Translations under genes and position numbers: made by a program | Notes under the pieces: model-generated | What the model was told of the DNA's origin: nothing | Databases searched by the model: none | The model's input: only the letters and a program-made list of their open reading frames with translations | Assembly: GCA_028292405.1 (NCBI GenBank) | Contig: JAQGMJ010000049.1 | Coordinates: 257,353 to 321,352, forward strand | From: Betaproteobacteria bacterium | GTDB lineage: Bacteria > Pseudomonadota > Gammaproteobacteria > Burkholderiales > JAEUOS01 | Direction of reading: 5' to 3' | Length of the DNA stretch: 64,000 nucleotides | In this document: one piece after another, positions 1 through 64,000 of the stretch | Position numbering within the stretch: the stretch's first letter is position 1 | Layout: each line of letters starts with the position of its first letter

Positions 1-2483
1 TCCGCTTGCGCGATTTCGCGGGCGACGCCTTCGTGCCGGTGGCCAGTCACGGCCCGGTGTCGAACTGGGTCGGCGAACGCACGATTGCTGCGGGCGAGAC
101 CGGCAGCCGCGTGGTGCGCGCCATCGACAGCAAGCGCACTTACGTGTTGAACGACATCTTCGCCCAGCCGGATGGCCGGTTCGGGCTGGACGACATGCGC
201 GCACTGGGCATCGGCTCGCTGGCCATCCTGCCGATCCTGGTCGACGGCAAGGGCGTGGGCGGCTTGAGCGTGTTTGCCGCGGAGGCGGGCTTTTTCGATC
301 CGGAGCTGATCGCCCTGCTCGAAGAAATGATGCGCAACCTGTCCTATGCCTTCGTCAAGCTGGAAAGCGAGCAGGCCCTGCAGGAAAGCGAGTTGCGCTA
401 CCGCGTGCTGGTGGAAGCATCGCCGGACGCCATCGGCGTGCTGGTGCGCGGCAAGATCGTCCTGGCCAACAGCGCGGCGCTGGCCTTGTTCGGCGCCGCC
501 GCCCCGGCCCAACTGATCGGGCGCCAGGGTTATGAACTCACCCATCCCGACTACCGCGCCGCCGAGCGGGAGGCGGTGCGCGAAGTGATGCGCTCGCCGG
601 GCAAGGTACTGCGCGCCGAGGTCAGGCAACTGCGCCTGGACGGCAGCGTGTTCGACGCCGAAATCGTGCGTTCGCGCTTTGAATATCGCGGCCAGCCCGC
701 GCTGCAGGTGATCTCGCGCGACATTTCCGAGCGCAAGGAGGCCGAGCGCCGCATTAGCCGGCTGACCCACCTCTACGCCGCGCTGTCGCAGACCAATGCG
801 GCCATCGCCCGCGCCGCCAGCCGCGAGGAACTGTTCGCCAAGGTATGCCGGGTCGCGGTCGAAAACGGCCACTTCGTCACCGCGCTGATCAGCATGCTCA
901 ATCCCGCGCGCGACCTGGCGGTGCCGGTCGGCGCCTACGGCCGGCTGGCCGGGCTGATCGGCGAGCGGCCGCTGCCGCTGACGGCCGGCATGCCCGGCGC
1001 CGACGGGCCGGCGGCCATCGCCATCCGCGAAGCGACCCCGCAGGTGAGCAACGACCTGCTGGAAGACCCGCGCGCGCGCGCCTCGGTCGGCGACCTGGTG
1101 CGCACCGGCATCCGCGCGGTGGCCGTCTGCCCGCTGCAAGGGGAGGGTGAAGTCAGCGGCGCCCTGATCGTCTATGCCGACGAGCCGGGCTTCTTCGACG
1201 CCGAACTGGTCGGCCTGCTGAAGGAAATGGCGCAGAACATTTCCTTCGGGCTGGCCAAGCTGCAAAGCGAAGCCGCGCGCCACACCAGCGAGGGCGCCCT
1301 GCGAGACAGCGAGGCGCGCTACCGCAGCCTGTTCGACACTTCGCCGCTGTGCATCTACGTGCGCCAGGACGACCGCGTGGTGATGATGAACCCGGCCGGC
1401 CTGGCGCTGTTCGGCGCCACCTCGCCCGAGCAGATCATCGGCCGCCCCTCCGCCGACCTGGTGCACCCGGACTTCCGCGAACTCGCCAACCAGCGCTACC
1501 GCTTCGTGATGCACGGGGAAGACGCCGCGCCGGCCACCGAATTCAAGAACCTGCGCCTGGATGGCACGCTGCTGGAGACCGAGAGCGTGGTCACCCCTTT
1601 CGAATTCGAAGGCCGGCCGGCGGTACAGATCATCACCAACGACATCAGCGTGCGCAAGGAAGCGGAACGTGCGCTGCGCCGCCTCAACAGCGAACTGGAG
1701 CAGCGGGTGCAGCAGCGCACCGCCGAACTCTCGCGGGTGAACCAGGAACTCTCGGAGTTTTCCTACATCGTCTCGCACGATTTGAAGGCGCCGCTGCGCG
1801 GCGTCGCTTCGCTGGTGGACTGGCTCAAGCAGGACCACGGCGAGCAGCTCGGGCCGGAAGGCCGCGAGCTGTTGCGCCTGCTGTCGGCGCGCAGCCGGCG
1901 CATGCACCGGCTGATCGAGGACATCCTGCATTTCTCGCGCCTGGGGCGCGGCCGCGAATCCGCCGCCGAGATTGACCTCGATCATCTGCTGCATGAAATT
2001 GTCGATTCGCTGGATCTCCCGCCGCACATCGCGGTGCGGGTGGCCGCGCTGCCGCGCCTGGTCGGCGACGAGACCCGCCTGCGCCAGGTGTTCCAGAACC
2101 TGATCTCCAACGCCGCCAAGTTCATGGACAAGGAAAAGGGCCTAATCGAGGTCGGGGTCGACCCGGTGCCGGCGCAAACGCCCGGGGGGACGCCGGCCTG
2201 GCGTTTTTACGTAGCCGACAACGGCCCGGGCATCGAGGCGCGCCACCACCAGCGCATCTTCGAGATTTTCCAGACCCTGCATCCGCGCGACGATCCCGAC
2301 AGCACCGGCATCGGTTTGACAGTTGTTAAAAAAATAGTTGAACTACTCGGGGGTGGAATCTGGGTAGAATCGGAATTGGGTAAAGGGGCCCGATTCGTAT
2401 TTACGCTGCCGTGCAGGGATGCCATTGACATGCCTGCCAGGGAAGGGGCGCATGAGAGACCAGATACCGATCTTCCTGGTTGA
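1..2483 (+). CDS. Sensor histidine kinase, GAF-PAS-GAF-PAS-HisKA-HATPase (5' end cut by window edge)
   Basis: ORF 6..2483 is open to the window start. Two GAF-like and two PAS-like blocks each end in '...DIS(E/V)RKEAER'. H-box 'FSYIVSHDLKAPLRG', N-box 'NLISNAAKF', G-boxes 'DNGPGI' and 'GIGLTVVKK'. Confidence 0.85.
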   Translation, partial: RLRDFAGDAFVPVASHGPVSNWVGERTIAAGETGSRVVRAIDSKRTYVLNDIFAQPDGRFGLDDMRALGIGSLAILPILVDGKGVGGLSVFAAEAGFFDPELIALLEEMMRNLSYAFVKLESEQALQESELRYRVLVEASPDAIGVLVRGKIVLANSAALALFGAAAPAQLIGRQGYELTHPDYRAAEREAVREVMRSPGKVLRAEVRQLRLDGSVFDAEIVRSRFEYRGQPALQVISRDISERKEAERRISRLTHLYAALSQTNAAIARAASREELFAKVCRVAVENGHFVTALISMLNPARDLAVPVGAYGRLAGLIGERPLPLTAGMPGADGPAAIAIREATPQVSNDLLEDPRARASVGDLVRTGIRAVAVCPLQGEGEVSGALIVYADEPGFFDAELVGLLKEMAQNISFGLAKLQSEAARHTSEGALRDSEARYRSLFDTSPLCIYVRQDDRVVMMNPAGLALFGATSPEQIIGRPSADLVHPDFRELANQRYRFVMHGEDAAPATEFKNLRLDGTLLETESVVTPFEFEGRPAVQIITNDISVRKEAERALRRLNSELEQRVQQRTAELSRVNQELSEFSYIVSHDLKAPLRGVASLVDWLKQDHGEQLGPEGRELLRLLSARSRRMHRLIEDILHFSRLGRGRESAAEIDLDHLLHEIVDSLDLPPHIAVRVAALPRLVGDETRLRQVFQNLISNAAKFMDKEKGLIEVGVDPVPAQTPGGTPAWRFYVADNGPGIEARHHQRIFEIFQTLHPRDDPDSTGIGLTVVKKIVELLGGGIWVESELGKGARFVFTLPCRDAIDMPAREGAHERPDTDLPG

Positions 2484-2865
2484 GGACGACGAAGTCGACG
2501 TCATGACCATGCGTCGGGCGTTGAAGGATTTGCGCATCGCCAATCCGCTGCTGGTCGCCGGCGACGGCGAGGCCGCGCTGCAGATGCTGCGCGAAGGCCG
2601 CATTGCCCGTCCCTGCGTGATCCTGCTCGACCTCAACATGCCGCGCATGGGCGGCATCGAATTCCTGCAGATCATCAAGGCCGATCCACTATTCAGAAGC
2701 ATCCCGGTAATTGTGCTCACGACCTCGCGCGAGGAAAGCGACCGGGTCGAGACCTTCAAGCTTTCGGTGGCCGGCTACATGATCAAGCCGGCGGACTACC
2801 TCCAGTTCGTCGAGGTAGTGCGCACCATCGACCTTTATTGGACCCTCAGCGAACTGCCCGACTAA
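2452..2865 (+). CDS. Single-domain response regulator (CheY-like receiver)
   Basis: Receiver motifs 'IFLVEDDEVDV', 'VILLDLNMPRMGG', 'VIVLTTS', 'GYMIKP'. ATG 2452 follows GGAAGGGG and overlaps the upstream kinase stop. Confidence 0.85.
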   Translation: MRDQIPIFLVEDDEVDVMTMRRALKDLRIANPLLVAGDGEAALQMLREGRIARPCVILLDLNMPRMGGIEFLQIIKADPLFRSIPVIVLTTSREESDRVETFKLSVAGYMIKPADYLQFVEVVRTIDLYWTLSELPD

Positions 2866-2902
2866 AGTCCCGCCAGCACCGGCCCGGCACCACACAGCGA
2901 CC

Positions 2903-4048
2903 ATGGAACAACGCATCCGCCTGCTTCTGGTCGAAGACGACCGGGTCGACCAGCTCGCCTTCACTCGCGCCGTCAAGGACCAGGGCTGGCCTTACGACTG
3001 GACCGTGGCCGGCTCGGTGGCGGAGGCGCGCGCCGCCCTGGAGGCGGCGCCATTCGATGTCGTCGTCACCGACTATCTGCTGGGCGACGGCGTCGCCTTC
3101 GAATTCTTTCCCCTGGTGGCGCCGGCGGCGCTGATCGTCACCACCGGTAGCGGCGACGAGGCGGTGGCGGTCTCGGCGATGAAGGGCGGCGCCGACGACT
3201 ACCTGATCAAAGACCCCGACCGCCACTACCTGATGGTCCTGCCCTTCACCGTGGAAAGCGCGCTGGAGCGGCGCCGCAACCGCGACCGCGTCGCGCGGCT
3301 GATGGAAGACCTGGAAAAGCGCAGCAACAAGCTGGCCGCGGCCAACCGTGACCTCGAAGCCTTTTCCTACACCATCGCCCACGACCTGCGCTCGCCTCTG
3401 CGTTCGATCAATGGCTTCGTCTCCATCCTGCTGGCCGAGGAAGGCAGCGGCCTGACCGTCGACGCCCGCGACCTGCTCAAGCGCGTGGTCGCCAGCTGCG
3501 ACAGCATGGACCACCTGATCGAAAGCCTGCTTTCGCTCTACCAGCTGGACCGCGAAACCCCCGTGTTCGCCGACGTCGACTTAAGCGCCCTGGCCGGCGC
3601 GGTGGCCGCCGAGCTGGGCGCCACCAGCCCGGCGCGCACGGTGGAATTCGTGATTGCCCCCGAACTGCGCGCCTGCGCCGATGCGCGCCTGATCCGCGCC
3701 GCCCTGGTCAACCTGCTTGGCAATGCCTGGAAATTCACCGCCAGGCATGAGCGCGCGCGCATCGAATTCGGTGCCGAGGCCGGGCCGCGCGGTATGGCCT
3801 ACTACGTTCGCGACGACGGCGCCGGCTTCGATGCTGCCTACAAGTCCAAGCTGTTCCAGACCTTCCAGCGCCTGCATTCGGCTTCGCAGTTTCCCGGCAC
3901 CGGCATCGGCCTGGCCTCGGTGGCGCGGGTGATCCGCCACCACGGCGGCGAACTGTGGGCAGAGGGCGCGGTGGAGCAGGGCGCTACCTTCTACTTCACG
4001 CTGCCCCCGCCCGGGGCGGCATGCGGCAGCGCGCCGGTTGCCGATTGA
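2903..4048 (+). CDS. Hybrid receiver-histidine kinase
   Basis: N-terminal receiver ('LLLVEDDRVD', 'VVVTDYLLGDG'), then H-box 'FSYTIAHDLRSPLRS', 'LLGNAWKF', 'DDGAGF', 'GTGIGL'. Confidence 0.85.
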   Translation: MEQRIRLLLVEDDRVDQLAFTRAVKDQGWPYDWTVAGSVAEARAALEAAPFDVVVTDYLLGDGVAFEFFPLVAPAALIVTTGSGDEAVAVSAMKGGADDYLIKDPDRHYLMVLPFTVESALERRRNRDRVARLMEDLEKRSNKLAAANRDLEAFSYTIAHDLRSPLRSINGFVSILLAEEGSGLTVDARDLLKRVVASCDSMDHLIESLLSLYQLDRETPVFADVDLSALAGAVAAELGATSPARTVEFVIAPELRACADARLIRAALVNLLGNAWKFTARHERARIEFGAEAGPRGMAYYVRDDGAGFDAAYKSKLFQTFQRLHSASQFPGTGIGLASVARVIRHHGGELWAEGAVEQGATFYFTLPPPGAACGSAPVAD

Positions 4049-4231
4049 AGCGCTGATGGGCGTGCTGACTGAGCGCAAATAGCCGCGCTGGCATCCTGTC
4101 AAGGAAGCCGCGCCAGCGACCACGCGACCACGCGCGGCCCCTTGACGCCGCCATTCGGGCGGCCGGATCGAGGGCTATCGCGCCTTCTGGCAGGCCAATC
4201 TCAACAGCCTCAAACATTTTCTGGAGAAACC

Positions 4232-5023
4232 ATGAGCACTCCCAAGGGCGCGGCGCGCTCGATCGCCGATGTCGAGGGCGGCATCATCCTGGCCAACGTG
4301 GAAATTGCAGCGCCGCCCGAGCGCGTCTTCGCCGCCCTCACCACGCCCGAACAGCTTCTGCAGTGGTGGGGCGACGGCACCAGCTACCGCAGCACCGGCT
4401 GGGAAGTCGACCTGCGCCCCGGCGGCGCCTGGCGCGCCGAGGGCAAATCAGTGGACGGCAATGCCTACGAGGTCGGCGGCCGGTTCATCGAGGTAGATCC
4501 GCCGCGCAAGCTGGTGCAGACCTGGAAGCCTTCATGGTTCACGGGCGAGGAAACGCGCCTGACCTACCGCCTGGAGGCGATCGAAGGCGGCACCCGCCTG
4601 ACGGTGCGCCACGAAGGCTTTGCCGGCTTTCCGGATGCCTGCCGCGATCACACGTCCGGCTGGGAGAAGGTGCTCGGCTGGGTCGCAAGCTACGCAGCGC
4701 CGCAAGAGGAGCCGCGCTACTTCGTCGCCCGCCTGTTGCCGCCGCGCCCGACCTTTGCGCACGACATGAACGAAGAGGAAAAGGTGCTGATGGGCGAGCA
4801 CGCCGCCTACTACCGCGCACAGATGGCGCAGGGCAGAGTGGTGGTGTTCGGCCCGGTGGGCGACCCCGCCGGGCCCTGGGGTCTGGGCATCCTGCGCGCA
4901 CGCGACGAGGCGCAGGGGCGCGCTTTTACCGAGGAAGACCCCGTCCTGCTTTCGCGGCGCGGCTTTCGCTACGAATTGCTTCCGATGATGCGCGCGGTGC
5001 TTCCCGAGCAAGTGGGCGCCTGA
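4232..5023 (+). CDS. SRPBCC (AHSA1/Aha1-like) domain fused to a YciI-like domain
   Basis: N-terminal 'PPERVFAALTTPEQLLQWWG ... YRLEAIEGGTRLTVRHEGF' is typical of the AHSA1/SRPBCC fold. C-terminal 'YFVARLLPPRP...VVVFGPVGDP...GLGILRA' is YciI-like. ATG 4232 follows CTGGAGAAA. Confidence 0.7.
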   Translation: MSTPKGAARSIADVEGGIILANVEIAAPPERVFAALTTPEQLLQWWGDGTSYRSTGWEVDLRPGGAWRAEGKSVDGNAYEVGGRFIEVDPPRKLVQTWKPSWFTGEETRLTYRLEAIEGGTRLTVRHEGFAGFPDACRDHTSGWEKVLGWVASYAAPQEEPRYFVARLLPPRPTFAHDMNEEEKVLMGEHAAYYRAQMAQGRVVVFGPVGDPAGPWGLGILRARDEAQGRAFTEEDPVLLSRRGFRYELLPMMRAVLPEQVGA

Positions 5024-5131
5024 GCTTTGCTTCGCAGGCATGGCCGCATGTCTCCCTGCCTGGATGCGGGCATAGGCAAAGCCCGCGCCCTCGGCGATAA
5101 TCCGCGCACCTTTTCAATCGTGGAATACCGC

Positions 5132-5404
5132 ATGGGCTTTCGCTTTCGCAAAACCATTTCCCTGATCCCCGGCGTACGCGTCAACATCAGCAAGACCGGC
5201 GTCTCCGCCAGCGTAGGCGGCAAGGGCGAGACCGTCAACATCGGCCATGACGGCCGCGTGCGCGGCACCGTCGGCGCGCCCGGCACCGGCATCTCCTACA
5301 GCGACACGATCAACCCGGGCGGCCGCCGCGGCAGCGGCGCGCGGCGCGTCATCGGCTTGGTCGCCGCGGCAGCCGCCTATGCGGTCTACCGCTGGCTGCA
5401 CTGA
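5132..5404 (+). CDS. DUF4236-like small protein
   Basis: 'MGFRFRKTISLIPGVRVNISKTGVSASVGGKG' matches my memory of the DUF4236 N-terminal signature; C-terminal hydrophobic helix. Start chosen at the internal ATG 5132. Confidence 0.6.
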   Translation: MGFRFRKTISLIPGVRVNISKTGVSASVGGKGETVNIGHDGRVRGTVGAPGTGISYSDTINPGGRRGSGARRVIGLVAAAAAYAVYRWLH

Positions 5405-5429
5405 ACCTGCTCCTGCTGAAACCGGCGGC

Positions 5430-7061
5430 TCAAGGAAAGCTCACTGTCAGCGACAGGTCGGTCTCCACCACCTTGTTCGACTGCGGCACGCCGAAGGAGG
5501 ACAGCGGGTCCTTGTGCCCGATGGTGCGTGAGAGCACCAGCGAAATGCCTTTCTGGAACGGCAGCGGGAAGGTGGCGCCGAACTCCAGCAGCGAACCGGA
5601 ATAGCGGCTTACCCATTGCTGGTCGGCATAGAAGGTCATCTTGCTGATCGCCGCAGGGCAGCTATAGAGCTCCGAGATCAGCCCGCAAGGGTAACCGTGG
5701 AAGTCCAGGCGCCCGAAGGTGTAGTCGCGCGGCACCGAGTACACCTGGTTGCCCTGCAGTTCGGACGAGGTCGGCGCGCCGTTGCCGTATTGCCGCTGCG
5801 CCTGCGCGCCGCCGGTCAGGCCCGCGTACAGGTAGTAGCCGCCCTTGACCTTGTAGGGAAAGGGCACGAACCAGGTGTAGCTGGCGTTGGCGAAATGGTA
5901 GTAGAGGTTCTGGTTGTACAGCCGGTTCTGGATCACCCCGGCACGATAGGTGCTGGTCAGCCATGTCACCGTGTCGCGTCCGACCTCGGCGGCGGCTTCG
6001 GGCACGAAGGGCGCGAAGTAGGGCATCAGGTCGATGCTCGAGGTCCAGCCGATGCCGCCGGAAAAGAACTGCGGATTGCCTGGTCCCTTGGGGCCGATGT
6101 TGCCGTTGACGAAGGCGAAGGGGTGGCCGCTTGGCAGATGGTCGCGCTTGAAGTCGTTCGGCATCATCCGCAGCTCGCCGCGAAAGCTCGGCGTATTGAC
6201 GCCATTGCTGTTTTGCGCCGTCAGGCTCACGCCCTGGTTGGCGTTGAGCAGGCTGGTGATGTAGGCGGGAATGTGGATCGGCTCGTCGGCGCTGTAGGTG
6301 TCCGGCGCCACTGGGCTGGTGGTCGACAGCGCCTGGATGGTGAAGGGCAGGGAATAGTCCCGCTCCGCCGGGTTGGCGTCTTTCTTGGCGAGCAGCGGCA
6401 CCACGTGGTCGCCGCAGTCGTGCAGGCGGCCGAACTCGTACTTGTTCGGGTTCAGCGCCTTTTGCAAGTCCGCGGGCATGCCGGGGTGCAGCAGTTGGTA
6501 GGGCGCGTTGCCGCAGTAATCGGTGGCATAGACGTCGCCGCCTCCCAGTTGCACCGCTTGCAGCGTCAGGCGCACCACCTCGGCATTGCCGCTGTCGGCC
6601 GCCGCGCTCAGCACCGTCTCGCCGCGCGAGCGATGGTCGTGCGAGCCGTCCAGGGCCAGCTTGTCGATCGGCACGCGGTCGCAGATCGGCGGATTGTTCT
6701 CGCCGCTCTTGGCCAGCTGGATCAGCTTGAACGCCAGCTCGTTGAGCTCCGTCTTGCCGGCACCGGGCCGGGCGGCGGCGTAAACGGCATCGACCGCCTC
6801 CTGGATCGCCCGGGTGGCGGTCTTCTCGCCTTCGCCCACCGGTATGGCGCAAGCCGATACCGGCCTTGGCGGCGGCGCGGGCTTGCCGGCCGTGGGCTCC
6901 GGGCCGGGCTTTTGCGCCGCTCCGGTGGCAGGGGCGGCAGCATCGGCCGCGGCCCGCGAAGGCACGCTGGCTGGCGGCGGCGGGTCGGCGCCCCAGCCGG
7001 CCGGAGGTGCCGCCAGAAGCAGGCCGGCAGTGAACAAAAGAGTTGCGGTTCCGATTCTCAT
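5430..7061 (-). CDS. Secreted hypothetical protein (signal peptide, Pro/Ala-rich linker, aromatic beta-rich C-terminal half)
   Basis: 543-aa ORF. N-terminus 'MRIGTATLLFTAGLLLAAPPAGWGA' is signal-peptide-like. The C-terminal about 250 aa is rich in alternating aromatic/polar residues. No recognisable catalytic motif. Confidence 0.6.
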   Translation of the reverse strand: MRIGTATLLFTAGLLLAAPPAGWGADPPPPASVPSRAAADAAAPATGAAQKPGPEPTAGKPAPPPRPVSACAIPVGEGEKTATRAIQEAVDAVYAAARPGAGKTELNELAFKLIQLAKSGENNPPICDRVPIDKLALDGSHDHRSRGETVLSAAADSGNAEVVRLTLQAVQLGGGDVYATDYCGNAPYQLLHPGMPADLQKALNPNKYEFGRLHDCGDHVVPLLAKKDANPAERDYSLPFTIQALSTTSPVAPDTYSADEPIHIPAYITSLLNANQGVSLTAQNSNGVNTPSFRGELRMMPNDFKRDHLPSGHPFAFVNGNIGPKGPGNPQFFSGGIGWTSSIDLMPYFAPFVPEAAAEVGRDTVTWLTSTYRAGVIQNRLYNQNLYYHFANASYTWFVPFPYKVKGGYYLYAGLTGGAQAQRQYGNGAPTSSELQGNQVYSVPRDYTFGRLDFHGYPCGLISELYSCPAAISKMTFYADQQWVSRYSGSLLEFGATFPLPFQKGISLVLSRTIGHKDPLSSFGVPQSNKVVETDLSLTVSFP

Positions 7062-7280
7062 TGCACAAGCCCGTAGGTGGTGATGCTCGATGCGGCGTTC
7101 CTCGCGGCGTCCGGGCGCTTCGGACTAACGCATCCAAACTGACCGCCGCAGTGCGGAAAATGTTCCGCGACCGGAACAATCGGAAAGATTTACCCACCTG
7201 CGCACAACGCGCTTGAATGCACTGGGCAGGCGCGGGCGCGCTCTGTTAAAATAGCGACCTTCCGGGACCACGGGAACGCC

Positions 7281-7371
7281 GGAGAGGTGGCAGAGTGGTC
7301 GAATGCGCCAGACTCGAAATCTGGTTTAGTCTCAATGGCTAACGTGGGTTCGAATCCCACCCTCTCCGCCA
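7281..7371 (+). tRNA. tRNA-Ser (anticodon CGA), encoded CCA
   Basis: Acceptor GGAGAGG/CCTCTCC. Anticodon arm CCAGA-CTCGAAA-TCTGG gives CGA. Long variable arm. T-loop GGTTCGAATCC. Confidence 0.9.
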
Positions 7372-7383
7372 GTTTGAACAAAC

Positions 7384-7419
7384 AAAAAAGCCCATGACGA
7401 ATCATGGGCTTTTGTTTTT
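7384..7419. terminator. Bidirectional rho-independent terminator (tRNA-Ser / merR-like gene)
   Basis: AAAAAAGCCCATGA-cgaa-TCATGGGCTTTTGTTTTT: 9-bp stem flanked by an A-run and a T-run. Confidence 0.7.
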
Positions 7420-7444
7420 CGCGGCGCGGCGCCGCGAGCGAGGT

Positions 7445-7864
7445 CTAGCGCAGCATGTCGACCACGGACTGCAAATCGCGCTTGAGCTGCCCCAAGGCAA
7501 ATCCACCAGCCTTGGCATCGCCGCTCATGGCCGGCGCCACCGTGGCCGGGCCGCTGGCCTCGGCGGCCTTCAGGCCCACGCCCATGCCTTCGTCAAGCCG
7601 GTTGCGTGCGCCGTTGATGGTGAAGCCCTGCTCGTAGAGCAACTCGCGGATGCGGCGGATCAGCAGCACTTCGTGGTGCTGGTAATAGCGGCGGTTGCCG
7701 CGGCGCTTCACCGGCTTCAACTGTGTGAATTCCTGCTCCCAGTAGCGCAGGACGTGCGGTTTCACCCCGCACAGGTCGCTGACTTCGCCGATGGTGAAGT
7801 AGCGCTTGGCGGGGATGGGGGGCAGTGCCACCCCGGTGCGGTCAGGCGTCCGCAGTCCCGCCAC
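7445..7864 (-). CDS. MerR-family transcriptional regulator (downstream of ihfA)
   Basis: HTH '[25 protein letters not shown]...RRGNRRYY' is a typical MerR N-terminus. Start uncertain; it overlaps the ihfA stop. Confidence 0.8.
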
Positions 7865-8177
7865 CGTAATGCGCCTCCACCATGGATTTGAGCTTCTGGC
7901 TGGCGTGGAAAGTCACCACGCGGCGCGCGGTGATGGGGATTTCCTCGCCGGTCTTGGGATTGCGGCCGGGCCGCTGGGGCTTGTCGCGCAGTTGGAAGTT
8001 GCCGAAGCCGGAGAGCTTGACGCTCTGGCCGTTTTCCAGGGAGGTGCGGATCTCCTCGAAAAACGTTTCGACCATATCCTTGGCCTCGCGCTTGTTCAGG
8101 CCCACTTTTTCAAACAGGAGGTCAGCCAATTCCGCTTTGGTCAGCGTATTGGCGGCATCGTGCGTAGGTTGTTCCAT
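7842..8177 (-). CDS. ihfA: Integration host factor subunit alpha
   Basis: '[32 protein letters not shown]...[26 protein letters not shown]' is the IHF/HU fold; position after pheST matches conserved synteny. Confidence 0.93.
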
Positions 8178-8268
8178 GCTCTATACCGATGTCGGGAATC
8201 GTTGTTGTATTACACGTCAGCGCCAGAAAACGGCAGCTCGTCGTGTCCCCCAAATTTCTTTATTCTCG

Positions 8269-10695
8269 TTAGGCCCGCAATCTCGCCCCGTGCTTATTCG
8301 TTGCGGCGGCGACCAGAATTTCCCTGGTTTCGTCGGCTTCGGCGTCGGTGAGCGTTTTTTTAGTATCTTGCATAACTACCCGGAATGCAAGGCTTTTTTC
8401 CGTTTCCGACAGGCCTGCAGCGGCATTTGTGGGGCGGTATTCGTCGAACAGGGAGATGCCGGTAACCACACCCGGCGCGGCTGCCTGTAAGGTTTTCAAA
8501 ATCGCCGCCGCTGCCAGGCCGGCGGGTACCACCAAGGCCAGATCGCGGATGATCGGCGGGAACTTGGAGACCTCGGCGTAGCACGGCTGGGCGCGCAAAA
8601 GTACGGGCGCGGCCTCGATTTCAAACAGCACCGGCGCCGCCGGCAGGCCGTATTCCTTGACCCAGCGCGGGTGCAGCTCGCCGATGTGGCCGATCACCCG
8701 GCCGTCGAGGCGGATGGCGGCGCAGCGGCCCGGGTGCAGGGCAGGGTGGGCGCTGGCGATGAACTCCGGCTCCCAGGGCGCGATGACTGCTTCCAGGTCG
8801 CCCTTGACGTCGAAGTAGTCCACCGGGCGCGCCTTCGCGCCCCATTGCTCCTCGTACGCGGTGCCGAAGGCGACGGCGCCGAGCATGCGCGGCTGGGCGT
8901 AGCCGGCGACCTGCAGCGGGCCGTCCTGCACGCTGGCGTCGCGCTTGAACACGGGGCCAAGCTCGAACACGCGCACGCGCGGCTCGCGGCGGTTCAGGTT
9001 GTAGGCGACGTTGGCGATGAGGGAGCCGAAGAGGGACGAGCGCATCACCCCCATCTGGCTGGCGATCGGGTTGAGCAGCTTGATCGGCGCTTCGTTGCCG
9101 GCCAGCTCGCGTTCCCACTTCTCATCGACGAAGGAAAAGTTGATCACCTCCTGGTAGTCGCGTGCGGCTGCCAGTTCCTTCAGCGTGGTCAGGCTGATGC
9201 CGTCTTCGCGGCTTTGCATCATCTCCGCGCGCGCCAGCGGCGGGGCGGCCGGGATGTTCTCGAAGCCGTGGATGCGCGCCACTTCCTCGATCAGGTCTTC
9301 CTCGATCTCGATGTCGAAGCGGTAGGAGGGCGCGGTCACCGTGAAGGCATCGGCGGTTCGGGTTTGCTCGAACCCGAGGCGCGTGAAGGTGGCGGCCATC
9401 TCGTCGGCGGAGATTTGCTTACCGATGATCTTCACGCAGCGCGCGATGCGCATGGTCACCGGCTTGCGTACCGGCAGCTTCGCCACGGTATCGACCGTCG
9501 GCCCGGCCTGGCCGCCGCAGATGTCGAGGATCAGGCGCGTCGCGCGCTCGATGCCGTCGACGTTGTTGTTGAAGTCTACGCCGCGCTCGAAGCGGTGCGA
9601 GGCGTCGGAGGTGAAATTGAACCTGCGCGCGCGGCCCTGGATGGCGAGCGGATAGAAGAACGCGCTTTCCAGGTAGACGTTGGTGGTGGTGAGTTCGGCC
9701 TTGGTGCTGTCGCCGCCCATGATGCCGGCCAGGCCGATCGGCCCGGAGGCATCGGTGATCGCCAGCACGGTCTCGTCCAGTTCCACCGTCTGCTCGTTGA
9801 GCAGCTTGAGCTTCTCGCCCTTGCGGCCGAAGCGCACGTCGATACCGCCTTGCAGCTTGTCGAGGTCATAGACGTGCAACGGACGGCCCAGTTCCAGCAT
9901 CACGTAGTTGGTGACGTCTACCAGCGCGGAGATGGAGCGCTGGCCGGAGCGCGCCAGGCGCTCGACCATCCACGCCGGGGTCGGCGCCTTCGCGTTCACG
10001 CCCTTGATCACTCGGCCGGTGAAGCGGCCGCAGCCATCGGCGTCCGTGATCTTTGCGGTGAACTTGTCGTCCATCGTCGGCTGCACCGCCGGCACCGCCA
10101 GCGGCTGGAACGGCGCGCTGGTGATGGCCGCGACATCGCGCGCCACGCCCAGCACCGAGAGGGCATCGGCACGATTCGGCGTCAGCTTGATGGTGAAGAG
10201 GGTGTCGTCGAGGTTCAGCACCTCGCGCACATTGGTGCCAGGCACCGCATCGGCGGGCAGGGGCAGCAGGCCGCTGTGGTCGTCCGACATACCCAGTTCG
10301 CGCGCCGAGCACAGCATGCCTTCGGACTCGACGCCGCGCATTTTCGCGCGCTTGATCTCAAAGGGTTTGCCGTCCGCTTTGTCGTCACCCGCCGGAGGCA
10401 GTTGCGCGCCGATCAGCGCGCACGGCACCTTCATCCCGGCGGCCACGTTGGGCGCGCCGCAGACGATGTTTAGCAGATGGTCCTGCCCCGCGTCCACCTG
10501 ACAGACGTTGAGCCGGTCCGCGTTCGGATGCTTTTCAAACGACTTGATCTCGCCCACCACGATGCCGGTGAACGCCGGCGCCGCGGCCTCGGTCTCCTCG
10601 ACCTCGAGGCCGGACATGGTGAGCGTATGCGCCAGCTCGGCAGAAGAGAGCGGCGGGTTGACGAAGCTGCGTAGCCAGGATTCGGGAAATTTCAT
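8269..10695 (-). CDS. pheT: Phenylalanine--tRNA ligase beta subunit
   Basis: 808 aa. 'MKFPESWLRSFVNP' N-terminus with tRNA-binding, B3/4, B5 and FDX-ACB-like regions. Follows pheS. Confidence 0.95.
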   Translation of the reverse strand: MKFPESWLRSFVNPPLSSAELAHTLTMSGLEVEETEAAAPAFTGIVVGEIKSFEKHPNADRLNVCQVDAGQDHLLNIVCGAPNVAAGMKVPCALIGAQLPPAGDDKADGKPFEIKRAKMRGVESEGMLCSARELGMSDDHSGLLPLPADAVPGTNVREVLNLDDTLFTIKLTPNRADALSVLGVARDVAAITSAPFQPLAVPAVQPTMDDKFTAKITDADGCGRFTGRVIKGVNAKAPTPAWMVERLARSGQRSISALVDVTNYVMLELGRPLHVYDLDKLQGGIDVRFGRKGEKLKLLNEQTVELDETVLAITDASGPIGLAGIMGGDSTKAELTTTNVYLESAFFYPLAIQGRARRFNFTSDASHRFERGVDFNNNVDGIERATRLILDICGGQAGPTVDTVAKLPVRKPVTMRIARCVKIIGKQISADEMAATFTRLGFEQTRTADAFTVTAPSYRFDIEIEEDLIEEVARIHGFENIPAAPPLARAEMMQSREDGISLTTLKELAAARDYQEVINFSFVDEKWERELAGNEAPIKLLNPIASQMGVMRSSLFGSLIANVAYNLNRREPRVRVFELGPVFKRDASVQDGPLQVAGYAQPRMLGAVAFGTAYEEQWGAKARPVDYFDVKGDLEAVIAPWEPEFIASAHPALHPGRCAAIRLDGRVIGHIGELHPRWVKEYGLPAAPVLFEIEAAPVLLRAQPCYAEVSKFPPIIRDLALVVPAGLAAAAILKTLQAAAPGVVTGISLFDEYRPTNAAAGLSETEKSLAFRVVMQDTKKTLTDAEADETREILVAAATNKHGARLRA

Positions 10696-10758
10696 TCTTC
10701 TCGGTGATGCTTAAATTCGTGACAGGGGCAAACGTAAGCGCGCGTGGCGCCGGCGTGC

Positions 10759-11802
10759 TTAACTAAACTGACGCAAAAAACGCAAATCGCCGTCGAAGAA
10801 CAGCCGCAGGTCATTGATGCCATAGCGCAGCATGGTCAGGCGCTCCAGGCCGGAGCCGAAGGCGAAGCCGACATAGCGCTCAGGGTCGAAGCCATAGTTG
10901 CGCACCACCGTCGGATGCACCTGGCCCGAGCCTGAAATCTCCAGCCAGCGGCCCTTGTTCGGCCCCTCGGTGAACATCATGTCGATCTCGGCGGATGGTT
11001 CCGTGAACGGAAAGAACGAGGGGCGAAAGCGCACCTGCAGATCATCCGACTCGAAAAACTTGCGCAGGAAATCGGTGTACACGCCCTTCAGGTCGGCGAA
11101 GGAAATGTTCTCGTCGATCCACAGGCCCTCGACTTGGTGGAACATCGGCGAATGCGTCGCATCGCTGTCGACGCGATAGGTGCGGCCCGGCGCGATCACC
11201 TTGATCGGCGGCATCGGGTCATGCCCCTTGTACTTCGCGGCGTGGATGTTGGCGTAGCGCACCTGCATCGGGCTGGTATGCGTGCGCAGTACGAGTTGCT
11301 TGCCCGACGAGTCCTTGCCATCGATATAAAATGTATCCTGCATCGAACGCGCGGGATGGTTTTCCGGGCTGTTCAGCGCGGTGAAGTTGTACCAGTCGGT
11401 CTCGATCTCCGGGCCGTCGGCCACGTCGAAACCGATCGAGCGGAAGATCTCTTCCACCCGCTTTTGCGTGCGCGTCACCGGATGCAAACCGCCGCGCTGC
11501 GGCAGGCGGCCGGGCAGGGTGACGTCCAGCGCCTCGGTGGCCAGGCGCGCCGCCATTTTTTCGGACTCGATGAAATCGCGGCGCGCATTGAGCATCACCT
11601 CGATCTCGCTTTTCGCCTGGTTGATCTTCTCGCCCGCGGCTTTTTTTGCCTCGATCGGCAGCTTCCCCAGACCCTTCAACTGCTCGGTGATCGAGCCGGT
11701 CTTGCCGAGGAATTTCGCCTTGGCCTCTTCCAGCCTCGCGCTGTCCTTGATGCTGTTGAACAGATCGCGCGCTTCGGCGACGATGTCAGAAAGTTCTGCC
11801 AT
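10759..11802 (-). CDS. pheS: Phenylalanine--tRNA ligase alpha subunit
   Basis: 347 aa with class II aaRS motifs ('[11 protein letters not shown]', '[10 protein letters not shown]', '[12 protein letters not shown]', '[11 protein letters not shown]'). Confidence 0.95.
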
Positions 11803-11854
11803 GGATGCTCTTAAAGAAACTTGTCTCGACTACAAAACTTGTGGCTACTGGAAC

Positions 11855-11882
11855 AAAAAAGGCTGCGAGTTTAAGCGCAGCC
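11855..11882 (-). terminator. Hairpin plus U-run in the rplT-pheS spacer (terminator/attenuator candidate)
   Basis: Minus-strand transcript GGCUGCG-cuuaaacu-CGCAGCC followed by UUUUUU. Lies between the rplT stop (11908) and the pheS start (11802). Confidence 0.5.
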
Positions 11883-11907
11883 TTTTTCGACCTACCGTCA
11901 GCCTCTA

Positions 11908-12267
11908 TTACGCTGCCGCTACGCTCTTGGCTTTTTCCACCAGAGCCGCGAAAGCCGGCTTGTCCAGCACGCACAGGTCGGCCAGCACCTTGCGGTCGAT
12001 CTCGATCTCCGCCCGCTTCAGCGCGTTCATGAACACGCTGTAGTTCATGCCGTGCTCGCGCACGGCCGCGTTGATACGGGTGATCCACAGCGCGCGGAAC
12101 TCGCGCTTCTTTGTACGGCGGTCGCGATACGCATACTGCCCCGCCTTCATCACCGCTTCTTTGGCGACGCGATAGACATTACCGCGCCGGCCGCGATAGC
12201 CCTTGGCGAGGTCTAAAACTTTTTTGTGGCGTGCCCGCGCGGTTACGCCGCGTTTAACTCTTGGCAT
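11908..12267 (-). CDS. rplT: 50S ribosomal protein L20
   Basis: '[28 protein letters not shown]...' is a canonical L20 sequence. Confidence 0.95.
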
Positions 12268-12307
12268 CTTGGACTCCTAACGAAAAATGGACTAAAAAGA
12301 ACCGCGC

Positions 12308-12505
12308 TTACGCGTACGGCAGCATTCTCTTGACCGCAAACATATCGGTCTCGAAAACGCCGGTGGTACCACGCAACTGGCGCTTGTTCTTGGTGGTCTT
12401 CTTGGTCAGGATGTGGCGCTTGAAGGCCTGGCCGCGCTTGACGGTGCCTCCCGGACGCACGAAAAGGCGCTTTGCGGCACTTTTCTTGGTTTTCATCTTC
12501 GGCAT
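12308..12505 (-). CDS. rpmI: 50S ribosomal protein L35
   Basis: '[36 protein letters not shown]' is a canonical L35 sequence. Confidence 0.95.
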
Positions 12506-12695
12506 TACATACTCCAGATTTTTATATCGCTCGCAAGGTGCCGCTTCAAATCGAAGCGAACTTGTTAACCCTCAAACGACTTATTGAAACAGGCAAAAGT
12601 AAAAACCTACTTTTGCCTGGTACTGCTTAGTTTGAAATCGCCGGCAGAGCCGATCAATTTCAAAACTACACTGCTACAACAAATCTAAATCCCAG

Positions 12696-13424
12696 TCACG
12701 CTGCCGGCTGCCCTTCGGGCTTCACGTCACCGGGCGCTGCATCCGCCTTCGGCGCTTCCGCTGCCGCAACCGCTGGTGCCGCCGCCTCAGCCGCCGCAAC
12801 TGCCGGAGCCGCTGCATCCGGCTTCGCCGGCCTCGGTTCCCGCTTCGCACCCTCCGGCTTCACGCCCGGCGTGCCCTCCGGCTTCTTCTTCACCGGTACC
12901 GGAATATCTTTCTTCTTCGGCGCCAGCACCATGATCAACTGACGGCCTTCCATCTTCGGATACTGCTCGACCACCGCATGCGCCTCGGTGTCGGTCCGCA
13001 CCCGCTCCAGCAAACGCTGGCCAAACTCCTGGTGCGCCATTTCCCGGCCGCGGAAGCGCAAGGTGATTTTCGCCTTGTCGCCTTCCTCGATAAACTTCAG
13101 GAGGTTGCGCATCTTGATGTTGTAGTCACCGTCATCGGTGTTGGGGCGGAATTTGATTTCCTTGACCTGGATCTGCTTCTGCTTGAGCTTCGCCTCGTGA
13201 GCTTTTTTCTGCTCCTGATAACGAAACTTGCCGAAGTCCATGATCCGACAGACAGGCGGGTCGGCCATGGGCGCGATTTCCACCAAGTCCAGGTCGGCCG
13301 TCTCGGCCTGTTGCATCGCTTCCTGGAGTGAAACAATCCCCAGGGGCTCCCCTTCTACACCTACCAATCGCACCTCGCGAGCGGTGATTTCACCGTTGAG
13401 GCGCTGCGCGCGTTCCTGAGCTAT
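12696..13424 (-). CDS. infC: Translation initiation factor IF-3, probable ATA start, with a C-terminal extension of about 70 aa
   Basis: The conserved IF-3 N-terminus '[14 protein letters not shown]' lies upstream of the GTG used by the ORF track. The only SD-preceded in-frame candidate after the thrS stop is ATA at 13424 (AAGGAGAAACACAA-ATA). The canonical end '...MVLAPKKK' is followed by a K/P/A-rich tail. Confidence 0.85.
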
Positions 13425-13475
13425 TTGTGTTTCTCCTTGAAAATTCAGTGAAAGACTATCCGAGGGCAGGGCGGT

Positions 13476-15383
13476 TTACGCTCTGCGCGCCACTTCATCG
13501 CTAAGACGCTCGATCAAGGTGGTGAGGGGCATGGAACCTAAGTCCACATTACCCCGGGCCCGGACGGCCACCGTGCCTGCTGCCACCTCCTTGTCGCCTA
13601 CGACAATTTGGTAAGGCACCTTCTGCAGACTATGTTCGCGTATTTTAAACGAAATCTTGTCCGGGCGCAAATCCGAATCCACCCTAAATCCCTGTTTTTT
13701 TAGGGATTGTTGTACCTCGGCAGCATAATCAGCCTGATGCTCCGTGATTGGCATCACCACCGCATGCACCGGCGCCAGCCACAAAGGCAGCGCCCCCGCG
13801 TGGTTTTCCAGCAAAATCCCGATAAACCGCTCCAGCGATCCCACAATCGCCCGGTGCAGCATCACCGGCGTCTTGCGCGTGTTATCCGCCGCCACATACT
13901 CAGCGCCCAGCCGCTCCGGCATATTCGGGTCCACCTGCATGGTCCCGCACTGCCACACCCGCCCCAGCGCATCCTTCAGCGAATATTCGATCTTCGGCCC
14001 GTAAAAAGCGCCTTCTCCCTTCAACTCCTGCCATTCCACGCCGGAAGCATTCAGCGCATCCGCCAGCGCCTTCTCCGCCTTGTCCCAGCTCTCCTCCGAC
14101 CCGATGCGGTTCACCGGCCGCGTCGAAAGCTTGTAAATCACCTCCGTAAAGCCGAAATCCGTATACACCTTCTGCAGCAGCCGCGTAAACGCCAGGCACT
14201 CCTTCTGTATATCGTCCTCGGTACAGAAAATATGCCCATCGTCCTGCGTAAACCCGCGCACCCGCATGATCCCGTGCAGCGAACCCGACGACTCATTCCG
14301 GTGGCAAGACCCAAACTCGCCATAACGCAGCGGCAAATCCCGGTACGAACGCAGCCCCGCGTTGAACACCTGAATATGCCCCGGGCAATTCATCGGCTTC
14401 ACCGCATAGTCACGGTTCTCCGAAGACGTCGTGAACATATTCTCCTTGTAGTTCTCCCAGTGGCCGGAACGCTCCCACAAATGCTTGTCCAGGATCATCG
14501 GGCACTTGATCTCCTGGTACCCATTCTCCCGGTACACCGTGCGCATGTACTGCTCCACCTGCTGCCACACCGTCCACCCCTTCGGGTGCCAGAAAACCAT
14601 CCCCGGCGCCTCCTCCTGCAGGTGAAACAGATCCAGCTGCTTGCCCAGCTTGCGGTGGTCGCGCTTCTCCGCCTCCTCCAGCATATGCAGGTACTGCTCC
14701 AGGTCCTCCTTCTTCGCCCACGCCGTACCGTAAATGCGCTGGAGCATCTCGTTCTTCGAATCCCCGCGCCAATAAGCCCCCGCCAGCTTCATCAGCTTGA
14801 AAAAGCGCAGCTTGCCGGTGGAGGGCACATGCGGCCCCCGGCACAGGTCAATGAAATTCCCCTCCCGGTAAAGCCCGATCTCCTGATCCGCCGGAATCGA
14901 AGAAATAATCTCCGCCTTGTACTTCTCGCCGATCCCGTTAAAAAACGCCACCGCCTCATCGCGCCCCATCACCTCGCGCGTCACCTTCTCATCCTTCTTC
15001 GCCAGCTCCCCCATCTTCTTCTCGATCGCCGCCAAATCCTCCGGCGTAAACGGCCGCTTATACGAAAAATCGTAAAAAAACCCGTTCTCGATCACCGGCC
15101 CAATCGTCACCTGCGCATCCGGAAACAACTCCTTCACCGCATACGCCAACAGGTGCGCCGTCGAGTGCCGGATCATATCCAGCCCCTCCGCATCCTTATC
15201 CGTAATGATCGCAAGCGTTGCGTCATGGTCGATAGCGAAAGACGTATCCACCATCTTCCCATCCACCTTCCCCCCCAGCGCCGCCTTCGCCAACCCCGGC
15301 CCGATAGACGCAGCCACCTCCGCCACCGTCACCGGCTGCTCAAACGAACGCTTGGAACCATCAGGCAACTGCACCGAAACCAT
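13476..15383 (-). CDS. thrS: Threonine--tRNA ligase
   Basis: '[14 protein letters not shown]' TGS N-terminus, editing domain 'HSTAHLLA', class II motifs ('FRLSGEF'-like '[12 protein letters not shown]', '[10 protein letters not shown]', 'GTMQVD'), anticodon-binding C-terminus. Start at the internal ATG 15383. Confidence 0.93.
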
Positions 15384-15396
15384 AATTTTCTCTCTC

Positions 15397-15433
15397 AAAA
15401 AGCAAAAAGGCGCGGGACTCGAAGCCCCACGCC
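15397..15433 (-). promoter_or_regulatory. Terminator-like hairpin in the thrS 5' leader (attenuator candidate)
   Basis: Minus-strand GGCGUGGGG-cuucgag-UCCCGCGCC (9 bp including 2 G-U pairs) followed by UUUUUGCUUUUU. The U-run ends 13 nt before the thrS ATG. Confidence 0.5.
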
Positions 15434-15835
15434 TTTGACCAAATACCAACCTTGAGGCGAACGCGGGCCTTAGCTAAAAACTCCCTGCGTCCGGCTAGTT
15501 CGCGGTGTCATAACGCTCACCTTTCAATGGGTATCGGCTGATGCGGTTAAACGGATGTTGCGGATCCCAAAGAAATACAGCACTGGATCAACATATTAAC
15601 AAGAACGCGGGCGGGGCGCCAGAGCGACAGGACGATGGCATAGAACGGGGGCATATATGCATAAGCAACACTTTAGTCTTATTGTTTTTCAAGGCACATC
15701 AGCGCAAAGTAAGGAGTTGGAAAAAATCGATTTGCAACGAAGTCGCTATCGTTCTTCATGCGACCGGGCCATGCAGCTTGATAACTAGATACGTTCCAAC
15801 AAGATAGCTATTGTTTTAGCTAAAAGGGGAGAGTT

Positions 15836-16687
15836 ATGGAAAAAGAAAAATTTTGGAATTTCACCTTGTGGGATCTAGTAAAAGCAATCTCGACCCTCGT
15901 TGTCGTAGGTGTGGCGTCATACAAATTATTCGCAATGCCGGCTTCTCTTAATATGGATTTTCCGACCCTCCTATCGCTCTTGTTAGCCTTGTTTTCCGTA
16001 GCGCTGTCCGCACTTTTTTACTTCAAGGCGACAGACACAAGCAATGCTTTTTACGACAATACCTACAAATTTACAAAGGATATTGCAGAGTTATTGGTAA
16101 AGATTGAAAGCGGTTTCGGCGAGCGATTGAGGCACCTTGATGAAGGATATTCATCGATGCGAAACTATTTTCAGAATGTTCCCCCAAAACAAGCCGATGA
16201 CGTAGAGAGAACCAAAAAGAAGTTAGAGAATGAAGAGCAGGAAGTTGAAAAGGTTTTAATCGAGCGAAACGCAATAATCCAACAACTTGTTGAAAAATCC
16301 CAGCTACAGCAAGAGGAGAAAAGCCGCGTTCTTGATCAGTTAAGGGCCAAAGAAGAAGAACTAGCTAAGCTGCAAAATGAGGTAAATCGGCTTACTAGGC
16401 GGGTTGTTGTTGAAAAAATGAATAAGAAATCTGGGGCTGAAAGATTTGGTCTTCTACCTTCGTCGCTTGCCGACTATACGGCTGAAAAAGTTGTTCAGAA
16501 GATGGGAGGTCGAGAGGTCGCGGACTTATCCCTGGCTGAGCTTCGACACAGATTCACAAGCCTGATTAATGAACTACCGCGAGGCTATCTTCGAGATCTA
16601 GAGAGCCACGACCTATTTGACGACGGGTTAACGCCAGCCGGCGTTCGATTTGTCAGAGACCTAGCGGCAGGCCGCGGCACTCCGTAG
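15836..16687 (+). CDS. Hypothetical membrane-anchored coiled-coil protein (low-GC island)
   Basis: ATG follows AAAGGGGAGAG. Two N-terminal hydrophobic helices ('AISTLVVVGVASYKLFAM', 'LLSLLLALFSVALSALFYF'). Central E/K/Q-rich heptad-like region. AT-rich codon usage unlike the flanks. Confidence 0.6.
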   Translation: MEKEKFWNFTLWDLVKAISTLVVVGVASYKLFAMPASLNMDFPTLLSLLLALFSVALSALFYFKATDTSNAFYDNTYKFTKDIAELLVKIESGFGERLRHLDEGYSSMRNYFQNVPPKQADDVERTKKKLENEEQEVEKVLIERNAIIQQLVEKSQLQQEEKSRVLDQLRAKEEELAKLQNEVNRLTRRVVVEKMNKKSGAERFGLLPSSLADYTAEKVVQKMGGREVADLSLAELRHRFTSLINELPRGYLRDLESHDLFDDGLTPAGVRFVRDLAAGRGTP

Positions 16688-16711
16688 AGTCGCGCTGCTA
16701 GTTCTAGAAGT

Positions 16712-16725
16712 AAATAAAAGGTTCC
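16712..16725. repeat. Left copy of the 14-bp direct repeat AAATAAAAGGTTCC flanking the retron cassette
   Basis: Identical 14-mer at 18878..18891, with further imperfect similarity downstream (ACTAATCGT / ACTAATTCGT). Confidence 0.6.
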
Positions 16726-16775
16726 TATTACGCTTAGCTCAGGGACTAATCGTTGTTCAGTTAAGCGGATGTCGG

Positions 16776-17729
16776 CTAAATTGTTGGCGCGCCATTGTTG
16801 GTCGGTGGTGATCGCAAAAGAGCAGTCACTTGATTCGAGTCCAGGCGGCGGTAGACCAGATCTAAGACCGTCGGATCCACCGATCTAGCAAACGAAAGCA
16901 ATCCCTTCAGGCGTTCGACTTCTTGGGCAGACAATTTCCCTCTTGCAAAATGGTCAATCATGGCTCGTAATTGACGACGTCGATCGTGCCCAATCGAGAC
17001 CCTACCTTCGTTCGCCAGCGTTAAGCCAGTGAGTGTTCGATTAAATTTCTTCGAGACATTTACCGTTTTTGCGCTATTAAATTCGAGCCTTGGGTAGGCC
17101 ACGCTCTGGCAAAGCAAACGAATGTCTGAATGCAAGTTGTTCAGAGCATTGGGAATACTCGAAGAAAATGCTAGGTCATCCGCGTAGCGCGTATAGAGCG
17201 CTCCACGCTCTCTACATATTTCGGTAGCGCCCAAGTCGAAATCGAACATCAGCGAGTTTGATACTGCTGGAGAGCTAGGAGCCCCAATCGATAACCGGTA
17301 ATCGTCATCTTTTCTATCGCGTTTGAAAAGTATCTGCCTCAATATCCATAAATCATGTTCTGTGTATTGAGGCAAATATTTTTCTGCATGAGCGTTGAGG
17401 TCTGAGAATTTCAGCGATGGGAAAAAGTCTTTGAAATCCAGCTTAAGAAGATATTTATTGGCCGCATGAGGACGCGCATGACGCACGATTGATGCGCCTC
17501 GCCGATACGCTGTAGCCGCATCATGCAGAGGCCAGTCCACGACTGCAGTTGATACAGCCCAACGTTGCAGCATTTTCACTTCGCTTGTGGGCTGAGATAT
17601 AACGCGAGTACCACCCCTTCTCTTGGCAATTTCGTGAGTCTTATAGCGAGTCGGGGCTGTCAATAGCAATAGCTGTAACTCACCGGAACTAAAGGGCAAG
17701 TCTTGTAGCATTCTGAGAAATAAGCTCAT
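16776..17729 (-). CDS. Retron-type reverse transcriptase
   Basis: RT motifs 'LLKLDFKDFFPS', 'SIGAPSSPAVSN', catalytic 'YADDLAFS', retron-like 'RTLTGLTL' (VTG-type motif). About 317 aa with no maturase or endonuclease domain. The ATG lies 2 nt after the upstream effector stop. Confidence 0.85.
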   Translation of the reverse strand: MSLFLRMLQDLPFSSGELQLLLLTAPTRYKTHEIAKRRGGTRVISQPTSEVKMLQRWAVSTAVVDWPLHDAATAYRRGASIVRHARPHAANKYLLKLDFKDFFPSLKFSDLNAHAEKYLPQYTEHDLWILRQILFKRDRKDDDYRLSIGAPSSPAVSNSLMFDFDLGATEICRERGALYTRYADDLAFSSSIPNALNNLHSDIRLLCQSVAYPRLEFNSAKTVNVSKKFNRTLTGLTLANEGRVSIGHDRRRQLRAMIDHFARGKLSAQEVERLKGLLSFARSVDPTVLDLVYRRLDSNQVTALLRSPPTNNGAPTI

Positions 17730-17731
17730 GG

Positions 17732-18667
17732 CTATGCCCTAATAGCCCCGAACTTTGCCAACTGATACGCGTCGTATCGCTGTTTCTCACTTACAACGAG
17801 ATCGAAGGTGGTGCCCTTAAAGCGAAGGCGATCAAAAGGGTCATGGCCAGCCAACGCTGTGTGATCAACATACGGTTCGGCTAATCTAGAGACGTAATAT
17901 TTCGCTGGACCTCGCCTCTGTTCTTTCAGCAACTGAAACAGTAACAGTTGATTCAGTATTTGCTTTAAGCGCTCCTCAGTAAGCCTGACACCATAGTGGG
18001 CGAGTAAAAGTATCAGTTCAGCTTTAGTTATGACATTAAATAGATCCACCAAATCCGCGACTAAAAGTAGCTGATCGCGCGGCAGCTTGGGATCAAAGTG
18101 TTCTTTTTTTGGGGCCGAATCAACACGTGCTTCAAGAGCGCCAATTACCATCTCGACGTCCGGCGCAAAGTCCTCGACTTTCGGTCCGTGCACCGTGCAA
18201 ACGGACTCATCGGCGATTTGTTCCAGCCGACGAAGAGGACCTAACGAAATGTAAGAGATTTTTGGGTGATAGTTGTGCGCGACTATCGCCACGGTCTTAA
18301 AACGGAGCACGTCGTCAGCCGCGAACATCCCGAGTTCTGCGAGCGCACCAGATGTCTCGCAGAAAATCATCACAGCGCGTGAGAGATACCCGACGTCTCT
18401 CTCGAATTCAAGCAAGTCGGGATAACCTTCGAATCTATTCCATTCCCCGTAGTGTTCTGGGAAACGAACCCAGTCCTTAAATCGATGATTTTTTTCGATT
18501 AACGTTTCAAGGAACAGATTTCTCTGAGATATATGTTTCTTCTCAGGAGCGATACTGAGTGGGCCGCCAAACACGAGAATGAATGGCGGCCCCGAGATTA
18601 TTTTCGCAGTAGCAGGGTCGACGCTTGCAATGAATTGTTGTATTGCGTCACGAAGCACGGCACTCAA
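17732..18667 (-). CDS. Putative retron effector, nucleoside 2-deoxyribosyltransferase-like (RcaT/St85-effector-like) with a helical C-terminal domain
   Basis: 'PPFILVFGGP' (beta1-GG) and 'IFCETSGALAELGMFA' resemble NDT-fold motifs. Sits between the ncRNA and the RT, as in Retron-Sen2/St85. Start uncertain (TTG 18667 inside a2, or GTG 18658). Confidence 0.7.
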   Translation of the reverse strand: MSAVLRDAIQQFIASVDPATAKIISGPPFILVFGGPLSIAPEKKHISQRNLFLETLIEKNHRFKDWVRFPEHYGEWNRFEGYPDLLEFERDVGYLSRAVMIFCETSGALAELGMFAADDVLRFKTVAIVAHNYHPKISYISLGPLRRLEQIADESVCTVHGPKVEDFAPDVEMVIGALEARVDSAPKKEHFDPKLPRDQLLLVADLVDLFNVITKAELILLLAHYGVRLTEERLKQILNQLLLFQLLKEQRRGPAKYYVSRLAEPYVDHTALAGHDPFDRLRFKGTTFDLVVSEKQRYDAYQLAKFGAIRA

Positions 18668-18834
18668 TTACCCTTGAATTAGGCACGCAATCGGCCAAAG
18701 ACAATTTCGTGGAGCCTCAGCGGAGCGAAATTGGCTTTGGCCGATTGCGTGCCGTTGATGCAGTCCACCTAAATTCAGTCCGGCGAATCACCAGACAATT
18801 GATAGCCAAAAACGCTACCGAAACGCGTAATTGA
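18663..18834 (-). ncRNA. Retron msr/msd non-coding RNA (predicted)
   Basis: a1 CUCAAUUAC (18834..18826) pairs with a2 GUAAUUGAG (18671..18663). An unpaired G follows a1. Near-perfect 28-bp hairpin (arms 18682..18709 and 18726..18753, 1 mismatch, 16-nt loop). Located right behind a sigma70-like promoter. Confidence 0.65.
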
Positions 18835-18842
18835 GGCGAGTG

Positions 18843-18871
18843 ATTATGAATGCGTTCACATGAGTCGTCAA
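18843..18871 (-). promoter_or_regulatory. Sigma70-like promoter of the retron operon
   Basis: Minus strand TTGACG (18871..18866), 17-nt spacer, CATAAT (18848..18843). The predicted start falls about 7 nt downstream, just before a1. Confidence 0.6.
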
Positions 18872-18877
18872 ATTATC

Positions 18878-18891
18878 AAATAAAAGGTTCC
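18878..18891. repeat. Right copy of the 14-bp direct repeat AAATAAAAGGTTCC
   Basis: Identical to 16712..16725. Lies immediately upstream of the retron promoter -35. Confidence 0.6.
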
Positions 18892-19023
18892 AATCTCGAA
18901 CTAATTCGTGCCTCAAATCAGATCCGTGCTAGTGATAAAGGCTGCACAGCGCCGGCGGAGGCGGAAATGCGCGAGAATCAGGCAAAGCGCGCGCAGCGGT
19001 CCAGCCGTGCGCAGGAGACAATC

Positions 19024-19896
19024 ATGACCGTGGTTTTCAGCCCGCTACACCCCACCTTCGCCGCCGTAGTCGCCCCCATCGACCTGCGCCAGGCCCACGA
19101 CCCCGCCATCCTCGAATCCCTGCAACGCGGCATGGCGCAATACGGCGTGCTGGTGTTCCGCGACCAGCGCTTTACGAATGAGGAGCAGATGGCGTTCGCG
19201 CAGCGCTTCGATGGGGAGTTGCATGCGCGCACTTCCACTGCGGTGCTGGTGAAAAACCGGCATGGCAACGAGGCGTTGTCGGATGTGTCGAACGTCGGGG
19301 CCGATGGGCAGATATTGCCGGGGGAGGATAGGCGGCGCATCGGGGCGCTGGCTAACCGGCTGTGGCATACGGATGCTTCCTTTGTCACGCCGCCCGGCCG
19401 TTTTTCGATGTTGTCGGCGCGGGTGGTGCCGGAGGTAGCGGCCGATACGGAGTTTTGCGATACGCGCGCGGCGTATGCGGCGCTGGATGAGGCCACGCGC
19501 GCGACGCTGGCGCCGCTGCGGGTGCATCACTCCATCGCTTATTCGCGCGAGGTGCTGGGCTTTGTGTTCTCGGCGGAGGAGCGCGAGAAGTTGAAGGGCG
19601 CGGAGCAGCCGCTGATCCGCCGCATCGCGCGCGACCCGCGGCCGGCGCTGTACCTGGCTTCGCATGCGCAGGCCGTCGTCGGCATGCCGCTGGCCGAAGG
19701 CCGCCTGCTGCTGCGCGATTTGATGGAGCACGCCACCCAGCCGCAATTCGTCTACCGGCACCAGTGGCAGGCGCACGATTTCGTCATCTGGGACAACCGT
19801 ACCACCATGCACCGCGCCACCCCGTTTGATGACCGCAAATACCGGCGCGAGTTGGTGCGCACGACTACGCTGGATATCGAACAGGCGCTGCCGTAA
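19024..19896 (+). CDS. TfdA/TauD-family Fe(II)/2-oxoglutarate-dependent dioxygenase
   Basis: 'VLVFRDQ', His-X-Asp 'LWHTDASF', 'FVIWDNRTTMHRA' and the overall TfdA-like sequence. ATG 19024 chosen at the point where GC and codon usage return to host type. Confidence 0.85.
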   Translation: MTVVFSPLHPTFAAVVAPIDLRQAHDPAILESLQRGMAQYGVLVFRDQRFTNEEQMAFAQRFDGELHARTSTAVLVKNRHGNEALSDVSNVGADGQILPGEDRRRIGALANRLWHTDASFVTPPGRFSMLSARVVPEVAADTEFCDTRAAYAALDEATRATLAPLRVHHSIAYSREVLGFVFSAEEREKLKGAEQPLIRRIARDPRPALYLASHAQAVVGMPLAEGRLLLRDLMEHATQPQFVYRHQWQAHDFVIWDNRTTMHRATPFDDRKYRRELVRTTTLDIEQALP

Positions 19897-19909
19897 GCGA
19901 AGGAAGATA

Positions 19910-20494
19910 ATGCCTAAAGAGGTGCCGGATTCAAGCCAAGCTCGAATCCGGGACTTTTCATTTCATGTCGATAAGAGCAAAAAAATGAGCGATCCGGGTC
20001 TTCGTAGACTGCTGTCCGTGTGGGGGCTGTGTGTGGCAGCGTGCGTATTGGCCGCGGCTTGCGCCCATGGTCCTTCGTCACGGACGGATGCAGCGTTGCA
20101 GGTGATGCCGACCCGCACGCCTCTCGATATTTGCGTCAAAACCGAGAAGCAGGGCGATGCAGCAGTGGTTGAGGCGATGAGTCCAAAGGACGATGGCCAG
20201 TTCAAAGTGCATGATTTGGGCGTGCGCACCGCGGACGTACTGTACGAGCATTGGGACGCCATTCCGCAAGGCAGGTGCAAGGTCCGCGATCTTTATCACG
20301 TGGACGCAGGGCTTGGCGGCAACATCAAGCTGATGGTGGTGCGGCAGATCATTTTCGTGATCCGGCAGAAGCGTTCGGGAGACATGAAATGGGAATCCTA
20401 CCGCCTGGGCAAGATTGTGGTGCTCTCGGTGCGCCCTGAGGATACGGCGCAGTTGGAAGCGTTTTTGATGAAGGAGCTCTTCTTCGCTCCATGA
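19910..20494 (+). CDS. Hypothetical lipoprotein
   Basis: Lipobox-like 'VLAAAC' after 'LRRLLSVWGLCVAA'. Start ambiguous: ATG 19910 with AAGGAAG SD, or ATG 19985 which gives a canonical signal peptide. Confidence 0.5.
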   Translation: MPKEVPDSSQARIRDFSFHVDKSKKMSDPGLRRLLSVWGLCVAACVLAAACAHGPSSRTDAALQVMPTRTPLDICVKTEKQGDAAVVEAMSPKDDGQFKVHDLGVRTADVLYEHWDAIPQGRCKVRDLYHVDAGLGGNIKLMVVRQIIFVIRQKRSGDMKWESYRLGKIVVLSVRPEDTAQLEAFLMKELFFAP

Positions 20495-20602
20495 CGCAAG
20501 GCCGGTTTTGCCGTGAGTGGAACACTAGTTGCTTGGTCAGCGTGACGTCGCCGGGACGTGCTGCCGCCTCCGTATAATCTCCCCACTATCCGAGCCTCCC
20601 TC

Positions 20603-21775
20603 ATGACCCTCTTTTCCCTGCGCAGGCTTGCCGCCGGCGGCGCGCTGGCGCTGGCGGCGCTCATCAGTGCCCCGGTCGCGCAAGCGCAGGCCCTGCACCC
20701 GCTCTCGCCGGCGTTTCTCGCGACGCTGAATAACGTCGACACCTCTTCCGATGAGATCGGCGCTTCGGTCATGGCCATCAAGAATGCGGACCTGACGTAT
20801 TCGATGTTCTCCCGCGGCCGCGTCGAGAAGGCCATTGCGAACATGGAGCAGCAGTTGCCGGCGCTGAAGGCGCAAACGGCCAGCCTGCGGCGCGAAGAGT
20901 CCTTGCGGGTGCTGCTGGCCATGCGCACGGCGTTTTCAGATGCGCAGCGCAATATCGGGTCGATCTCCGACATCCTGCACGGCGTCACCGTGCGCACCCC
21001 GGCGCAGGCGGACGCGCTCGACAAGCTGCTGGCGCGGCTCGATAGTGCCACCGCGCAACTGGACGCGGCGCTCAAGCGCTTCGACAGCGGGGCGGTGGCG
21101 CTGACGGCGCGGGCTTCGTCCTCATCTGCCCCTGCCCCTGGCCCTGCCTCCGCCCCCGCCGCCGGGCAAGCGCAGGTGCCGATGTCTCCCGCCTCCGTCC
21201 AGGCACAGGCAGGCGCCTCATCCGCGCAAGCGCAGGCCGCAGCTACCCCCGGGCAGGCAGCGGCATCGTCCGCATCCGGCGCCGCGCAAGCGCCGGGCGC
21301 ATTTGCCTCCGCCCCCGCCTCCACGCAGGCGGCGCTGCGCCCGCTGCCGCCGAACCTTCTCGCCACGCTGAAAGACGTAGACACCTCTTCCGACGAAATG
21401 GCGGCTTCGGTGACGGCGGTGAAGAATGCGGACCTGACGTATTCGCTGTTCTCCCGCGGCCGCGTCGAGAAGGTGATCGCGCGCATGGAGAAGCAGTTGC
21501 CGATGCTCAAGGCGCAGACGGCGGATCTGCGGCGCGATGAGTCGCTGGGCGTGCTGCTGTCGATGCGCACGGCCTTCTCGGAGGTGCAACGCGACGTCGG
21601 CTCGGTCTCCGAAATCCTGCACGGCGTCACCGTGCGCACCCCCGCGCAGGCCGACGAGCTGGACCGCCTGCTCACCCACCTGGACGCCGCCGCCGCCCAC
21701 CTGGACGCGGCGCTCAAACGCTTCGACACCGGCGCCCTGGCGATGATCGAGTTGCTGGACAAGCCCGCCCGCTAG
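20603..21775 (+). CDS. Secreted hypothetical protein with two tandem 138-aa domain copies
   Basis: Signal peptide 'MTLFSLRRLAAGGALALAALISAPVAQAQ'. Repeats at 20690..21103 and 21332..21745 are separated by an A/S/P/Q low-complexity linker. Confidence 0.65.
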   Translation: MTLFSLRRLAAGGALALAALISAPVAQAQALHPLSPAFLATLNNVDTSSDEIGASVMAIKNADLTYSMFSRGRVEKAIANMEQQLPALKAQTASLRREESLRVLLAMRTAFSDAQRNIGSISDILHGVTVRTPAQADALDKLLARLDSATAQLDAALKRFDSGAVALTARASSSSAPAPGPASAPAAGQAQVPMSPASVQAQAGASSAQAQAAATPGQAAASSASGAAQAPGAFASAPASTQAALRPLPPNLLATLKDVDTSSDEMAASVTAVKNADLTYSLFSRGRVEKVIARMEKQLPMLKAQTADLRRDESLGVLLSMRTAFSEVQRDVGSVSEILHGVTVRTPAQADELDRLLTHLDAAAAHLDAALKRFDTGALAMIELLDKPAR

Positions 21776-21803
21776 CCGTTTTACTGGTAGGCATTGGCGT
21801 ATT

Positions 21804-21968
21804 GCTGCTTAGCAGGTCTCCTCCCTTTCAAGGGGAGGGACAGGGTGGGGATGGGGCTAAACCGCCCACGGCGATCACCGTTACGCTTACCACCGGCCAC
21901 GTTCACCCATCCCCCTCCGGGTTTGCGTAACCCTCTCCCCTTGAAAGGGGAGAGACCTGCCAAGCAGC
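21804..21968. repeat. 165-bp element with imperfect 37-bp terminal inverted repeats (MITE/REP-like)
   Basis: GCTGCTTAGCAGGTCTCCTCCCTTTCAAGGGGAGGGA (21804..21840) against the reverse complement of 21932..21968 (about 33/37 matches). Each arm holds its own CTCCCYTT..AAGGGGAG hairpin. Confidence 0.6.
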
Positions 21969-22155
21969 GCCAGTCCTGATCTCTTAAGGTGCTGCTGTGG
22001 CGCCCGGCTATCTCCCGTCCTGCCCCAAAATCCCCGCCAGACACACCCGCTTACATCTCACACACCCTGTAACACCTGCCGCACAGCACTTAACAAGCTC
22101 CGGGCGTTAAATGATAACCGTGCAATTGCGCACGCCCTCAAAGTAGGAGCTTAAA

Positions 22156-22521
22156 ATGAAAACCACCGTCAAAATCCTGATCGCCGCCGCCGTCACTTCG
22201 GTGGCCGCCACTTTCTCCACGGGTGCCTCCGCCCAGTCGCTGTTCGAGCTGCACGAGCAGCACAAGGCGCAGCTGTTCAACTTCCTGTTCGGCCACCATG
22301 GCCCGAATGTGGCTATCAACGTGGGTCCGTCGTATCAGCCGGCATATCAGCCGGCATACCAGCCCGCGCCGGTCTACCAGGCGCCGCCGGTTTATGTGCA
22401 GCCCTACGGCGGCTACGGCGAATATCGCGGCCCGCGCGGGTACGCTTATGGGCGCCGTGACTACCGTGGCGATGATGGTCGCCGCGACTATGGACATCGC
22501 GAAGGCCAGTACGGCCGTTAA
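22156..22521 (+). CDS. Small secreted Y/P/Q/R/G-rich hypothetical protein
   Basis: ATG follows AAGTAGGAG. Signal peptide 'MKTTVKILIAAAVTSVAATFSTGASAQ'. 'QPAYQPAYQPAPVYQAPPVYVQPYGGYGEYRGPRGYAYGRRDYRGDDGRRDY' is low complexity. Confidence 0.55.
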   Translation: MKTTVKILIAAAVTSVAATFSTGASAQSLFELHEQHKAQLFNFLFGHHGPNVAINVGPSYQPAYQPAYQPAPVYQAPPVYVQPYGGYGEYRGPRGYAYGRRDYRGDDGRRDYGHREGQYGR

Positions 22522-22529
22522 GGTTGTTG

Positions 22530-22567
22530 GCGGCCCCTGCCTGAGAAGGTCGGGGGCCGCTTCTCTC
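22530..22567 (+). terminator. Hairpin after the small secreted protein gene
   Basis: GCGGCCCC-(15 nt)-GGGGCCGC followed by a weak T-tract, TTCTCTC. Confidence 0.45.
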
Positions 22568-22721
22568 GGAGGCGCGTGGCGTCCTTTGAAGACTTGCGCC
22601 TACTAGAACAAATGCTTTACAAGCGGCCGCGCGCCGCGTATGTTTGAAGCCAGCGGGGGCAACTGAGTCGGTTGCTCTTTGCTGGCTTTGTTATTGGTGC
22701 TTGCGGTCGCGTGGCGATGGT

Positions 22722-23275
22722 GCTGCGCTGCATGTTCAGGAATTAAAGCAGCCCGGGCAATCCGGCAAGCCGCGACTTTTTCTGTGAAGCCAAGCCGCTG
22801 CCCCATGCAGCCATGACTACAACTGTGTTTATCGGCGAAGGGCGCTGCCCGGCGGATTCGGCAAGCGGCGAATTTTTCTGAAAGATATGGTTTTGTCAGG
22901 TTGGCTTCGCAAGCCGACCACAACTGTGTTCAGGGAGCAAGCTGCCCGGTGGGTTCGGCAAGCAGCGGAATTTCTGAAAAAGATATGGTCCCCAAGGGGA
23001 CTTCGTTGAGGGCGTTTTGTCAGCTTGCGGGTTTGCGCGGTCGACCACAACTGTATTTTCAGGGATGAGGGCTGCCCGGCAGGTTCGGCAAGCAGCGAGT
23101 TTTTCTGAAAAAGATATGGTTTTATCAGGTTGGCTTCGCAAGCCCACCACAACTGTGTTCAGGGAGCAAGCTGCCCGGTGGGTTCGGCGAGCGGCGGAAT
23201 TTCTGAAAGATAGGGTTTCCCAAGGAGACTTCTTTCAGGTCGTTTTATCAGGGCGGCTTGGAGATTTGTTTTTCG
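22722..23275. repeat. Higher-order tandem repeat array (alternating units of about 101 and 127 bp; 4 good copies plus 1 degenerate)
   Basis: The core ACAACTGTG recurs at 22819, 22920, 23047 and 23149 (spacing 101/127/102). Copies 1/3 and 2/4 are most similar to each other, giving a period of about 229 bp. A degenerate copy starts near 22722. Confidence 0.8.
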
Positions 23276-23322
23276 TCTATATTTAAGATCGCTATAGTTC
23301 TCCCGGTCACCAAGGACACTCT

Positions 23323-23988
23323 TTGAAACTCAACCCCCCACTCGAAACCTTCCTCTTTTCCAAAGACCTCGACCAACTCCTCGAAGCACGCCAGGCCATC
23401 AAGGCGCTGGACGAGGACGACGAGGCCGTGGTGCGCGCGGTGCTCAAGGAATGGAGCAACCCGCAGTCCGTCGCCAATCTGCTGTTCCACCCGAGCATGA
23501 TCCCGGCGGAGATCCGCGTGCCCAGTTTGTTGCGCGGGCTGCGGGAGCGGGGCGTGATGTATTACGTGCTGGCGGCCATCGTCGGCTTCGGCGGCATGGT
23601 GCCGGAGTTGACGGAGGGTGATCGCGAGGAGGTGGCGGCGCTGCTGCTGGAGTTCCTGCCGAACAGCACCGGGGTGCTGGCGCAGCGCGCCTCGGTGACC
23701 TTGAGCGGCGTGGCGCGGGAGGCGGACGCGCCGGCCATTTTTTCGCTGCTCGACCACGAGGACGATACGGCGCGCCACAACCTGCGCGCCTGGCTGTTTC
23801 GCACCTTCGAGAAGCCGGGCGTGGAGGCCTTCACCGCCGCCGCCGCGCGCAGCACGCTGGATGCGGAGGCCCAGGCGGCGCTGGTGCGCGAGTTCGCCGA
23901 GATCAAGCCGGGCGCGCCGCCGGAGGTAAAGCGCAAGCTGCTCACGCTGTTCAGCTACATTCCGAATCTCGAAGAGGTGAAGGTTTGA
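23323..23988 (+). CDS. Hypothetical all-alpha (HEAT/ARM-like) protein
   Basis: 221-aa ORF with a TTG start 8 nt after AAGGA. Helical repeat-like composition ('VVRAVLKEW', 'LLRGLRERG', 'VAALLLEFL'). No known motif. Confidence 0.55.
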   Translation: MKLNPPLETFLFSKDLDQLLEARQAIKALDEDDEAVVRAVLKEWSNPQSVANLLFHPSMIPAEIRVPSLLRGLRERGVMYYVLAAIVGFGGMVPELTEGDREEVAALLLEFLPNSTGVLAQRASVTLSGVAREADAPAIFSLLDHEDDTARHNLRAWLFRTFEKPGVEAFTAAAARSTLDAEAQAALVREFAEIKPGAPPEVKRKLLTLFSYIPNLEEVKV

Positions 23989-24021
23989 GCCTGTTCCGCG
24001 TTTTTATTCCGGTCCGGTAGG

Positions 24022-24564
24022 GTGCGCTACCTCGTTTTTCTGACGATGTTTTTGCTGTCCATGGGGCTGCTGCTCTGCATGAGCGAGCCGGGCACGGTGG
24101 TGCGCACCGTTCCGGAGTGGCGGTGGGCCTGCGATGCTTTTGCGGTGGTGGTGACCGCGCTTTACGCCTGGTATTACCTGCGCGAGTCGCGTCGCGAGAG
24201 GCGCGGCAAAAAGAAATCAGACAAGAAGGACTCGGTGGTAGCGCTGCTGGTGTTTGCCTTCATGGCCTTTGTCTTCAATTCGATCACCGCCAACAGCCTC
24301 ACGCCGCTGTTCATGCGCGACAAGTCCACCGAGAGCGTCGACCTACTGCAGGACGCGCAGCGGGTCACGCATTACACGACCAAGCAAGGCAAGGACAGGA
24401 CGCGCACCTGCAACCACTATGTTGTCTTCAAGCTGCCGGACGGTCATAGCGACGGCATGTGCACGGACCTGACGCGCGGCGAGCCGCTGGTGGTGCCGGG
24501 AAAAGGGAAGCTTGAACTGCGCAAGGGGCTGGCCGGGGAGGCTTATCTCGGCATCAGACAGTGA
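24022..24564 (+). CDS. Hypothetical membrane protein
   Basis: Three predicted TM helices, a basic loop 'RRERRGKKKSDKKD', and a soluble C-terminus. GTG start is uncertain (alternative ATG at 24046). Confidence 0.5.
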   Translation: MRYLVFLTMFLLSMGLLLCMSEPGTVVRTVPEWRWACDAFAVVVTALYAWYYLRESRRERRGKKKSDKKDSVVALLVFAFMAFVFNSITANSLTPLFMRDKSTESVDLLQDAQRVTHYTTKQGKDRTRTCNHYVVFKLPDGHSDGMCTDLTRGEPLVVPGKGKLELRKGLAGEAYLGIRQ

Positions 24565-24675
24565 CGGCCGGCAAGGCCGCGGCGCAATAGCGGCTATTCA
24601 AATGTCATGTCTACGCATGCGCGGGCGAATCGGCTAGACTATCTTTCTGGTCATCCTCCCTGCCGGAGAACATCA

Positions 24676-24972
24676 ATGCAAGCCCTGCTCGTAGGCGGTC
24701 CCCTGCATGGAAAAATGGTGGCGCTGGAAGACAAGAGCGCGCTGAAGGTGCTCAGCGAAAGCGCCGAGGGGCAGGAGTATGCCTACTCGCGGCGCAGCAC
24801 CTACGAGCACTCCGGCAACGCGGTGGCGATCTTCGTCTACGGCGAGCCCGATTACCAGCAGGTGACGGACGCCATCGGCCGTTCCGACCTGATGGCCAAC
24901 ACCGGCAATATCCGCGCCCTCGGTACGGACTTCGCGCATTGGCTGACAGACAACGCGCTGAAGCAGGAATAA
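24676..24972 (+). CDS. Hypothetical small protein
   Basis: ATG 24676 follows CCGGAGAA. 98 aa with no recognisable motif. Confidence 0.45.
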   Translation: MQALLVGGPLHGKMVALEDKSALKVLSESAEGQEYAYSRRSTYEHSGNAVAIFVYGEPDYQQVTDAIGRSDLMANTGNIRALGTDFAHWLTDNALKQE

Positions 24973-25218
24973 GCGCGGCCCGGCGGGCGGCGCGTTGGTT
25001 TTGCCGGGATTCGCATGATCCGGTTTCTCGCCGCGGTATCTCTTGCGCTGGTTTCCGCGTCGCTGTTGGCGGCGCTGGCGCACTGGTACTGGTGGAAGGC
25101 CGGCCCTCGGGTGCCATCGCCTGCGCGCAGACTTCGCCCGGCGAGGCTGGGTCAGGGAAGACGGGCCGTACAAGGATTCGCGCTGCACCGTGCGCCTGGT
25201 GCGGCTGGCAGCCGGCGC

Positions 25219-25458
25219 CTAGCCAACTTCCGGGTGCGCTTTGGCAAAGCGTTCCAGCGCATGGCGGGCGCGGGTCAGGGCCGCTCCGGCCTGGTCATTG
25301 GCGAGGAGGAATTCCTGTAGCGGCCGCATCGCCTGCTGGCCATCCTTGGCTGCCTGGATGCGCCGCAGCAGCGCCTCGCGCGCGCTATTGGCCGCATCCA
25401 GGGCCGACTGATGGTCAGCCTTGAGGGCGCGCAACTGGTCTTTGAGGTCGTGCTGCAT
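25219..25458 (-). CDS. Hypothetical small helical/coiled-coil protein
   Basis: 79 aa starting at the internal ATG ('MQHDLKDQLRALKADHQSALDAANSAREALLRRIQ...'). Weak SD. Overlaps a competing + strand ORF. Confidence 0.35.
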   Translation of the reverse strand: MQHDLKDQLRALKADHQSALDAANSAREALLRRIQAAKDGQQAMRPLQEFLLANDQAGAALTRARHALERFAKAHPEVG

Positions 25459-25587
25459 TGTGATTACCACGTGGCAATTTAGGCAACGGTAACAGCCGTG
25501 GCGGCGCGCGTCTGTCCGCATGCTGCCTACGTCAAGCCCCTCATCCGCTGCCACGCCGGCGGCGTTTCCCGGGGCGGCTGGTAGCGC

Positions 25588-25617
25588 TTGCATAAGTCCC
25601 TGTTTTTATGATATAAT
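25588..25617 (+). promoter_or_regulatory. Sigma70-like promoter upstream of the wHTH gene
   Basis: TTGCAT (25588..25593), 18-nt spacer, TATAAT (25612..25617) with an extended -10 TG. Confidence 0.45.
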
Positions 25618-25717
25618 TCTTTAGTTGGGCGTCTTCTACCGGGCATGCCTTGCAATTGAAGCGCATTGCCCCGATCTCGCTCCTTTGTAGTCTCATCGAT
25701 CCCCAGGAGCCTCTTAT

Positions 25718-26005
25718 ATGCAGGAAATTCTGCAATTTCTGAAGACCAACGGCGAGCGTTTCGATGCCGAGATCGCTGTCGGTACGAAGATGTCGCTGGC
25801 CAGCGTCCAGCGCAGCCTTGAAAAGCTGCTGGCGCAGGGCGAAGTCATCGCCTGCCACTCCATCCAGTTCAAGGACGGCAAGAAAATCGAAGGCATGCGC
25901 TGCCGCCTGGCAGGCTACATTCCGCCGGCCGCCCCCGGCCGCAAGGGCAAGCCGGCTGCTTCGTCGTCTTCCTCTTCGTCGTCGTCCTCGTCCTCGCATA
26001 GCTGA
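25718..26005 (+). CDS. Small winged-helix (FeoC/FaeA-like) DNA-binding protein with a poly-serine tail
   Basis: ATG follows CCAGGAG. 'MQEILQFLKTNGERFDAEIAVGTKMSLASVQRSLEKLLAQGEVIA' is wHTH-like. C-terminus 'AASSSSSSSSSSSSHS'. Confidence 0.65.
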   Translation: MQEILQFLKTNGERFDAEIAVGTKMSLASVQRSLEKLLAQGEVIACHSIQFKDGKKIEGMRCRLAGYIPPAAPGRKGKPAASSSSSSSSSSSSHS

Positions 26006-26057
26006 TCGCAGGATTGAAACCCGGCGCCCACGGGCGCCGTGGTTTGGTTGTGACCCG

Positions 26058-26084
26058 CCCCGGCTTCTGCCGGGGTTGTCTTTT
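26058..26084 (+). terminator. Rho-independent terminator
   Basis: CCCCGG-cttctg-CCGGGG followed by TTGTCTTTT. Confidence 0.55.
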
Positions 26085-26263
26085 GGGGGCCGCTAACGGG
26101 GCTTGTCCGGCGCGTGAGCACAAGTGTGTTGGCACGGCATCACGGTATGGCAGTTGCTTTGACTCTGGATAATCGGCGATTTACCCCGCCGCACGGGCAA
26201 TTCTTTCCGGTGCGCCGGCTTGTCGGCAATATTTGCCGCCATAATCCAAACAGGGTCACCCGC

Positions 26264-27478
26264 ATGAACCAGTCGCAAACCGCCGAAGCGCCGCATGAGG
26301 TCGCCAGCCCGACCATCAGCCGCGCCTACAAATGCCACCATTGCGGCAAGCCGATCTTCCTGCGCAACAGCGTGTGCCTGAACTGCGGCTCGCCGGTCGG
26401 CTATGACCCCTCGCGGCGGACCATGATTTCCCTGGCCCCGGTGGCCGAAACGCCGGGCGTCTTCGAACTGGTGGATGAGCCCGGCAGCCGGGTAATGACC
26501 TGCGCTAACCTCACCACCGCCGCCGGCTGCAGCTGGCTGATCCCCGCCAACGCGCAGGGCGGCTTCGACTACCCAAACCAGTACCCCGGCTTTTGCCTCG
26601 CCTGCAGCCTGAACCGCACCGTGCCCGATCAGAGCATTCCCGACAATCAGGAACTGTGGCGGCGCATGGAGATTCCCAAGCGCCGCCTGGTGTCGCAACT
26701 CCTCGCCTTGGCTCTGCCGGTGGAAACCCGGCTGGAGCGGCACGACGGCATCGCTTTCGATTTTCTCGAGAGCCTGCCCGGCGGCCCGCGCGTCATGACC
26801 GGCCACGACAGCGGCCTGATCACCATGAACATCCAGGAAGCCGACGACGCCGCGCGCGAAAAGCTGCGCAACGACATGCACGAGCCTTACCGCACCCTGC
26901 TGGGCCATTTCCGTCACGAGATCGGCCACTACTACTGGGGGCGCCTGGTGGAGGGCGGCCCGCTGCTGGGCGAATGCCGCAAGCTGTTCGGCGACGACAG
27001 CACCGACTACGAGGCCGCGCTACAGCACCACTACGCCGAAGGCCCACCGGCCGACTGGGCGCTGCATTTCATTTCCGGCTACGCCGCCGCCCATCCCTAT
27101 GAAGACTGGGCCGAGACCTGGGCGCACTACCTGCACATGTGCGACACGGTGGACACGGCGCTGTCTTTCGCGATCAACGCCGACGCCGTCGACATGCAGG
27201 CCGTGCCCTACGAGAAGGCCGACCTGTGGCAACCCGAGCACGAAAATGCCGAGGCCTTCCTCGCCTTTCTCAACACCTGGGTGCGCCTGACCAACGTACT
27301 CAACGAGTTGTCTCGCGCCATGGGCCAGCCGGACTACTACCCCTTCATCCTGCCGCACGCCGCGGTGGGCAAGCTGCAATTCATCCACGAAGTGGTGCGC
27401 GGCGCCAGCGTGATCGAGCCGGTGGTGAACCCGATCCCGCAGGTGGAGCAGCCGGTCGAAGTGGCACCGGCCGCGTAG
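26264..27478 (+). CDS. Zinc-ribbon plus zinc-metallopeptidase-like protein (HExxH)
   Basis: N-terminal 'CHHCGKPIFLRNSVCLNCG' zinc ribbon and 'FRHEIGHYYW' HExxH motif. Start at the internal ATG 26264. Confidence 0.8.
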   Translation: MNQSQTAEAPHEVASPTISRAYKCHHCGKPIFLRNSVCLNCGSPVGYDPSRRTMISLAPVAETPGVFELVDEPGSRVMTCANLTTAAGCSWLIPANAQGGFDYPNQYPGFCLACSLNRTVPDQSIPDNQELWRRMEIPKRRLVSQLLALALPVETRLERHDGIAFDFLESLPGGPRVMTGHDSGLITMNIQEADDAAREKLRNDMHEPYRTLLGHFRHEIGHYYWGRLVEGGPLLGECRKLFGDDSTDYEAALQHHYAEGPPADWALHFISGYAAAHPYEDWAETWAHYLHMCDTVDTALSFAINADAVDMQAVPYEKADLWQPEHENAEAFLAFLNTWVRLTNVLNELSRAMGQPDYYPFILPHAAVGKLQFIHEVVRGASVIEPVVNPIPQVEQPVEVAPAA

Positions 27479-27519
27479 CCGCTTGCGCGGCAGAAGCGTA
27501 GCCGCGCAGACCTTTGGCT

Positions 27520-28383
27520 TCAGCGGTGCTGCGTACCGCAACCGCACTCGTCGTGCGTGGCGGCGGGGTTCGTGGCGGCGGGCGCGGCGATGTCGAGCGG
27601 CATCGGCCCGCCGCAGCAGGCGTGGCCGGCGGCGTCCTCGTACTTGTCGTGGTGGCGCATCCAGTCGCCCATGTTGTGGCCGGGGCCATTCTCGGCGCGG
27701 CCCTTCGGGGTCATGTCGAGGAAGGGGTAGGTGCTCATCACCGCTTCGGTGCCGCGACCGTACATCGAGTAGGTGTGGAACACCTGGCCTTGCGCGTCCT
27801 TGTAGAACACGCTACAGCCGGGCAGGTCGGTCATGCTGGTCTCATGCTGGTCGTTGTAGTTATAGGTGACCTTGTGGTCGGCGAGATCTTCCGCGGTGAA
27901 GCTGGCATGGAGGTCGTAGTTGAAGCTGTTGCCGCCGGAAGAGACCCAGGGGAAGCGCCAGCCCATACGCTGCCGGTAGGCCAGCAGTTTGGTCAGCGGG
28001 GCGCGCGAGATGGCGACGTACATGACGTCGTGGTGCACCAGATGTTGCAGCGCGCCGTCAACGCCGTCGGCCATGAAGGAGCAGCCGCTGCAGCCTTCGT
28101 CCCAGTCGGGGGAAAACATGAAGTGCTGCACGATCAGCTGGCTGCGGCCGGCGAACAGATCGGCCAGGGTCTTCTTCCCCTCGGGCGTCTCGAAGACATA
28201 GTTCTTCGTCACCTTGACCCAGGGCAGGGCGCGGCGCTTGCGCGCGAGTTCGTCGCGCAAGTGAGTGAGTTCCTTCTCCCGCTTTAGCAGGTCGCGGCTG
28301 GCGGCAAACCACTCGGCTTCGGAGACGACCGGATGGTGGGCGAGGTCGGGGTTGGCCGGTTTGAGTTCGGTTGCGGTGTTCAT
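27520..28383 (-). CDS. DUF899 thioredoxin-like protein
   Basis: 'EAEWFAASRDLLKREKELTHLRDELARKRRALPWVKV...YVFETPEGKKTLADLF...LIVQHFMF...CSGCS' matches the DUF899 pattern. Extra Cys-rich tail 'ACCGGP...ECGCG'. Confidence 0.8.
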   Translation of the reverse strand: MNTATELKPANPDLAHHPVVSEAEWFAASRDLLKREKELTHLRDELARKRRALPWVKVTKNYVFETPEGKKTLADLFAGRSQLIVQHFMFSPDWDEGCSGCSFMADGVDGALQHLVHHDVMYVAISRAPLTKLLAYRQRMGWRFPWVSSGGNSFNYDLHASFTAEDLADHKVTYNYNDQHETSMTDLPGCSVFYKDAQGQVFHTYSMYGRGTEAVMSTYPFLDMTPKGRAENGPGHNMGDWMRHHDKYEDAAGHACCGGPMPLDIAAPAATNPAATHDECGCGTQHR

Positions 28384-28450
28384 GCAGTTCTCCTTGCGGG
28401 AAAGAGAGGAACGAAACAAAAAGTGCAGCAAGATAAGTGCGGCGAAATTT

Positions 28451-28912
28451 TTATGCGGAGGCGCCGAGGTGGCGCTCCAGCGAGTCGAACCAGGTGTTCC
28501 AGCCGCCGACATGGCGGTCGCGCGCGGCGGCGTCGAAAAAGCGTTCGTGCACGAAATCGAAGTCGGTGCCGCCGGGAACCGCCTTCAGCGTGATGGTCAC
28601 CAGCGACTCGCGCTCGGGCGTGCTTTTCCAGTACCAGGTGAAGCTGAGCTTTCGCGGCGCATCCACTTCCTGGTAGACCCCGTGGGCATCGTGGCGTTCA
28701 CCGTTGCCGGCGGTAAACGCAAGGTGAAAACTCCCCCCGACGCGCACGTCGAGCTCGGTGGCGATCACGCTGCCGGCGCCGTTGGCCGACGGCGCGATCC
28801 AGTGCTTCATGGCTTCGGTTTGGGTCCACGCCCGCCAGACCCTTTCCGGGCTCGTGGCGAAGGTGCGGGTGAGGTGGAGCGACGGGCGCTCTTCGGTGGT
28901 GGTGTCAGGCAT
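28451..28912 (-). CDS. SRPBCC (AHSA1-like) protein
   Basis: ATG follows CCAGGAGG. 'LHLTRTFATSPERVWRAWTQTEAMKHWI...LVTITLKAVPGGTDFDFVHERF' is SRPBCC-like. Confidence 0.8.
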   Translation of the reverse strand: MPDTTTEERPSLHLTRTFATSPERVWRAWTQTEAMKHWIAPSANGAGSVIATELDVRVGGSFHLAFTAGNGERHDAHGVYQEVDAPRKLSFTWYWKSTPERESLVTITLKAVPGGTDFDFVHERFFDAAARDRHVGGWNTWFDSLERHLGASA

Positions 28913-29274
28913 GGATTGACCTCCTGGTCGTGGTAGAGATAACGCGCCAATGCATCCAGGCGCTCGGTCCAGAACTTCTCGTAATGCGAAAGCCAGGCAG
29001 CGGCATCGCGCATCGGTGCGGGGGAAAGCGTGCAACTGACCACGCGCCCCGACTTTTCGCGCGCGATCAGCCCGGCGTCTTCCAGCACCCGCAGGTGCTT
29101 CATGAAGCCGGGCAGCGACATGCCGTGCGGCGCCGCCAGCTCGGTCACCGAGCGCGGCCCGGCGTCAAGCGACTGCAGCACCGCGCGCCGCGTACCGTCG
29201 GCCAGCGCGGCGAATACTGCATCGAGCGCGGGCCCGGAAAGGCCGGTCGGGGAAGGGGTTTTAAAGTTAACCAT
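28807..29274 (-). CDS. ArsR/SmtB-family transcriptional regulator
   Basis: 'LDAVFAALADGTRRAVLQSLDAGPRSVTELAAPHGMSLPGFMKHLRVLEDAGLI' is an ArsR wHTH. Start uncertain (ATG 29274 or TTG 29310). The 3' end overlaps the next gene by 106 nt. Confidence 0.75.
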   Translation of the reverse strand: MVNFKTPSPTGLSGPALDAVFAALADGTRRAVLQSLDAGPRSVTELAAPHGMSLPGFMKHLRVLEDAGLIAREKSGRVVSCTLSPAPMRDAAAWLSHYEKFWTERLDALARYLYHDQEVNPCLTPPPKSARRSTSPAPSPRARKGSGGRGPKPKP

Positions 29275-29417
29275 AAGGTTTAGTATTCTCTTGTTCAGCG
29301 GCTTTGTCAAGGGGCTGCGCGGCTTGGTAACGGCCGAGTAAGAACATGCGGAATGCGAATTTCCCGCCGGGGTCGCGCGCTGCTATGCTAGACGCACACG
29401 AACAAAGGAGAGAGACG

Positions 29418-30719
29418 ATGGACCAGACACTGGAGCGGCGCGCACCGGCTGAAGAGGCGCGAGCGCCGAACCCGCGGCGCGCTTTCCTGCGCCGCGGCGC
29501 GGCGCTCACCACTGCCGCCGGACTGCTCGGTGCCGGGCGCGCCGAGGCGCTGGAGCCGGAGAAAGCCGCCCCCGCGCTGCTGCCGCCTAACGTGCCGCCA
29601 TGGACGCGCTCGCAGGGCGGCCCCTTCATCAACCCGCCCTACGGCCTGCCCTCTCGCCACGAGGTCGGCGTGGTGCGCGTGCTGCCACAGCCGGCAGCCG
29701 CCTTTCCCACCGGCTCGCGCACGCCGCTGCAAAACCTGCATGGGATCATTACGCCGTCCGGCCTGGTCTACGAGCGCCACCACGCCGGCGTGCCCGATAT
29801 CGACCCGAACGCGCATCGTCTGATGCTGCATGGCCTGGTCGAGCGGCCGATGATGTTCACCATGGAAGACCTGGCGCGCTTTCCCTCGGTGTCGCGCATC
29901 CACTTCCTCGAGTGCTCGGGCAACAGCTCGGCCGAACTGAAAAAGCCCACCGGCAAGACCGCGCAGGAGATCCACGGCCTGCTCTCCTGCTGCGAATGGA
30001 CCGGCGTGGCGCTTTCCACCGTGCTGCAAGAAGCCGGCATCAAGCGCGACGCCAAGTGGGTGCTGGCCGAGGGCGCCGATGGCGCGGCAATGACGCGCAG
30101 CGTGCCGCTCGGGAAGGCGCTCGACGACGCACTGCTGGTCTACGCACAAAACGGCGAGATGCTGCGCCCCGAGCAGGGCTACCCGCTGCGCCTGTTCCTG
30201 CCCGGCTTCGAGGGCAACATGAGCGTGAAGTGGCTGCGGCGCCTGAAGCTCGGCACCGAGCCTTTCGAGACGCGCGAAGAGACGGCCGCCTATACTGACC
30301 TGCTGCCCGATGGCACCTCGCTGCAATTCACCTTCCACATGGAAGCCAAGTCGGTCATCACTTTTCCCTCCGGCGGGCAAAAACTGAAGGCGCGCGGCTT
30401 TTACGAAATCTCCGGCCTGGCCTGGACCGGACGCGGCAAGGTCAAGCGCGTCGAGGTGACGCTGGACGGCGGCAAGACCTGGGTCGAAGCACGCCTGCAG
30501 GAGCCGGTGCTGTCGAAAGCCCTGGCCCGCTTTCGCCTGCCCTGGCAGTGGGACGGCGGCCCCGCGCTGATCGCCAGCCGCTGCATCGACGACACCGGCA
30601 CGCAGCCGGGCATGGGCGAGGTGCTCAAGCTGCGCGGCGCCAACTCCAACTATCACAACAACGCGATCCAGTACTGGAAGATCGACGCGGACGGGAGCGT
30701 GCAAAATGTTCGCGCCTAA
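29418..30719 (+). CDS. sorA: Sulfite dehydrogenase molybdopterin subunit (SorA/sulfite-oxidase family), Tat signal
   Basis: ATG follows AAAGGAGAGAG. Twin-arginine 'RRAFLRRGAALTTAAGLL', 'ECSGNS' Mo-binding cysteine region, and a dimerisation domain. Followed by a cytochrome c gene. Confidence 0.8.
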   Translation: MDQTLERRAPAEEARAPNPRRAFLRRGAALTTAAGLLGAGRAEALEPEKAAPALLPPNVPPWTRSQGGPFINPPYGLPSRHEVGVVRVLPQPAAAFPTGSRTPLQNLHGIITPSGLVYERHHAGVPDIDPNAHRLMLHGLVERPMMFTMEDLARFPSVSRIHFLECSGNSSAELKKPTGKTAQEIHGLLSCCEWTGVALSTVLQEAGIKRDAKWVLAEGADGAAMTRSVPLGKALDDALLVYAQNGEMLRPEQGYPLRLFLPGFEGNMSVKWLRRLKLGTEPFETREETAAYTDLLPDGTSLQFTFHMEAKSVITFPSGGQKLKARGFYEISGLAWTGRGKVKRVEVTLDGGKTWVEARLQEPVLSKALARFRLPWQWDGGPALIASRCIDDTGTQPGMGEVLKLRGANSNYHNNAIQYWKIDADGSVQNVRA

Positions 30720-31233
30720 GCACATCCTCCTCGCGGCCTGCACCGCCTGCACGCTGACCATCACGCCCGCACTGGCACAGCAGCGCTACAACCTGGGGCG
30801 CCCGGCGACACCCGCCGAGATCGCCGGCTGGGACATCGACGTCAAGGCTGACGGCACCGGCTTGCCTAAAGGACGCGGCACCGTGGCGGCAGGCGCGGCC
30901 ATTTTCGCCGAGAAATGCGCGGCCTGTCATGGCGCGAAAGGCGAGGGCAGCGTGGCGAACAAGCTCGCGGGTGGCGGAGGCACTCTCAACACGGCGGGTG
31001 CGCTGAAGACAGTCGGCAGCTTTTGGCCATACCCGACCACGCTGTTCGACTACATCCGCCGCGCCATGCCGCATAACGCGCCGCAGTCGCTGAAGAGCGA
31101 CGAGGTATATTCGCTCACTGCCTTCATCCTCAACGTCAATGGCGTGATCGACGCCAAGGCGGAGATGAACCAGGCCACGTTGCCGAAGGTGCAGATGCCG
31201 AACAAGGGCGGGTTCAAGCAGGTGGTGGACTGA
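30706..31233 (+). CDS. sorB: Monoheme cytochrome c subunit (SorB-like)
   Basis: Signal peptide and heme motif 'CAACHG'. Overlaps the sorA stop by 14 nt. Confidence 0.75.
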   Translation: MFAPKHILLAACTACTLTITPALAQQRYNLGRPATPAEIAGWDIDVKADGTGLPKGRGTVAAGAAIFAEKCAACHGAKGEGSVANKLAGGGGTLNTAGALKTVGSFWPYPTTLFDYIRRAMPHNAPQSLKSDEVYSLTAFILNVNGVIDAKAEMNQATLPKVQMPNKGGFKQVVD

Positions 31234-31292
31234 CGCAAAAGAAAAAGAGGCGACGGAGGAGCGGCCATCGCCTCGGGGAACCGCAACGTGTC

Positions 31293-31455
31293 TAGCGGCC
31301 TGTACCGAAAATACCTCGCATAAAAGATGACGAGAATCGCCCCATACTGCGTCGAAAATGCTCGCGAGGGGAAAGCCCTTGCTGTGCTTTTCTCCTTGTC
31401 TCGGAACGATTTCGTCACTTTTATTGTTGCGAGGTATCCGCGGTACAGGCCGCTA
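31293..31455. repeat. 163-bp imperfect palindromic element (28-bp terminal inverted repeats)
   Basis: TAGCGGCCTGTACCGAAAATACCTCGCA (31293..31320) against the reverse complement of 31428..31455 (25/28 matches). Inner arms AAAAGATGACGAGAATCG / CGATTTCGTCACTTTT also pair. The right arm includes the stop codon of the L,D-transpeptidase gene. Confidence 0.6.
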
Positions 31456-32631
31456 ACGTTGCGCCACCAGCGCCTTCTTGTTGCTGTTCTCGGGGCTGCG
31501 CTGATAGATGTCGGGGTAGAACACCACGCGGCCGTCGTTAACGTCCGCGAGTTGGTAGATGATGAACACCGGCACCTTGGGCGTGGCCTCGAAAAAGGTC
31601 TTGCGGGTGGACACCTTGCGGTCGATGCTGCCGACTTCGGTGCCATTCATCCACGCCGCCAGCTCGCGCCAGCGCTCGACGCGGATGCAGCCGGAAGAAC
31701 GGGCGCGGGTGGCGCGGGCGAACAGGTTGCGCTCGTTGGTGTCGTGCAGATAGATGTTCTCGCTGCTATCGGTCTCGAACTTCAGCAGGCCGAGCGCCGC
31801 GCGTTCGCTGGCGGGCTGCACGAAGTGATAGCCGGCGTTGCGGATGTCATCCGCCGAGAGCCCCTCCCATTCGACTGCCTTGCCGGCGCGGTCGACCAGC
31901 ACCAGGCCGTGGGCGCGAATCCAGTCGCCGCCGTTGGCAAGATTGGGGTAGATGTCGCGCTTGAGCACGGTCGCCGGCGGCGTCCAGTCCGGGTTGAACT
32001 TGATGGCGCGGATGTTGATCATGCCCAGCGGGGTCTGGCGCTCGGGGCGGCCGACGATGGCTCTGGAGGCGAGTGCGAGGTTGTCGTTCGCCACCGCCTT
32101 GACTTCGAAGGCGGGGACGTTGACCACCAGATACTTGTCCGCGCCCATTTCGCGCGCCTTGGCACGTATGCCTTCCCACTCTGTGATCAGGGCGTCGATG
32201 CGCGCCGCGCGTTCGGCGGCGGAAAGGGCGAGTGCGTTGTAGAGTTGGCTGTCGGCCATTCCATCGGCCGCCAAGCCGTAGAAGCGCTGGGCGGCGGCGA
32301 TGCGCGAGGCCAGCGCGGCGTCCACCGTGTCCTGTTTGGTCGCGCAGCGTACGAAGCCGCGCGCTTCGAGCGCGTTGCACAGCATAGCGATTTCGGGACC
32401 CTTGCTGCCTTTGCGCAGGGGTTTGGCGGGGACCGCAACGTGAGCGGCGATGGGCGCGCCGGTATCGGCTTGCGCGGCATCCAGCCAGGCCTGCTTTTGT
32501 TCGGCAAGGCGCGCCAGCATGGCGGCGACGCTGGCGTCGTTATTGGTGTCCACCTGTTGCGCCAGGCCGGCCTGCGACCAGGTTAAGGTGAGGGCGGCCA
32601 GGCCGGCCGCCAGGATCTGCTTGCGCTGCAT
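31453..32631 (-). CDS. L,D-transpeptidase family protein (YcbB/LdtD-like, PG-binding plus YkuD domain)
   Basis: Signal peptide 'MQRKQILAAGLAALTLTWSQAGLA'. YkuD catalytic 'LHDTNERNLF...RARSSGCIRVE'. ATG follows GGAGGAAACAACA. Confidence 0.85.
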   Translation of the reverse strand: MQRKQILAAGLAALTLTWSQAGLAQQVDTNNDASVAAMLARLAEQKQAWLDAAQADTGAPIAAHVAVPAKPLRKGSKGPEIAMLCNALEARGFVRCATKQDTVDAALASRIAAAQRFYGLAADGMADSQLYNALALSAAERAARIDALITEWEGIRAKAREMGADKYLVVNVPAFEVKAVANDNLALASRAIVGRPERQTPLGMINIRAIKFNPDWTPPATVLKRDIYPNLANGGDWIRAHGLVLVDRAGKAVEWEGLSADDIRNAGYHFVQPASERAALGLLKFETDSSENIYLHDTNERNLFARATRARSSGCIRVERWRELAAWMNGTEVGSIDRKVSTRKTFFEATPKVPVFIIYQLADVNDGRVVFYPDIYQRSPENSNKKALVAQR

Positions 32632-32984
32632 TGTTGTTTCCTCCGGTTGTTCAAGTCTGCGGAGGTGATGATGCGAGGCGCTGCGGCAAAGCCGGCGGCG
32701 CGGCGCGGGCAGGCTGCTGAGCAATTGTGGCGGAACTGTGGACGCCGCCTCAGGGAGCGTTGCACGGTGCCAGCGAAAAACGAAAAACGAATTGCGTGAC
32801 TTTTATCCCGCTTATACGGCTATGGCGGAGCATGGATTTAAACAAAAATTGCATTCCTGTGAGGTTTGCCGGTCTCCTGGTCCCGAGACTGCCTGCCGTT
32901 CGTCGTTATTCAACAAAGTCACGGGTCGTGCCGCGCTTGCGGCCCGGACGCATCGCCGCCATCAGCGGCGCGGAGTTTTTTGCA

Positions 32985-34604
32985 ATGAACAATCTTAAAG
33001 TAGGCAAGCGCCTGGCGCTGCTGTTCGGCCTGATTGCGCTGGTGATGGCGGTGATGGTCGGCTATGCCGGCCGCGTCATCTATGATCTGAGCGACAACAT
33101 GGGCGGGCTCACGCTCAAGCGCGTGCCCAACATGATGGACACCGGCCGGCTCGGCATCTCGGTGCTGCAGGCGGCGCGCAACGCGCGCAACATGCTGATT
33201 CTGGAAGATCGCGCGCTGGTGCTGGCGGAAGTCGAAAACGAGCGCAAGGAATCGAAAGTCTCGCGCGACCTGCTGGCTTCGCTGGGTAAAAAACTGAGCA
33301 ACCCGGTAATCCTCGCGCAGTACAAGATCATCGATGAAAAATACCAGGCCTTCGGCGCCGCGGAGGAAAAATACCTCGGCCTGGTGGAAAAAAACCAGAT
33401 GCCGGAGGCCAAGGCCTACCTGCTGCAGACCATGCGGCCGCTGCAGTTGGCGGTGATCAACGAGACCACCAAGATGGTCGACATGATGGGCCAGTCGACC
33501 AACAAGGCGGGACTCGAAGCCATCGCCGGAAGCGAAAGCAGCATGCGCGTGCTGGCCGGCGTGGCGGTTGCCGCGTTCATCGCCGTCGGCGTCATCCTCT
33601 GGCTATTCGCCCGCTCCATCGTCGGTCCGCTCAAGCGCGCCGTGGAAGTATCGGATGCGATTGCCGGCGGCAACCTGCGCAATGAGATCAAGGTGGACCG
33701 CCGCGACGAAATCGGCGCGCTGATGAAGTCGCTCGCCGGCATGCAGGGCAACCTGGCCGACCTGGTGCGCCGGATCCAGGGCAACGCCGGCCAACTAGCC
33801 AGCGCCGCCTCGGAACTGGCGACCACCGCCGAGCAGGTGTCGGCAGCCACCAACAACCAGAGCGAAGCCGCCGCCGCGATGGCCGCCTCCGTCGAAGAAA
33901 TGACCGTGAGCGTGAGCCACATTACCGAGAACGCCCAGCAGGCCAGCGAGAAGACTGCCGAGTCCAGCCGCCTGGCGCACGCCGGGCAGCAGGCAGTGCA
34001 GCACGCCGGCAACGAAATGACGCAGATCGCCGGCGACATCCACGGCGCCGCCGCGCTGATCGAAGGCCTGAAGGCGCAATCGCAGGAGATTTCCTCGATC
34101 GCCGACATCATCAAGGAGATCGCCGAGCAGACCAACCTGCTGGCGCTGAACGCCGCCATTGAAGCGGCGCGCGCCGGTGAAGAGGGCCGAGGCTTCGCGG
34201 TGGTGGCCGATGCCGTGCGCCAGCTGGCCGAGCGCACCGCACAGTCCACCGCCGAGATCGGCACCACCATCGCGAAGATTCGTGCCAGCACCGACAAGGT
34301 GGCTGCCGACATGGGCGCCTCGGTGGAGCGCGCCCGCAGCGGCGTGGACCTGTCGCAGAACGCCGGCAAACGCATCGGCGAATTGTCCGCCAGCGCCGCC
34401 GATGTACTCAGCGCCGTGCAGGAAATCTCCTCATCGCTGAAGGAGCAAAGCCAGGCGAGCAACGAGATCGCACGCCACGTCGAGAACATCGCGCAAATGG
34501 CGCAGGAAAATACCGGCGCGGTCGAGCAGACCCGTGACTCCGCGCGCACCCTGCAGGACCTGGCGGGTGCGCTGCAAGGCTCGGCAATGCGCTTTACTGT
34601 CTAA
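32985..34604 (+). CDS. Methyl-accepting chemotaxis protein
   Basis: N-terminal TM, periplasmic 4HB-like region, HAMP domain, and the highly conserved signalling hairpin '[40 protein letters not shown]'. Confidence 0.9.
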
Positions 34605-34662
34605 ACAGGAGAGAGGGTAGGGGAGACACCTGGAGAGACCCGGGGAAAACCCCGGAGAGAGA

Positions 34663-35703
34663 CTAGCCCAGGTTGCGGAAGTGCTGGATCACAAAAGCAC
34701 CGAAAAGTGCATACAAAGGCAACACGGCAATAAGGGCGCGCGCGGTGACCCCGCCGCGCCGGAAGGCGACTAGCAAGTAGACAATCGCCACGGCGGTAAT
34801 CACGCCGGCGGCGAGCAGAGGCAAATCGAAGCGCCAGGGGGTGAAGAACAGCCCCAGCGCGCTCGGGATGGTGGCCTGGATCATCATCGCGCCCGAAATG
34901 TTGGCCAGCGCCAGGCGTTCCTTGCCCTGACGCACCCAGATCAGCGCGTTCATGGTTTCCGGCAGTTCGGTGGCCACCGGACTTAAGAGAAGAGCCACGA
35001 TGTGCGGCGCCCACCCCAGCGCCGCGCCGATGGCTTCCAGTTGCGCGACAAAAACGTGTGAGGCGTAGGCAATGACGGCGAGAGCCGCCACCGCCTGCAA
35101 CGCCGCCCATGCCAGCGTAGGCTCGGCCACGCCCGGGCGCAGCTTCAGCGGTTCCAGTTCTTCCTCTTCAGGCGCGGTGTCGCTATGGCTGACTTCACGC
35201 CAGACGTAGATTGCATAGGCGCCGAGAAACAGCGCGCCCAGCCAGGGCTTCCAGGCGAAGGCCACCAAGCCCAGCCCCACCTTGACCACGAACACCATCA
35301 GGAAAGCCGCCTGGTCGTGCGCCAGGCGCTTGTAGTCGGCCTTGATTTCGAGGTTCGGCCGGTTGAGCTTGCGGCGGTTCAGCAGCAGGGCCACGCCGAC
35401 CACCGCATAGGCGATGGTCGCCAGCACCAGCGGACCGCCCATCGCGGCGCCCACGCCGAGATCTTTTTGCTGCGGTGTGTTGCCAAACACTACCGCGAAG
35501 AATGTCACCGCCGATTCAGGCAGCGCGGTGCCGAAGGCAGCCAGCACGGTGCCCACGGCGGTGGCGCCCAGGTTCATGCGCCGGCCGCACCATTCGATGC
35601 CGTTGACGAAATACTCGCAGGCGAAATAGATGCCGCCGGCGGAGAGGAGGAACAGCGCGAGGGTGAGGATCATGGGAGCGAAGCCGGACGAGCGGGTAAC
35701 CAT
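34663..35703 (-). CDS. Ca2+/cation antiporter (CaCA/YrbG-like) membrane protein
   Basis: Polytopic membrane protein with two alpha-repeat-like segments ('LGTALPE', 'VATELPET'). Start uncertain (35703 or 35673). Confidence 0.75.
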   Translation of the reverse strand: MVTRSSGFAPMILTLALFLLSAGGIYFACEYFVNGIEWCGRRMNLGATAVGTVLAAFGTALPESAVTFFAVVFGNTPQQKDLGVGAAMGGPLVLATIAYAVVGVALLLNRRKLNRPNLEIKADYKRLAHDQAAFLMVFVVKVGLGLVAFAWKPWLGALFLGAYAIYVWREVSHSDTAPEEEELEPLKLRPGVAEPTLAWAALQAVAALAVIAYASHVFVAQLEAIGAALGWAPHIVALLLSPVATELPETMNALIWVRQGKERLALANISGAMMIQATIPSALGLFFTPWRFDLPLLAAGVITAVAIVYLLVAFRRGGVTARALIAVLPLYALFGAFVIQHFRNLG

Positions 35704-35989
35704 TGGCACGACGACGCGGCTCGCCCGGCAAAGGTCAAGCGCGAAGTGGCCAAAGGTCTCGTCTGGCTGGCTGCGACGTTTAAATAAATAAACGCGCGGC
35801 GGGCTGCGCATACCATGGAAGCAAGCTCCCAAGTCTGTTGACATGCGCTCTCCGGGATTAAGCCCCGGAGATGACTACTCCCCAATGAACGGAACGGAGT
35901 TTAGCAGAATCCGCTGCATTCCCGCTTTTTCGTCGGGGTTTCGGCAATGGAATCGACTGGCTCTGCCAGCGATTCCATGCAAATCAGGC

Positions 35990-36019
35990 CCGACAAAAGT
36001 AGGGTTGTACTTTTGTCGG
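35990..36019 (-). terminator. Hairpin after the quinone oxidoreductase gene
   Basis: CCGACAAAAGT-(8 nt)-ACTTTTGTCGG, an 11-bp stem located 5 nt after the stop. U-tract is weak. Confidence 0.45.
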
Positions 36020-36024
36020 AATAG

Positions 36025-36996
36025 TTAGAGCGTGACGACGATCTTGCCGGTCTGCGCGTCCGACTCCATGTGCTTTTGCGCCGCCGGCAACTGGTCGAAC
36101 GAAAACACCTTGTCGATCACCGGCTTGACCTTGCCGGCTGCAAACAGCGGCAGCCAATCGCGGACGAAACCGGCGACGGTCTCGGCGCGCTGCGGCGTGG
36201 TGCGCAGCTTGTTGGAGACGCCGAACAGGGTGAGGCGGTTGGCGTGCAGGGCATCGATGTCGAGCTCGGCCTTCATCGTGCGGTCGAGATAGCCAACGGT
36301 AGCCAGCCGGCCCATGTAGGCCATGGAGCGGATGCACTCGGCAAACACGGTGCCGCCGACGTTGTTGACCACCAGGTTGGCGCCCTTCTTGTCGGTGGCG
36401 TTCATTACGGCGTCGTAGATGCCGCCGCCACGGGTGACCACGGGCACGTCCAGGCCCATTTTCTTCAACTGGTCGAGCTTAGGCTTAGAGCCGGAGGTGC
36501 CGATGACCTTGGCGCCTATCGCCTTGGCGGTCAGCAGGCTGGCGACGCCGACGCCGGAGGTTACGCCGGTGATCAACAGCCACTCGCCGGCTTTCAGCTT
36601 GCCCTGCTGCACCAGCATGTCGTAGGTGACCAGGAACACCAGCGGGGTGGCGCCGGCCTCTTCCCAACTCATGCTCTCGGGCACGGGAATCGCCTCCAGC
36701 GAGTGGATGATGCTGAATTCGGAATAGGCGCCGGGCGAGCGGCCCATGACGCGGTCGCCGACCTTGAAGTTGGTCACGCCTTCGCCGATCGCGGCGACGA
36801 TACCGGCGGCTTCCTGCCCGGCGGGGCGGCCGCCGGCACCCTTGTGCAGGCCGTGGCCGGCGATGAATTCGCCGCGGTTGAGCGAAGCGGCCTTTACCTG
36901 CACCAGCAGTTCGCCGGCCTTGGGCGCGGGCTTGTCGGCGTCGCGCAGGTCGAGCTTCATGTGCTCGCCTTCCTGGGTGATGAAATAGGACTTCAT
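36025..36996 (-). CDS. NADPH:quinone oxidoreductase / zinc-type alcohol dehydrogenase family (MDR)
   Basis: 'GELLVQVKAASLNRGE', nucleotide-binding 'LLITGVTSGVGVA', C-terminal 'TGKIVVTL'. ATG follows CCGGAGAA. Confidence 0.85.
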   Translation of the reverse strand: MKSYFITQEGEHMKLDLRDADKPAPKAGELLVQVKAASLNRGEFIAGHGLHKGAGGRPAGQEAAGIVAAIGEGVTNFKVGDRVMGRSPGAYSEFSIIHSLEAIPVPESMSWEEAGATPLVFLVTYDMLVQQGKLKAGEWLLITGVTSGVGVASLLTAKAIGAKVIGTSGSKPKLDQLKKMGLDVPVVTRGGGIYDAVMNATDKKGANLVVNNVGGTVFAECIRSMAYMGRLATVGYLDRTMKAELDIDALHANRLTLFGVSNKLRTTPQRAETVAGFVRDWLPLFAAGKVKPVIDKVFSFDQLPAAQKHMESDAQTGKIVVTL

Positions 36997-37217
36997 GGGG
37001 TTCTCCGGATTATTGTTGCGGCGGCCGCGGCTTTGGGTCTGTATTTGCCCCGGGCAGCCCGCAATCATAGTCGAACCCGCCGGGGCGCATCAGGCGCGGC
37101 CGGCGTATGGAAACAATTAGCGCCCGGGCGCATCCGCGCGCATCCGGCCATTGCCGCGCGCCGCGAGTTCGTGCAAGATGAATCACGCGATAGGACGGAT
37201 CATCAGGAGCACGCTGA

Positions 37218-38198
37218 ATGAAGCTGGTTCGATGGCTGGGCTGTGGTTGCATGATGCTGGCGCTCTCCCACGCGCAGGCGCAAAACAAGGCGGGCGACCC
37301 TTACCCGGTCAAGCCGGTGCGCATCATCGTGCCGTTTCCGGCCGGCGGCGCGGTGGACGTGCCGGCGCGCATTGTGGCGCAAAAGATGGGCGAGAGCAGC
37401 GGCCAGCCGGTGATCGTCGACAACATCGCCGGCGCGGGCGGTACGCTGGGCAACGGCGCGCTGATCAAGGCGCCGCCGGACGGCCACACGTTTGTGATGA
37501 CCACCGCCGGCTCGATCACCATCACGCCCTCGCTCTACCCGCAGCGGCCCTATGACCCGGTGAAGGACTTCAGCCCGGTGACGCAACTGTTCACCCTGCC
37601 GTTCATCCTCACCACCAATCCCTCGCTGCCGGCGAAGACGGTGCCGGAACTGATCGCGCTGGGCAAATCCAAGCCGGGCAAGCTCAATGTGGCGACCTCG
37701 GGCAACGGCAACGACTATCACCTGGCGGCGGAGCTGTTTCGCAGCATGGCCGGCATCGAGGTCACCATGGTGCCTTACAAGGGCGGCGCGCCTTCGCTCA
37801 CGGCGATCCTCGCCGGTGAGGCCGACTGGGGTTTTCAGGTGATCTCCACTTCGCTGCCGCAGATCAAGGCGGGCAAGCTGAACGTGCTGGGCGTCTCGTC
37901 GCGCAAACGCGCCTCGGCGCTGCCCGAGGTGCCGACCATCGCCGAGGCCGGCCTGCCCGGTTTCGAGGCCGCCGGCTGGTGGGGCGTGCTGGCGCCGCCC
38001 GGGACGCCGAAGGACGCGGTGGAGAAATTGCGCGAGGCGGTGGTAAAAATCATCCGCCAGCCGGAGAACATGGAAAAATTCAGCCGCGAGGGTTTCGACG
38101 TCGTCACCACCACGCCCGAGCAGTTCGCGCAGGTGATCCGCGACGATTCGGCCAAGTGGGCTCGGGTGGTGAAGGCCGCCCATATTTCGGTGCAATAG
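37218..38198 (+). CDS. Bug-family (TctC-like) tripartite tricarboxylate transporter substrate-binding protein
   Basis: Signal peptide, then 'YPVKPVRIIVPFPAGGAVDVPARIVA...VVDNIAGAGG' Bug signature. Confidence 0.88.
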   Translation: MKLVRWLGCGCMMLALSHAQAQNKAGDPYPVKPVRIIVPFPAGGAVDVPARIVAQKMGESSGQPVIVDNIAGAGGTLGNGALIKAPPDGHTFVMTTAGSITITPSLYPQRPYDPVKDFSPVTQLFTLPFILTTNPSLPAKTVPELIALGKSKPGKLNVATSGNGNDYHLAAELFRSMAGIEVTMVPYKGGAPSLTAILAGEADWGFQVISTSLPQIKAGKLNVLGVSSRKRASALPEVPTIAEAGLPGFEAAGWWGVLAPPGTPKDAVEKLREAVVKIIRQPENMEKFSREGFDVVTTTPEQFAQVIRDDSAKWARVVKAAHISVQ

Positions 38199-38251
38199 AT
38201 CGCTGTAGCAGACCCGCAGTCAAGCCAGACCAACCACACGAGGAGCATTCG

Positions 38252-38974
38252 ATGGGCAAGGTAGCCGACTTTTCCACCCTTCCGTACAAGCAGGCCGCCG
38301 CCGGCGTGCAGCGCGCGCCGATCACCGGCAGCGAGATGAAGCAGATGGCGGCGGAAATCATCAAGCTGGCGCCGGGCGCCTCCGTCAGCGATGCCGTGCC
38401 GCCGGGTTCGGACCAATATTTTTATACGCTCACCGGCGAGGCCGGCATTGCCGCCGACGGGCAGGAACATCAGATGGCGCAGGATTCGTTCGCCGCCGTG
38501 CAGGAAGGCAAGCGCTACACCGTGACCAATGCGGGCAAGAGCGAAACCACCCTGGTGGCGGTGACGGCCCCTCCGCCGGGTTCAGGCGTGCAGCCGATGA
38601 GCGGCTTTGCCGGTGGGCTGGCGGTGGCGAACCGCGCGACCCAGCCGGTGGTCGACATCCCGGACCAGAAAAAGCAGCGCATCTATTTCGTCGGGAAGGA
38701 AACAGCGAAGTCGGAGCGGGCGCACGCGATGATCGTGGTCTACGTGCGCGACACCGTCACCGGCATGCATATGCATCCGAACGCCGAGAGCATGTTCGTG
38801 CTGCTGACCGGCAAGACCAAGTTCACCGTCAACAACGAGGACGTGGTGGTCGAGCGAGGCCAGGCGACGATCTTCCCCACGGGGGACCGGCATGGCCTGC
38901 GTGTCGCCGAAGGGGAGGGCGTGAGCTTCCTCGAGTTCCATTTGCCGGCGGCGTTTACCACGGTGAAGGGCTGA
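38252..38974 (+). CDS. Cupin (bicupin-like) domain protein
   Basis: Two cupin-like halves ('YFYTLTGEAGI', 'GMHMHPNAESMFVLLTGKTKFTV...GDRHGLRV'). Start at the internal ATG 38252 after GAGGAGCA. Confidence 0.65.
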   Translation: MGKVADFSTLPYKQAAAGVQRAPITGSEMKQMAAEIIKLAPGASVSDAVPPGSDQYFYTLTGEAGIAADGQEHQMAQDSFAAVQEGKRYTVTNAGKSETTLVAVTAPPPGSGVQPMSGFAGGLAVANRATQPVVDIPDQKKQRIYFVGKETAKSERAHAMIVVYVRDTVTGMHMHPNAESMFVLLTGKTKFTVNNEDVVVERGQATIFPTGDRHGLRVAEGEGVSFLEFHLPAAFTTVKG

Positions 38975-38979
38975 TCCGC

Positions 38980-39957
38980 ATGGGCGGCCGCGCAGGCGGT
39001 GTCGTGATGCGCGCGGGGCTGGCGCTCTGCGTGCTGCTGGCCGCGCTGCCGGCGGCGGCGCAGAACTTTCCGGCGCGGCCGGTGCGCGTGATCGTGCCCT
39101 ATGCGGCCGGCGGGCCGACGGACGTGGTGGCACGCGCCCTGACGCAAAAGATCGGCGAGGCCTGGGGCCAGCCCCTGGTGGTGGATAACATCGCCGGGGC
39201 CAACGGCGTGATCGCGCAGGAACAGGCAGCCAAGGCGCTCCCGGACGGCTACACCATCTTCGTGCAGAGCATGGCCTATGTGGTGAACCCGCTGATCTAT
39301 AAGGTGAGTTACAGCCTGGAGCGCGACTTCGTGCCGGTGAGCCTGGTGGCTTCGTTTCCGCTGATGCTGGCGGTGCATCCTTCGGTGCCGGCGAAGAGCG
39401 TCAAGGAGCTGATCGAGCTGGCGAAGGCCAAGCCGGGGCAGTTGAACTACGCCTCGTATGGGCAGGGCAGCATCGCGCAACTGGCGGCCGAGCTGATGAA
39501 GAACGCCACCGGCACGGAGATCACTCACATACTCTACAAGGGTGCGGCGCAGGGGCTCACCGACACGGTGGCGGGCCAGGTGCAGATGACCTTTCCCAGC
39601 ATTGCCACCGGCCTGCCTTTCGTCAAGCAGGGGCGCTTGAACGCGCTGGCGGTCACTTCGCGCACGCGCGCGCCGCAAATGCCAAATACGCCGACGATGA
39701 TCGAGGCCGGTATTCCCGACTATGAGGCGACTTCCTGGTTCGGCTTTTTCTACCAGACCGGTACGCCCAAACCCGTCATCGACAAGCTGCACCAGGAGGC
39801 GATGCGGGTGGTGCGTCTGCCTGACGTAAAGACCGCGCTGGATGCGCAGGCCTTCGAGGTTGTCGGCCTGGGGCCGGACAAGTTTCCGGACTTCGTGCGC
39901 AGCGAGACCCGCAAGTATGCGCACGTGGTGCAGGTGGCGAAAATCAAGGTGGAGTAG
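38980..39957 (+). CDS. Bug-family (TctC-like) substrate-binding protein
   Basis: Signal peptide, then 'FPARPVRVIVPYAAGGPTDVVARALT...VVDNIAGANG'. Confidence 0.88.
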   Translation: MGGRAGGVVMRAGLALCVLLAALPAAAQNFPARPVRVIVPYAAGGPTDVVARALTQKIGEAWGQPLVVDNIAGANGVIAQEQAAKALPDGYTIFVQSMAYVVNPLIYKVSYSLERDFVPVSLVASFPLMLAVHPSVPAKSVKELIELAKAKPGQLNYASYGQGSIAQLAAELMKNATGTEITHILYKGAAQGLTDTVAGQVQMTFPSIATGLPFVKQGRLNALAVTSRTRAPQMPNTPTMIEAGIPDYEATSWFGFFYQTGTPKPVIDKLHQEAMRVVRLPDVKTALDAQAFEVVGLGPDKFPDFVRSETRKYAHVVQVAKIKVE

Positions 39958-40042
39958 GGCGGGGCACCGGGATAGAGATAAAAGCGGAAGCAAAAGAAAA
40001 AGGCAGCGCGATACGCTGCCTTTTTCATCGAGCCGGTTGCGC

Positions 40043-40927
40043 TCAGGCGATCTTGCGAACCTTGTTGGTCAGGGTACCGATGCCGGTGATGGTGAGTTCC
40101 ATTACATCGCCATCCTTCAGCCAGGCTTGCGGGGTCATGCCCAGCGCCACGCCGGACGGGGTGCCGGTGATGATGGTGTCGCCGGGCTCGAGGGTCAGGC
40201 CGGCGGAAAGGCTGGCGAGGATCTGCGAGCAGTCGAACAGCATGTCGGAGGTGTTCGAATCCTGGCGCACTTCACCGTTGACCTTGAGCACCAGTTGGTG
40301 GCCGGAGACTTCGCCGAATTCGTCGGCGGTGACGATGCACGGGCCAATCGGGCAGGAGGTGTCGAGGCTCTTGCCCTTGAACCACTGGCCGTGGTTCTTT
40401 TGCAGTTCGCGCGCGGAGACGTCGTTGCCGATGGTGTAGCCGAAGACGGCGCCGAGGGCGTCCTTTTCCGACAGGTTGGTGCACTTCTGGCCGATGACGA
40501 TGCCCAGTTCGATTTCATAGTCTAGCTGCTGGGTGACCTTGCTGTTCCATAGCACTTCGTCGCCGTTGCCGATGACGGTAGTGGGCGGCTTCGAGAAGAA
40601 CTCGGGCACCGGCGGGAAGGCGACCGGGACATTACGGGCACGCGCGCCTTCCTCGATGTGCAGCTTGTAGTTGCGGCCGACGCAGAACACGTTCTTCTGG
40701 TAGTGCGGGATCGGCGCCAGCAGCTTGACGGAGGCGAGCGGCTGCCAGCCATCCTTGGCTTCGGCGGCTTTCTTGGCGCCGGCCAGCGCCGAGGCGCCGG
40801 CGGCGATGAAGGAGAGCATGTCTTTCGGCAGGCTGGGGTCGGCCTTGGACAGGTCGAGCACGCCCTTCTGGTCGTTGAGTAGGCCCAGACGCTCTTCGGC
40901 GCCGGATTGGAAAGTGACGAACTTCAT
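40043..40927 (-). CDS. Fumarylacetoacetate hydrolase (FAH) family protein
   Basis: 'KNVFCVGRNYKLHIEE', 'LDYEIELGIVIG', 'GYTIGNDVSARELQ', 'PGDTIITGTPSGV'. ATG follows CGAGGAGCA. Confidence 0.88.
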   Translation of the reverse strand: MKFVTFQSGAEERLGLLNDQKGVLDLSKADPSLPKDMLSFIAAGASALAGAKKAAEAKDGWQPLASVKLLAPIPHYQKNVFCVGRNYKLHIEEGARARNVPVAFPPVPEFFSKPPTTVIGNGDEVLWNSKVTQQLDYEIELGIVIGQKCTNLSEKDALGAVFGYTIGNDVSARELQKNHGQWFKGKSLDTSCPIGPCIVTADEFGEVSGHQLVLKVNGEVRQDSNTSDMLFDCSQILASLSAGLTLEPGDTIITGTPSGVALGMTPQAWLKDGDVMELTITGIGTLTNKVRKIA

Positions 40928-41341
40928 TGCTGCTCCTCGTTGGATGGTTGTACTGGCTTGCAAAGAACCCGCGAGATTACCACTGAGCGGGTTTGTGCGT
41001 GCTTGATGCCGGGCATAAGATCGACTGGCTGGAAGGCTCGGCCTACCCAGCCACGGCACCTTCATGGTGCAAAAACTTAACTAATTGATCAAGCGGCCTT
41101 ACTTATGTGCAAAGGCACAACTATTGGGTAATAAAGTGACGAATTTGGTCAGTTATCCGGCTTTAGGTTGTTGTATTTATACAGATAATGTGACAAACAT
41201 CACTTAAATACTTACTTAAAAGTACTTGTGTGCAACGCAACATTTAAGTACAATTTGTCTCATTGAGTGGCTGATCGCGCGCTTGGCAAGTAGGCAGTGG
41301 CGACGGGCACAAACCAGTTTAATCTCTCCGCAGGAGCCTTT

Positions 41342-41677
41342 ATGAACTTCTCGTGCAACTCTCTGACCACCACCCTGGCGCGGGACGAACTCCTGTCGCT
41401 TACCGACACCAACGCTTTCGAGATCGTGGCCCAATCCGGCTGCCTGTGGATCACGCTGGATAACGACACCCGCGACATCATTCTCGAGCCGGGCCAGCGC
41501 CAGACTTTCGGCGCCGGTGAACGTGCCTTGCTGGTGGCGTTGAAGAACTCGCAATTCCTGATTCACAAGGCCGCGCCGCAAGCTGTTGTTGCCGCCAAGC
41601 CGTCGCAAACAGGCTTTGACCTGTTCGGCGCGGTGCGCCGCGCGTTCAAGCCGGTGGGCAGCCCCGCCGCCGCGTAA
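41342..41677 (+). CDS. DUF2917-like small protein
   Basis: 'FEIVAQSGCLWITLDNDTRDIILEPGQRQTF' resembles the DUF2917 signature. ATG follows GCAGGAG. Confidence 0.6.
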   Translation: MNFSCNSLTTTLARDELLSLTDTNAFEIVAQSGCLWITLDNDTRDIILEPGQRQTFGAGERALLVALKNSQFLIHKAAPQAVVAAKPSQTGFDLFGAVRRAFKPVGSPAAA

Positions 41678-41714
41678 GTTGAGCGGGTAGCGCGCGCTTC
41701 GGCGTGCGGCGATG

Positions 41715-41745
41715 AAAAAGGACAGCATTTGCTGTCCTTTTTTTA
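41715..41745 (+). terminator. Rho-independent terminator
   Basis: AAGGACAGC-attt-GCTGTCCTT followed by TTTTTT. Confidence 0.7.
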
Positions 41746-41751
41746 TGCCCA

Positions 41752-41785
41752 AACGAAAAAGCCTGCGCGGACTCCGCACAGGCTT
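41752..41785 (-). terminator. Terminator after tRNA-Val
   Basis: Minus strand GCCUGUGCGG-aguc-CGCGCAGGC (1 mismatch) followed by UUUUUCGUUU. Confidence 0.55.
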
Positions 41786-41793
41786 TATATTCT

Positions 41794-41869
41794 GGTTGGC
41801 GCGATTGGATTCGAACCAACGACCCCTACCATGTCAAGGTAGTGCTCTAACCAACTGAGCTACGCGCCA
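41794..41869 (-). tRNA. tRNA-Val (anticodon GAC), encoded CCA
   Basis: Reverse complement TGGCGCGTAGCTCAGTTGGTTAGAGCACTACCTTGACATGGTAGGGGTCGTTGGTTCGAATCCAATCGCGCCAACCA. Anticodon loop TTGACAT. Confidence 0.9.
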
Positions 41870-41929
41870 GAAGCCACGCATTATATCGTGAACCGCGGGC
41901 GCCCTCAACCTCGATGTGGACTTTGCGTC

Positions 41930-44140
41930 TCATACGCGCCGGGCCACCGTGACGCCCGGCACCTCGCGCAGCAGGTCCAGCGCCTTGTTGAGCTTGGCCA
42001 GGCCGGCGACTTCGACTGTGAGTGCCATGCGCGCCACCTGCTGGCGCGAGACGCTGCGGGTGGCGGTGACGTTGACGCTTTCGCGCGAGAACACTTCGCC
42101 GATGTCGCGCAGCAGGCCGGGGCGGTCGTGCGCCTCGATCTCGACGTCGATGGCGAACAGCGCGTCCTGCTGCGTGCCCCACTGGGTTTCGATCACCCGT
42201 TCCGGACTCTTCTTGCGCAGGTTGGCGAAGTTGCTGCAGTCGGCGCGGTGGATCGACACGCCCTTGCCGCGGGTGACAAAGCCGATGATGTTGTCCGGCG
42301 GCGCCGGCTTGCAGCAGCGGGCCAACTGGGTCATCAGCCGGTCGACGCCGACGATCAGGATGCCCTTGCCGCCCTCGGCGGCGATGCGGCTCTTGCGCGG
42401 CGCCAGGGAGGTGTCTTCGCTTTCCTCCGGCGCGGCGGGCGCTTCGAAGGCGGTGGCGATCTGGCGCAGGCTCCACTCCCCGCGCGCGGCGGCGACGAAC
42501 AGCTCTTCGGTGGTCTTGAAGCCGAGGGCCTGGGCCATTTGCTCGAGGTTGGCGCCGGTGCGGCCGATACGCTGCAACTCCTTTTCCACCAGCGCGCGGC
42601 CCTGGGCGCTGGTTTCTTCCACTTCCTGCAGGTTGAACCACTGGCGCACCTTGGTGCGCGCGCGGTGGCTGACCAGGTAGCCGAGATTCGGGTTGAGCCA
42701 GTCGCGCGAGGGCCCGCCGGTCTTGGCGGTGATGATCTCGACGCGCTGCCCGTTGGCCAGCGGCGTATTCAGCGGCACCATCGCGCCATCGACCCGCGCG
42801 CCGCGGCAGCGGTGGCCGAGGTCGGTGTGCAGGCTGTAGGCGAAGTCGACCGGCGTGGCGCCTTGGGGCAGGTCGATCACCCGGCCTTGCGGCGTTAGCA
42901 CGTAGATGGTGTCGTCCAGGCGCGCCTTCAGCGTCGCCGAGCGCCAGCCGTCGGCCAGCGTGACCTCGTCGCGCCAGGCCAGCAACTGGCGCAACAGGGC
43001 AACTTTTTCGTCGAAGGCGCCGGTGCTTTTCACCGATTGCGAGGAGCTCTTGTGGCCGGCTTCCTTGTAGCGCCAGTGCGCGGCCACGCCGAGCTCGGCA
43101 TGGCGGTGCATTTCGTGGGTGCGGATCTGCACTTCCAGCGCCAGGTCGTCCGGGCCGATTACCGCGGTGTGCAGCGAGCGGTAGTTGTTGCCCTTGGGGC
43201 GCGAGATGTAGTCGTCGAACTCCTTGGGGATTGGTTGCCAGAGGTTGTGGACCACGCCCAATGCCGCATAACAGTCCTTGACGTCATCGACGAGCACACG
43301 CAGGGCGCGCACGTCGTAGAGGTCGTCGAAGGAAAGAGACTTCTGGCGCATCTTGCTGTAGATGCTGTAGATGTGCTTGGGCCGACCGGCGACGTCGGCA
43401 TTGATGCCGGCGGCGGCCAGCTCTTCGCGCAGGGTCTCGACCACCTGGACGATGTAACCCTCGCGCTCGTGGCGGCGCGCGTCGAGCATGCCGGCGATCT
43501 GCCGATAGGCCTCCGGGTTCATCAGGCGGAAGGAGAGATCTTCCAGTTCCCATTTCAATTGCCAGACGCCGAGGCGGTTGGCCAGCGGGGCGTAGAAATT
43601 GAGCGCCTCGCGCGCGGAGGCGACGGCTTGCGCCTGCTCGGGCTGGCGCGAGAAATAGCGCAGGGTCTGGGTGCGCGAAGCCAGGCGGATCAGCACCACG
43701 CGCACGTCGGCCACCATCGCCAGCAGCATCTTGCGCAGGGTTTCGATCTGGCCGTCGGCACCCTGGCCGCTCTCTTCGACGGCGGCGCGGGTGACGTCGC
43801 GCAGGGCGTGCAGGCGCGTCAGGCCGTCGACCAGGTGGGCCACTTCGGCGCCGAAGGCGGGCTCGATCTTGTCGCGCCAGTGTTCGTCCGCCTGCGGCAC
43901 GGCGAACAGCCAGCCGGCCATCAGGGCGGCATCATCCAGGCGCATTTGCGCCAACTCATGCACGATGGCCGCGGCGTGGGTGGCGATGTTCTCGCCGGTA
44001 CCAAGCGTGGACGCGCCATAGACGGCCAGCGCATGGCGCTGCGCCGCCGCGACACGCTCGTTGGCGTCGATGCCGGCGCCGGTACCGGCCTCGGCGGCGG
44101 CCCCGGGCAGCGGAATGATTTGCGCGGAAGGTCTGCTCAC
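41930..44140 (-). CDS. relA: RelA/SpoT-family (p)ppGpp synthetase (GTP pyrophosphokinase)
   Basis: 736 aa. Synthetase core 'GRPKHIYSIYSKM...YRSLHTAV...LEVQIRTHEMH', TGS domain 'IYVLTPQGRVIDLPQGATPVDFAY', C-terminal ACT domain. Confidence 0.88.
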   Translation of the reverse strand: MSRPSAQIIPLPGAAAEAGTGAGIDANERVAAAQRHALAVYGASTLGTGENIATHAAAIVHELAQMRLDDAALMAGWLFAVPQADEHWRDKIEPAFGAEVAHLVDGLTRLHALRDVTRAAVEESGQGADGQIETLRKMLLAMVADVRVVLIRLASRTQTLRYFSRQPEQAQAVASAREALNFYAPLANRLGVWQLKWELEDLSFRLMNPEAYRQIAGMLDARRHEREGYIVQVVETLREELAAAGINADVAGRPKHIYSIYSKMRQKSLSFDDLYDVRALRVLVDDVKDCYAALGVVHNLWQPIPKEFDDYISRPKGNNYRSLHTAVIGPDDLALEVQIRTHEMHRHAELGVAAHWRYKEAGHKSSSQSVKSTGAFDEKVALLRQLLAWRDEVTLADGWRSATLKARLDDTIYVLTPQGRVIDLPQGATPVDFAYSLHTDLGHRCRGARVDGAMVPLNTPLANGQRVEIITAKTGGPSRDWLNPNLGYLVSHRARTKVRQWFNLQEVEETSAQGRALVEKELQRIGRTGANLEQMAQALGFKTTEELFVAAARGEWSLRQIATAFEAPAAPEESEDTSLAPRKSRIAAEGGKGILIVGVDRLMTQLARCCKPAPPDNIIGFVTRGKGVSIHRADCSNFANLRKKSPERVIETQWGTQQDALFAIDVEIEAHDRPGLLRDIGEVFSRESVNVTATRSVSRQQVARMALTVEVAGLAKLNKALDLLREVPGVTVARRV

Positions 44141-44218
44141 AGCCCATATTTTACGGCGTTCGCCGGCGCTTCAAGTCTCTATAATGCGACCTTTAACGCA
44201 TATATAAATACATTCCCC

Positions 44219-45163
44219 GTGTCCTCGATCCCATCCCGCAACGGCGCGGGGCTGGTGCGCTTTTTCACTTCGCCATACACGTTGCTGACCCTGACGGCCC
44301 TGTTCTGGTCGATCAACTGGGTGATGGCGCGCGGCCTGCGCATGCAAAGCGGGCCGATGATGATCGCTTTTGGCCGCTGGGCCCTGGCCGCGCTGATGAT
44401 CCTGCCTTTCGCCTGGCCGCATGTGCGCCGCGAGCATGCCGAGATGCGCCGGCACTGGGGTCTGCTGGCCTTTCTCGCCGTCACCGGCGCGGGCGCGTAC
44501 AACGCGCTCACCTACATGGGAATGCAATACACCACGGCGATCAACGGCATGCTGCTCAACACCCTGGTGCCGTTCATCATCATGGCGCTTTCCTGGGCCT
44601 TTATCGGGGAGAAACTCGGCGGCCGGCAGGTCTCGGGAATCTGCGTTTCCTTTTGCGGCGCCCTGTGGATCGTCGCGCAGGGCGAATGGGAACGCTTGCT
44701 GCATCTGAACTTCAACGTCGGCGACATGGTGGTGGGCGTGGCGATGGTGTTGTGGGCGGTGTACACCATCGTCTACAAGCGCCGGCCGCTGCAGTTGCAT
44801 CCGCTTTCCTACCTGGCGGCGATCACCTATATCGGGCTGCTGACACTGGCGCCGTTTGCCGCATGGGAATACCTGTCGCGGCCGCCGCGGGTGACCCAGG
44901 AGCTGATCGGCGCGTGGATATATATGGGCGCGTTTCCCTCCATTGTCTGTTATCTTTTTTGGGGCAAGGGCGTGGCGGCGATCGGGCCGACGCGCGCCGG
45001 GCCGTTCCTGTACCTGTTGCCGGTATTCGGCGCCTTCGTCTCCCACATGGCACTGGGGGAAGAGTTGCGCCTTTATCACGTTGCCGGCTTTGCGCTGATC
45101 CTGGGCGGCCTGGTGATCAGCAACCGCAGCGCAGCGCGCGAAGCGCAGGGCGCCGATGTTTGA
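44219..45163 (+). CDS. EamA/DMT-family transporter
   Basis: 10-TM-like hydrophobic profile with two EamA halves. GTG start at 44219 or 44255. The upstream part of ORF 43037..45163 is the relA antisense shadow. Confidence 0.8.
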   Translation: MSSIPSRNGAGLVRFFTSPYTLLTLTALFWSINWVMARGLRMQSGPMMIAFGRWALAALMILPFAWPHVRREHAEMRRHWGLLAFLAVTGAGAYNALTYMGMQYTTAINGMLLNTLVPFIIMALSWAFIGEKLGGRQVSGICVSFCGALWIVAQGEWERLLHLNFNVGDMVVGVAMVLWAVYTIVYKRRPLQLHPLSYLAAITYIGLLTLAPFAAWEYLSRPPRVTQELIGAWIYMGAFPSIVCYLFWGKGVAAIGPTRAGPFLYLLPVFGAFVSHMALGEELRLYHVAGFALILGGLVISNRSAAREAQGADV

Positions 45164-45977
45164 AGCCCTGGCGCGCTGGCGGCGGCGGCGCTTGCTGGAA
45201 AAATATGCATTTCCCGACAAGGACTGGGACGAGGCGCTGGCGCCGTTCCGCTTTTTCGACAGGCTGTCCGGCGAGGAACGCCGGCGCCTGCGTGAACTGG
45301 TGTCCCTGTTTTGCGCCGAAAAGGAATTTGCCGGGGCCGGCGGTTTCGAGGTCACCTTGCGGGTGCAACTGACCATCGCAGCCCAGGCCTGTCTGCCCAT
45401 TCTCAACCTCGACCTGGCCTTTTACCGCGACTGGCGCAGCATCGTGGTCTATGGCGGCGAGGCGCTGAAAGTGCGCCGCGAGGTGATGGACGACGCCGGC
45501 GTGGTGCATCAGTATGAGGACGAAATCGTCGGCGAGGCCGGGGTCGGCGGGCCGCTGGTGCTGGCCTGGCAAAGCGTGATGGAGGAGCTGCCGGGGGAGG
45601 AACCGGTGTGCAACGCGGTGATCCACGAATTCGCGCACCGCATCGACGGCCTCAGCGGCGAGACCAACGGCGCGCCGCCCTTGACCCGCAAGTTTCACGC
45701 GGGTATGACGCGCGCTGATTGGCAGGCGACCATGCGTTACGCCTACGATGAATTCTGCGCCGAAGTCGGGCGCTGGGAAGCGCGCGGCGAGCGCGGGCAT
45801 GAAATGCCGCTGATCGACCCCTACGCGGCTGAAGACGCAGGCGAGTTCTTCGCCGTGGTCTCGGAGGTGTTTTTTGTCCGGCCGTCCGAGTTGCACGGCC
45901 GTTTTCCGGAGTTGTACCGGCTGCTGGCGCGCTATTACCGCCAGGAGCCGCTGGGCAGCGAGGGGCAGGGCGCCTAG
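45156..45977 (+). CDS. mtfA: M90-family zinc metallopeptidase (MtfA-like)
   Basis: '[24 protein letters not shown]' HExxH region and '[11 protein letters not shown]'. Length about 270 aa. Confidence 0.72.
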
Positions 45978-46393
45978 CCGCGCACCGCGCTTTCGGGCTC
46001 GAACTGGGTCAGGTCGACGCGCGACGCCGGTGTCCAGCCTTTTTTGCGGTGCTCGACCACCACATTGGTGAAAATGCCGCCGCGAACGAAGAATTTGGCG
46101 GTCAGGCGGGCGTAGCGCGGGGAAATCGCCGTCACCACGTCGTCGAGGATCTGGTTGGTGACTTTTTCGTGGAACGCGCCTTCGTTGCGGTAGGACCAGA
46201 TATACAGCTTCAGGGCCTTGAGTTCGACGCATTTCTTGTCCGGCACGTAGTCCAGCACCAGGGTGGCGAAGTCGGGCTGGCCGGTCATCGGGCACAGGCA
46301 GGTGAACTCCGGAATCTGCATGTGGATATGGAAGTCGCGCCCGGGCGCCGGGTTGGGGAAAGTCTCTAGCTTTTTGGTCGGTTTGGTGGCCAT
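45974..46393 (-). CDS. queF: NADPH-dependent 7-cyano-7-deazaguanine reductase (unimodular QueF)
   Basis: '[48 protein letters not shown]' is the QueF signature. Start at ATG 46393. Confidence 0.9.
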
Positions 46394-46603
46394 GATGCGG
46401 CCGCTTGTCAAGAGCGGAAAGGTTGGGTCAGGGTGGTATTATAAGAGTCCGATAGAGCCGGCGCCGGGTGTTTTCCTACCATGCCGCCGGGTTTGCGTAG
46501 CAACAAGAGGGCGGCGCCGGGTTTTTCGCGGCGCCGCCGGAACAAAACCCGCGCATTATCGTCTTTCCATCTCCGGCATCATCTTCTCGTAGAGTCTGTT
46601 TCC

Positions 46604-49600
46604 GTGCGGCTTACCTCCATCAAACTTGCCGGGTTCAAGTCCTTCGTGGACCCGACCAATGTCGGCGTGCCCGGCCAGCTGGTCGGCATCGTCGGCCCGA
46701 ACGGCTGCGGCAAATCCAACATCATCGACGCCGTGCGCTGGGTGCTGGGCGAGTCCAAGGCCTCGGCCCTGCGCGGCGAATCGATGCAGGACGTGATTTT
46801 CAACGGTTCGACCTCGCGCAAGCCGGTCTCGCGCGCCAGCGTCGAACTGGTGTTCGACAACACGGACGGCAAGGCGCACCCCGGCATGGGGCAGTGGGGC
46901 ACGTACGCCGAAATCGCCGTCAAGCGCCTCCTGACGCGCCAGGGCGAGTCGAGCTACTTCATCAACAACCAGCAGGTGCGCAAGCGCGACGTGCAGGACA
47001 TTTTCCTCGGTACCGGCCTGGGCGCGCGCGCCTACGCCATCATCGAGCAGGGCATGATCTCGCGGGTGATCGAGGCCAAGCCGGAAGAACTGCGGGTGTT
47101 TCTGGAAGAAGCCGCGGGCGTTTCGCGCTACAAGGAGCGCCGCAAGGAGACCGAAAGCCGGCTTTCCTCCGCGCGCGACAACCTGACCCGCGTCGAAGAC
47201 ATCCGCCGCGAGCTGGACAGCCAGTTGAGCAAGCTGGAAGAGCAGGCCACGGTGGCGCAGACCTACCGCGACCTGAATGCCGAGCAGACCGAAAAACAGC
47301 ACCTGCTGTGGCTGCTCAAGCGCAACGAAGCCGGCGCCGAGCAGGAAAAGCACACGCGCGAAATCGAGCGCGTCACCAATGAACTGGAAGGCGAGACCGC
47401 CTCCCTGCGCAACTTTGAAAAGCTGGTGGAGGAAATGCGCGCCGCGCATTACGCCGCCGGCGACCGCCTGCATGGCGCGCAGGGCGAGCTGTACAACGCC
47501 GGCGCCGAAGTCAGCCGCCTGGAAGCGGAAATCAAGGGCCTGCTGGATACGCGCCAGCGCCTGTCCAACCAGTTGACCCAACTGGCCGCGCAGGAAGCGG
47601 CCTGGACCACCCAGGGCGCGCAGACTTCCGCCGACATCGAACACTGGAAGATCGAAACCCAGAACGCCGCCGAGAAAAGCGAAGAGACGGCGATGATCGC
47701 CGCCGAGCGCGCCGAGCGCCTGCCCGAAGCCGAAACCGCCGCGCGCGACGCGCAGGATCGCCTGGTTTCCGTGCGCGGCGAGGTGATGCAGACCGAGCAG
47801 CAGCTGCAGCTCGAAGGCGCGCACCAGGGCAATGCCCAGCGCGCGCTGGAAAATCTCGGCATGCGCCGCGAACGCCTGGTGTCCGAACAAAAGGTCCTGA
47901 ACCGCCCGGACGAGGATGCGATCAACCGCAAGCGCGAAGAGCGCGAGCGCCGCGAGGCCGAGCTCGAAGAGCGCGAAATCCAGCTGCAAGGCCTGGAAGA
48001 GGCGCTGCCCGGCGCGACCGCCGAGCGCGACGCCGCCCAGAGCGCGCTGCAAAATCTCACCCGTGAAGCGCATGAGACCGAAGCGCGAATCGCCGCGCTG
48101 AAAAGCCTGCAGGACAGCGTGCAAAAGAGCGGCAAGCTGCAGCCCTGGCTGGAAAAGCATGAACTGGCCGGCCTGCCGCGCCTGTGGCAGCGCCTGCATG
48201 CCGAGCCGGGCTGGGAAGCGCCGATCGAATCGGTGCTGCGCGAGCGCCTGGCGGCGCTGGAAATCCGCAATCTCGATTGGGCCAAGGGCTTTTTCAATGA
48301 CGCGCCGCCGGCCAAGCTGGCTTTTGTCACGCTCGGTGCGATAGAGACGGGTCTTCCGGCCCCGGCTGGCCTGACGCCGCTGATTTCGCATATCCAGATC
48401 GACGACGCCAATGTGCGTGGCCTCCTGGCCGACTGGCTAACCGGCTGCTACGCCGCCGAGTCGGTCGAAGAGGCTTATGCGCGCCGCGCCGAATTGCCGG
48501 CAGGCGCGGTGTTCATCACCCGCGCCGGCCACCAGATCGGCCGCCAGGCAGTGAGTTTTTACGCCGCCGACTCCGAGCAGGCCGGCATGCTGGCGCGGCA
48601 AAACGAGATCGACAATCTCGGCAAGCACCTCAAGGCCAAGCACCTGCACCTGGACGAAGCGCGCGCCAATGCCGCGCGTACCGAGGCCGCGGTGACGCGC
48701 CTGAACGGGCAGATTGCCGACAGCCGCCCGGCCACGCAAAGCGCGCGTCAGCGCATGCACGAACTGCAGCTCGACGTGGTGAAAGACGAAGAGGCCCTGG
48801 CGCGCTATAACGAGACCGCCGGGCGCATCGAATCGGCGCTGGCCGAAATCACCGCGCACGAAGAAGAGGAAAAGGCGCGCCTGGTAGAGGCGGAAGAAAA
48901 ATTTGCCCAGCTCGACGAGGCTACCGCCGTGGTGCAGGAGCGCCTGGAAGAAGCGCGCACCGCTGCCGAAAACGCGGATGCCAAGCTGGCCGCCGAACGC
49001 GAGGCCGTGCGCCAGACCGAACGTGAAGCGCAGGAAGCCGAGTTCCACGCGCGCCAGTGCCGCGCCAAGATTCTGGAGCTGGAAAACAACGCCAAGAGCA
49101 TCGCCGGGCAAATCGAGCGCGTCGCCACCGAAGCCGTCACCGTGCGCGCCGAGCTCGACACCCTGCACGACGAGACCATGCAGAATGGCCTGCAGGAGGC
49201 CTTAGACCTGCGCCTGGAGCGCGAGCAGGCCCTGGCGCGCGTGCGCACCGAACTCGACGGCCTGACCACGCAGCTGCGCGGCATGGACGAAGACCGCCTG
49301 AAGTCCGAGCAAAAACTCGACCCGCTGCGCAACAAGGTCGGCGACCTGCGCTTGAAAGAGCAGGCGGCCCGGCTGGCGCAGGAGCAATTCGCCACCTTGC
49401 TGGCCGAAGCGCAGGCCGACGAAGCCGGCTTGACGCCCAAGCTGGAAGGCGCGCGCGCCGGCTGGCTGGGCAGCGAGGTTTCGCGCCTGGCGCAGGAAAT
49501 CGCCGCCCTGGGCGCGGTCAACCTGGCAGCGCTGGAAGAACTCACCAGCGCGCGCGAGCGCAAGGGCTTCCTCGATGCGCAGTTCAACGACCTGACCGAG

Positions 49601-50131
49601 GCTGTCACCACCCTGGAAGACGCGATCCGCCGCATCGACAAGGAAACCCGCGAGTTGCTGAAGGAAACCTTCGACGCGGTAAACAAGAATTTCGGCGAGC
49701 TGTTCCCGGCCCTTTTCGGCGGCGGTGAAGCCAAGCTGATCATGACCGGCGACGAGATTCTCGACGCCGGCGTGCAGGTGATGGCGCAGCCCCCGGGCAA
49801 GAAGAACGCCTCCATCCACCTGCTGTCCGGCGGTGAAAAGGCGCTTACCGCGACTTCGCTGGTGTTTGCCCTGTTCAAGCTTAACCCCGCGCCCTTCTGC
49901 CTGCTCGACGAGGTGGACGCGCCGCTGGACGACCCCAACACCGAGCGCTTCTGCAAGCTGGTGCGCAAGATGGCCGAGGAGACGCAATTCGTCTTCATCA
50001 GCCACAACAAGATCGCGATGGAAATGGCCACGCAGTTGATCGGCGTCACCCAGCAGGAACTCGGGGTGTCGCGCATCGTCGCGGTGGACATGGAAGAAGC
50101 GGCGCGCCTGCGCGAACCGGTCGCTGCCTGA
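46604..50131 (+). CDS. smc: Chromosome segregation protein SMC
   Basis: GTG start 'VRLTSIKLAGFKSFVDPT...GPNGCGKSNIIDA' (Walker A), long coiled coils, hinge, 'LSGGEKALTA' signature and 'LLDEVDAPLD' Walker B. Confidence 0.92.
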   Translation: MRLTSIKLAGFKSFVDPTNVGVPGQLVGIVGPNGCGKSNIIDAVRWVLGESKASALRGESMQDVIFNGSTSRKPVSRASVELVFDNTDGKAHPGMGQWGTYAEIAVKRLLTRQGESSYFINNQQVRKRDVQDIFLGTGLGARAYAIIEQGMISRVIEAKPEELRVFLEEAAGVSRYKERRKETESRLSSARDNLTRVEDIRRELDSQLSKLEEQATVAQTYRDLNAEQTEKQHLLWLLKRNEAGAEQEKHTREIERVTNELEGETASLRNFEKLVEEMRAAHYAAGDRLHGAQGELYNAGAEVSRLEAEIKGLLDTRQRLSNQLTQLAAQEAAWTTQGAQTSADIEHWKIETQNAAEKSEETAMIAAERAERLPEAETAARDAQDRLVSVRGEVMQTEQQLQLEGAHQGNAQRALENLGMRRERLVSEQKVLNRPDEDAINRKREERERREAELEEREIQLQGLEEALPGATAERDAAQSALQNLTREAHETEARIAALKSLQDSVQKSGKLQPWLEKHELAGLPRLWQRLHAEPGWEAPIESVLRERLAALEIRNLDWAKGFFNDAPPAKLAFVTLGAIETGLPAPAGLTPLISHIQIDDANVRGLLADWLTGCYAAESVEEAYARRAELPAGAVFITRAGHQIGRQAVSFYAADSEQAGMLARQNEIDNLGKHLKAKHLHLDEARANAARTEAAVTRLNGQIADSRPATQSARQRMHELQLDVVKDEEALARYNETAGRIESALAEITAHEEEEKARLVEAEEKFAQLDEATAVVQERLEEARTAAENADAKLAAEREAVRQTEREAQEAEFHARQCRAKILELENNAKSIAGQIERVATEAVTVRAELDTLHDETMQNGLQEALDLRLEREQALARVRTELDGLTTQLRGMDEDRLKSEQKLDPLRNKVGDLRLKEQAARLAQEQFATLLAEAQADEAGLTPKLEGARAGWLGSEVSRLAQEIAALGAVNLAALEELTSARERKGFLDAQFNDLTEAVTTLEDAIRRIDKETRELLKETFDAVNKNFGELFPALFGGGEAKLIMTGDEILDAGVQVMAQPPGKKNASIHLLSGGEKALTATSLVFALFKLNPAPFCLLDEVDAPLDDPNTERFCKLVRKMAEETQFVFISHNKIAMEMATQLIGVTQQELGVSRIVAVDMEEAARLREPVAA

Positions 50132-50191
50132 GTCCCTTCACCGCAATCCACTCCACCTTGACCGCCGCATCCTGCTCCCCGTCCTCCCCGA

Positions 50192-54213
<4,022 letters not shown>

Positions 54214-54217
<4 letters not shown>

Positions 54218-54783
54218 CCGAAGACGGAGCAGCGGACAAAGCCGCGGACGAAGCGGCGAAACTGCTCGCCGAGGCCGATCTGCTGGTCAGCCAGGCCGAT
54301 TGCAGCGCCGCCACCGCGCGCGTGGCGCGGGAGATCAAGGCCAGGGTGGGCAATGATTTTCCGCTGGTGCTGGCGGTCATGGGCGGTGCGGTGGTGTTTG
54401 CCGGCCAGTTGCTGCCGCAACTCGACTTCCCGCTTGAATTCGATTATGTGCACGTCTCGCGCTACGGCGACAAGCTCTCCGGCGGCAAGCTCAACTGGAA
54501 GGTCGAACCGAAGGAAAGCGTGCAGGGACGCACGGTGCTGGTGATCGACGATATTCTCGACGAGGGCGAGACCATGGCCGCGATCCGCGAACGCGTGATG
54601 GCCCTGGGCGCCGCCGCCTGCTATGCGGCGGTATTCTGCGAAAAGACCCTGGACAAACCGAAGCCGACCAGGCCGGATTTTCTCGGTGTCACCGTGCCGA
54701 ACCGCTATGTCTTCGGCTACGGCATGGACGCCGCCGGCCTGTGGCGCAACCTGCCGGCCGTGTACGCGCTTAAAGGTTCGTAG
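54214..54783 (+). CDS. hpt: Hypoxanthine-guanine phosphoribosyltransferase-like PRTase
   Basis: PRPP-binding '[14 protein letters not shown]'. ATGA overlap with the galU stop. Confidence 0.8.
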
Positions 54784-54834
54784 ACTCAAAGGTCCGCAAA
54801 CAAAGATTCGTAAACTCAAGGCCTCGCAAGCAAT

Positions 54835-55629
54835 ATGTACGCAATTATCGGTGGCACCGGGCTGAACAAGCTGGCCCACCTGGAAATCGTGCGCCGCGAA
54901 GTGATGCGCACGCCTTACGGCGAGCCGTCGGGCGCGCTGACCTTCGGTCAGCTGGGCGGGCGCGACGTGGTGTTCCTGGCGCGCCACGGCTACGGCCACA
55001 CCATTCCGCCGCACAGGATCAACTATCGCGCCAACATGTGGGCGCTGCGCGACGCCAAGGTCGACGGCGTACTTGCGGTCACGTCAGTCGGCGGCATCCG
55101 CAAGGAGTTCGGTACCGGCGTACTGGTGGCGCCGGACCAGATCATCGACTACACCTATAGTCGCGGCCATACCTATTTCGACGGCACCGGCGCCCCGGTG
55201 ACGCACGTCGATTTCACCTGGCCTTACACGCAGGCCTTGCGTGAGCGCCTGCTGGCGGCGGCGAGCGCCGCCGGGGAACTGGTGCACGACGGCGGCGTTT
55301 ACGGCGCCACCCAGGGGCCGCGGCTGGAAACCGCGGCGGAAATCGCCCGCATGCAGCGCGACGGTTGCGACCTGGTCGGCATGACCGGCATGCCGGAGGC
55401 GGCGCTGGCGCGCGAACTGCACCTGCCATACGCCTGCCTCTCGATGGTGGTCAACCATGCCGCCGGCCTGGGCGACAGCAAGCAGATGATTTCGGTGGAG
55501 CATTTAGACGAGATGGCGCAAAAGGCGATGGAGCGCGTGCACCGCATCCTCGAATGCTTTGCCGCCCAGCCGGCGCCGCCTGCTAATACCGATCCGCAAC
55601 CGCAAAGCGTTGCGGCGCATACCGGCTGA
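54835..55629 (+). CDS. S-methyl-5'-thioadenosine/thioinosine phosphorylase (PNP family 2)
   Basis: '[10 protein letters not shown]', '[25 protein letters not shown]', '[14 protein letters not shown]'. Confidence 0.85.
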
Positions 55630-55636
55630 GGCGCGC

Positions 55637-56170
55637 ATGATCCGTCCGATACTCAAGATGGGCGAGCCCAGCCTTTTCGAGGCCTCGGCCAAGGTGGAGG
55701 AATTCGGCACGCCGGAATTGCGCGAATTGATTGCCGACATGGAAGACACCATGAAGGCGGCCAACGGCGCCGGTATCGCCGCGCCGCAGATCGGCGTCAA
55801 CCTGCAGGTGGTGATATTCGGCTCCGACGAGATCAATCTGCGTTACCCGGACGCGCCAGTGGTGCCGCGCACCACCCTGATCAACCCGGTGATCGAGCCG
55901 CTGGACGACGAGAAGGAAGAGGGCTGGGAAGGCTGCCTGTCGGTGCCCGGCATGCGCGGCGTGGTGCCGCGCTACACGCGCATCCGCTACACCGGTTTCG
56001 ACGAGCAGGGCCAGCCGATCGACCGCGAGGCCGAGGGCTTTCACGCGCGGGTGGTGCAGCATGAGTGCGACCACCTGTGGGGCATCCTGTACCCGATGCG
56101 TATCGAGGACATGAGCCGCTTCGGCTATACCTCGGTACTGTTTCCCGAGCTGGACGACGCCGACGACTGA
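55637..56170 (+). CDS. def: Peptide deformylase
   Basis: Motifs 'GIAAPQIG', 'EGCLSVPG', 'HECDHL'. Confidence 0.92.
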
Positions 56171-56187
56171 GGCTTTCGCTGCGCCAG

Positions 56188-56222
56188 ACAAAAGCCCCGC
56201 CGAATGGCGGGGCTTTTGTTCG
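56188..56222. terminator. Bidirectional rho-independent terminator (def / EF-hand gene)
   Basis: AAAGCCCCGCC-gaat-GGCGGGGCTTT followed by TGTT. Confidence 0.7.
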
Positions 56223-56230
56223 TTGCGGCC

Positions 56231-56641
56231 TTACTTGGCCGGCGCGGGCGCCGCCGGAGCGGCGGGAGTGGGCGCCGGAGTAGCCGGGCTGGCCGTGGCG
56301 CCTTTCTTGTGCATGGCCTTGTGGGCCTTGCGGAAGGCCTTCATCTCGGCCTTGCTCAGCTTGCCGTCCTTGTTGGTGTCGATGGCGTCGAAGTTTTTCG
56401 ACAGGCGGGTCAGCTTGGCGCCATCGACTTCGGATTTGCTTAGCATGCCGTCGCCGTCCTTGTCGGCGGCTTTCAGGCGCGCGCGATGGTGATGCTTGGC
56501 CGCTTTGGCGGGCGTGGTGGCAGGCGAGGTGGCGGGCGCGGGCGTACTGGCAGCCGGGGCGGGGATGCCGGTCTGGGCGAAAGCGAAAGCCGGGAGCATC
56601 GCGATGGCGGAGACCAGGGTCAGGCGTTTGAGGACGTTCAT
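56231..56641 (-). CDS. Periplasmic EF-hand calcium-binding protein
   Basis: Signal peptide 'MNVLKRLTLVSAIAMLPAFAFA'. Two EF loops, 'DKDGDGMLSKSE' and 'DTNKDGKLSKAE'. Confidence 0.75.
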   Translation of the reverse strand: MNVLKRLTLVSAIAMLPAFAFAQTGIPAPAASTPAPATSPATTPAKAAKHHHRARLKAADKDGDGMLSKSEVDGAKLTRLSKNFDAIDTNKDGKLSKAEMKAFRKAHKAMHKKGATASPATPAPTPAAPAAPAPAK

Positions 56642-56810
56642 TTTTCATCTCCTTGGTGGTGGGCTTCAAGTTGAAGCCGTCTGTGCAATTAACGGGGGGT
56701 GCGTGTCCCGGGTGCACGGACTTTACAGCCAGTTACAAACCGGGCGGCGGCGCCTGAACCGGGTGCGGGCAACCGGGGGTGCCGGTGATGCAAAGCGGTA
56801 AAATCACGCC

Positions 56811-57467
56811 ATGTCACTTATTTCCAGCCCTGCCGCCAGCGCGGTCTACGATCCGGGCTGCCGGGATTGCCCGCGCCTTGCCACTTTTCTCGACAAGGTC
56901 AAGGCGGCCAACCCGACTTATGTCTGCAAGCCGGTGCCGCCCTTCGGCGCCGCCGAAGCGCCGCTGGTGATCGTTGGCCTGGCGCCGGGGATGCACGGCG
57001 CCAATCGTACCGGGCGGCCGTTCACCGGCGACTACGCGGGCTACCTGCTCTACGATACGATGCGCAAATACGGCTTTGCCCGCGGCGCGTTTTCGCCCGA
57101 CGGCGATGACGATCTGGCGCTGACCGGCAGCCGCATCAGCAATGCGGTGAAGTGCCTGCCGCCGGACAACAAGCCGGAGCCGTCCGAAATCAAGCTTTGC
57201 AACCACTATCTGGCGGCCGACCTGGCGCAGCCCGGCGCGAGAGTATTGCTGGCGCTGGGCACCATCGCGCACGGCGCCATCTTGACCGCGCTGGGGATGA
57301 AGAAATCGGCCTTCGGCTTCAAGCATGGAACGGTGTACCCGCTCCCGGGCGGCAGGCATTTGCTCGACAGCTATCACTGCAGCCGTTACAACACCAACAC
57401 CCGGCGCCTGACCACGGAAATGTTCGAGGCGGTGTTCGCGCAGGCGCGCGCGCTGGTGGATGCATGA
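56811..57467 (+). CDS. Uracil-DNA glycosylase superfamily protein (family 4/5-like)
   Basis: '[25 protein letters not shown]' motif A and 'HCSRYNTNT' motif B. Confidence 0.8.
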
Positions 57468-59410
57468 GCACAGCGGCCAGCGACAATGCGGCGAGCTATC
57501 TGGTGAAGCCGGCTGACCCGCCCACGTCCGCGCAACCGGAGAAGGTTGAAGCCGCCGCGCCGGAAACGCTGCTGGTCGATGTGCCGCCGCCGGCTTTCGA
57601 CGTCCAGGGGTTCTTGAAGAACTGCCCCAGCCTGCCCGGCGTCTACCGTCACATGAACGCCGCCGGCGAGGTGCTTTACGTCGGCAAGGCGCGCGACCTG
57701 AAAAAGCGCGTCTCTTCCTATTTCCAGAAAACCCAGGCCTCGCCGCGCATCGCCCACATGGTGGGCCAGGTGGCGAAGGTGGAAGTGACGGTGACGCGCT
57801 CGGAGGCCGAGGCGCTGCTGCTGGAAAATAACCTGATCAAGGAGCTGGCGCCGCGCTACAACATCCTGTTCCGCGACGACAAGTCCTACCCCTACCTGAT
57901 GATCACCGGCCACGCCTGGCCGCAGATCCGTTTTTATCGCGGCGGGCTGGACAAGAAAAACCAGTTCTTCGGGCCGTTCCCGAATGCCTGGGCGGTGCGC
58001 GAGAGCATCCAGATCCTGCAAAAGGTTTTCCATCTGCGCACCTGTGACGACACGGTGTTCGCCAATCGCTCGCGCCCTTGCCTGCTGCACCAGATCGACC
58101 GCTGCAGCGCGCCCTGCGTCAAGGCCCTGAGCAATGAGGACTACGCGCGCGACGTGCGCGATGCCGCGCGCTTTCTCTCGGGCAAGTCGCAGGAGGTGCT
58201 GTCCGAACTGCAGGGCAAGATGGAGGCGGCGGCGGCCGAGTTGCGCTTCGAGCAGGCGGCCGCCATTCGCGACCGCATCGGTTCGCTGTCGCGCGTGCTG
58301 CAAAGCCAGTCGGCAGAGACCGGCAACGACACCGATGTGGACATGATCGTGGCACTCACGCGCGGCGGCTACGCCTGCGTCAACCTGGCGATGGTGCGCG
58401 GCGGCCGGCACCTGGGCGACAAGCAATTCTTTCCGCAGCATGTCGAAGACGCCACCCCTGAGGATGTGCTGACGGCCTTCATGGTGCAACATTATCCGGG
58501 GCGCTTCATTCCGCCGACCCTGGTGGTCAACCATGACCTCGAAGACATCGAAGAGCTGGCCGATGCGCTTTCCAGCGACGCCGGGCGCAAGGTGGCGGTG
58601 GTGCGCTTTCCGCAGGAACAGCGCCGCCTCTGGCTGCAAATGGCGGAGAAGGGCGCCGAGCTGGCGCTAGAGCGCCTGCTCTCCGAGCGCGGTACTTCGC
58701 AGGCACGCACGCGGCTGCTGGCTGAGCTGCTGGGGCTGGAAGAGCCGGAGGGCGGCTTCGATAGCCTGCGCATCGAGTGCTTCGACATCAGCCACACCAT
58801 GGGTGAGGCGACCCAGGCTTCCTGCGTGGTGTATCACCATCACAAGATGCAAAACAGCGACTACCGGCGCTTCAACATCAACGGCATCACCCCAGGCGAC
58901 GACTACGCCGCGATGCGCCAGGTGCTGACCCGCCGCTATGAAAAAGTGGCGGGCGGCGAGGGCATCGCGCCGGACCTGATCCTGATCGACGGCGGCAAAG
59001 GGCAAGTGGAAATCGCGCGCCAGGTGCTGGTCGAGGTGGGCCTGGGCTCTCCGTTGCTGGTGGGCGTGGCCAAGGGCGAGGAGCGCAGGCCCGGCCTGGA
59101 AACCCTGGTGTTCACCGACGGCCGCCCCGAGATCAACCTGCCGAAAGACAGCCCGGCGCTGCACCTGATCCAGACCGTGCGCGACGAGGCGCACCGCTTC
59201 GCCATTACCGGGCAACGTGCGAAGCGCGACAAGGCGCGGGTGACGTCAACCCTGGAGGACGTCGACGGCATCGGCCCGAAAAAACGCAAGAGCCTGCTGG
59301 CGCGCTTCGGCGGCATGCAGGGCGTGCGCAACGCCAGCGTCGAGGATCTCGTCGGTGTCGAAGGCATCAGCCGTGAGCTGGCCGAACGTATTTACACACA
59401 GTTGCACTAA
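57464..59410 (+). CDS. uvrC: Excinuclease ABC subunit C
   Basis: GIY-YIG '[29 protein letters not shown]', UVR domain, endonuclease V-like domain and C-terminal HhH. ATGA overlap with the udg stop. Confidence 0.95.
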
Positions 59411-59439
59411 CCCTGTACCGAACCGAAGGCCGCACTCTT

Positions 59440-61512
59440 TTGCCCGTCAATTCCGCTGATTTCGACCGCCTGTTCGCCGATGGCGGCGCCTTGTCCGAGG
59501 CGATTCCCGGTTACAAATTCCGCGCCCAGCAGCTCGAGATGTCGCACGCGATTCTCACGGCGATCGAGAGCGGGCGGGTAGCCGTAACCGAGGCCGGCAC
59601 CGGTACCGGCAAGACTGTGGCCTACCTAGTGCCCGCCTTGCTGGCCGGCGGCAAGGTGATCGTCTCCACCGGCACCAAGAACCTGCAGGACCAGTTGTTC
59701 CACCGCGACATTCCCGCGGTGCGCCGTGCTTTGCGGGTGCCGGTGACCGTCTCCCTGCTCAAGGGCCGGGCGAATTACCTCTGCCACTATCACCTGGAAA
59801 AAACCCGCACCTCCGGGCGCCTGCCGACGCGCGAAGACACCCGCTACCTGCGCCTGATCGTCGAGCAGGCCGCCGCCACCGCTTCGGGTGATCGCGCCGA
59901 ATTCGCCGGCGTGCCGGAGAATGCCGGGGTCTGGGGCCAGGTTACCTCGACCCGCGAAAACTGCCTGGGCGCCGACTGCCCGAACTACAAGGAATGCTAC
60001 GTCATGGCCGCGCGCCGCGATGCGCAGCAGGCGGACGTGGTGGTGGTCAATCACCACCTGTTTTTCGCCGACATCATGCTGCGCGGCGAGGGCATGGCCG
60101 AGCTGCTGCCGACCTGCAACACGGTGATCCTCGACGAGGCGCACCAGTTGCCGGAGACCGCGCGGATGTTCTTCGGCCAAACCCTGTCCAGCCACCAGAT
60201 GATGGAACTGGCGCGCGATGCGATGAACGAGGGCCTGGCCGGCGCGCGCGAATCCGCCGACTGGGCGCTCCTGACGCGCGATTTCGAAACCTCGGTGCGC
60301 GACGCCCGCCTGGTGCTGCCGGAAACGCCGCTGCGCATCGCCTACGCGCAGTTGCAAAAGCGCGAAGCGCTCAATCTCGCGCTTGGACGCACGCTGGACC
60401 AGTTGCTGGCGCTCAATCGCTCGCTGGAAGCGCATGCCGAGCGCTCCGAGGGTTTGCAGGCGGTGTGGCGCCGCGCCGCGGAACTGCAGGAGGCCCTGGA
60501 GGGCTGGGTGGCGGCGGGCGCACGCGCGCCGGGCGAGGAAGAGCCGCCCTGGCATGACGAGAATGCGCCGGTGGATGCCGAACCCAACCCGGTGGTGCGC
60601 TGGGTCGAATCAGCCGGGGTCGGCTTTCAGCTGCACCTGACGCCGATGTCGATCGCGCCGGTGTTCCGCGAACAGGTGGAGAGCGAGCAGCGAGCGTGGA
60701 TTTTCACCTCGGCCACCCTGGCGGTGAAAAACGACTTCGCGCATTACCTCGGCGAAATGGGCCTGGACCAGGTCGCAAACGTCACCGCCAAGACCTGGCC
60801 CAGCCCCTTCGACTACGAAACGCAAAGCCTGCTCTATGTGCCCTCGGCGATGCCGGAGCCCTTGTCGCCGGATTTCACCGCCAAGGTGGTGGACCGCGCC
60901 TTGCCGCTGATCGAAGCATGCGGCGGCGGCGTGTTCATGCTGTTCACCACTCTCAAGGCGATGCGCCTGGCGCACGACCTGCTCTCCGACCAGTTGCCGC
61001 GCCGCGGTCTTGAAATGCCCCTCCTGCTGCAGGGCGACGGCTCGCGCACCGAGCTGCTGGAGCGCTTTCGCCAGCACGGCAACGCCATCCTGGTGGCCAG
61101 CCAGTCGTTCTGGGAAGGGGTAGACGTCAAGGGCGAGGCACTGCAACTGGTGGTGATCGACAAGCTGCCCTTCGCGCCGCCGGATGATCCGGTGCTGGCC
61201 GCGCGCATCGACGCGATGAAACGCCAGGGCCGCAACGCCTTCATGGAATACCAGTTGCCGCACGCGGCCATCGCGCTCAAGCAGGGCGCCGGACGCCTGA
61301 TCCGCGACGAGAGCGACCGCGGCGTGCTGATGATCTGCGACAACCGTCTGGTCGAGAAGCCCTATGGCCGCAAGCTCTGGCAGTCCCTGCCGCCGATGCG
61401 CCGCACCCGCATCGAGCAGGAAGCCATCGCGTTTTTCGATGCCGGCTCGCATAAAATGGCGCAGATGGATATAGACGACGAGGCGGTGGCGGAGCCGCCG
61501 CTGGCTGAATAA
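59440..61512 (+). CDS. DinG/Rad3-family ATP-dependent DNA helicase (YoaA-like)
   Basis: Walker A 'EAGTGTGKT', Fe-S cysteines 'CLGADCPNYKECY', 'DEAH' box 'ILDEAHQL', 'SATL', 'QGAGRLIR'. TTG start is uncertain. Confidence 0.85.
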   Translation: MPVNSADFDRLFADGGALSEAIPGYKFRAQQLEMSHAILTAIESGRVAVTEAGTGTGKTVAYLVPALLAGGKVIVSTGTKNLQDQLFHRDIPAVRRALRVPVTVSLLKGRANYLCHYHLEKTRTSGRLPTREDTRYLRLIVEQAAATASGDRAEFAGVPENAGVWGQVTSTRENCLGADCPNYKECYVMAARRDAQQADVVVVNHHLFFADIMLRGEGMAELLPTCNTVILDEAHQLPETARMFFGQTLSSHQMMELARDAMNEGLAGARESADWALLTRDFETSVRDARLVLPETPLRIAYAQLQKREALNLALGRTLDQLLALNRSLEAHAERSEGLQAVWRRAAELQEALEGWVAAGARAPGEEEPPWHDENAPVDAEPNPVVRWVESAGVGFQLHLTPMSIAPVFREQVESEQRAWIFTSATLAVKNDFAHYLGEMGLDQVANVTAKTWPSPFDYETQSLLYVPSAMPEPLSPDFTAKVVDRALPLIEACGGGVFMLFTTLKAMRLAHDLLSDQLPRRGLEMPLLLQGDGSRTELLERFRQHGNAILVASQSFWEGVDVKGEALQLVVIDKLPFAPPDDPVLAARIDAMKRQGRNAFMEYQLPHAAIALKQGAGRLIRDESDRGVLMICDNRLVEKPYGRKLWQSLPPMRRTRIEQEAIAFFDAGSHKMAQMDIDDEAVAEPPLAE

Positions 61513-61629
61513 GACCAAGGGAAGCGCTGAACAAGTCCCGAACACCGGAGGGGCGAGGCCTGCCTCTCTCTAAAATCGGGGGTTGTTAAGGGGCGCAGCC
61601 CGCTTAATCAATATTCCCAAGGAGACAAA

Positions 61630-62616
61630 ATGAAAATTCTGATCACGGGCGGCGGCGGTTTTCTCGGCCAGCGCGTGGCGCGCGAACTGCTGGCGCATGG
61701 CGTGAAAACCGGCGCGGGTGGGGCCAGCGTGCCGGTGAGCGCGATCACCCTGTTCGACATCGCCGAGCCGCCGGCCGGGGTGGCACTGAAAGACCCGAGG
61801 GTGACTTTCGTCACCGGTGAGGTGAGCGACAAGGCGGCGGTCGCGGCTGCCCTGGGCCGCGACACCGGCGGCGTATTCCATTTCGCCGCCGTGGTCAGCG
61901 GCCAGGCGGAAGCGGACTTCGATATCGGCATGCGCGTGAACCTCGACGGCATCCGCAACGTGCTGGAGGCCTGCCGCGCCGCCGGCAACCAGCCGCGCCT
62001 GTTGTTCTCCAGTTCAATCGCCGTGTTCGGCGTGCCCCTGCCCGATGTGGTGAACGACGGCACCACGCCCACGCCGCAGGCGTCCTACGGCGTGCAAAAG
62101 CTGATCGGCGAATGGCTGGTGGCCGACTTCACCCGCAAGGGTTATATCGATGGCCGCGCCGTGCGCATTCCCACCGTCTCGGTGCGCCCGGGCAAGGCCA
62201 ACGCGGCGGCTTCCAGCTTCGCCAGCGCGGTGATCCGCGAGCCGCTGAACGGCATCGATTACGCCTGCCCGGTGTCGGAAAAGACCCTGATGTGGATGTG
62301 CTCGCCGCGCAGGGTGGTGGGCAACCTGATCCGCGCCTTCGAATTGCCGAGCGAAACCTGGGGGCCGATCCGCTCGGTCAACCTGCCGGGGATCACGGTG
62401 TCGGTCACCGAAATGGTGGCTTCGCTGAAAAAGCTCGGCGGCGAGAAGGCGGCGGCGCGCGTCAGCATCCAGGTCGATCCCCGCATCGACGCCATCGTGC
62501 AGACCTGGGCGGCGCGCTTGGAGACGCCGCGCGCCGACAAGATGGGTTTCGTGGCGGATGCGAACATGGACGAAATCGTCGCGCAATACATTGCCGACGA
62601 GGGCATCAAGCTCTAG
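61630..62616 (+). CDS. NAD-dependent epimerase/dehydratase-family (extended SDR) oxidoreductase
   Basis: 'MKILITGGGGFLGQ' Rossmann motif and catalytic 'YGVQK' (YxxxK). ATG follows AAGGAGACAAA. Confidence 0.8.
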   Translation: MKILITGGGGFLGQRVARELLAHGVKTGAGGASVPVSAITLFDIAEPPAGVALKDPRVTFVTGEVSDKAAVAAALGRDTGGVFHFAAVVSGQAEADFDIGMRVNLDGIRNVLEACRAAGNQPRLLFSSSIAVFGVPLPDVVNDGTTPTPQASYGVQKLIGEWLVADFTRKGYIDGRAVRIPTVSVRPGKANAAASSFASAVIREPLNGIDYACPVSEKTLMWMCSPRRVVGNLIRAFELPSETWGPIRSVNLPGITVSVTEMVASLKKLGGEKAAARVSIQVDPRIDAIVQTWAARLETPRADKMGFVADANMDEIVAQYIADEGIKL

Positions 62617-62701
62617 GCGGCTGCCGTCAGGAAATAAAAAAGGGCGCTGTCTGAACTGCACCCCAAAAGTTGGACATCGGTCCAGACTTTGGGGTGTTTT
62701 C

Positions 62702-63229
62702 ATGAGCAAGTATGACGAGCAGTTCAAGCTTAACGTTGTAAAGCAATACCTATCTTGCAAAGCTGGTGCCGAGGCATTGGGGCAACGGCACGGCTTGGCC
62801 AAGTCGCTGGTGCAGCGCTGGGTGGCAAGCTATCGGCAACACGGGTTGGCGGGCTTGCGAAAGAAATCAAGCCAGCACAACACAGCGCAGTTCAAGCTGT
62901 CAGTCCTAAAGCGGATGTGGAAGAAAGAATGGTCGTACACCCACACGGCGACCTGGTTTGACATTCGAAGCGAAGCGGAGGTGGGAAAGTGGGAGCGCCA
63001 GTATCATAGTGGCGGTCTAGATGCCCTGGCGTCGCGCCCCCGTGGACGCCCCAAGAAGATGCCCAACCTTCCTGCTCCCCCGACAGAGGCCTCCTCGCCC
63101 GAGGACGAACGCACCCGCGAGCAGTTACTCAAAGAGAATATAGAGTTGCGCGCGGAGGTGGCGTACCTAAAAAAAGTCGATGCCTTGATTCAGGCAAAGC
63201 GCTCCAAGCTACGGAAAAAGCGCAAGTAG
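62702..63229 (+). CDS. IS3-family transposase OrfA (HTH, leucine zipper)
   Basis: 'MSKYDEQFKLNVVKQYL...' HTH and C-terminal 'LLKENIELRAEVAYLKKVDAL' zipper. Confidence 0.85.
   Translation: MSKYDEQFKLNVVKQYLSCKAGAEALGQRHGLAKSLVQRWVASYRQHGLAGLRKKSSQHNTAQFKLSVLKRMWKKEWSYTHTATWFDIRSEAEVGKWERQYHSGGLDALASRPRGRPKKMPNLPAPPTEASSPEDERTREQLLKENIELRAEVAYLKKVDALIQAKRSKLRKKRK
63169..63176 (+). promoter_or_regulatory. Programmed -1 ribosomal frameshift site (A AAA AAA G)
   Basis: A7G run in the orfA frame 'CTA AAA AAA GTC'. orfB is open in the -1 frame from here to the window end. Confidence 0.6.
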
Positions 63230-64000
63230 TGCTTGAATTGAGGCAGCAGCATCCTCTCGAATCCTTGCTCAAGGCCGCCGGCTTGGCGCGTAGCACCTTC
63301 TATTACCAGCAGAAGACGCTTGCCCTTGGGGATCGCCAGGAGAAGCTGAAAAGGAAGATCCAGGCGGTCTATGCCCGGCACAAAGGCCGTTACGGCTACC
63401 GGCGCGTCACGCTTGAGCTGCGCAAGACGGAGGGAGCCGTCAACCACAAGGCCGTCCAGCGTCTGATGGGGCAATTGCAACTCAAATCATTGGTGCGACC
63501 GAAGAAATATCGCTCCTACAAAGGAGAAGTCGGACGCATGGCGCCTAATCTGCTTAAGCGCCAGTTCGAGGCGCAGTTACCCCAGCAGAAATGGGTAACC
63601 GATGTGACCGAATTCAACGTTAACGGAGAGAAGCTGTACCTGTCGCCAGTGATGGACCTGTACAACGGAGAGATCATCAGCTATCAGACCACCAGGCGGC
63701 CGACCTTCGATCTGGTCAGCAAGATGCTCAAGAAGGCGTTCGGCAAGCTTGATCCGCAAGCGCGTCCGGTGCTGCACTCAGACCAGGGTTGGCAGTATCA
63801 AATGCCAGCCTACAAGCGATTGCTTCAGACCCATGCCGTCACTCAGAGTATGTCGCGCAAGGGGAACTGCCTGGACAATGCAGCGATGGAGAGCTTCTTT
63901 GGGACGCTTAAGGCCGAGTTCTTTTACCTGAACAAATTTACCTGCTTGGACCAGTTACAGAGGGGGTTGGCCCGGTACATCCACTACTATAATCATCGCC
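63169..64000 (+). CDS. IS3-family transposase OrfB (DDE integrase domain; expressed as an OrfAB fusion; 3' partial)
   Basis: The -1 frame has no stop through 64000. 'QKWVTDVTEF', 'VLHSDQGWQY', 'SRKGNCLDNAAMESFF' form the DDE triad context. Absent from the ORF track because it has no own start codon and no stop in the window. Confidence 0.8.

Follow-up and report, generated by a model that had tools for sequence, protein, structure and literature searches.

Type II-A1 retrons, of which Sen2, Vc81 and Ec73 are members, combine a clade 1 reverse transcriptase (RT) with an IA/IIA1 non-coding RNA (ncRNA) and an NDT/DNA-binding effector (PMC7736814). In Sen2 (St85), the msrmsd-rcaT-rrtT locus of Salmonella Typhimurium, these parts follow a tripartite toxin-antitoxin logic (Bobonis et al., bioRxiv 10.1101/2020.06.22.160168). 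Eco1 (Ec86), a type II-A3 retron with an RT of clade 9 (PMC7736814), is known from cryo-EM (7v9x, 7xjg, 8qbk-8qbm); only the Eco1 homologue has a solved effector structure (PMC12405559), and its N-glycosidase activity and NAD(P)+ hydrolysis are summarised in PMC12673091. Eco7 (Ec78) and Eco4 (Ec83) are type I-A retrons, whose effectors are a PtuA ATPase and a PtuB HNH nuclease.

Here we describe a locus in a betaproteobacterial metagenome-assembled genome, analysed within a window of 64 kb (the whole stretch of DNA under study). On the minus strand it reads promoter, ncRNA, effector gene and RT gene, with the following features:

16712..16728, no strand: downstream direct-repeat copy, AAATAAAAGGTTCCTAT, which begins 48 nt beyond the RT stop (repeat scan)
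16733..16765, no strand: hairpin GCTTAGC...GTTAAGC between the convergent RT gene and a 283-aa ORF (fold)
16776..17729, minus strand: retron RT, predicted clade 1, St85 family, 317 aa, with HAxxHA, YADD and LTG (profiles, PDB matches, motif invariance)
17732..18667, minus strand: effector of the RcaT/STM3845 family, NDT-like N-glycosidase domain plus C-terminal winged helix (profiles, PDB, structure model)
18660..18837, minus strand: retron ncRNA (msr-msd) of the IA/IIA1 type, a1 start to a2 end, ~178 nt (fold, covariance model, alignment)
18660..18671, minus strand: a2 inverted repeat, GUAAUUGAG at 18671..18663 plus a 2-bp extension after a bulge (fold and alignment)
18682..18753, minus strand: msd hairpin, putative template for the msDNA stem-loop (inverted-repeat scan and alignment helices 4-6)
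18778..18796, minus strand: msr stem-loop 2, GUCUGGUG AUU CGCCGGAC (fold; alignment helix 3)
18801..18819, minus strand: msr stem-loop 1, GGUAGC ... GCUAUC (fold; alignment helix 2)
18826, minus strand: candidate branching G, unpaired, directly 3' of a1 (invariant column G17, alignment A2)
18827..18837, minus strand: a1 inverted repeat, with the 9-nt CUCAAUUAC at 18835..18827 (fold and alignment)
18843..18871, minus strand: predicted sigma-70-like promoter, TTGACG-17-CATAAT (10/12 consensus matches)
18878..18894, no strand: upstream direct-repeat copy, AAATAAAAGGTTCCAAT on the plus strand, 7 nt upstream of the -35 box (16/17 identical)

The promoter, a1/a2, unpaired G, msd hairpin, ORFs and peptide motifs all lie where the original prediction had put them. 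The 317-aa RT ORF, with the motifs quoted for it, does begin 2 nt past the effector stop. The order ncRNA-effector-RT, described at the outset as that of Sen2/St85, recurred at each of the 34 homologous loci that could be scored (36 were fetched, and the contig extended far enough in 34). In the scheme of Mestre et al. (2020), the cassette is, judging by its sequence, of type II-A1.

In PADLOC the RT matched RT_II-A with 355 bits, the runner-up being RT_I-A with 282 bits, and most of its best 25 matches were retron RT models. It likewise passed the NCBIfam model retron_St85_RT (312 bits; cut-off, 235). Its nearest solved structures in a PDB sequence search were all retron RTs, with those of Ec78/Ec83 reaching 172-192 bits and that of Ec86 103 bits. 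YADD, HAxxHA (the family's form of NAxxH) and LTG (the family's form of VTG) were invariant in 11 relatives, and the protein joins a place in the retron clade to an intact YxDD and the retron motifs. Profile and PDB scores point to clade 1, which is shared with type I-A, and not to clade 9 of type II-A3.

The gene might instead encode a non-retron RT (DRT/UG, Abi or DGR) or belong to a group II intron, the upstream hairpin being incidental, a reading that we give almost no chance. It would draw on Pfam, which sees only the generic RVT_1 domain, and on weak NCBIfam matches to the Drt2, Drt3a and group II models, but these reached only 25-34 bits against cut-offs of 200-390, the adjoining gene encodes a retron-specific effector, and 29 loci share a conserved, covarying ncRNA. 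Profile scores, PDB matches and ncRNA covariation together rule this reading out, and the initial call of a retron RT, as against a group II intron, DGR, Abi or DRT enzyme, was borne out. In the metagenome-assembled genome itself, NCBI names the protein merely 'reverse transcriptase family protein'.

The ncRNA was likewise well defined. In the fold of a 183-nt stretch (-86.9 kcal/mol, z = -7.0), a1/a2 form the closing stem, and none of 200 shuffled sequences folded as well. The two arms of the msd (18753..18726 and 18709..18682), 28 nt each and 96% complementary, enclose a 16-nt loop and contain one C-U mismatch, which agrees with the 28-bp hairpin first proposed. The a2 repeat overlaps the TTG start of the effector gene and sits just upstream of its GTG start, and a second TCAATTGTC, located inside the msr, can also pair with a2.

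We then aligned 29 ncRNA sequences, placing a1 in the relatives by the conserved motif TCAATTAC directly followed by G. In this alignment 95.8% of cells pair and 27 pairs carry compensatory changes; the observed score was reached by none of 500 shuffles, and sliding the partners by 1-3 columns lowered pairing to 23-46%. The covariation check suggested for the msd stem gave strong support, with compensatory changes in 22 of the 23 pairs of helices 4-6. Stem-loop 1 of the msr (helix 2) is 97% paired, with 3 pairs changed on both sides, and stem-loop 2 (helix 3) is 100% paired, its sequence being almost unchanged across the family. By analogy with Eco7/Eco1 (PMC12673091), stem-loop 2 may serve as the RT-recognition and termination element.

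At the 5' end, the a1 core UCAAUUAC (18834..18827) is unchanged in 29/29 relatives, and so is the G that had been noted, unpaired, directly 3' of a1; on the retron paradigm, G18826 would be the branching nucleotide. The proposed a1/a2 repeats are present and close the fold, but because their core never varies, covariation can neither support nor refute the helix, with which the data are compatible, and the pair flanking this core (columns 8/199) forms in just 17 of 29 sequences. The element thus has the make-up of a retron ncRNA, with a1/a2 enclosing msr and msd beside the genes and a conserved G.

A covariance model of this ncRNA (R1), derived from the 29-sequence alignment of the clade, matched the locus with 139 bits, the top score of all, and found no second copy in the window. 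It also matched directly upstream of the effector at two phage-borne loci: a Retron-Eco3 (Ec73)-type locus on a P4-like element of E. coli (L039, NZ_CP128951.1; 50 bits) and the retron of Pseudomonas phage PfAC04 (L040; 60 bits). Since the model links the cassette to Ec73-type and Pf phage loci, we placed the ncRNA in the IA/IIA1 class. At both loci, by annotation, an St85-family effector gene precedes the RT gene, as it does here; they differ in residing on a satellite prophage and a filamentous phage, respectively, whereas the present cassette is chromosomal, between thrS and a TauD-family gene, with no phage genes next to it. A DNA search of E. coli genomes with the ncRNA itself gave no match, although R1 did match the E. 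coli locus. Rfam yielded no retron ncRNA family match; its only hits, to mir-2767 on both strands and with 27 bits against a gathering score of 69, are artefacts of the long msd hairpin.

The effector gene encodes 311 aa if read from TTG 18667, or 308 aa from GTG 18658, the start given by public gene callers; the start codon is uncertain, the 308-aa form being the more likely. The protein matched NDT_II-A of PADLOC with 221 bits over profile positions 1-272 of 279, and STM3845_fam of NCBIfam with 179 bits (cut-off, 100), and precomputed annotations list PF28093 (STM3845) for it. These full-length matches uphold its original assignment to the STM3845/RcaT NDT_II-A family, and PADLOC, which had been suggested as a check, returned the retron pair RT_II-A and NDT_II-A. 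Its 'ESPGSxxELGxF' core also occurs in the Ec86 effector (PDB sequence match), and E104 and E111 are invariant in 15 relatives. E111 aligns with the position at which the inactive 8qbl entry carries its mutation (E106A) and is predicted to be the conserved catalytic glutamate.

An AlphaFold model of the effector (pLDDT 84, pTM 0.84) was compared with the PDB using Foldseek, and the only matches at E < 0.001 were three Ec86/Eco1 effector chains, 7xjg_J, 8qbk_E and 8qbl_E (E = 9e-9, probability 1.00, TM-scores 0.44-0.50, identity 16-18%), while the C-terminal part resembled winged-helix proteins. The structural check thus recovered the fold of the Eco1 effector; no classical nucleoside 2-deoxyribosyltransferase was among the Foldseek PDB matches, so that the label 'NDT-like' derives from the name of the family and from published work. 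The N-terminal NDT-like part joined to a C-terminal winged helix is the architecture of type II-A1 effectors (cluster 42).

The effector had been suspected of being a divergent or new variant. Divergent it is, with no other protein found more than 42% identical to it and with its enterobacterial and Pseudomonas homologues at 28-29%; new it is not: the family comprises about 2,000 clusters at 50% identity, in one of which this protein stands alone. IMG/VR viral contigs held no relatives of it. At such a distance from the characterised effectors, it may act on another substrate or answer to another trigger, and the divergent betaproteobacterial clade to which it belongs may as a whole differ in this from Sen2 and Eco1. 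The cassette would then be a functionally distinct NDT_II-A subtype of usual architecture but with other effector chemistry or another trigger, which we regard as unlikely. The isolation of the effector in its 50%-identity cluster and the TM-scores of just 0.44-0.50 to the Eco1 effector speak for such a subtype, as does the fact that the literature drawn on here gives no biochemical activity for RcaT-Sen2. Against it, the active-site motif and both conserved glutamates are kept, the family profile is matched over its full length, the ncRNA and RT are typical of the family, and such divergence is normal among defence proteins.

As to expression, the sigma-70-like promoter is predicted from a consensus match; its -10 box ends 5-7 nt before a1, and matches of this kind are not enriched in the region (2 found, 3.7 expected). 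With the promoter only a consensus match, the msd stem carrying a C-U mismatch, the effector having no relative above 42% identity and the source being a metagenome-assembled genome, one could take the locus for a decaying or inactive remnant, its genes intact-looking but its expression or msDNA production lost. This we consider quite improbable, as both ORFs are full length against the family profiles and keep all invariant catalytic and structural residues, the ncRNA scores best of all against the family model, and the 2-nt gene spacing is preserved. The preferred reading, in which we have high confidence, is that the cassette belongs with Sen2/St85 among the type II-A1 retrons, looks functional and forms a predicted tripartite toxin-antitoxin system for anti-phage defence, on the observed basis of protein family membership, a covarying ncRNA, gene order, intact catalytic motifs and the fold match to the Eco1 effector.

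Compared with Sen2, the cassette has the same gene order, an RT that passes the NCBIfam St85 model, an effector that passes the STM3845 (RcaT) equivalog model, the PADLOC combination RT_II-A plus NDT_II-A and the same NDT-like plus winged-helix effector architecture. It differs in its host, a betaproteobacterium as opposed to an enterobacterium, in the sequence of the msd stem, and in an effector about 28% identical to the enterobacterial homologues found (Sen2 itself was not among the aligned sequences). With Eco1, the only solved structural match of the effector, it has in common the active-site motif, the catalytic glutamate and, by prediction, the tripartite logic; the RTs, in contrast, fall in clade 9 and, by prediction, clade 1 (PMC7736814), the Ec86 RT giving 103 bits as against about 190 for type I-A RTs, and the effectors are only 16-18% identical. 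Eco7 and Eco4 have the nearest solved RTs and share the IA/IIA1 ncRNA class and RT clade 1 with the cassette (PMC7736814), but genes for their PtuA and PtuB effectors are absent here (ORFs, PADLOC).

The host context had been called unusual for a retron of this kind. This did not hold, since St85-family RTs are common in Betaproteobacteria: among the closest relatives of the RT, many bear the St85-family name and come from Burkholderia, Methylotenera, Ferriphaselus, Gallionellaceae, Nitrosomonas and Alcaligenes.

If the cassette works as Sen2 and Eco1 do, a single promoter would drive one transcript covering ncRNA, effector and RT. The RT would bind the msr stem-loops, prime from the 2'-OH of the conserved G beside a1 and copy the msd region into a branched multicopy single-stranded DNA (msDNA), estimated at ~85-95 nt including the 28-bp hairpin. 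The RT-msDNA complex would then bind the effector and hold it inactive, until a phage protein that modifies or degrades the msDNA led to its release or activation. Once active, the effector would stop the infected cell from growing, probably by cleaving the glycosidic bond in a nucleotide cofactor, e.g., NAD(P)+, via E111. In this scheme, the synthesis of msDNA, the pairing of toxin with antitoxin, the effector's substrate and the role of phage as trigger are all extrapolated from Sen2 and Eco1.

Lastly, we looked at the surroundings of the cassette. The low-GC island reported for it was found, with a GC content of 0.42-0.52 from about 15500 to 18950 and 0.57-0.70 in the flanks. The identity of thrS (13476..15383) was likewise established (727 bits; cut-off, 384); the cassette is not immediately next to it, as had been stated, for the unmentioned 283-aa ORF lies between. 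This ORF, convergent with the RT gene, belongs to an integron-cassette family. As a third retron component it was rejected, being absent from 36 of 36 homologous loci.

We also considered the island as a small integron array holding the retron as a reverse-oriented cassette, its bracketing repeats being parts of attC sites, and rejected this for the retron, as the borders do not align beyond the repeat and no canonical attC (R'' RYYYAAC ... R' GTTRRRY) was found on either strand of the window or flanking the retron at the 36 homologous loci. No canonical attC was thus seen at the 3' end of the retron, where an integron gene cassette would carry one. The scan used, a simple R''/R' search, is crude and misses degenerate sites; it found canonical sites in 4 of 5 scanned arrays with homologues of the 283-aa ORF. 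The GTTAAGC/GCTTAGC pair, tried as part of an attC, is merely the hairpin between the convergent genes; it is probably a terminator, although a terminator scan did not call it. A 13-nt GTTAARCGGATGT repeat around the 283-aa ORF was dismissed as chance level, about 4 being expected in the 3.9-kb region (an estimate) and many similar repeats occurring.

The direct repeat that brackets the cassette, which carries AAATAAAAGGTTCC, has a 14-nt exact core present exactly twice in the window (0.01 expected). The unit it bounds spans 2,166 bp from promoter to probable terminator and contains no recombinase gene. One could conjecture, though we rate this as doubtful, that it is a minimal retron cassette which went in as a discrete unit not long ago, next to what was once an integron-cassette gene; if this were true, type II-A1 retrons would be capable of autonomous movement, with duplication of a short target stretch. 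Exact-protein look-ups for an empty site (RT, 283-aa ORF and TauD-like ORF) all returned the same 6-kb Logan contig. In a second case (locus L027), a 67-nt segment of a host gene lies on either side in two diverged copies.

By its sequence, then, the cassette is a Sen2/St85-type retron with an ncRNA, a toxin-like effector and an RT, its genes looking complete and intact, and it is an ordinary further member of a well-described family, not a new type. Its practical value is modest and it opens no new biological question, though as a 2.2-kb, apparently self-contained cassette with a long near-perfect msd hairpin it could be a candidate for retron-based editing tools. With it, the type II-A1 retrons gain one more well-supported member, from a metagenome-assembled genome of a betaproteobacterium. 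Of the IA/IIA1 ncRNA, the alignment and model show the a1/a2 core and the branching G to be fixed, along with stem-loop 2 and the foot of the msd stem, while the distal part of that stem is free to vary. The repeat-bounded cassette also offers a small clue to how retrons spread between genomes.

A complete retron of type II-A1 (Sen2/St85-like), well supported but ordinary, occupies this locus. The original prediction described a promoter, paired a1 and a2 segments, a G after a1, a hairpin and two ORFs within a low-GC island, and upon reading the minus strand of 16400..19300 and listing its ORFs we saw all of these features:

Features of the retron, with coordinates in the window
18871..18843, minus strand: promoter-like TTGACG-17-CATAAT, 10/12 consensus positions matched
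18835..18827, minus strand: a1 CUCAAUUAC, pairing with a2
18826, minus strand: G directly after a1, from sequence reading
arms 18753..18726 and 18709..18682, minus strand: msd hairpin, 28 nt per arm, 96% complementary, 16 nt between
18671..18663, minus strand: a2 GUAAUUGAG, the partner of a1
17732..18667, minus strand: effector ORF, 311 aa from TTG; the GTG at 18658 used by public gene callers gives 308 aa
16776..17729, minus strand: reverse transcriptase (RT) ORF, 317 aa, starting 2 nt past the effector stop

The minus strand is without a long ORF from ~18837 to 18660, and GC content is 0.42-0.52 over ~15500 to 18950 compared to 0.57-0.70 in both flanks. Promoter-like sites were not in excess across the region (2 seen, 3.7 expected).

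Among the PADLOC models, the RT scored best with RT_II-A (355 bits) and second with RT_I-A (282 bits), and it passed the NCBIfam model retron_St85_RT (312 bits, cut-off 235), whereas the rival Drt2, Drt3a and group II intron maturase models gave only 25-34 bits, far under their cut-offs of 200-390, in agreement with the claim that it is a retron RT rather than a group II or DRT enzyme. Its YADD, HAxxHA (the family's form of NAxxH) and LTG (the form of VTG) motifs were invariant among 11 relatives, and an identical sequence in NCBI, named 'reverse transcriptase family protein', lies on a 321-kb contig of a Betaproteobacteria metagenome-assembled genome. The nearest solved structures were the type I-A retron RTs Ec78 and Ec83 (172-192 bits), with the type II-A3 RT Ec86 lower (103 bits), a pattern that matches type II-A1, whose named members include Sen2 (St85), Vc81 and Ec73 and which has RT clade 1 and the 'IA/IIA1' ncRNA in common with type I-A, but a nucleoside 2-deoxyribosyltransferase-like (NDT-like) effector (Mestre et al. 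2020, PMC7736814).

The effector had been called NDT-like, of the RcaT type, and the family call was borne out by sequence, with a predicted fold that matches the Eco1 effector. It matched PADLOC NDT_II-A with 221 bits over almost the full profile and the NCBIfam equivalog STM3845_fam ('retron St85 family effector protein') with 179 bits (cut-off 100), and in a sequence search of the PDB its sole match was the Ec86/Eco1 effector (E = 3.7e-6), in an alignment spanning the 'ESPGSxxELGxF' core. In that alignment E111 corresponds to the Glu changed to Ala in PDB 8qbl, entitled 'inactive effector (E106A)', and both E104 and E111 were invariant across 15 effector relatives. An AlphaFold model built from the relatives alignment (pLDDT 84, pTM 0.84) gave significant PDB fold matches only to three Ec86/Eco1 effector chains (E = 9e-9 to 5e-8, probability 1.00, 283-314 columns), with weaker matches of its C-terminal part to winged-helix DNA-binding proteins. 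The closest relative is 42% identical, the E. coli, Vibrio and Pseudomonas-phage homologues about 28-29%, and clustering at 50% identity left the protein alone in its own cluster. Judged by sequence, the effector is divergent, yet inside a known family with its invariant residues kept; that family comprises 1,960 clusters at 50% identity (1,108 with E <= 1e-10), which argues against the suggested new effector variant.

The 183-nt ncRNA stretch folds at -86.9 kcal/mol (z = -7.0; 0/200 shuffles folded equally well) into a textbook retron structure, in which a stem formed by a1/a2 closes off two small msr hairpins and a long msd hairpin. A long hairpin occupies the same position upstream of the effector at nearly all homologous loci, its stem base conserved (GGCACGAAAUCGG...) and its distal part varying by locus but perfectly paired throughout. 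We aligned 29 distinct ncRNAs, for which the RNAalifold consensus had a layout identical to that of the single-sequence fold; 95.8% of cells were paired, 27/46 pairs showed changes on both sides, and the covariation score was 0.366 compared to 0.117 after shuffling (0/500 shuffles reached the observed value). When partners were slid by 1-3 columns, pairing fell to 23-46%. The predicted covariation of the msd stem was thus found, with compensatory changes in 22 of its 23 pairs. The 8-bp a1/a2 core (UCAAUUAC / GUAAUUGA) and the G after a1 were invariant in 29/29 sequences, and covariation therefore says nothing on the a1/a2 helix; the pair next outward was formed in 17/29, with pairs of three types. 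A covariance model built from this alignment found one copy in the window (139 bits); an Rfam mir-2767 match at 18682-18753 on both strands (27 bits, gathering score 69) was rejected as an artefact of the long msd hairpin. The model also matched the retron of the Pseudomonas filamentous phage PfAC04 (60 bits) and, in E. coli, an ncRNA immediately preceding the effector gene in a P4-like element with psu and ogr/delta neighbours (50 bits), which is the setting of retron Ec73. Therefore, the ncRNA is in the same class as those of characterised II-A1 retrons.

Querying with the effector-relatives alignment yielded 9 genomic and 27 metagenomic loci, and no loci in viral contigs. The genomic loci are mainly from Betaproteobacteria (Burkholderia, Variovorax, Alcaligenes, Zoogloea, Gallionellaceae, Ferriphaselus, Macromonas and Aquabacterium), and the effector preceded the RT gene at all 34 homologous loci with enough contig, so that the proposed gene order is conserved. 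The suggestion of an unusual host did not hold, as the best-matching RT relatives include many proteins already named 'retron St85 family' from Burkholderia gladioli, Methylotenera, Ferriphaselus, Gallionellaceae, Nitrosomonas and Alcaligenes. The genome record of PfAC04, a filamentous Pf phage, opens with a full II-A-type retron (OR801192.1, 155-2260), in which the St85-family effector and RT are annotated and the ncRNA found by our model is not.

The unit is bracketed by a direct repeat, and a further ORF lies beside it in the low-GC island:

Repeats and neighbouring ORF, with coordinates in the window
16712-16728: direct repeat AAATAAAAGGTTCC[T/A]AT, RT side, its first base 48 nt beyond the RT stop codon
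18878-18894: direct repeat AAATAAAAGGTTCC[T/A]AT, promoter side, 7 nt before the -35 box
15836..16687, plus strand: 283-aa ORF, convergent with the RT

The repeat (14 nt exact, 16/17 overall) encloses a 2,166-bp unit that runs from the promoter-like site to a probable terminator, and the 64 kb window has just these two copies of its 14-nt core, where 0.01 would be expected for such a pattern. Among 29 loci, exact bracketing repeats of at least 14 nt were found only here and at one metagenomic locus (L027; 148-214 and 2459-2525), where a 20-nt repeat lies inside two diverged 67-nt copies, about 85% identical, of the 5' end of the downstream host gene (>699-aa ORF), with the retron between them. 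These repeats look like locus-specific insertion scars. The repeat-bounded unit contains no recombinase gene, and exact-protein look-ups with the RT, the 283-aa ORF and a TauD-like ORF found no empty site. We also considered the unit as an integron cassette and rejected this: a crude R''/R' scan detected no canonical attC, neither within the window nor beside the retron at homologous loci, and the borders were unalignable past the repeat.

The 283-aa ORF, retron-linked at no other homologous locus, encodes hydrophobic helices at the N terminus together with a coiled coil, with a weak precomputed match to PF28231 STB2_C. Members of its family share 52-69% identity across Vibrio, Shewanella, Pseudoalteromonas, Methylovorus and other genera of several proteobacterial classes, and the homologues whose contexts we fetched (L041-L046) lie within arrays of small co-oriented ORFs with textbook attC sites between them, a position that identifies the family as an integron gene cassette; around the 283-aa ORF no canonical attC remains within the window. 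Separately, a 14-bp G+C-rich hairpin and, after it, a T-run (AAAGGCGTGGGGCT TCG AGTCCCGCGCCTTT TTGCTTTTTG) at 15406-15436 (minus strand) shortly precede the likely start of thrS at 15383, and could represent a thrS leader/attenuator or the terminator of an upstream gene since lost. At 20558-21775 (plus strand), where the sequence is very rich in GC (up to 0.74), lies a 405-aa ORF with two long internal repeats of ~130 aa (ALHPLSPAFLATLNNVDTSSDE..., ALRPLPPNLLATLKDVDTSSDE...) and an Ala/Ser/Pro/Gln-rich linker between them.

The functional logic of the locus is most likely that of Sen2 and Eco1, by homology. In Sen2, the RT binds the RcaT toxin and the RT and msDNA form its joint antitoxin, an activity enabled by msDNA (Bobonis et al., bioRxiv 10.1101/2020.06.22.160168), and phage infection activates RcaT toxins (PMC12405559). 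In Eco1, an N-glycosidase effector is held in filaments by the RT-msDNA complex, and the effector hydrolyses NAD(P)+ once the msDNA has been modified by a phage methylase (as summarised in PMC12673091). The near-invariance of msr stem-loop 2 in our alignment fits the I-A and Eco1 structures, in which the RT recognises this stem-loop and adjacent linkers, setting the termination point of reverse transcription (PMC12673091). By analogy, the branched msDNA would be some 85-95 nt long (estimated from the 72-nt hairpin, 10 nt from hairpin to a2 and a few nt 5' of the hairpin), RT-msDNA would neutralise the effector, and a phage disturbing the msDNA would bring about growth arrest. The locus adds one more retron of an already known type.

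What the first reader, a model, noticed from the sequence alone, without database searches (positions are those of the whole stretch)
16712..18891. Retron cassette is bracketed by a perfect 14-bp direct repeat (AAATAAAAGGTTCC)
The identical 14-mer occurs at 16712..16725 (50 nt beyond the RT stop) and at 18878..18891 (just upstream of the retron -35). Weaker similarity continues for about 30 nt (ACTAATCGT vs ACTAATTCGT). A 14-mer recurring by chance within 2.2 kb is unlikely. The geometry fits a duplicated target or attachment site, so the retron could be a discrete insertion of about 2.17 kb into an already AT-rich island. No integrase or transposase gene lies within the repeats.
Basis: seen in the sequence. 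Interest (0 to 1): 0.6.

Follow-up and report, generated by a model that had tools for sequence, protein, structure and literature searches.

The report
Short repeat bracketing a retron cassette
A compact anti-phage retron sits between two identical 14-base repeats, which is most likely the scar of its insertion as a small self-contained DNA cassette; this is an ordinary kind of arrangement, and it could not be proven here because no closely related genome is available.

Summary
AAATAAAAGGTTCC occurs exactly twice in the 64-kb window, at 16712 and 18878. The copies enclose 2,152 nt holding one complete type II-A (Sen2/St85-family) retron on the minus strand: promoter, msr/msd RNA, NDT-like effector and reverse transcriptase. 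One copy ends 6 nt from the -35 box. The other lies 50 nt past the RT stop.

A shared 14-mer in the two flanking spacers is very unlikely by chance (14 of 300,000 shuffles). The claimed further 30 nt of similarity is not significant (P about 0.4).

The retron lies in a 3.3-kb low-GC islet upstream of the conserved thrS leader. Its neighbour, a 283-aa gene, is an integron cassette gene elsewhere and never accompanies related retrons.

No empty site could be found. The nearest retron RT is 56% identical, and the nearest genomes (ThrS 92%) carry different cargo at this position.

Some related retron loci do show repeat-bounded islets without an integrase, one of them inserted within rarA.

Best reading: a recombination scar, an att-like core, from insertion of a discrete retron cassette by a recombinase acting in trans. 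This is plausible but unproven. It is a new member of a known kind and of modest interest.

The parts
16712..16725 (.). Left copy of the 14-bp direct repeat AAATAAAAGGTTCC. It lies 25 nt after the stop of the 283-aa gene and 50 nt after the RT stop.
18878..18891 (.). Right copy of the 14-bp direct repeat, 6 nt upstream of the retron -35 hexamer.
16726..16775 (-). 3' spacer of the retron unit. It contains a weak imperfect hairpin (16732-16768). No canonical intrinsic terminator was detected.
16776..17729 (-). Retron reverse transcriptase, 317 aa, St85/Sen2 family (type II-A).
   Evidence: RVT_1; PADLOC RT_II-A, 9.6e-107; NF038233, 312 bits against a cutoff of 235
17732..18667 (-). Retron effector, NDT-like, STM3845/RcaT family. 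It is 311 aa from the TTG start; a gene caller used the GTG at 18658, giving 308 aa. The TTG start overlaps the a2 repeat.
   Evidence: NDT_II-A, 4.5e-66; NF038232, 178.8 bits against a cutoff of 100
18663..18834 (-). Retron non-coding RNA (msr-msd). It runs from a1 TCAATTAC (18834-18827) to a2 GGTAATTGAG (18672-18663). The msd stem arms are 18682-18709 and 18726-18753.
   Evidence: family-wide conservation; compensatory changes in the msd stem
18843..18871 (-). Sigma-70-type promoter of the retron: TTGACG, 17-nt spacer, CATAAT.
   Evidence: -10 boxes at the same position in related loci
18892..18940 (.). Low-GC (0.41) tail of the islet beyond the right repeat. Host-like GC (0.69) resumes at 18941.
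15836..16687 (+). Neighbouring 283-aa gene of unknown function. It is foreign (GC3 0.45) and intact to its C-terminus. It is an integron cassette gene in other organisms and not part of the retron.
15384..15641 (-). Conserved thrS leader. It is native DNA and marks the left limit of the islet. It includes a terminator-like hairpin at 15406-15436.

Best explanation
The two 14-bp copies are the left and right junctions (attL/attR-like, sharing a 14-17 bp core) left when a self-contained cassette of about 2.15 kb recombined into the 3' flank of an older foreign gene. The cassette is a type II-A retron: promoter, msr/msd RNA, NDT-like effector and RT. The whole lies in a small islet upstream of the thrS leader.

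The cassette has no recombinase of its own. I infer that a circular or excised form was integrated by a site-specific recombinase supplied in trans, or one since lost. This is how integrase-less, att-flanked 'cis-mobilizable' elements behave.

Shown: the repeat, its non-random position, the completeness and compactness of the enclosed retron, the foreign nature of the islet, and the independence of the neighbouring gene.

Inferred: that the repeat arose by insertion, that the event was site-specific, and that it could be reversed to leave a single copy.
For: - The exact 14-mer occurs only at the two spacers flanking the retron. A shared 14-mer or longer arose in 14 of 300,000 shuffles. In the cross-locus null it arose once in 1,482 pairs.
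- The repeats enclose exactly one complete retron, with only 6 nt between the repeat and the -35 box.
- The motif is not a conserved retron promoter element. Family conservation starts at the -10/a1 region, and nothing upstream aligns.
- The neighbouring 283-aa gene never accompanies related retrons (0 of 80 loci). It is a separate mobile gene, an integron cassette elsewhere.
- About 49 nt of islet-type composition lie outside the right copy.
- Precedents among related type II-A loci:
  - L094/L095: a low-GC retron element without an integrase, inserted in rarA. It carries its own 5' rarA and has an 8-bp crossover, TTCAACAA.
  - L083: a perfect 48-bp repeat of the tRNA-Met 3' end enclosing an ATPase and a retron, with no integrase.
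  - L127/L128: a 113-bp repeat enclosing a retron and a methylase.
- Literature:
  - A 2.2-kb St85-like retron unit with repeats drawn upstream and downstream, and a proposed two-step insertion (PMC11701397).
  - The 18-bp att core of SGI1, next to the Salmonella retron (PMC2297512).
  - Integrase-less att-flanked elements are a catalogued element class, cis-mobilizable elements or CIMEs (PMC6323972).
Against: - No empty site or circular junction has been observed.
- No cognate recombinase was found in the islet, within about 10 kb, or among the strongest Pfam matches of 64 window ORFs.
- The motif flanks no other retron, is absent from the relatives, and its viral matches are chance.
- Similarity does not extend beyond 17 nt.
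- The reconstructed attB and attP show no special structure.
- GC3 cannot separate the retron (0.47-0.50) from the 283-aa gene (0.45), so joint arrival is not excluded.
- Only 3-4 of about 40 surveyed loci show convincing flanking repeats.
Confidence: 0.4

Rival explanations
1. Recombinase-independent illegitimate recombination. A circular or linear retron-bearing fragment joined the islet through a fortuitous 14-bp microhomology (short-homology-dependent integration). This leaves the homology duplicated at both junctions.
For: The geometry is the same as in the best explanation. There is no recombinase nearby. There is no recombinase-site-like symmetry or structure around the core. Identity stops abruptly at 14-17 nt.
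Against: By established knowledge, 14 identical bases is at the long end for microhomology joins. The related L094 element carries a 118-codon replacement of its target gene, which points to dedicated site-specific integration in this retron family.
Confidence: 0.2
2. The 283-aa gene and the retron arrived together as one 3.3-kb islet, for example by homologous exchange at the variable thrS-upstream hotspot. The repeat is then a relic of an unrelated, older duplication in the donor.
For: GC3 is similar in the two parts. The region upstream of the thrS leader differs in every relative, which marks it as a hotspot. No repeat marks the outer islet ends.
Against: This does not explain why the copies fall exactly at the two ends of the retron transcription unit. 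The 283-aa gene is not linked to retrons elsewhere.
Confidence: 0.1
3. Chance. An AT-rich 14-mer happens to recur, and it was picked out after the fact in a window that has many 14-mer repeats.
For: The window has 103 maximal direct repeats of 14 nt or more. Any repeat of 14 nt or more within the islet arises in 1.7% of shuffles. The L105 15-mer 'bracket' looks like chance, because it lies 230 nt inside a GC-rich host gene. The extended similarity is not significant.
Against: Restricted to the two flanking spacers, the probability is about 5e-5. It is the only AT-rich repeat of this kind in the islet.
Confidence: 0.12
4. Functional duplicate. The T-rich strand (GGAACCTTTTATTT) serves as an UP-like element before the retron promoter and as a U-tract or insulator after the RT. 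Alternatively, both copies bind one regulator.
For: The right copy occupies the UP-element position, just upstream of -35. On the retron strand, the left copy follows a weak hairpin after the RT stop.
Against: There is no such motif upstream of the promoter in 15 related retrons. No terminator was called at the left copy, and 12 nt separate the hairpin from the T-run. Function would not require 14 of 14 identity.
Confidence: 0.08
5. Target-site duplication made by a transposase.
For: Direct repeats flank a discrete segment.
Against: There are no terminal inverted repeats inside the copies (sequence). There is no transposase in the unit or nearby. By established knowledge of IS families, 14 bp is unusually long.
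Confidence: 0.04
6. Decayed integron array. The two copies are remnants of similar attC sites bounding an inverted retron cassette next to the 283-aa cassette.
For: Close homologues of the 283-aa gene are true integron cassettes with attC sites. An R'-like GTTAAGC lies at 16760, with GGTTAAC 141 nt upstream.
Against: The flanks fold no better than shuffled DNA (z between -1.3 and +1.0), whereas a real attC gives z = -3.3. There is no GTTRRRY at the right end. No attC-like pair passed the structural scan, although that scan is insensitive. No intI was found in the window.
Confidence: 0.04

Closest known systems
Retron-Sen2 (St85) / retron-Eco1 (Ec86) / retron-Vmi1: type II-A retrons with an RcaT/NDT-like effector
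   Same: The RT and effector pass the NCBIfam St85-family cutoffs and the best PADLOC models are RT_II-A and NDT_II-A. The ncRNA has an a1/a2 pair, two msr hairpins and a long msd stem. The order is ncRNA, effector, RT, in a compact unit of about 2.2 kb, as described for Vmi1 (PMC11701397).
   Different: The RT is only 56% identical or less to any known sequence. The host is an uncultured betaproteobacterium. The genomic carrier also differs. Ec86 rides in a P2-like prophage hotspot. Sen2 lies downstream of thdF, beside the SGI1 primary attB site (PMC2297512). Vmi1 lies in a dusA island with two integrases (PMC11701397). Here there is no phage or integrase context.
Integrase-less att-flanked elements (cis-mobilizable elements, CIMEs) and small integrative islands with short att cores
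   Same: A short direct repeat lies at both ends of a cargo-only segment with no recombinase inside. The core length of 14-17 bp is in the range of tyrosine-integrase cores, for example the 18 bp of SGI1 (PMC2297512). CIMEs are a catalogued element class (PMC6323972).
   Different: No cognate integrase, attB occupancy in relatives or excision is known here. The site is intergenic inside another foreign gene's flank, not a tRNA or gene end.
Related metagenomic retron islets (L094/L095 in rarA; L083 at tRNA-Met; L127/L128)
   Same: The retron family and ncRNA are the same. Each is a small repeat-bounded unit without an integrase. The topology matches L094: the host-side copy lies upstream of the retron and the element-side copy lies after the RT.
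   Different: Those repeats are long (48-113 bp) or are duplicated gene fragments that restore the target gene. The window has only 14-17 bp and no duplicated gene fragment.

Membership tests
Type II-A retron (Sen2/St85 family) | Retron-clade reverse transcriptase | tested here: met
   NF038233 at 312 bits against a cutoff of 235. PADLOC RT_II-A at 9.6e-107.
Type II-A retron (Sen2/St85 family) | NDT-like (STM3845/RcaT) effector encoded between the ncRNA and the RT | tested here: met
   NF038232 at 178.8 bits against a cutoff of 100. PADLOC NDT_II-A at 4.5e-66. Gene order.
Type II-A retron (Sen2/St85 family) | msr-msd ncRNA with an a1/a2 inverted repeat and an msd stem | tested here: met
   The 12-sequence alignment has an invariant 8-bp a1/a2 pair and an msd stem with compensatory changes in 8 pairs. 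The 28-nt stem arms were found.
Type II-A retron (Sen2/St85 family) | msDNA synthesis and anti-phage activity | not testable with these tools
   This needs an experiment.
Transposon target-site duplication | Terminal inverted repeats just inside the duplication, and a transposase | tested here: not met
   The inner ends tattacgcttag... and ...gtcgtcaaattatc are not inverted copies of one another. No transposase family was hit.
Integrase-mediated genomic island (attL/attR) | Direct repeats at both ends of the inserted segment | tested here: met
Integrase-mediated genomic island (attL/attR) | Integrase gene within the element | tested here: not met
   Only the RT and the NDT effector lie between the repeats.
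Integrase-mediated genomic island (attL/attR) | An unoccupied site with a single repeat copy in related genomes | tested here: inconclusive
   The nearest genomes (ThrS 90-92%) have other cargo and neither flank. The TauD scan found at most 72% identity and no synteny.
Cis-mobilizable element (CIME-like) | att-like repeats flanking cargo, with no recombination or transfer genes | tested here: met
   Anatomy.
Cis-mobilizable element (CIME-like) | Excision or integration by a cognate integrase supplied in trans | not testable with these tools
   There is no integrase in the 64-kb window among the strong Pfam matches. The rest of the genome was not available.
Integron gene cassette | attC site (R''/L''...L'/R', folding as a hairpin) at the cassette end; IntI nearby | tested here: not met
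   The flanks fold like shuffled DNA. The control attC gives z = -3.3. There is no R' at the right end. The heuristic scan was negative but insensitive.

The most novel reading that the evidence does not exclude
Minimal type II-A retron cassettes may form a recurrent class of integrase-less defence modules. Each would consist of nothing but the retron plus a short att-like core or a target-mimicking arm. They would be shuttled between genomic sites by recombinases acting in trans. Candidate examples are the window, L094 in rarA, L083 at tRNA-Met and L127.
Probability: 0.22. Interest if true: 0.55.

Novelty: new member of a known kind. Interest (0 to 1): 0.3.

Why it matters
How retrons spread is poorly documented. 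They have no mobility genes of their own, yet they are patchily distributed. If confirmed, a 2.15-kb retron bounded by a 14-bp core would be one of the smallest mobile defence units. It would suggest that retrons hitch-hike on recombinases encoded elsewhere. As it stands, the locus adds a divergent Sen2-family retron from an uncultured betaproteobacterium and a plausible, unproven insertion scar. The practical value is a concrete pair of junction sequences that can be searched for in reads or tested by PCR.

Tried and rejected
1. Empty-site search.
- Exact-protein look-ups of the RT, TauD and ThrS found only the same Logan contig, which is 100% identical to window 14636-20808.
- The genome scan with TauD gave at most 72% identity and no thrS synteny.
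- ThrS relatives at 90-92% identity carry different cargo upstream of the conserved leader.

2. Same motif at other retrons. It is absent from 80 related retron loci and from all other fetched loci, even with 1 mismatch. The 25 viral matches to the 17-mer equal the rough chance expectation for a pattern of that length and share no flanks.

3. attC or integron origin. This was rejected on folding and motif grounds.

4. Third repeat copy or repeats at the outer islet ends. None was found.

5. Extended 30-nt similarity. It is not significant.

6. Reconstructed attB and attP. Neither shows notable structure.

7. The L105 15-mer bracket. It was judged chance, because it lies inside a GC-rich host gene away from the GC boundary.

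8. E. coli as a model.
- The St85-like ncRNA has no match in 5,426 genomes.
- Ec86 is cargo in a P2-like prophage hotspot and is not repeat-bounded.

9. The 88-aa ORF at 15541-15807. It overlaps the conserved thrS leader, was not called by the gene caller and has no family hits, so it is probably not a gene.
Full report
**The observation**

The 14-mer AAATAAAAGGTTCC is present at 16712-16725 and 18878-18891. It occurs nowhere else in the 64-kb window on either strand, even allowing one mismatch. The identity extends to 17 nt with one mismatch.

The segment between the copies (16726-18877, 2,152 nt) lies on the minus strand and holds, in order:
- a sigma-70-type promoter, TTGACG-17-CATAAT, at 18871-18843;
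- a retron ncRNA at 18834-18663;
- an NDT-like effector at 18667-17732;
- a reverse transcriptase at 17729-16776.

The right copy ends 6 nt before the -35 hexamer. The left copy begins 50 nt after the RT stop. An independent Logan assembly of the same locus is 100% identical over window 14636-20808, so the sequence is not an assembly quirk of one pipeline.

**What the enclosed element is**

The RT scores 312 bits against NCBIfam 'retron St85 family RT' (cutoff 235). The upstream protein scores 178.8 bits against 'retron St85 family effector' (cutoff 100). PADLOC gives RT_II-A (9.6e-107) and NDT_II-A (4.5e-66).

I aligned the region upstream of the effector with 11-15 related loci. Conservation starts exactly at a1 (TCAATTAC, followed by GCG) and ends at a2 (GGTAATTGA). 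The a1/a2 helix is invariant over 8 bp. There are two msr hairpins and a long msd stem whose base pairs show compensatory changes. This is a complete, compact type II-A (Sen2/St85/Ec86-type) retron.

**Is the repeat more than chance?**

A 14-mer repeat is not unusual in this GC-rich window. There are 103 maximal direct repeats of 14 nt or more, nearly all GC-rich. Position is what matters.
- Shuffling the two spacers that flank the retron (88 nt and 189 nt) gave a shared 14-mer or longer in 14 of 300,000 trials. The analytic expectation is 4.6e-5.
- Any repeat of 14 nt or more anywhere in the islet arose in 1.7% of shuffles.
- In the cross-locus null, pairing the upstream flank of one retron with the downstream flank of another reached 14 nt once in 1,482 pairs.

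Alignment of the sequences to the right of the cores scores no better than shuffles (P about 0.4), and the same holds to the left. Only the 14-17-nt core is real.

**Surroundings**

GC falls from about 0.6-0.7 to 0.42-0.52 between roughly 15,500 and 18,940. Alignment with four relatives (ThrS 90-92% identical) shows that window 15384 to about 15530 is a conserved thrS leader. With one relative the conservation reaches 15641. The foreign islet therefore spans about 15645-18940. The 88-aa ORF at 15541-15807 is probably spurious.

GC3 is 0.75-0.83 in thrS, infC and the TauD-family gene. It is 0.45 in the 283-aa gene, 0.47 in the RT and 0.50 in the effector. Both parts of the islet are therefore foreign, and they cannot be told apart by composition.

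The 49 nt to the right of the right copy (18892-18940) are still islet-like (GC 0.41). Host-like GC (0.69) then resumes.

No recombinase was found in the islet, among ORFs within about 10 kb to the right, or among the strongest Pfam families of 64 long ORFs of the window. Those ORFs are housekeeping genes such as pheST, ligA, smc, uvrC and relA.

**The neighbouring 283-aa gene**

It has more than 1,000 homologues of 52-69% identity scattered over Beta- and Gammaproteobacteria. Its closest homologues lie in unmistakable integron cassette arrays. These are same-strand small ORFs in variable combinations, separated by attC sites such as GCATAAC...GTTATGC. The gene is intact to its C-terminus.

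None of 80 related retron loci has a homologue nearby. It is therefore an independent mobile gene and not a retron component.

This raised the idea that the repeats are decayed attC sites. That idea fails on four counts:
- The flanks fold as single strands no better than shuffled DNA (z between -1.3 and +1.0), whereas a real attC gave z = -3.3.
- The right end has no GTTRRRY core.
- A heuristic R''/R' scan found nothing that folds, although it is insensitive.
- No IntI was found in the window.

The decisive comparison, an empty site, is not available.
- Exact-sequence look-ups return only the same contig.
- The nearest retron RT in 5.8 billion proteins is 56% identical. The nearest in JGI metagenomes is 54%.
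- A genome scan with the TauD-family protein found at most 72% identity and no thrS linkage.
- The four closest ThrS relatives each carry different genes upstream of the leader. This marks a variable hotspot, and none has the 283-aa gene, the retron or TauD there.
- The motif is absent from all retron loci, 283-aa-gene loci and relatives.
- The 25 viral-contig matches to the 17-mer match the rough chance expectation for a pattern of that length and share no flanking similarity.

**Do related retrons sit in repeat-bounded units?**

I compared the upstream and downstream flanks of each related locus.

Within tight flanks (650 nt upstream, 450 nt downstream; 38 usable loci), the window's 14-mer and a 15-mer in L105 exceed the null. 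The L105 repeat lies 230 nt inside a GC-rich host glycosyltransferase gene, away from the GC boundary, and is probably chance.

With wider flanks, several convincing cases appear.
- **L094/L095.** A low-GC element of about 2.7 kb consists of the retron plus its own promoter and first 118 codons of rarA/mgsA. It is inserted in the host rarA. The host 5' fragment (58% identical at protein level) lies upstream, and the element-borne 5' part is fused in frame to the host 3' part. The crossover lies in TTCAACAA. No integrase is inside.
- **L083.** A perfect 48-bp repeat of the tRNA-Met 3' end encloses an AAA_15 ATPase gene and the retron. No integrase is present, but the contig ends just after the second copy.
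- **L127/L128.** A 113-bp repeat of 84% identity encloses the retron and an Eco57I-like methyltransferase.
- **L136.** A 66-bp repeat is associated with an IS630-like transposase.

In L094 the topology matches the window: the host-side copy is upstream of the retron and the element-side copy is after the RT.

The literature fits this picture. A 2.2-kb St85-like retron in Vibrio mimicus lies in a dusA island, has repeats drawn upstream of its promoter and downstream of its RT, and was proposed to have inserted in two steps (PMC11701397). The Salmonella retron lies downstream of thdF, beside the SGI1 primary attB site, where SGI1 uses an 18-bp att core (PMC2297512). Integrase-less att-flanked elements are a catalogued element class, cis-mobilizable elements or CIMEs (PMC6323972).

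Ec86, by contrast, is cargo in a P2-like prophage hotspot in 48 of 5,426 E. coli genomes and is not repeat-bounded.

**Mechanism**

The best-supported reading is that the two copies are junctions of a recombination event. That event placed a self-contained retron cassette into the 3' flank of the older 283-aa gene.
- A transposase-made duplication is unlikely. There are no terminal inverted repeats, there is no transposase, and 14 bp is unusually long.
- RecA-dependent homologous recombination is unlikely on 14-17 bp (established knowledge).
- A core of this length is typical for tyrosine-integrase att sites.

I therefore favour site-specific integration by a recombinase supplied in trans or since lost (confidence about 0.4).

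The rivals are:
- microhomology-driven illegitimate integration (0.2);
- chance (0.12);
- joint arrival of the islet, with the repeat as an older relic (0.1);
- a functional duplicate, UP-like before the promoter and T-tract after the RT (0.08). The motif's absence upstream of 15 related retron promoters argues against this;
- transposon target duplication (0.04);
- decayed attC (0.04).

The repeat, its position and the anatomy are shown. The insertion event, its direction and the recombinase are inferred.

**Verdict**

The extended similarity is not.

The locus is a new, divergent member of a known kind: a type II-A retron in a small foreign islet with an att-like repeat. Interest is modest. 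It would rise if integrase-less minimal retron cassettes proved to be a recurrent, trans-mobilised class.

Noticed in passing
window 15836-16687; L167, L172, L173-L180: The 283-aa neighbour belongs to a family of more than 1,000 members. Its N-terminal part of about 110 aa is almost invariant and probably membrane-associated, and it is followed by a coiled coil. Its close homologues are true integron gene cassettes flanked by attC sites. Function is unknown.
   Followed up: partly
window 15384-15641 (minus strand): The thrS leader is conserved across relatives with ThrS 90-92% identical. A strong terminator-like hairpin (15436-15406) and a T-run lie just upstream of the thrS start. This could be an attenuator. 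No Rfam family matched.
   Followed up: partly
L181-L184, upstream of thrS: The DNA immediately upstream of the conserved thrS leader carries different, mostly uncharacterised genes in every relative. This points to a variable integration hotspot.
   Followed up: partly
L094 4408-7459 (also L095): A related retron element without an integrase is inserted in rarA/mgsA. It brings its own low-GC promoter and first 118 codons of rarA, which are fused in frame to the host 3' part. The crossover is at TTCAACAA, in the HRFNK-coding stretch.
   Followed up: yes
L083 1293-1340 / 5885-5932; L127 4669-4781 / 8857-8969: Two other retron islets are bounded by long direct repeats and have no integrase inside. 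One has a perfect 48-bp repeat of the tRNA-Met 3' end enclosing an AAA_15 ATPase and a retron. The other has a 113-bp repeat enclosing a retron and an Eco57I-like methyltransferase.
   Followed up: partly
window 20738-21701 and 22881-23194: There are tandem duplications. One has a 642-nt period inside ORF 20558-21775, with several perfect blocks of 14-29 nt. The other has a 229/130-nt period and includes a perfect 43-nt copy.
   Followed up: no
window 15545-15557 and 16759-16771: GTTAAACGGATGT and GTTAAGCGGATGT match at 12 of 13 positions (P about 0.01, uncorrected). Both begin with an integron-core-like GTTRRRY. The left copy lies inside the conserved thrS leader, so this is probably chance.
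   Followed up: partly
window 18663-18672: The TTG start of the effector ORF (18667) lies inside the a2 repeat of the ncRNA. A gene caller chose the GTG 9 nt downstream. In related loci the effector starts further from a2.
   Followed up: no
L185 (E. coli BL21, NZ_CP060121.1 841965-854133): Retron Ec86 is present in 48 of 5,426 complete E. coli genomes. It lies in a defective P2-like prophage between a DinI-like gene and the portal gene. Here the ncRNA lies between the effector and the RT.
   Followed up: partly
window 35766-35897 (minus strand): A manganese (yybP-ykoY) riboswitch scores just above the Rfam gathering score (46.1 against 45 bits).
   Followed up: no

Follow-up and report, generated by a model that had tools for sequence, protein, structure and literature searches.

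A very likely msr-msd RNA gene of a type II-A1 (St85/Sen2-family) retron with its closing arm in the ribosome-binding region of the toxin gene

Introduction

Retrons are bacterial systems that act against phages and are built around a reverse transcriptase (RT). Type II-A1 retrons of the St85/Sen2 family, among them Retron-Sen2 (St85, Salmonella Typhimurium), Eco9 and Vmi1, are organized as msrmsd-rcaT-rrtT, with a noncoding RNA (ncRNA) followed by an NDT-like effector and the RT. In St85/Sen2 relatives, the branching G is found at RNA position 12, the promoter lies 5–6 bp upstream, the RNA carries two stem-loops and the DNA is 85 nt long (PMC11701397, PMC3335539). RT-msDNA acts as the antitoxin of RcaT, and a tripartite toxin–antitoxin system of this kind is known for Sen2 and Eco9 only (bioRxiv 10.1101/2020.06.22.160168). 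Types I-A and II-A1 share ncRNA structure, and retron RTs are distinguished by an NAXXH motif and a VTG triplet (Mestre et al. 2020, PMC7736814). The only published link of msDNA synthesis to effector translation is that of the type VI retron Vpa2 (bioRxiv 10.1101/2025.10.22.683967), in which the small effector ORF is wholly enclosed by the a1/a2-closed RNA; its msDNA is not present before infection and activates translation.

Here we analyzed a retron locus with the gene order of Sen2, Eco9 and Vmi1 within a 64-kb stretch of DNA (the window). Positions 18663–18837 of the minus strand are very likely the msr-msd ncRNA gene of a type II-A1 retron. The original prediction of an msr/msd RNA at this place was borne out by the adjoining retron genes, a conserved architecture, covariation, covariance model matches and an invariant G. 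The locus is an ordinary St85/Sen2-type retron, and its sole unusual trait is that the closing arm of the RNA lies within the ribosome-binding region of the toxin gene.

Results and discussion

Genes of the retron cassette

The cassette is encoded on the minus strand in the order ncRNA (18837..18663), effector (18658..17732) and RT (17729..16776). Read along that strand, a promoter-like site is followed by a1, an unpaired G, two msr hairpins, the msd hairpin, a2, the effector and the RT (Table 1).

Table 1. Features of the retron locus (window positions; a dot marks a feature without assigned strand)
Feature	Positions	Strand	Details
Direct repeat, left copy	18878..18894	.	17 nt; just outside the -35 box
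Sigma-70-like promoter	18843..18871	-	TTGACG (18871-18866), 17 nt, CATAAT (18848-18843); 10/12 matches
a1 arm	18827..18835	-	CUCAAUUAC; conserved 8-nt core UCAAUUAC
Candidate branching G	18826	-	First base 3' of a1; its 2'-OH would prime msDNA synthesis
msr stem-loop 1	18801..18819	-	GGUAGC / GCUAUC, 7-nt loop
msr stem-loop 2	18778..18796	-	GUCUGGUG-AUU-CGCCGGAC; family consensus GUCGGGCG-nUU-CGCCAGAC
Single-stranded 3' msr	18754..18777	-	Ends in conserved AUCAAC next to the msd stem
msd template hairpin	18682..18753	-	28-bp stem, one mismatch (18701/18734), 16-nt loop
First-templated stretch, msd stem to a2	18672..18681	-	CUAAUUCAAG-G; contains conserved AAGG
a2 arm	18663..18671	-	GUAAUUGAG; conserved 8-nt core GUAAUUGA
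Effector gene, NDT-like, RcaT-type, retron St85 family	17732..18658	-	Start most likely GTG 18658 (308 aa); alternative TTG 18667 (311 aa)
Retron RT (YADD)	16776..17729	-	ATG 2 nt after the effector TAG; own AGGG Shine-Dalgarno sequence
Direct repeat, right copy	16712..16728	.	17 nt, 16/17 identical; 50 nt beyond the RT stop

Both proteins were assigned to the St85 family by curated models. The RT matched NCBIfam NF038233 with 312.1 bits (curated cut-off, 235) and PADLOC RT_II-A (9.6e-107), with PADLOC RT_I-A as the second-best model; it also matched Pfam RVT_1 and contains the catalytic box RYADDL. A point against the retron assignment is that it has HARPH and LTG at the positions equivalent to the retron RT hallmarks; the xAxxH and xTG cores are kept. 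Every member of the window's clade carries the H-for-N and L-for-V exchanges. NAxxH/VTG is found in the St85-type RTs of E. coli and Vibrio, and two further relatives (L033/L034) have NAEIH/ITG. The nearest solved structures are the Ec78 and Ec83 RTs (E ~1e-55) of type I-A (Ec78/Eco7, Ec83/Eco4, Vc95; RT-PtuA-PtuB). In that type, an ATPase and an HNH nuclease make up the effector module and their genes follow that of the RT, whereas the window has an NDT-like protein between ncRNA and RT.

The effector matched NCBIfam NF038232 (retron St85 family) with 178.8 bits (curated cut-off, 100) and PADLOC NDT_II-A (4.5e-66, residues 7–298). The Pfam search returned no match for it, although PF28093 is listed for the effector and its relatives by the protein database. 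Its only solved relative is the NDT-like effector of Retron-Eco1 (Ec86; type II-A3; E 3.6e-6), a system that follows the same msr-msd logic but has a more distant RT (E 1e-28), the order msr-msd-RT-effector and an ncRNA of a different type. Identity to plasmid-borne St85-family effectors is only ~28%, and RT identity is ~38%. For the two neighboring ORFs of the islet, NCBIfam, Pfam and PADLOC gave nothing usable.

Conservation and covariation of the RNA

Thirty-six related loci were retrieved, with hosts that are mostly Betaproteobacteria. The same RNA architecture was found in 33 related loci (34 with the window); within the window's clade, it is shared by 29 further distinct sequences. A blastn search with the RNA against 5,426 E. 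coli genomes gave no match. DNA-level similarity therefore does not reach the enterobacterial relatives, and a covariance model was needed. The model built from the window's clade, R1, matched the RNAs of L033/L034 with 65–67 bits and, in E. coli (L037) and Vibrio (L038), the RNA that precedes annotated St85-family genes with 50.5 and 41.6 bits (E ~1e-9 and 1e-7), placing the window ncRNA among its St85-family homologs. R1 also recognized the ncRNA of type I-A, matching two Ec78-type retrons (L039 and L040) with 49.3 and 45.5 bits, in agreement with the structure reported to be shared by types I-A and II-A1.

Folding together with homologous loci, which had been proposed as a check of the predicted RNA, gave an RNAalifold consensus of 43 pairs, 22 of which (22/43) show compensatory changes. 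Covariation is strong in the msd stem, where every pair of the 17-pair conserved core has both-sided changes and the upper stem is hypervariable between loci, and in msr stem-loop 1, with both-sided changes at 6/6 pairs across the 34 loci. The second msr stem-loop showed no covariation across the 34 loci (five pairs never vary and two vary on one side only); its consensus is nearly invariant, and L037, the St85-type locus of E. coli, has it without any change (GTCGGGCGTTTCGCCAGAC). In the alignment A2, the 3' end of the msr is conserved as (A)TC(A/T)AC. The resemblance to the St85 family extends to an 'AC-G-CG' context after a1, common to both, and Vmi1 likewise has two msr hairpins, a long mismatched msd hairpin and a promoter a few bp upstream (PMC11701397). 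The a1/a2 arms differ in sequence, being CCUUUAC/GUAAAGG in Retron-Sen2 and its relatives and UCAAUUAC/GUAAUUGA in the window.

As a single sequence, the whole element folds with a minimum free energy of −89.1 kcal/mol (z = −9.4), and none of 200 shuffled sequences folded as well (0/200). An extra helix in this fold, pairing ~18777-18772 with ~18680-18675, was dropped, being absent from the consensus fold. The msd arms are 18682–18709 and 18726–18753, exactly as claimed, and the region 18672–18760 folded as DNA gave −37.3 kcal/mol (z = −10.3).

Such a hairpin with flanking repeats might also be a generic intergenic palindrome, that is, a terminator, a REP/MITE-like element or a protein-binding site lying beside retron genes by chance. 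An Rfam search of the region (E up to 10) found no retron family; its only matches were spurious ones between miRNA hairpins and the palindromic stem, on either strand. The two strands of the stem have similar scores against the miRNA model, its reverse strand scores against R1 too, and inverted repeats of 9 nt often arise by chance. The full-length R1 match is, however, strand-specific (136 bits compared to 29.9 bits on the other strand), the msr sequence is conserved with annotated St85 and Ec78 retron loci, no T run follows the stem, and R1 finds just one copy of the element in the 64-kb window. We regard a chance palindrome as extremely improbable and retain the msr-msd reading.

The a1/a2 helix and the branching G

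The RNA is closed by a perfect 9-nt inverted repeat, 18663–18671 (CTCAATTAC) with 18827–18835 (GTAATTGAG). The original prediction had the repeat and its a2 side right but placed the partner one base too low, at 18826–18834. By the same shift, the unpaired G that was noted after a1 does exist but is the complement of 18826 instead of 18825, whose complement is C. The G preceding a2 was confirmed at 18672 (18673 is also G), and the stretch between a1 and the msd stem, given as ~70 nt, measured 73 nt (18826..18754).

Taken alone, the a1/a2 repeat is not significant, as 9-nt inverted repeats at such spacing are common by chance: with arms 100–250 nt apart, the 64-kb window contains 150 seeds on 99 diagonals, or ~2.3 per kb, of which only two pairs flank a hairpin of at least 14 bp. 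The real support for an RNA gene is the conservation in 33 other loci. The pairing proposed to be conserved in homologs was present as an 8-bp core in 34/34 loci. The arms are invariant in the 30 sequences of the window's own clade, and two to three compensatory pairs appear in the distant relatives L033/L034 and L037/L038. Overall, 98.9% of cells are paired and 4/8 pairs show both-sided changes; this covariation comes from the four distant loci, whose alignment was made with a model fitted to that structure.

The first base 3' of a1, G 18826, is an invariant column (G12) of alignment A2 and has an unpaired probability of 0.999 in the partition-function fold. Within a retron RNA, the branch point could instead be a second invariant G, 18824 (motif ACGCG), or the functional a1/a2 helix could be confined to the conserved 8-bp core. 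The alignment has an invariant G in column 12 as well as in column 14, and the ninth a1/a2 pair (18835/18663) is found in the window and L032 only, so there is some ground for such a variant. In canonical retrons, however, branching occurs at the G that directly follows a1 as the first unpaired base, and the model matches 18826 to the G of 'A-G-CG' in Ec78-type RNAs. Furthermore, if the RNA starts at 18837, G 18826 falls at position 12, as reported for St85, Vmi1 and Yf79 (PMC11701397, PMC3335539). We therefore consider either variant quite improbable and keep G 18826 as the candidate branching G.

From the promoter-like site, the transcript would start at ~18837–18835, at the 5' edge of a1. 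A −10-like hexamer, combined with a TTG-type −35 element, is positioned 6 nt upstream of the 8-nt a1 in 26/34 related loci.

Predicted msDNA synthesis

Sequence and comparison show that the transcript can close on itself through a1 (18835–18827) and a2 (18671–18663), leaving G 18826 unpaired at the foot of the helix. From the known biochemistry of the family, we infer the following route to msDNA. The RT would bind the msr hairpins and prime from the 2'-OH of G 18826; copying would begin at 18672, run through the msd hairpin and stop near 18757–18760, after which RNase H would remove the RNA template. By analogy with St85/Vmi1 (PMC11701397), RT termination and the RNA–DNA hybrid are both expected in the single-stranded 3' part of the msr. 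The predicted product is an msDNA of ~85–90 nt with plus-strand sequence (5'-CCTTGAATTAGGCACG...), or a form trimmed by 4–5 nt as in Ec83/Sen2, with a single A/G mismatch in its 28-bp stem. Homology with retron-Sen2 suggests that the RcaT-like effector would be kept inactive by the RT-msDNA complex until phage infection disturbs the complex.

Position of a2 relative to the toxin start

The original prediction had a2 overlap a TTG at 18667 that opens the effector ORF, and it proposed that msDNA synthesis and RNase H processing could be coupled to effector translation. The TTG does lie inside a2 (18667–18665) and opens the mechanically called ORF, but it is probably not the real effector start. 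An identical database protein (P0001) has 308 aa, and together with the N-terminal alignment it makes GTG 18658 the more likely start codon. For this reason, a2 is placed in the translation-initiation region and not on the start codon. The ORF from the GTG starts 4 nt after the 9-nt a2 and runs outside the a1/a2 helix. Immediately 5' of a2, (A/T)AGG is conserved in 34/34 loci, and in the window this AAGG could also act as a Shine-Dalgarno sequence.

Coupling of reverse transcription or RNase H processing to effector translation is a plausible idea on this layout. As a speculative further step, RNA folding and processing would probably also limit effector translation in cis, since a2 sits between the conserved AAGG and the effector start codon. 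In its strongest form, which we judge rather unlikely, the structure would be mainly a cis-regulatory 5' leader that occludes the effector ribosome-binding region, with reverse transcription and RNase H gating toxin translation. In 32/34 loci, the distance between the end of a2 and the start codon is −4 to +12 nt, with the conserved AAGG just 5' of a2, and a2 is ~99.9% paired in the fold (unpaired probability, 0.001). Enterobacterial and Vibrio relatives have a terminator-like hairpin and a spacer of ~50 nt between a2 and the start, whereas the window has neither. Precedents can also be cited: the effector of a type VI retron is translationally repressed within the ncRNA (bioRxiv 10.1101/2025.10.22.683967), and RcaT levels of Sen2 are lowered by internal msd deletions (bioRxiv 10.1101/2020.06.22.160168, ED Fig. 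2D legend).

Several observations argue against such a leader. The AGG before a2 is also conserved in L037/L038, where it is unable to be the effector Shine-Dalgarno sequence, so its conservation may reflect priming instead of translation. The model leaves GTG 18658, the likely start, 64% unpaired, and disrupting a1 in silico neither opened the initiation region nor made the GTG more accessible, which gives no support to the coupling idea with the GTG start. In addition, the antitoxin activity of Sen2 operates in trans, at the protein level. The start region is complementary to the base of the msd stem over 12 nt, but this was treated as chance, as the sequence involved, downstream of a2, is not conserved.

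Like Vpa2, the window has an effector ribosome-binding region embedded in base-paired retron RNA, but its effector ORF of 308 aa runs beyond the helix, and there is no sign that its msDNA is inducible. Type VI retrons are defined by an effector ORF inside the closure with the ribosome-binding site and start in stem-loops; in the modeled fold of the window, only the a2 spacer region is paired and the GTG is mostly free. A further proposal, which we judge unlikely, concerns this mostly betaproteobacterial St85-like clade: a2 would form the spacer between the SD-like AAGG, which provides the first templated bases of the msDNA, and the toxin start, and would serve as a cis translational brake that replaces the post-a2 terminator hairpin of the enterobacterial and Vibrio relatives. 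Because of this placement, a transcript that is folded, primed and cut by RNase H would lose its ability to make toxin. If a2 placement does control toxin translation, RNA-level control of the effector, so far shown for type VI alone, would reach a canonical retron type; apart from that possibility, the locus is a matter of routine annotation.

For a branch of the St85/Sen2 family that is mostly betaproteobacterial and has been little studied, the locus provides a correctly delimited msr-msd gene together with a structure model based on the comparison of 34 loci. The traits specific to the clade are minor: an invariant a1/a2, an a2 arm within the toxin ribosome-binding region with no intervening terminator, and the HAxxH/LTG variants of the RT hallmarks. 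Well-defined ncRNAs of this kind are of use in DNA production and editing, where they supply new retron scaffolds.

Direct repeats flanking the retron were sought in the other loci and found in L026 only, so such a repeat is not a family trait; in the window, the two copies of the 17-nt repeat bracket the retron cassette.

Identification of a St85/Sen2-type retron locus

The retron locus lies on the minus strand, where an RNA element closed by the inverted-repeat arms a1 and a2 is followed by an effector gene and a reverse transcriptase (RT) gene. The repeat finder recovered the perfect 9-nt repeat of the original prediction at 18663-18671 and 18827-18835, placing the a1 arm one base higher than the proposed 18826-18834. 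The G after a1 is likewise present, although it is the complement of 18826 and not of 18825. The long hairpin was exactly as claimed in stem length, single mismatch and loop size.

Features of the retron locus and of the islet borders
Feature	Position	Strand	Remarks
Sigma-70-like promoter match	TTGACG 18871-18866, 17 nt, CATAAT 18848-18843	-	10/12 matches
a1, CTCAATTAC	18835..18827	-	Repeat finder
G directly 3' of a1	18826	-	
72-nt stretch between G and long hairpin	18825..18754	-	
Long hairpin (msd)	Arms 18753..18726 and 18709..18682	-	28-bp stem, one mismatch, 16-nt loop
Ten bases between hairpin and a2	18681..18672	-	
a2, GTAATTGAG	18671..18663	-	
Effector ORF	18667/18658..17732	-	311 or 308 aa
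RT ORF	17729..16776	-	317 aa, contains RYADDL
thrS	13476-15449	-	One border of islet
TauD-family dioxygenase gene	ORF 18850-19896		Other border of islet

The effector ORF matched PADLOC NDT_II-A over nearly its full length (4.5e-66) and scored 178.8 bits, above the cut-off of 100, with the NCBIfam model 'retron St85 family effector protein'. The RT ORF matched PADLOC RT_II-A at full length (9.6e-107) and Pfam RVT_1, and its score of 312.1 bits with NCBIfam 'retron St85 family RNA-directed DNA polymerase' exceeds the cut-off of 235. Among solved structures, those of Ec78 and Ec83 come nearest to the RT (E about 1e-55); the effector, which has few close relatives (best, 42% identical), has a single solved relative, the NDT-like protein of Ec86 (E 3.6e-6). 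The RT ATG lies 2 nt past the effector TAG, with an AGGG Shine-Dalgarno sequence of its own. The order of ncRNA, NDT-like effector and RT is that of retron-Sen2/St85, Eco9 and Vmi1, which are classed as type II-A1 (PMC7736814, PMC11701397, bioRxiv 10.1101/2020.06.22.160168). All sequence criteria that could be tested assign this previously undescribed locus to the St85/Sen2 (type II-A1) family. Its RT carries HARPH (residues ~85-89) and LTG (~232-234) where retron RTs carry NAxxH and VTG; the H and L are common to all members of its clade, whereas the St85-type RTs of E. coli and Vibrio are canonical and those of the divergent loci L033/L034 read NAEIH/ITG.

Structure and conservation of the RNA

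Perfect inverted 9-mers 100-250 nt apart occur at ~2.3 per kb in the 64-kb window, so the 9-nt repeat taken alone is not beyond chance. Only two such pairs in the 64 kb flank a hairpin of at least 14 bp, and the ensemble of repeat and hairpin is more than chance. The 191-nt RNA folded at -89.1 kcal/mol compared to -54.7 ± 3.7 for shuffles (z = -9.4), with a2 paired and G18826 unpaired, each at a partition-function probability of 0.999; the predicted msDNA folded at -37.3 kcal/mol (z = -10.3).

Scanning with aligned effector relatives yielded 9 genome loci, mostly from Betaproteobacteria, and 27 metagenome loci. The same layout was found upstream of the effector gene in 29 further distinct sequences: xTCAATTAC-G-CG (a1 and G), GGTAGC...GCTATC (msr hairpin 1), GTCGGGCGnTTCGCCAGAC, ...GTGGA...ATCAAC, GGCACGAAA and TTTCGTGCC around a variable stem, and ...AAG-GTAATTGA. 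From a MAFFT alignment made without structure information, RNAalifold predicted 43 pairs; 22 of them, in msr hairpin 1 and the msd stem, stay paired through changes on both sides. As in most retrons, the upper part of the msd stem is hypervariable.

The a1/a2 repeat and the G that follows a1 do not vary within the clade, which speaks neither for nor against pairing; in sequence, the repeat is unlike the enterobacterial one. Among distant relatives, a1/a2 changes are compensatory, with three double changes in L033/L034 (TTGAATAC/GTATTCAA) and two in the E. coli and Vibrio loci L037/L038 (CCTTTAC/GTAAAGG). Over 34 loci, aligned by fitting to R1, a covariance model from the clade, and additionally inspected by eye, 4 of 8 pairs changed on both sides and 98.9% of cells were paired, consistent with the predicted a1/a2 duplex.

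In the window, R1 matched once and at full length, with 136 bits on the minus strand (18837..18661); L033/L034 scored 65-67 bits. It also recognized the RNA preceding genes annotated as 'retron St85 family', at 50.5 bits in E. coli NZ_CP128951 and 41.6 bits in Vibrio sp. HDW18. Ec78-type retrons (RT-PtuA-PtuB) carried on plasmids of Klebsiella and Vibrio have an upstream RNA that R1 matched as well, at 49.3 and 45.5 bits, in agreement with the common ncRNA structure of types I-A and II-A1 reported by Mestre et al. (PMC7736814).

In 26/34 loci, a TTG-type -35 and a -10-like hexamer precede the 8-nt a1, with 6 nt between the hexamer and a1; in the window, this distance is 8 nt. Descriptions of relatives put the promoter 5-6 bp ahead of msr and the branching G at RNA position 12 (PMC11701397, PMC3335539); G18826 would occupy that position if the RNA began at 18837.

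Beyond the architecture, conservation and linkage to St85-family genes demonstrated here, family precedent would have the RT bind the msr hairpins, prime at the 2'-OH of G18826 and copy from 18672 through the hairpin, stopping near the conserved AUCAAC (about 18757-18760). Template removal by RNase H would leave an msDNA of about 85-90 nt with plus-strand sequence. By analogy with Sen2, the RcaT-like effector may be kept inactive by the RT-msDNA complex until a phage infects the cell (bioRxiv 10.1101/2020.06.22.160168).

Effector start and its overlap with a2

TTG 18667, proposed to open the effector ORF, is indeed the first possible start past an in-frame TAA, itself inside a2. As the real start, GTG 18658 is favored by several comparisons: the identical database protein has 308 aa, V4 of the 311-aa reading is where the N-termini of homologs align, the conserved F at residue 8-10 of homologs with an unambiguous ATG becomes F9 with GTG but F12 with TTG, and only 16/34 loci have the TTG inside a2 in frame. 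One related locus, L005, has no canonical start other than TTG. The start codon lies -4 to +12 nt from the a2 end in 32/34 loci and a conserved AAGG directly precedes a2; a2 therefore sits within the translation-initiation region with either start.

This placement makes coupling of RNA processing to effector translation, as originally proposed, reasonable but unproven. In L037 (1931-1954) and L038 (1870-1894), a terminator-like hairpin with a T-run directly follows a2, which is about 50 nt from the effector start, whereas in the window's clade a2 abuts the start and lacks this terminator, and no terminator-like site was found in the window. Also speaking for coupling are a type VI retron, whose effector is translationally repressed within its own RNA (bioRxiv 10.1101/2025.10.22.683967), and Sen2, where msd deletions lower RcaT levels. 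However, the AGG before a2 is kept even where no Shine-Dalgarno role is possible (L037/L038), GTG 18658 is 64% unpaired in the model, and disrupting a1 in silico failed to open the initiation region.

The effector start region (18657-18668) is complementary to the msd stem base (18744-18755) at 11 of 12 nt. This could be an alternative pairing without a1 and is probably chance, as relatives do not share the sequence that follows a2.

Genomic setting

The retron occupies a low-GC islet (~15500-19000; 42-52% GC versus 57-72% in the flanks). The TauD-family gene probably starts at ATG 19025, because its Pfam match begins at residue 64. A 17-nt direct repeat (16712-16728 and 18878-18894; AAATAAAAGGTTCC[T/A]AT, 16/17 identical) flanks precisely the cassette from promoter to RT, with one copy 50 nt beyond the RT stop and the other immediately outside the -35 box. 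This arrangement suggests insertion as a discrete ~2.2 kb unit with the repeat as a scar; among about 30 related loci, only L026 had a comparable flanking repeat (20 nt).

Where the GC content of the islet is lowest, two plus-strand ORFs, 15541-15807 (88 aa) and 15836-16687 (283 aa), run convergent with the RT gene. Both gave no Pfam or NCBIfam match and negligible PADLOC matches (E above 1e-3), and could represent another defense or mobility gene. About 30 nt past the end of ORF 20558-21775, a 34-nt inverted repeat (21804-21968; 91% complementary, 97 nt between arms) with inner palindromes CTCTCCCCTT/AAGGGGAGAG and GGGGATGGG/CCCATCCCC is a possible repetitive extragenic element or structured RNA.

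Follow-up and report, generated by a model that had tools for sequence, protein, structure and literature searches.

An intergenic tandem array of hairpin-forming units of about 100 nt, located at 22718-23262 of the window (the whole 64 kb stretch of DNA analysed here) and made up of four good units and one degenerate unit, lies about 48 bp 5' of a + strand gene for a 221-aa ARM/HEAT-like protein. Its general kind, that of transcribed intergenic hairpin repeats with variable copy number, is already known, while the unit itself is a new sequence family, absent from Rfam. The explanation that we consider best, to which we give a probability of roughly 0.45, is that a structured RNA module has been amplified in tandem in a lineage-specific manner and now forms a co-transcribed, modular 5' leader that acts in cis on the downstream mRNA. 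This reading is supported because the units sit only upstream of the orthologues of one gene, at four independent loci, and because the covarying structure, confined to one strand, is accompanied by one conserved promoter and by no promoters within the individual units.

The unit starts, which the earlier note had marked by the anchor ACAACTGT, were located at 22819, 22920, 23047 and 23149 as it had claimed. The third anchor, quoted there with the ending ...GTG, actually reads ACAACTGTA. At the 5' edge, the existence of a degenerate copy is borne out by a partial covariance-model match at 22737-22784 (E = 1.4e-4); this unit 0 (22718-22815, +) has, according to the alignment, kept its inner hairpin and lost the ACCACA block and the second hairpin. 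It is followed on the same strand by unit 1 (22816-22916, 101 nt, 83.2 bits, E = 8e-16), which folds into hairpin 1 and hairpin 2 (22899-22919, GGUUGGCUUCGCAAGCCGACC), and by unit 2 (22917-23043, 127 nt, 71.7 bits), a standard unit with an insertion of a 25-nt mini-hairpin module at 22989-23013 (GUCCCCAAGGGGAC plus UUCGUUGAGGGC, UUCGUU...) that appears as extra columns in the unit alignment. Unit 3 (23044-23145, +, 102 nt, 95.2 bits, E = 2e-18) is the paralogue of unit 1 within the 229-bp repeat, and the last, unit 4 (23146-23262, +, 65 bits), aligns with unit 2 as its paralogue, carries the inserted mini-hairpin at 23217-23241 and lacks a proper hairpin 2. The good units of the window match the covariance model with E-values of 1e-11 to 1e-18, this model having been built from the units of four loci, the window's own included, and given these values a chance origin of their similarity is excluded.

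A repeat search returned each conserved block of the unit as a four-copy family, and a 99-nt segment in two copies 229 bp apart with 96 % identity, in agreement with the higher-order period proposed earlier; the GTTTTRTCAG block described with it is likewise real (22890, 23014, 23119 and 23242). The alternation of 101, 127, 102 and 127 nt exists because the 25-nt mini-hairpin is inserted in every second unit, i.e., in units 2 and 4, the mini-hairpin having been inserted into one unit before the 229-bp dimer thus formed (96 % identity) was recently duplicated. The array was missed by Tandem Repeats Finder, which had been proposed for finding the unit boundaries; the probable reasons are that the 229-bp period is present in only two copies and that the units of about 100 nt differ by a 25-nt indel. 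Across the 64 kb window the array is the sole sizeable non-coding tandem repeat found by the repeat search, and a motif search for the anchor motifs of the unit gave no occurrence elsewhere in it. All units are in direct orientation, adjoin each other directly and are homologous along their full length, so that a CRISPR array, which the earlier note had also set aside, is rejected, there being no unique spacers. In the window and the orthologous arrays together, unit lengths range from 84 to 127 nt, spacing from 84 to 107 bp and unit GC content from 46 to 57 %; a coding array was rejected, since unit lengths that are not multiples of three and that spread the units over all three frames make the array non-coding.

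Orthologous loci were compared using metagenome contigs encoding close homologues of the 221-aa protein. The window's unit family is found in L238 (= L123; protein 92 % identical to that of the window), with three good units and one degenerate 5' unit, in L240 (= L140; protein in the same 90 % cluster as the window's), with four units, and in L124 (protein 87 %), with three units and one partial unit abutting the ribosome-binding site. Related copies of the mini-hairpin occur upstream of the arrays in L238 (1767-1815) and L140 (about 100-125). Locus L236, whose protein is also 87 % identical and which has the same Tyr/Pro-rich gene upstream, has a spacer of about 160 bp and no array, and none is present beside homologues with about 50 % identity. 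The number of good units per array therefore ranges from none (L236) to 3-4, and three loci have in addition an edge copy that is degenerate or partial, so that the comparison of copy number that had been suggested did reveal variation between relatives. In L122 (protein 86 %), an unrelated array of 96-nt units occupies the same position; these units also form hairpins (-54 kcal/mol, z = -4.8), which are equally stable on both strands. That an unrelated hairpin array occupies this site is explained equally well by a hotspot of repeat expansion and by selection. Assemblies of the window's organism made from short reads were observed to break precisely at the array.

The inner-hairpin pattern, when scanned for metagenome-wide, was found in 107 stretches, the rest of the unit being present only in two contigs of this locus. 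A scan of a genome collection with GCTGCCCGGNNNNTTCGGCRAGC returned 119 stretches, all of them single chance matches without the rest of the unit, and was uninformative because the pattern is too generic for GC-rich genomes. Viral contigs and plasmids contained no match to the unit, and neither the 64 kb window nor the metagenome contigs yielded any dispersed copy. In the searched data, the array is restricted to one locus. The suspicion that it might be generic repetitive DNA, dispersed elsewhere and constant in copy number, which the earlier note had named as its own refutation, does not fit these data, and its view of the array as locus-specific holds for the window and the metagenome contigs.

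Fifteen units collected from the window and the orthologous arrays were used to establish the anatomy of the unit on the + strand. It begins with the 5' block ACCACAAYUGUG (extended, ACCACAAYUGUGKUU), in which ACCACA is invariant in 13/14 units, and continues with hairpin 1, which is long and bulged and is composed of the 5' stem strand UUUCAGGGA, an internal loop, the apex and the 3' stem strand UUUCCUGAAA. The lower stem, UUUCAGGGA / UUUCCUGAAA, covaries, and the apex is almost invariant: GCNGC-CCGG-(5-nt loop)-YCGG-CAA bulge-GCNGC. There follows a linker, A-rich and then U-rich (GAAAAAGAUAUGGUUUUAUCA; also given as AAGAUAUGGUUUUAUCA), and a short hairpin 2, whose base, GGUUG...CGACC, is conserved and whose top is hypervariable; this hairpin is predicted at 11/12 unit junctions despite the variability of the tops. 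The element TTTCTGAAA, which had been taken for a palindrome present in every unit, is indeed found in the window units at 22875, 22971, 23102 and 23200, but it is not a conserved palindromic site: it constitutes the 3' strand of the lower stem of hairpin 1 and is replaced in the orthologous arrays by TTTCCTGAAA, TTTCCCGAAA or TTTCCGGAAA, with co-changes in the 5' strand, as exemplified by UUCCGGGAA / UUCCGGAA in L124 unit 3. Similarly, the motif described as GCTGCCCGG-N8-GGCRAGC is present, with a spacer of 7 nt rather than 8. An outermost stem, 'tier C' (AACUGUGUU / GAUAUGGUU), predicted for window units 1 and 3, was dropped from the model because it is not conserved (in the MAFFT alignment pairing is possible in 70 % of its cells, and several of its columns are largely unpaired). 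ARAGORN detected no tRNA- or tmRNA-like element, and the proposed check of the units with Rfam gave no match in the arrays at permissive thresholds (E <= 10 for the window, E <= 1 for the orthologous loci).

On a plain MAFFT alignment, RNAalifold recovered only the inner (apical) hairpin, because indels put the outer stems out of register, a problem that was solved by realignment with the covariance model (R1, built from 14 units). In the trimmed MAFFT alignment, 81 % of cells pair, compared with 28-54 % after a shift of the 3' partner by 1-3 columns; in the model-guided alignment the corresponding values are 92 % and 28-52 %. Seven pairs have changed on both sides, and the observed covariation score was reached in 0/500 shuffles, counts that derive from 14 related paralogues and orthologues and from an alignment partly fitted to the structure. 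Model R1 matches the arrays only, on the + strand only, with E-values of 1e-8 to 1e-20, and gives no further match in the 64 kb window. The strand was assigned from the excess of G.U pairs and from fold energies: there are 37 G.U/U.G cells versus 11 A.C/C.A cells on the + strand, one stem pair is G.U in 12/14 units and would be a C.A mismatch on the opposite strand, the minimum free energies of hairpin 1 add up to -372 kcal/mol (+) versus -293 kcal/mol (-), and the fold of the whole 681-nt leader has -269 kcal/mol (z = -2.6) on the + strand versus -207 kcal/mol (z = -1.3) on the - strand. The modelled structure is thus assigned to the + strand, which is the sense strand of the downstream gene, and this asymmetry favours an RNA over a symmetric DNA palindrome. 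The RNA-level reading, one of those offered in the earlier note, is supported by these covarying, strand-specific hairpins.

The divergence of the units can be set against that of the adjacent gene, whose third codon positions differ by 17 % between L238 and L240 and by 31 % between the window and L124. Identity amounts to 84-90 % between orthologous units and to 66-90 % between any two units, whatever their lineages, so that units overall drift about as fast as silent sites; because of this similarity to synonymous sites, constraint is limited to the core. The apex and its flanking blocks are nearly invariant in all lineages at a synonymous divergence of up to 31 %, and the stems keep pairing across lineages through compensatory change. 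Such a pattern looks like a constrained core within a freely varying scaffold, arguing against a purely neutral minisatellite and being compatible with a self-propagating element. The arrays themselves may grow and shrink through unequal recombination.

These rates bear on the most serious alternative, which we nevertheless regard as rather unlikely, namely that the array is a passenger without dedicated function, an intergenic variable-number tandem repeat similar to BRE, MIRU or ERIC whose expansion is due to slippage, recombination or past mobility, whose co-transcription is incidental at most and whose hairpins come from a founding unit. The near-synonymous divergence of orthologous units speaks for it, as do the unlike copy numbers of close relatives (no unit in L236 as against 3-4 good ones in the other loci), the degenerate edge units, the unrelated 96-nt array at the same site in L122 and the precedent of repeats of about 90 bp with variable tandem copy number in Betaproteobacteria (BRE, PMC3110155). 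It accounts poorly for an apex that remains nearly invariant and stems that change in a compensatory manner at up to 31 % synonymous divergence, for a strand-specific excess of G.U pairs, for the lack of dispersed copies in the window and the metagenome contigs, and for the fact that the array is always accompanied by its own conserved predicted promoter.

MIRU repeats of mycobacteria occupy about 40 loci and often carry small ORFs overlapping the flanking genes. They resemble the window array in having units of about 50-100 bp situated between co-oriented genes in variable copy number, and differ from it in that the array occupies a single locus in the searched data, maintains no reading frame and conserves an RNA structure. 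Among the described kinds, the one nearest to the array is the Beta-proteobacterial repeat element, BRE, an intergenic element of about 90 bp that occurs in tandem in variable number (Hot et al. 2011, PMC3110155), has a GC content of 69 %, is flanked by T-runs and is present at 8-29 sites per genome, one copy being expressed in Bordetella as an RNA of about 80 nt, BprJ1. Both BRE and the window array are betaproteobacterial and intergenic, with units of about 90-100 bp placed head to tail with little or no spacer, with hairpin-forming GC-rich cores and with a tandem copy number that varies between related genomes. Unlike BRE, the window array has 46-57 % GC, a predicted upstream promoter of its own and strand-specific covarying stems, and whereas BRE is dispersed over many loci, the window unit was found at one locus in the 64 kb window and the metagenome scan. 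Membership of BRE by sequence (consensus TTTTTTTTTGGCCGCGGGCCGCCCAAGGCAAAAAAGCCCCC...) was rejected: when the six sequences published in the supplement of PMC3110155 were compared with the window, L122, L124, L236, L238 and L240 using blastn-short and an nhmmer profile, only chance matches of 10-14 nt were obtained, the best profile E-value being 2.6, and the L122 units showed no similarity to the BRE sequences either.

Upstream of the array, a consensus scan identified a sigma-70-type promoter on the + strand (22616-22644, TTTACA-N17-TATGTT), and the scans of L238 and L240 returned the corresponding site. Its hexamers are invariant in the four-locus alignment (TTTACA-N17-TAT(G/C)TT) and its 17-nt spacer varies in sequence and is fixed in length, a pattern that would be expected of a working promoter. 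It is the sole promoter-like site common to the scanned loci, with one per locus, oriented as the gene, about 70 bp 5' of unit 0 in the window and about 120 bp 5' of the first unit in L238 and L240. A resemblance between this promoter and the unit junction was considered and rejected (nhmmer E = 1.2 over 12 nt). The predicted promoter is followed at 22650-22697 (+) by a leader hairpin, CCAGC...GCUGG (-22 kcal/mol), and a U-rich run, CUUUGUUAUUGG; in L240 the stem base CCAGC/GCUGG is kept with a different interior and a U6, and in L238 and L124 the hairpin is less clear. It is a candidate attenuator or terminator of the leader. The promoter occurs together with the leader hairpin and the array, and L236 lacks all three. 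At its 3' end the array is separated from the TTG start of the gene by an AT-rich spacer and 5' UTR (23263-23322, +, GC 0.46) with the Shine-Dalgarno sequence AAGGA at 23312-23316. The window has a weak terminator-like site at 23233-23263, between array and gene, and no strong terminator was found in this interval in L238 and L240.

A single upstream promoter bears on a further possibility, also unlikely and ranked below the passenger repeat, that the units are trans-acting sRNAs of about 100 nt, either cut from a polycistronic precursor within the AU-rich linkers or expressed as independent genes. In known tandem sRNA gene families, such as LhrC1-5, NsiR1, RsmX and PrrF1/2, every copy is provided with a promoter and an intrinsic terminator of its own. 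The window array shares with them several structured units of about 100 nt in one intergenic region and differs in that neither promoter nor terminator is detectable for each unit, so that the family of tandem sRNA genes suggested by the earlier note, with promoters and terminators per unit, finds no support in the scans. When both strands of three arrays were scanned for the sigma-70 consensus, no per-unit promoter proved to be conserved, a result that holds for that sigma factor; one promoter-like site on the - strand of window unit 1 is not repeated in other units or loci, and the junction blocks GTTTTRTCAGG and ACCACA are separated by a distance varying from 7 to 21 nt, therefore no promoter of fixed spacing can extend across them. 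In the window, L238 and L240 there is no convincing per-unit intrinsic terminator, the apical hairpin being trailed by only 3-5 U after a gap of 2-4 nt. Three units of L238 and L240 do hold a weak, terminator-like 5-bp mini-hairpin, CCUGA...UCAGG plus UUUU, which could be counted in favour of separate sRNAs but is not conserved in the window or L124. Also in keeping with separate sRNAs are the modular two-hairpin units with single-stranded A/U-rich linkers between them, the dedicated predicted promoter and the detection of individual RNAs from two other repeats, Bordetella BRE as the 80-nt BprJ1 and the REP325 units. The latter belong to the REP325/BIME cluster of E. coli, in which six tandem units give rise to naRNA1-6 (Qian et al. 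2015, PMC4550694), and which is transcribed throughout, a single promoter and processing being unsettled (PMC4550694). Like the window array, REP325 has several near-identical two-hairpin units between two genes, and processing of the kind proposed for naRNA is the model for a precursor cut in the linkers. The very narrow distribution of the array and the lack of an evident conserved single-stranded seed other than ACCACAAYUGUG are further points against sRNAs.

The invariance of ACCACA also permits an interpretation at the level of DNA, which we consider improbable, with the near-palindrome ACCACA-NN-TGTGGT, recurring every ~100 bp, acting as phased operators for a dimeric protein, or with cruciform or single-stranded-DNA targets as in REP/RAYT systems. 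Conservation in 13/14 units, perfect 14-bp palindromes in L123 unit 2 and L124 units 3 and 4, regular spacing of 84-107 bp and the position of the last L124 copy, directly 5' of the ribosome-binding site, are what such operators might look like. The right half-site, however, is poorly conserved (TGTGTT, TGTAGT, TGTATT, TGGTTT), covarying stems and the G.U strand bias are left unexplained, and no regulator gene is conserved beside the array in the orthologous loci. REP units are palindromes of about 35 nt present at hundreds of sites, which act as cruciforms in the DNA or, whatever their orientation, as RNA, whereas the hairpins of the window are of greater length, have bulges, are favoured on the + strand and occur, in the searched data, at one locus. 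Assignment to REP/BIME (REPIN) was rejected on the direct orientation of all units, the lack of any other copy in the window and the strand-asymmetric G.U pairing; the searches of the window revealed neither a RAYT or transposase gene nor dispersed copies.

Downstream of the array, the 221-aa protein gene (23323-23988, +; MDB5805982.1, from an uncultured 'Betaproteobacteria bacterium' MAG) is the only gene that adjoins the array in all four independent array-bearing loci. The genes that lie 3' of it vary among the orthologous loci, and the 'three-gene cluster' of the earlier note is therefore not a conserved operon, only its first gene staying beside the array. Its protein has no family match in Pfam, NCBIfam or PADLOC, and its AlphaFold model (pLDDT 90.6) is an all-alpha solenoid whose best PDB neighbours are importin-alpha, designed ARM repeats and HEAT-like repeat proteins, with weak E-values. 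The HEAT-like character that had been attributed to a neighbouring protein is thus confirmed by the model and its neighbours as ARM/HEAT-like, and the predicted solenoid is a generic fold without a functional lead. Since close and distant homologues occur without the array, protein and array are not obligate partners.

This last point weighs on the least probable of the alternatives, a protein-sequestering or antitoxin-type RNA, i.e., a CsrB/RsmZ-like sponge or a long-unit analogue of type III antitoxins directed at the downstream protein, which we consider very improbable. Type III antitoxin arrays (ToxI, CptI, TenpI) consist of 34-40 nt repeats with a ToxN-type endoribonuclease downstream, and the order of promoter, tandem direct RNA repeats and protein gene on the same strand is common to them, toxIN being the example, and to the window. 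The type III assignment was rejected on unit length (84-127 nt and not about 36 nt, the units being longer than antitoxin repeats as the earlier note had said), on the protein, an ARM/HEAT-like alpha-solenoid without a match to defence or toxin families (Pfam and PADLOC gave no ToxN/AbiQ/CptN/TenpN-type match), and above all on the existence of the gene without the array in close relatives and distant homologues; the absence of the array from L236 in particular is incompatible with an obligate antitoxin and largely refutes this version. As regards a sponge, GGA occurs at a fixed position atop a covarying stem in most units and CAGGGAUG, present in two units, matches the CsrA SELEX consensus, but GGA is not enriched (10 observed versus 10.1 expected in the window, 9 versus 6.7 in L238, 4 versus 6.4 in L240 and 4 versus 4.9 in L124) and the arrays have no match to the Csr/Rsm families of Rfam, and on these two counts a CsrB/RsmZ sponge was rejected.

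Returning to the cis-acting leader, we infer transcription from the predicted promoter, binding of a factor and regulation of the gene. A 5' leader of about 680 nt would start at the promoter (22616-22644) and run on the + strand into the gene for the ARM/HEAT-like protein, its hairpins serving as several copies of one recognition hairpin for an RNA-binding factor or, alternatively or additionally, as stem-loops for stabilisation or pausing. In this way the hairpins would set the read-through of the downstream mRNA, its stability or its translation, and unit copy number may tune the strength of the effect. Several observations count against such a leader. The hairpin and U-run right after the promoter could halt most transcription before the array, and in the window the weak terminator-like site lies between array and gene. 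In L236 the gene lacks the array, as do all homologues of about 50 % identity, for which reason any regulation would be dispensable. Orthologous units diverge to about the same extent as synonymous sites, which leaves only the core under constraint, and in L122 an unrelated hairpin array is found at this position.

A more specific possibility, which we put forward as speculative and improbable, is that the invariant bulged apex is a dedicated recognition site and the array a copy-number-tunable RNA platform, whose partner might be the downstream ARM/HEAT-like solenoid itself. If this were true, a solenoid protein would be paired with a tandem-hairpin RNA in an autoregulatory manner functionally reminiscent of eukaryotic PUF proteins, a kind of autoregulation that to our knowledge has not yet been described in bacteria. 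The CCGG-loop-CCGG hairpin with its CAA bulge is in any case a well-defined bait for a binding factor.

The value of the finding is limited by the fact that the array is carried by few uncultured relatives and that the associated gene gives no functional lead. If the array is transcribed, it would provide a natural case of a leader in which close relatives have unlike numbers of modules (none, 3 or 4 good units), and this variation would make for a simple test of whether the number of leader elements tunes expression. The array constitutes a second family of tandem hairpin repeats of about 100 nt in Betaproteobacteria, unrelated in sequence to the BRE of Bordetella.

Two genes for predicted secreted proteins lie 5' of the locus, the first of which encodes a 405-aa protein (window 20558-21775) consisting of two ~110-residue halves with clear mutual homology, separated by a low-complexity linker rich in Ala, Pro, Ser and Gln, and for which no convincing family match was found. 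The second encodes a small Tyr/Pro/Gly/Arg-rich protein with YQPA and PVYQ repeats (window 22156-22521), for which a family match was not found either. Its position directly 5' of the locus is conserved in two metagenome loci carrying orthologues of the 221-aa ARM/HEAT-like protein gene, L236 and L238.

A conserved sigma-70-type promoter is followed by a stable hairpin and a U-run (window 22616-22697), the hairpin beginning a few bases 3' of the -10 hexamer. The promoter and the hairpin/U-run alone would be expected to yield an RNA of only ~45-50 nt, and this leader may act as an attenuator for the array and the gene or may be a tiny independent RNA. Another short module that recurs, GUCCCC-NNN-GGGGAY with a UUCNUUCGGG-like sequence after it, sits as an insertion within array units 2 and 4 (window 22989-23013 and 23217-23241), and is also found in one or two copies 5' of the arrays in L238 (1767-1815) and L140 (100-125), the latter being the same locus as L240.

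At the start of the 221-aa gene, a small hairpin, AAGGA-NNN-UCUUU, can form between the Shine-Dalgarno AAGGA and the TTG start region in the window (23312-23325) and in the orthologous loci (alignment A8), with a U-to-C change in L240 making one of its pairs stronger; whether or not an array is present, this hairpin may limit access to the ribosome-binding site. In L238 (2345-2377) there is a 10-codon upstream ORF, ATG AAA CTG TGT AGT TCT CTC GGT CAG ATT TAA, whose stop codon overlaps the Shine-Dalgarno of the 221-aa gene, and which is not conserved in the window, where there is no ATG at that place.

Elsewhere, the window contains tRNA genes at 7281-7368 (+) and 41796-41869 (-), a manganese (yybP-ykoY) riboswitch at 35766-35897 (-) scoring barely above the Rfam gathering threshold (46.1 bits vs 45), and a 30-nt unit, AAAGATTCGTAAACTCAAAGGCCCGCAAAC, detected by Tandem Repeats Finder in 2.1 copies at 54772-54833 with sub-periods of 14-16 nt, which could be a short protein-binding repeat set.

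In L122, a further locus with an orthologue of the 221-aa gene, an array of ~96-nt units (4380-4910) occupies the same position 5' of the gene as the array in the window. Its units bear no relation to the window unit family: their building block is the 12-mer TTGGCGSYCTTG, present in either orientation, and each is predicted to form a long hairpin folding equally well on both strands; 3' of the array are three copies of TGGCAAAAC and then 3.5 copies of CTTGGCAYCC. A single intergenic site thus holds two different hairpin-repeat families among close relatives.
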